A stretch of DNA of 799 nucleotides, taken from the NCBI RefSeq assembly GCF_003334815.1, contig NZ_QOWO01000118.1; one strand, 5' to 3'. The notes beneath the pieces are model-generated. The model was given only the letters and a program-made list of their open reading frames with translations. It did not search any database and was not told where the DNA came from. Numbering within the stretch: the first letter of the stretch is position 1; the number at the start of each line of letters is the position of its first letter. A program made the position numbers and the translations under genes. Source of the stretch: Escherichia coli (GTDB taxonomy: Bacteria > Pseudomonadota > Gammaproteobacteria > Enterobacterales > Enterobacteriaceae). Below, one piece after another: positions 1 through 799 of this stretch.

Positions 1-799
1 TAGTTTCTGTCCATGGCTGCTTTTCGCATCTTACGTCTTAACCCTGCCTTGAATACCTTATCATTCGTCAAAATATTAATAGCAATGTGCCGTATCCCTG
101 AAAATAATTCTGCTGCATTTCCTCTTCTTATTTTGCAGTCGTCTTCATTCATTACCACGTCCAGACGCCAGTGCAGCTTATTCTCCACGTGCCAGTGGTT
201 TCGGATTGCTGTGGCGAACTTCTCTGCGGTTAAATCAGCAGAACTGATATAATATCTGACCGTCATTTCTAGCTCTTTCTTTTGTTCTGCTATTATGGAC
301 CGAAAGGAGACTGCCACGCATAATTTCTTCAGCCCTTTCCATTCAAACGTGAAATCAATAAGTTCATCAGGGACATCGCAAACAATATGAAGACGGATTT
401 CTTCTCTGCCGTGACTCTTTTCACTCATTGCGTAACTGTCATGCTCTGGATTATTTAATTCTTTCAGCGGAAATTTTTCCTCAAAGGCTTTATTTAGCCG
501 CCCCTGGTTTCCTTTTACCGCGAATAAATAATCACCTCCCTGTTTTTGTATCTTCTCTGCAATATCTTTCTGGCAACCCATCGCATCAGTTGTGATGATT
601 TTTCCTTTAATATCCAGCATGTTAAGAAGTTCTGGGATAGCTGTAATCTCATTAGATTTCTCATCCGTCTTGATCTGTCCGATGACCAGACTGTGCATTG
701 TTGAGAACGCACTAATGACATGAATCGCTCCCCTGCGGCGACTCTTGTCATAAGAGTGCCGGAGCGTTTTTCCATCAATTGCAATGACGTCTTTATCAT
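1..799 (-). CDS. ISAs1-family DDE transposase (H-repeat-associated protein, ISEc1-like); internal fragment, truncated by the window at both ends
   Basis: Seen in sequence: reverse-complement frame with codons at + coords 797..3 translates to 265 aa with no stop: [265 protein letters not shown]. Chance of 265 stop-free codons in random sequence is roughly (61/64)^265, about 3e-6. Established knowledge: the motifs [25 protein letters not shown] and [20 protein letters not shown] are characteristic of ISAs1-family transposases, including the E. coli H-repeat proteins (YhhI/YdcC/YbfD/YbfL type). This recognition is from memory, not a database search. Full-length family members are about 370-380 aa, so roughly 100 aa of N-terminus lie beyond position 799 and a short C-terminal tail lies beyond position 1. 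No gene symbol given because the near-identical paralogs cannot be told apart from this fragment. Confidence 0.93.
1..799 (-). mobile_element. Internal portion of an ISAs1-family insertion sequence (H-repeat / ISEc1-like); no element termini inside the window
   Basis: The window is entirely occupied by the transposase gene of this IS family. Established knowledge: these elements are about 1.2-1.3 kb with a single transposase ORF filling most of the element, so the inverted-repeat ends would lie outside this window. None were looked for or seen inside it. Confidence 0.85.

Follow-up and report, generated by a model that had tools for sequence, protein, structure and literature searches.

Members of the ISAs1 family of insertion sequences (IS) include IS1358 of Vibrio cholerae and IS1548 of Streptococcus agalactiae, and family members caught in the act of insertion are flanked by a 10-bp target duplication. 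ISAs1-family elements have an inverted repeat of 14 to 22 bp that starts with CAGGG (PMC11946415; an example is ISArsp11, PMC6305408), and the sizes described include 1,306 bp for ISArsp11 (PMC6305408) and 1,316 bp for IS1548 (PMC7096684). The H-repeat (H-rpt) elements have long been known from the Rhs loci of Escherichia coli, and according to the literature no transposition by them has been seen (PMC3032704). Mobilome sequencing of E. coli K-12 found several IS groups in which circular-DNA coverage is raised, and ISAs1 does not belong to them (bioRxiv 10.1101/2024.07.17.603846).

The stretch of E. coli DNA analyzed here (the window; 799 bp, 41.9% G+C) is almost certainly an internal piece of a 1,291-bp ISAs1-family IS, the Rhs-associated H-repeat of E. 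coli that is listed as ISEc1, and nothing was found that contradicts the ISAs1-family or ISEc1 identification. Its one real gene is in a minus-strand reading frame, 797..3, which in the reverse-complement translation of positions 3-797 contains 265 sense codons and no stops; the other five frames have 8, 19, 10, 16, and 28 stops. Given the base composition, a frame would lack stops over 265 codons with a probability of ∼8e-9, and in 20,000 shuffles of the window no frame was ever fully open. The preliminary description had singled out this frame, with neither start nor stop inside the window, and our translation agrees. It had also remarked that the ORF track reports two ORFs and misses this one, and the lister output is indeed as described: at a minimum of 60 aa the list consists of 13..252 (+, 79 aa) plus 515..799 (-, 94 aa) and nothing else, the 265-codon frame being absent because the lister omits ORFs that run off the source sequence. 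The lesson is a methodological one: in short windows, an ORF finder that requires both a start and a stop misses the real gene and reports alternative-frame ORFs, and annotation from the ORF track alone would here yield two false hypothetical proteins. Coordinates of the features discussed are collected in Table 1.

Table 1. Features of the 799-bp window, in window coordinates, with the basis for each assignment
Feature	Position	Strand	Basis
Internal IS segment, element positions 446-1244 of 1,291 bp; both inverted repeats lie outside the window	1..799	-	Placement on L001
Internal transposase coding sequence, residues 102-366 of a 378-aa ISAs1-family (ISEc1/H-repeat type) DDE transposase	3..797	-	Open frame, NF033564, DDE_Tnp_1, placement on L001 gene 5964-7100
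Catalytic domain Pfam DDE_Tnp_1, spanning residues 2-242 of the translated window	72..794	-	Pfam search
Codon GAT, D109 (AIDGK), candidate first catalytic Asp	774..776	-	Conserved in 7 of the 7 aligned ISAs1 transposases that cover the column
Codon GAT, D172 (ITTDAMGCQ), candidate second catalytic Asp	585..587	-	Invariant in the 8-sequence alignment
Codon GAG, E306, candidate catalytic Glu	183..185	-	Invariant in the 8-sequence alignment
Sole mismatch to the closest genome: A where that genome has G, which changes Pro 277 of the full protein to Leu	271		Alignment to L001
Spurious ORF of 79 aa on the strand opposite the transposase frame; the third codon positions of the two coincide	13..252	+	No NCBIfam or PHROG match; broken in the 77%-identical copy
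Spurious 94-aa ORF on the transposase strand, one frame shifted; the final three bases of the window form its ATG	515..799	-	No family match; five stops in the 77%-identical copy

The window translation matches the NCBIfam equivalog model NF033564, "ISAs1 family transposase," at an E value of 3.9e-92 (308.8 bits, with a curated cutoff of 70) in an alignment that spans profile positions 75-314 of 314, and this is the sole NCBIfam model matched by the fragment. Pfam DDE_Tnp_1 is matched at an E value of 4.6e-31, and these two matches, together with the annotation of the closest genomes, sustain the earlier proposal that the frame codes for an ISAs1-family IS transposase. Matches to both DDE_Tnp_1 and DDE_Tnp_1_assoc had been anticipated; the first was obtained, whereas the second is unobtainable from the window because that domain comprises residues 8-94 and the window begins at residue 102. 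The full-length relative with one mismatch to the window has DDE_Tnp_1_assoc (PF13808, residues 8-94) followed by DDE_Tnp_1 (PF01609, residues 102-343), which is the domain order of ISAs1 transposases, and the window alone has PF01609. The window thus holds the complete catalytic domain, none of the N-terminal DDE_Tnp_1_assoc, and all but the last 12 residues of the C terminus. This transposase is already known and is routinely annotated, and its biological significance is small.

Searches of other libraries give a few further observations. The PHROGs family phrog_16731 matches the fragment (3-797, -) at an E value of 5.6e-142 and is labelled "unknown function," such that a plain IS transposase goes unannotated in this phage-protein library. 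A reading as part of a defense system was rejected, as there is no PADLOC match, and so was a noncoding RNA in the window, for which there is no Rfam match at E values up to 1.

The inverted repeats and the element length were measured outside the window, in the closest genome (L001) and in six other copies, and from the closest genome, which has one mismatch in 799 nt, we infer the state of the window's copy beyond its own ends. In L001 the element lies at 7244..5954, is exactly 1,291 bp long, and has the ends CAGGGAAAGAT... and CAGGGCAAGAT...; the element reads CAGGGAAAGATCATG... through ...TAATCTTGCCCTG, and CAGGGAAAGATCA... and CAGGGCAAGATTA... are the ends in the closest genome as well as in the six other copies. 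It has a single transposase ORF at element positions 145-1281, which in L001 is the gene at 5964-7100 (1,137 nt, 378 aa), with an AAGGAG Shine-Dalgarno sequence upstream. Beyond window position 1, the stop codon is 37 nt away and the right IS end 47 nt, and beyond position 799 the start codon is 301 nt away and the left IS end 445 nt. An extension of about 400 bp on each side, which the preliminary description had expected to recover the gene and both IS ends, therefore falls short, as the gaps are asymmetric and 400 bp misses the left inverted repeat.

The inverted repeats of L001 begin with CAGGG and match at 10 of the first 11 bases and at 16 of 22, and over all seven full-length copies compared (L001, L002, L003, L004, L007, L008, and L009) the matches are 10 to 11 of the first 11 bases and 13 to 17 of 22. 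The exact seed is too short for the inverted-repeat finder; the terminal repeats were identified by inspection of the sequence and confirmed with a script. The seven copies are at different loci and their boundaries are identical, with similarity stopping exactly at CAGGG on both sides. The element thus has the CAGGG inverted repeats (14 to 22 bp expected) and, at 1,291 bp with one ORF, the 1.2- to 1.5-kb organization of the ISAs1 family. A promoter and terminator scan of the element gave nothing above the shuffled expectation. Exact flanking direct repeats of 4 to 12 bp are absent at all seven full-length copies, and the flanks differ between loci. The absence of target duplications is consistent either with old insertions followed by recombination or with a loss of mobility; it weakens the description "recently transposed" but not the family assignment, since such a duplication marks a recent insertion and is no requirement for placing the transposase in the family.

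The transposase contains the Asp, Asp, and Glu of the DDE (RNase-H-fold) superfamily, with all three codons inside the window. In an alignment of eight sequences from three phyla, which spans Gammaproteobacteria, Bacteroidota, and Cyanobacteria and in which the relatives are 40 to 51% identical and come from Aeromonas, Salinivibrio, Citrobacter, Chondrinema (Bacteroidota), and Fischerella (Cyanobacteria), conservation points to D109, D172, and E306 as the candidate catalytic triad. The predicted fold points the same way, and E306 is at the start of a long helix (residues 292-316) in the structure model. The AlphaFold model of the full protein has a pLDDT of 74.1 and a pTM of 0.67, with residues 114-151 below a pLDDT of 50. 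Four PDB fold matches are significant, all of them to Tn5 transposase or its inhibitor (E values of 7.5e-6 to 7.9e-4); these have a probability of 1.00 and a TMq of about 0.5 (0.53 for the one at 7.5e-6), and the next PDB matches have E values of at least 0.017. A search of PDB chains with the full-length protein sequence gave no match at E values up to 1. By predicted fold, the transposase is a Tn5-like DDE enzyme, in a model of moderate confidence.

The IS4 family carries the signature Y-(2)-R-(3)-E-(6)-K around the catalytic Glu. Membership of this family was considered for the window's transposase and rejected: an arginine, R300, is located six residues before E306 (R300-x5-E306), there is no Lys at +7, and only the ISAs1 NCBIfam model matches.

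In the mechanism that these features suggest, the N-terminal DDE_Tnp_1_assoc domain, which is presumed to be DNA binding, would bind the imperfect terminal inverted repeats that start with CAGGG. D109, D172, and E306, in a Tn5-like RNase-H-fold site, would then cut the element at its ends and move these ends into the target DNA. For H-rpt this transposition step is hypothetical, because there are no direct repeats at the seven copies and the literature states that no transposition has been observed (PMC3032704).

Related copies are extremely common, with megablast finding them in 5,342 of 5,426 complete E. coli genomes (∼98%). They occupy a median of 5 places per genome (range, 1 to 11), nearly all of them chromosomal, with 23 places on plasmids. 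The E. coli copies number roughly 22,900. None of the complete E. coli genomes has an exact match to the window; the best match is 99.9% identical and is annotated as "ISAs1-like element ISEc1 family transposase." In the closest genomes the matching stretch carries an annotation as ISAs1-like ISEc1/ISEc5 family transposase, and near-identical matches also bear the K-12 gene names yhhI and ydcC.

At eight of nine loci inspected, the element is immediately downstream (3') of Rhs, PAAR, or VgrG (type VI toxin) genes (L001 7100-9149; L002 7315-12799; L004 4381-6799; L005; L006; L007 5978-6799; L008 4317-6795; and L009 961-1227), and the copies closest to the window are located between nfrB and an Rhs/PAAR locus; by this precedent, nfrB would flank the window's copy at low coordinates and an Rhs/PAAR gene at high coordinates. 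The linkage also holds for L009, a 77%-identical copy carried by a conjugative IncFII plasmid of Enterobacter, and persists across genera and replicon types.

Three of these loci have further features of their own. On the minus strand of L001 (7227-7260), the PAAR/Rhs frame upstream, which has at least 100 open codons, enters the left inverted repeat by five codons and ends there at a TAA (…TWS|QGKIM*); in this genome the IS truncates the toxin gene and provides its stop codon. K-12 (L007 4186-5330) has a second ISAs1-family pseudogene immediately beside ydcC, between it and the rhsE remnant, which is only ∼67% identical, frameshifted, and interrupted by an internal stop. In the Enterobacter plasmid copy (L009 1464-2747) the open frame begins at a GTG and is limited to 302 aa, with the DDE_Tnp_1_assoc region disrupted and the part equivalent to the window intact, and this copy is probably a pseudogene.

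The transposase frame has a dN/dS of 0.06 to 0.16 relative to intact E. coli copies, which are 96.7 to 99.4% identical. In the more distant Enterobacter plasmid copy (77.1% DNA identity), all 265 codons are open, with 84.5% amino acid identity. NG86 dS is saturated for this pair, for which codon-position counts were used: the 183 substitutions fall 124, 38, and 21 at codon positions 3, 1, and 2, respectively (chi-square p = 2e-22). These sequence comparisons show purifying selection on the transposase frame.

Purifying selection and constant position are also what might be seen if the window's copy were not a selfish transposing IS but an immobile relic, or a domesticated transposase kept beside Rhs/PAAR/VgrG toxin loci because it serves the host, for instance, in the rearrangement or acquisition of toxin-immunity tips. 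This is unlikely, although several observations point in its direction: eight of nine loci directly 3' of Rhs/PAAR/VgrG genes, including the Enterobacter plasmid copy, the lack of target duplications in seven copies, the low dN/dS, the recurring positions in 98% of E. coli genomes, and the absence of ISAs1 from the K-12 circular-DNA IS groups noted above. However, the IS anatomy is complete, in that the CAGGG inverted repeats are intact, there is one transposase, and the boundaries are sharp, and the differing flanks, 1 to 11 copies per genome, and 23 plasmid places are as expected after movement. Active IS families also show purifying selection, and direct evidence of a host function was not obtained, with no PADLOC match. 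The broader proposal, that the H-repeat transposase is not a free-living IS but a domesticated or locus-bound enzyme serving Rhs/PAAR type VI toxin loci, for example, through the capture or exchange of orphan toxin-immunity tips, fits the near-universal presence, the purifying selection, the constant position 3' of Rhs/PAAR genes (also on the plasmid of another genus), the missing duplications, and the lack of observed transposition, but we consider it very improbable. If true, it would concern the H-repeat family as a whole and nothing particular to the window; the tie between H-repeats and the toxin loci is a side issue of mild interest, beyond the reach of the window.

An ISAs1-family IS with an intact transposase gene is the reading we prefer, and it is quite unlikely that the window's copy is instead a pseudogene, intact in these 799 bases but disrupted outside them. 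Many H-repeat copies are of this kind: annotations describe a frameshift or truncation in the related copies L005, L006, and L008 and in the second copy of L007, and the 77%-identical copy is open for 302 aa only. The window also has a unique Pro-to-Leu change, with Pro at residue 277 in all other close copies, including the 77%-identical one. Nonetheless, the closest relatives (99.4 to 99.9% identity) are intact 378-aa genes, and the window itself has 265 codons without a stop or a frameshift. Residue 277 falls in a segment that is variable among distant family members, and the change to Leu is therefore probably neutral.

The two ORFs that the track does list behave quite differently, and their earlier dismissal as alternative-frame artefacts holds, as neither has a family match in NCBIfam or PHROGs and both are broken in the 77%-identical Enterobacter copy. 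In that copy ORF 13..252 has its ATG changed to ATC and acquires an internal stop, and ORF 515..799 has five stops and 46% identity. An early tally of synonymous and nonsynonymous changes, which included pseudogene copies, gave no distinction between ORF 13..252 and the transposase frame because their third codon positions coincide, and it was the 77%-identical copy that resolved them. The same sharing of third positions with the transposase, itself under selection, accounts for the dN of 0 of ORF 13..252 relative to L003 and L004. This noncoding antisense ORF only looks conserved among close relatives, and it illustrates that dN/dS can be deceptive when two frames overlap in antisense. For ORF 515..799, comparison with L003 and L004 in its own frame gives a dN of 0.05 and a dS of 0. 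That one or both listed ORFs are real overlapping genes can thus be dismissed as wildly improbable, even though both are open in all close E. coli copies and ORF 13..252 shows no nonsynonymous change relative to two of them, given that selection on the transposase explains the low dN of the one, the other has a dN of 0.05 with no synonymous change, and the more distant copy interrupts both.

Among enzymes of known structure, the window's transposase resembles the Tn5 (IS50) transposase in being a DDE enzyme in which a beta-rich insertion (strands at residues 221-286 in the model) separates the second Asp from the Glu. However, the two proteins share only 9 to 12% sequence identity, the ISEc1 protein is ∼100 residues shorter, and it has a different N-terminal domain, DDE_Tnp_1_assoc. 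The likeness to ISAs1 and ISAs12 of Aeromonas extends to a common NCBIfam equivalog model, the two-domain architecture, a length of ∼1.3 kb, one ORF, and CAGGG inverted repeats (PMC11946415, PMC6305408, PMC7096684). The Aeromonas ISAs12, Salinivibrio, and Citrobacter members have 48 to 51% amino acid identity to the transposase. Unlike the ISAs1 family proper, the E. coli and Enterobacter copies examined are without the 10-bp target duplication, and H-rpt is tightly linked to Rhs/type VI secretion system toxin loci, its transposition never having been observed (PMC3032704). The closest described system is ISEc1/H-rpt itself, with the K-12 paralogues yhhI, ydcC, and ybfD, to which the window DNA is 99.4 to 99.9% identical. 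They have in common the 378-aa transposase, the 1,291-bp element with CAGGG ends, and a place just downstream of Rhs/PAAR loci, and they differ by one nucleotide, at window position 271, with Leu for Pro at residue 277. The best-matching copies adjoin nfrB, at the Rhs/PAAR locus between nfrB and cusS, rather than the K-12 ydcC locus.

Follow-up and report, generated by a model that had tools for sequence, protein, structure and literature searches.

A predicted DDE triad in an ISEc1/ISEc5 transposase fragment of Escherichia coli, very probably part of an old resident element

A 799-nucleotide stretch of Escherichia coli DNA (hereafter, the window) was analyzed for the identity, catalytic residues and mobility of the transposase gene that it carries. 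We conclude that the window very probably represents the DDE transposase core of ISEc1/ISEc5, an element whose E. coli copies appear to be old residents, passed on vertically, and not recent insertions. The element is already known as a named, pipeline-annotated family member that has long been described in E. coli Rhs loci. An intact catalytic triad is the default condition of ISEc1, and is not a sign of current activity.

Identity of the window and its element

Translation of the window reveals 265 stop-free codons on the minus strand, in the frame read from base 797, while the remaining two minus-strand frames contain many stops. When the window was shuffled 2000 times by mononucleotide, the longest stop-free run across all frames had a mean of 85 codons and a maximum of 196. 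Since the shuffles never rose above 196 codons, the 265-codon frame is not a product of chance. A 79-aa ORF starting with ATG on the plus strand (13-252) was taken as chance, as were the other short ORFs in the window, all of them antisense to the strongly conserved transposase gene.

Judged from its sequence, the window is the catalytic part of an ISEc1/ISEc5 (H-repeat, H-rpt) transposase gene of the ISAs1 family. It presents an internal fragment of that gene (1..799, minus strand), comprising codons 102-366 of 378 with a partial codon at each end; the gene start, the stop and both element ends all lie beyond the window. The NCBIfam model NF033564 (ISAs1 family transposase; curated cut-off 70) scores 308.8 bits and aligns over profile positions 75-314 of 314. 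The Pfam catalytic domain DDE_Tnp_1 (PF01609) spans 72..794 on the minus strand (window residues 2-242) with E = 4.6e-31 and an alignment to model positions 4-200 of 200. PF01609 occupies residues 102-343 of the nearest full-length match, and PF13808 (DDE_Tnp_1_assoc) its residues 8-94, where the PF13808 region corresponds to sequence upstream of the window.

Of 5426 complete E. coli genomes searched with the window by megablast, 5342 hold a match. The median genome has 5 such places, and the places number roughly 22,900 in total; at least 80% of the window is covered at one place in 4943 genomes. Every match listed is a gene annotated as an ISEc1 or ISEc5 family transposase, some carrying the names yhhI or ydcC, and nucleotide identity to genes annotated ISAs1-like element ISEc1 / ISEc5 family transposase is 99.6-99.9%. 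The best match (L001) is 99.9% identical, with 1 mismatch in 799, and places the window at 6001-6799 within a CDS at 5964-7100 that is a complete ORF of 378 aa. Contigs that encode a protein identical to that of locus L004 differ from the window at 1-5 nt. The window protein itself is identical to the ydcC-locus protein of strain S30 across 265 residues (102-366), and, at 90% identity, 38,559 sequences fall into a single 378-aa cluster. ISEc1/ISEc5 of E. coli (genes yhhI, ydcC, ybfD and ybfL) combines a 378-aa ORF, a length of 1291 bp and CAGGG ends, and is Rhs-adjacent in the nearest matches to the window.

The window differs from ISEc1/ISEc5 by one nucleotide, and codon 277 (270-272, minus strand) is its sole difference from the best database match. 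This codon reads CTA (Leu) in the window, a form not seen in the copies compared, and CCA (Pro), CTC or CTT (Leu) elsewhere in an alignment with four E. coli copies. None of the 5426 complete genomes matches the window at 100%, and a 40-mer spanning the variant codon has no exact occurrence in 100,044 species-representative genomes. In all, four forms of codon 277 (CTA, CTT, CTC and CCA) occur in copies with no more than 3 other nucleotide differences across the 799. The site maps to a loop of the beta insertion domain described below, within the lowest-confidence core block of the predicted structure (pLDDT 88).

Catalytic triad and predicted fold

A search of 1.84 billion cluster representatives returned 30,382 relatives, and conservation was assessed in a set of 124 sequences consisting of 123 full-length representatives at 35-55% identity together with the E. 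coli protein. Inspection of this set reveals three acidic residues with almost no variation, numbered here as in the full-length protein. The first, D109 (window residue 8; 774..776, minus strand), lies in the motif IAIDGKT on beta-strand 1 (predicted 105-113) and is D in 123 of 124 representatives and E in the remaining one. The second, D172 (window residue 71; 585..587, minus strand), lies in the motif TTDAMGCQ directly after beta-strand 4 (predicted 168-171) and is again D in 123/124, with E in the single exception. The glutamate, E306 (window residue 205; 183..185, minus strand), lies in the motif HWHVEN(K) on the long helix that follows the insertion domain (predicted 292-316) and is E in every one of the 124. 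D109, D172 and E306 are assigned as the catalytic triad on the strength of this invariance across the family and of a confident model with a Tn5-like fold. Likewise invariant in the 124 family members are N150-E151, K196, N198, R232 and R236.

These results agree with what an earlier note on this DNA had read from the letters. It had described an ISAs1-family transposase core, which the NF033564 and PF01609 scores bear out, and a frame crossing that core free of frameshifts and stops, which the 265 open codons confirm. The aspartates that it placed at 774-776 (GAT) and 585-587 (GAT) and the glutamate at 183-185 (GAG) are indeed minus-strand codons of this frame, and its spacing of D-62 aa-D-133 aa-E corresponds to frame residues 8, 71 and 205. 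That these residues are the catalytic positions of the family also held, given their near-invariance in the 124 representatives and their DDE-like placement in an RNase H-like transposase.

An AlphaFold2 model was built on the family alignment (mean pLDDT 95.6, pTM 0.92). The order of predicted elements is a strand at 105-113 (with D109), strands at 126-133 and 138-145, a helix at 148-161, a strand at 168-171 (followed by D172), a helix at 178-186, a strand at 190-195, helices and four long strands within 221-286, and a helix at 292-316 (with E306). Residues 221-286 (243..440, minus strand) form the predicted beta-strand insertion domain, positioned between strand 5 and the catalytic helix as in the Tn5 transposase. 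According to this model, the transposase is an RNase H-fold DDE enzyme with a beta-strand insertion domain, built like the Tn5 transposase.

The Tn5 (IS50) transposase (PDB 1MUH, 1MM8 and 4DM0) was taken for comparison, with its sequence confirmed against PDB chains; D97, D188, E326, Y319, R322 and K333 are invariant in a 66-sequence Tn5/IS50 alignment. A phmmer search of the protein against the PDB returned only a chance match to CheY, and an HMM of the 124 family members found no PDB chain with E below 0.7. Alignment of the ISAs1 profile to the 66-sequence Tn5/IS50 profile with hhalign yielded a probability of 0.3% and left the catalytic motifs unaligned, and hhalign restricted to the catalytic cores, in both local and global modes, likewise gave no significant match. 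Short-segment hhalign weakly paired HWHVE (E306) with RWRIE (E326) of Tn5 at E = 0.047 and, also weakly, placed D109 within one residue of Tn5 D97. We infer the exact residue equivalence of the ISEc1 triad to D97/D188/E326 of Tn5. The coordinates of PF01609 were considered as a bridge between the two proteins and rejected, since the Pfam alignment of Tn5 begins at residue 125, past D97, and cannot map the first aspartate.

The two enzymes also differ in several respects. They share only 9-11% identity, their D-D spacing is 62 residues in the ISEc1 transposase versus 90 in Tn5, their N-terminal domains belong to PF13808 and PF14706, respectively, and the dimerisation domain of Tn5 is missing from the ISEc1 transposase. 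The IS4 family carries the signature Y-(2)-R-(3)-E-(6)-K around its catalytic glutamate (PMC2266710). This YREK pattern is absent around E306, where the signature sites hold I299, H302 (for R, at -4) and L313 (for K, at +7) and no Y, R or K. Membership in the IS4 family (Tn5/IS50, IS10, IS231) was rejected on account of the missing signature, despite the Tn5-like fold.

Within the catalytic helix, the H-W-x-x-acidic motif is doubled (window 159-197, residues 302-314), with H302/W303/E306 followed by H310/W311/D314. Of these residues, H302, W303, E306, H310 and D314 are invariant in 124/124, and position 311 is occupied by W in 119 sequences and by Y in the other 5. The third catalytic residue could in principle be D314, eight residues past E306, as in a DDD-like family, or E306 and D314 could both act, a proposal that we find barely plausible. 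D314 shares the full invariance of E306, and each is preceded by H-W at -4/-3, as R322-W323 precede E326 in Tn5. However, D314 sits two residues before the end of the predicted helix 292-316, whereas E306 is found mid-helix like Tn5 E326. In addition, the sole alignment obtained sets HWHVE opposite RWRIE, and the 13 residues from E306 to E319 equal the 13 from E326 to E339 in Tn5, with the downstream conserved acidic residue in register. E306 is retained here as the probable third member of the triad. The eukaryotic piggyBac and piggyBat transposases, which employ a DDD triad and TTAA targets, have no sequence similarity to the ISEc1 transposase.

Element ends and genomic surroundings

The element boundaries were located by comparing the copies at three chromosomal loci: nfrB-cusS, where the neighbor is a truncated PAAR/Rhs gene; rhsB-yhhJ; and ydcC. 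Homology among these copies begins exactly at CAGGGAAAGATCAT... and stops exactly at ...AATCTTGCCCTG, which gives an element of 1291 bp. Elements of the ISAs1 family are about 1.2-1.5 kb long and contain a single ORF. In the nearest matches, the ends form imperfect terminal inverted repeats, CAGGGAAAGATCATGTAACGCC / CAGGGCAAGATTACGAAAGCCC, with 16/22 complementary positions when compared by eye; a generic inverted-repeat finder did not report these terminal repeats, which were found by eye and by locus comparison. In the nearest match, a strong Shine-Dalgarno sequence, AAGGAG, lies upstream of the ATG. The nearest matches adjoin rhsB, rhsD/E-type and PAAR/Vgr genes.

Several features of the ends and flanks were observed along the way. 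Nucleotides 14-25 of the left end (L001 7219-7231; also L002, L004 and L005) come in two versions, one GTAACGCCGGT-like and the other CAAAAGTTCAC-like. Conservation is seen in the first 13-14 nt of the end and again from nt 26 on. Many megablast matches begin at nt 26 because of these two versions. In strain F5505-C1, the left end of the H-repeat is interrupted at nt 25/26 by an IS1. At several loci, a decayed second ISAs1-family copy, 67% identical, frameshifted and with internal stops, stands beside the intact one. The regions of IS1 or decayed copies are L003 4219-4975 and 4969-6008, L004 4204-5330, and L006 6685-7276.

Two loci combine flanks that are otherwise separate. On a metagenome scaffold (L029, 1-5207), a RhsB-type left flank (DUF4329, Imm-NTF2-2) is joined across one H-repeat to the right flank of the ydcC locus, with the genes pptA, flavin reductase and nhoA. 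Similarly, comparison of L016 with L013/L014 shows the left flank of one Serratia copy together with the right flank of a copy 19 kb away. These junctions look like homologous recombination between copies, or like assembly chimeras. A further ydcC-locus copy, L005 3001-4291, was deposited as a plasmid (CP054253.1) and lies between ansP and flavin reductase, with neither Rhs nor pptA alongside. Its right junction is unlike that of other ydcC-locus copies, which suggests deletions next to the element end. The CP054253.1 'plasmid' is chromosomal DNA.

Mobility in relatives and residence in E. coli

Among relatives of the window element, insertion duplicates 10 bp of the target. The Salmonella relative has 87% amino-acid and 78% nucleotide identity to the E. 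coli element, and an identical protein is encoded at several Salmonella loci, both by a PAAR-Rhs gene and inside polysaccharide gene clusters. Perfect 10-bp duplications flank two Salmonella insertions (ATATCTCCTG and CGGTGCCTGC) and a Serratia relative (GTTTTACAGA); the relatives with fresh duplications stand at 78% and 73% nucleotide identity. In the Salmonella loci L010/L011 (1311-1355), at least six copies of the heptamer AGTGCTC abut the left end of the element in an O-antigen-type cluster, and the insertion beside this run has no target duplication.

The founder of the family, ISAS1 of Aeromonas salmonicida, transposes into vapA and abcA with the creation of direct repeats and is reported to leave a copy at the donor (PMC3661141). 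At the level of family models and domains, ISEc1 has the NF033564 model and the PF13808/PF01609 pair in common with ISAS1 and its family. ISAS1 has been seen to transpose, whereas H-rpt transposition in E. coli has not been observed, according to the E. coli W genome paper (PMC3032704), and the E. coli copies examined here are without duplications.

On the proposed mechanism, the N-terminal domain would bind the CAGGG-type element ends, and D109, D172 and E306 would hold two divalent metal ions. This two-metal site would then cut the element ends (CAGGG...CCCTG), a chemistry that we infer, and the 3' ends would be joined to target phosphates 10 bp apart to produce 10-bp duplications such as those of the relatives. 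The route may be cut-and-paste via hairpins as in Tn5, or one in which the donor copy is retained, as reported for ISAS1.

Inspection of E. coli ISEc1 copies for target-site duplications or flanking direct repeats found them in 0 of 7 copies, which represent about 4 distinct loci. A target-site duplication of about 8-10 bp goes with ISAs1-family elements. The clade thus shows this feature, and the E. coli copies examined have lost it or had it erased. The exact YhhI protein maps to the RhsB-yhhJ locus in 10/10 sampled places. Copies encoding this identical protein carry up to 13 synonymous changes, versus 0-10 differences in the neighbor gene yhhJ, a comparison that is biased by the choice of copies for their identical protein. 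Divergence of this kind would be expected of an old copy passed on by vertical inheritance. Plasmid copies were considered as a sign of mobility and rejected; of 72,556 plasmid records just 25 have a match, 21 of the 25 are typed non-mobilizable, and those inspected are mostly chromosomal or Rhs DNA. Two non-mobilizable records hold chromosomal (ansP-nhoA) or Rhs DNA, several others are chromosome-sized, and one IncX4-typed record carries one copy with no clear duplication. The literature on ISEc1, yhhI and ydcC yielded genome-survey mentions only, with no functional study found. Taken from sequence, the E. coli copies resemble long-standing residents inherited vertically more than they do recent insertions.

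Selection on the gene was estimated by dN/dS. The E. coli gene compared with its Salmonella counterpart gives about 0.04. The more diverged of the E. coli copies give 0.05-0.07 when set against each other, with 23-26 synonymous changes to 5-7 non-synonymous ones. By these ratios, the ISEc1 transposase gene is under strong purifying selection. Copies at different Rhs loci are 98.5-99% identical.

Each of these last two observations also speaks for a reading that we regard as unlikely, in which the window copy is an autonomous insertion sequence active at present, with a working transposase by which ISEc1 still moves in E. coli. Its ORF is intact in the window, the nearest matches are full-length with both ends and a strong Shine-Dalgarno sequence before the ATG, relatives at 78% and 73% nucleotide identity bear fresh 10-bp duplications, and the family founder transposes. 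Against current activity stand the absence of duplications from all seven E. coli copies, the restriction of the exact YhhI allele to a single locus in 10 sampled places, a synonymous divergence of that allele similar to that of the neighboring host gene, the near absence of the element from genuine plasmids, and the lack of observed transposition in the literature. High identity between Rhs loci, moreover, can also be produced by gene conversion.

The same evidence bears on the expectations of the earlier note. It had held an intact core to be worth remarking upon, yet a cluster of 38,559 members and the 4943 genomes with at least 80% of the window covered mark this as the ordinary state. Its suggestion of a potentially active copy is not upheld for E. 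coli, given the 0/7 duplications, the fixed locus and the published account (PMC3032704). As to the full element, which it proposed to recover, both ends and the 378-aa ORF are present in the nearest copies, and no duplication lies beside any of the seven copies examined.

The E. coli H-repeat transposase may alternatively be an immobilized gene kept by selection for a host or Rhs role, for example in the exchange of Rhs C-terminal tips, which we consider highly unlikely. Every E. coli locus examined, except L005 beside ansP, holds the element in a fixed position by Rhs or PAAR toxin genes, and the missing duplications and the excess of synonymous over non-synonymous changes among E. coli copies also accord with such a role. 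An identical protein is, in addition, retained across up to 13 synonymous changes, but that comparison carries the bias of copies chosen for identity. Both terminal inverted repeats are intact, which is unusual for a domesticated gene, and the Salmonella and Serratia members of the clade are plainly mobile and are found in O-antigen clusters without Rhs as well. Ordinary low-frequency transposition with old insertions is a simpler explanation than a host role for the same facts, and the reading of the E. coli copies as old residents is the one preferred here.

The finding of the ISEc1 triad is in itself of little importance, an intact DDE core being the usual state of the element. Of mild interest is why such strong conservation beside Rhs toxin genes is kept up in a transposase for which no movement has ever been observed. 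Were selection for a host role to prove true, the H-repeat transposase would no longer be selfish; it would be a stationary gene that serves the Rhs toxin system or the host.

Follow-up and report, generated by a model that had tools for sequence, protein, structure and literature searches.

Gene content of the window

The window, by which the whole analysed stretch of 799 bases is meant, is an internal stretch of the transposase gene of ISEc1/ISEc5, the "H-repeat" of the ISAs1 family, encoded on the minus strand (Table 1). The window has one long open frame, frame 2 of that strand (translation of the reverse complement), in which 265 codons are open from end to end without a single stop codon; they specify residues 102-366 of a DDE transposase of 378 amino acids. 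The predicted product matches the NCBIfam equivalog 'ISAs1 family transposase' (NF033564) with 308.8 bits (cut-off 70; E 3.9e-92), from position 75 to position 314 of the 314-position profile, and the Pfam domain DDE_Tnp_1 (PF01609) over fragment residues 2-242 (E 4.6e-31). At the DNA level, the window is 99.6-99.9% identical to E. coli genes annotated as 'ISAs1-like element ISEc1/ISEc5 family transposase' (yhhI, ydcC); together with the NF033564 match, this identity bears out the initial annotation, which had called the sequence an H-repeat-type insertion sequence. That the window represents the central and 3' part of one E. coli/Shigella ISEc1/ISEc5 copy is the best explanation overall and can be held with near certainty.

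Residues D109, D172 and E306, the codons of which all lie inside the window, are assigned as the putative catalytic triad by their position in DDE-family motifs. The N-terminal domain DDE_Tnp_1_assoc (PF13808) was found in full-length proteins that match the window product exactly over residues 102-366; the first 101 residues of the present copy, like its two IS ends, lie outside the window, and the copy could be truncated or disrupted there. The window has a G+C content of 41.9%, compared to roughly 51% for the E. coli chromosome; this low value fits a horizontally acquired element, as it does for the low-GC Rhs tips and O-antigen genes that are found beside ISEc1/ISEc5 copies. An RNA element or an overlapping feature was considered and rejected: an Rfam search of the window gave no match at E up to 1, and the plus-strand open reading frames (for example 13-252, 79 aa) only mirror the coding sequence of the opposite strand.

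Table 1. Features of the 799-base window, in window coordinates, with the basis of each assignment.
Feature	Position	Strand	Basis
ISEc1/ISEc5 transposase ORF, internal part	1..799	-	translation, NF033564, 99.9% identity to annotated ISEc1 gene
DDE_Tnp_1 (PF01609) catalytic domain, residues 103-343	72..794	-	Pfam
D109 codon, motif AIDGK, predicted first catalytic Asp	774..776	-	motif position
D172 codon, motif TTDAMG, predicted second catalytic Asp	585..587	-	motif position
E306 codon, motif HVENKLHW, predicted catalytic Glu	183..185	-	motif position
Codon 277 = CTA (Leu)	270..272	-	SNP tables

The complete element and its distribution

An alignment of six copies with their flanks defined the full ISEc1/ISEc5 unit as 1,291 bp with the ends CAGGGAAAGATCA ... 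TAATCTTGCCCTG; similarity across the six copies starts and stops sharply at both IS ends. The terminal inverted repeats begin CAGGG and are imperfect (CAGGGAAAGATCA / CAGGGCAAGATTA), with 16 of 22 positions matching in copies that are at least 99.6% identical to the window. Parameters for the ends or target duplications of ISAs1-family elements were not found in the open-access literature. The window spans nt 446-1244 of the 1,291-bp IS, with the IS ends falling 47 nt (IRR) and 445 nt (IRL) outside; therefore it contains neither an IS end nor any flanking DNA, as the initial annotation had recognized. A larger conserved transposon that would carry the Rhs tips as cargo was rejected, since similarity between loci ceases exactly at both IS ends.

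ISEc1/ISEc5 sequence was present in 5,342 of 5,426 complete E. coli genomes, at 22,878 places that are nearly all chromosomal; the median per genome is 5 places and the maximum 11, in agreement with the earlier description of a multi-copy repeat. The copies of K-12 (MG1655) range in identity to the window from 99.4% (ydcC), 99.1% (yhhI) and 98.0% (ybfL) to 95.5% (ybfD, partial) and about 71% (yncI); the full-length ydcC and yhhI copies are 97.9% identical to each other, with stretches of up to 238 bp in which every base agrees. Among plasmid and phage records (72,556 and 50,697, respectively), sequences with at least 80% identity to the window came from Escherichia and Shigella only. They amounted to 22 plasmid records, several of them chromosome-sized, and one 1.5-kb phage-labelled record; on these counts a plasmid or phage origin was rejected.

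Genomic neighbourhoods of close relatives

The neighbourhood was examined in the 40 best-matching complete genomes, which carry copies 99.6-99.9% identical to the window. These were placed by annotated neighbourhood (n=15), by junction-search coordinates (n=7), by PGAP label alone (ydcC or yhhI, n=10), or by lineage (n=8); the lineage-placed genomes are O157:H7/O55:H7 strains, and two of that lineage were checked. Twenty of the 22 copies placed by their flanks sit at an Rhs locus (nfrB, pptA, yhhJ, yafV and ybgA sides) and two are located inside O-antigen clusters; the remaining 18 of 40, placed by label or lineage only, likewise point to Rhs sites. Within the Rhs-linked group of 20, one copy lies between two rhs genes, and another has the rhs gene deleted next to an IS3. 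Every Rhs-linked copy is found downstream of rhs and co-oriented with it; the tips and immunity genes lie on its IRL side and a core gene directly adjoins its IRR, so that one flank is ordinary and the other accessory.

The core-gene junctions were counted in the 5,426 complete genomes with queries that combined core flank and IS, 600 nt from each, and had to be covered to at least 80%. The yafV junction was found in 2,737 genomes, followed by nfrB (2,454), pptA (2,355), yhhJ (1,824) and the ybgA type (36). In the reading of ISEc1/ISEc5 as an exchange device, taken up below, the IS would form the exact, co-oriented distal boundary of the Rhs island, without a target duplication, at five or more chromosomal sites. 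The variable tips would then lie between two conserved repeats, one being the rhs core and the other the IS, and this bracket would permit cassettes to be replaced by double crossover with incoming DNA.

Of the two copies in O-antigen clusters, one, 99.6% identical to the window, occupies an O169-type cluster in the order gnd - glycosyltransferase - wzx(O169) - IS - manB - manC. Another is part of an O2/O50 cluster with the order gnd - LTA-synthase-like - ISAs1 pseudogene - intact ISEc1 - DUF1972 - GT2 - wzy(O2/O50) - rfbC. The O-antigen cluster of O157 Sakai carries an annotated partial ISEc1 between manB and gnd; this remnant has 85.7% identity to the window and was rejected as its source for that reason.

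The initial annotation had pointed to an Rhs element or a surface-polysaccharide cluster as the likely surroundings, and the closest relatives follow this pattern (20 of 22 Rhs-linked, two of 22 in O-antigen clusters), with two qualifications: the IRR flank at Rhs loci is always a core gene (nfrB, pptA, yhhJ, yafV or ybgA), and a 97%-identical copy resides in a tRNA-Asn island. The background on which this pointer drew, the occurrence of H-repeats in Rhs and O-antigen clusters, agrees with the literature: for Salmonella group D2, an H-repeat remnant is described at the point where recombination joined the O-antigen cluster, with K-12 yhhI as the reference H-repeat (PMC3715488), and H-rpt is treated as part of Rhs regions (PMC3032704).

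The tRNA-Asn copy (97.2% identity; its product is the most abundant protein in the cluster) is located in an integrative island that is neither an Rhs nor a polysaccharide locus. The same island (L045 203-6565, minus strand; also L046-L049) carries two large co-directional open reading frames of 1,300 aa and 818 aa, which adjoin an OLD-like AAA_15/TOPRIM ATPase and a MazE/PemK pair. Searches of Pfam, NCBIfam, PADLOC and PDB sequences gave no match for either of the two; this gene group may be an uncharacterised defence module.

At the pptA site of strain ETEC6 (L056, NZ_CP041627, 5204-7816), rhsE and ydcD are missing. Next to the IS come a yncI-type pseudogene, an IS3 and a yncG that is truncated; this arrangement indicates that the Rhs element was lost through a deletion associated with the IS3.

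Allelic identity, mosaicism and assembly behaviour

The exact window sequence was absent from the 5,426 complete E. coli genomes and from 65 examined loci, where the best matches are one SNP away; a 48-mer around position 271, in codon 277, had no exact match in the GTDB species representatives. The best complete-genome match (L001) differs from the window at position 271 only. Eight candidate full-length proteins were built by joining the window product to known N- and C-termini, and five of the eight exist in public data; the exact DNA of the window was absent from all 38 contigs that encode these five proteins (L007-L044). Three neighbours at a distance of one SNP were found (L001, L007 and L037), all of them Rhs-linked. 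The complete-genome best match has the arrangement nfrB / IS / PAAR/Rhs-Vgr; the two others, both from the contig set, have yhhJ / IS / rhsB and pptA / IS / rhsE tip. Because these one-SNP alleles sit at three different Rhs-linked sites, the window copy is not assignable to one locus.

Codon 277 of the window (CTA, Leu) is a one-step intermediate between CCA (Pro), the yhhI/ISEc1-type codon, and CTC (Leu), the ydcC/ISEc5-type codon. The CTA codon recurs in four contigs (L007, L012, L036, L043), three of which have yhhJ at the IRR side; this distribution gives a weak hint that the window copy might derive from the rhsB site. The variable window positions (189, 270, 271, 426, 495, 519, 747 and 756) are shuffled among chromosomal loci, and no site-specific signature was evident at these positions in the compared alleles. 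Such mosaic alleles suggest gene conversion between copies.

Draft assemblies mostly read through the IS, sometimes with mismatched flanks. In the contig set, 28 of 38 contigs terminate on the Rhs side of the IS, at a distance of 0.2-5.3 kb from it and usually within an rhs ORF that is cut short; therefore the rhs core, and not the 1.3-kb IS, is the usual breakpoint. Mismatched flanks take several forms: the rhsB tip and yhhH are joined across the IS to pptA (L028, L029, L032-L036), the rhsE tip with ydcD and yncI to yhhJ (L039-L043), and the rhsC-side ybfC/ybfL to pptA (L030, L031); in one further contig (L018), pptA is joined to an rhs gene that is preceded by ABC-transporter and FtsX-type genes (identified by Pfam only), presumably the rhsD site. 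Flanks of different chromosomal sites are also joined across the IS in L050. The transposases at these hybrid joints have correspondingly mixed N- and C-termini.

Among the 5,426 complete genomes, the joint of rhsB tip, IS and pptA occurs once, in the itself oddly arranged genome of Origami2-DE3 (lnt / Rhs tip / yhhH / IS / pptA), and the joint of rhsE tip, IS and yhhJ does not occur; as a caveat, the hybrid-joint counts from drafts have no draft-assembly denominator, and the comparison of draft and complete frequencies cannot separate artefacts from real rearrangements. In K-12, a distance of about 2.1 Mb separates yhhI from ydcC, which lies in direct orientation to it, and a simple crossover between them would therefore split the chromosome. 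Mis-joining by short-read assemblers is probably the explanation for the hybrid joints; large duplications would yield the same joint. The initial annotation had warned of assembly collapse and read mis-mapping at this repeat. The hybrid joints in drafts, nearly absent from complete genomes, fit this warning, with the qualification that contig breaks usually fall in the rhs core and not in the IS.

These observations bear on the reading that the window itself is an assembly consensus, a collapsed or chimeric repeat that blends several near-identical copies. It would account for the lack of an exact match in any of the sequences searched (the complete genomes, the 65 loci and, for the 48-mer, the GTDB representatives), and for a codon 277 that mixes one ISEc1-type base with one ISEc5-type base; the identical runs shared by the K-12 copies, up to 238 bp long, and the draft contigs that join flanks of different loci also speak for it. 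However, the CTA codon appears in four independent assemblies, the window is a single base away from real alleles and its frame stays open, and mosaic alleles are common in complete long-read genomes as well. A blended consensus is thus regarded as improbable.

Transposition and proposed rearrangement

Perfect 10-bp target duplications flank three copies with 97.2-99.8% identity to the window: the tRNA-Asn island copy (ATTGGAACCC; L045 6857-8147), a yafV-site copy inside a yncI-type element (TGTTTAACGC; L052 3954-5243), and the O2/O50-cluster copy of strain HH97 (CTATATAAGG; L057 3954-5244, NZ_CP116409). Empty sites with a single 10-mer were identified for two of the three, near position 6491 of L059 for the island and near position 3682 of L058 for the O2 strains. 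The 10-bp duplications and the matching empty sites, the usual comparative signs of cut-or-copy-and-paste insertion, demonstrate that ISEc1/ISEc5 has transposed; on this comparative evidence, the H-repeat still transposes in present-day strains, including the insertion of a copy 99.6% identical to the window into the O2/O50 cluster. A review-type statement holds that H-rpt transposition has not been observed (PMC3032704); the duplications and empty sites qualify this remark.

No target duplication was found at the nfrB, yhhJ and pptA junction copies, as judged from the IS ends of L001, L002, L003, L053 and L056. The pptA-site copies share the IRL-side flank, and not the IRR-side flank, with the duplication-bearing yafV-site copy; since sharing is confined to the IRL side, the IS end marks a rearrangement joint. 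The simplest reading of the missing duplications would be that recombination between copies, or rearrangement mediated by the IS ends, has swapped the neighbouring DNA.

The fixed junctions might also be read as evidence of domestication, in which the YhhI/YdcC H-repeat ORF at Rhs loci has become a fixed gene with a host function and is no longer mobile. Identical junctions are common to 1,824-2,737 of the 5,426 genomes, the copies at these junctions lack target duplications and many retain an intact 378-aa ORF; the published statement that transposition was not observed (PMC3032704) points in the same direction. Against this, copies of about 97-99.6% identity have perfect 10-bp duplications with matching empty sites in other strains, the terminal inverted repeats are kept, and frameshifts or stop codons have turned many copies into pseudogenes, a state that speaks against strong selection for any host role. 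Domestication therefore appears unlikely.

Location and possible role of the window copy

An Rhs-linked position of the window copy is very probable. Its location inside an O-antigen or other surface-polysaccharide cluster has precedents in the 99.6%-identical copy between gnd and manB/manC of the O169-type cluster, in the duplication-flanked copy between gnd and wzy(O2/O50), the site of which is empty in other O2 strains, and in the partial ISEc1 of O157 Sakai; but O-antigen clusters account for only two of the 22 flank-classified copies among the top 40, all three one-SNP neighbours are Rhs-linked, and the O157 remnant is merely 85.7% identical, so that this alternative is very unlikely, and a location elsewhere is equally so.

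In the mechanism proposed here from comparison of sequences, an intact-looking DDE transposase with the predicted catalytic residues D109, D172 and E306 would insert the 1,291-bp element with a 10-bp target duplication. Most of the roughly five chromosomal copies have a fixed place at the distal end of an Rhs polymorphic-toxin locus, and a minority are located inside O-antigen clusters or other islands. The near-identical copies may also act as portable homology, and recombination or gene conversion between them could reshuffle the adjoining DNA. Reshuffling of neighbouring DNA is the role long proposed for H-repeats; the classic primary papers on these elements reportedly came from the Hill and Reeves laboratories. 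A stronger proposal, that ISEc1/ISEc5 goes beyond a passenger and is a specific device for exchanging Rhs toxin/immunity cassettes and O-antigen segments, is considered unlikely.

The window is an ordinary, already described E. coli insertion sequence and contains nothing new in kind. A suitable label would be 'ISAs1-family (ISEc1/ISEc5) transposase, internal fragment', and the region should be treated as a repeat for mapping and assembly. Its interest lies in what it flags: an Rhs polymorphic-toxin locus, less often an O-antigen cluster, is very probably located within a few kb on the IRL side. Known ideas on the diversification of Rhs and O-antigen loci are extended by the clean duplications with their empty sites, by the constant position of the IS end at the island border and by the contigs that combine flanks of different loci.

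Relation to known elements

The closest known elements are the two K-12 H-repeats at rhsB and rhsE. ISEc1 (H-rptB; yhhI, downstream of K-12 rhsB) is the same 1,291-bp element with the same ends and the same 378-aa transposase; the window is 99.1% identical to K-12 yhhI and 99.75-99.9% identical to other yhhI-locus and nfrB-locus alleles, and departs from ISEc1 at residue 277, which is Leu (CTA) in the window and Pro (CCA) in ISEc1. ISEc5 (H-rptE; ydcC, downstream of K-12 rhsE) shares Leu 277 with the window at 99.4% identity; it differs by one amino acid over the window, E219 in the window versus A219 in K-12 YdcC, and by synonymous changes at window positions 189 and 270. Since ISEc1 and ISEc5 are only about 2% apart and their alleles are mosaic, the window fits no single one of these names.

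The H-repeat remnants in the O-antigen clusters of Salmonella groups D2/D3 and E. coli O157 belong to the same IS lineage; they are degenerate (85.7% identity to the window in O157), in contrast to the window, which is an intact-looking stretch of a young copy. More remote relatives are IS1358 of Vibrio cholerae O139 and ISAs1 of Aeromonas salmonicida, which fall into the same IS family by NF033564; unlike the window, they occur in other species and are distant at the DNA level. IS1358 sits in the O139 polysaccharide region. It is listed as a member of the ISAs1 family in O139 genomes (PMC5674738).
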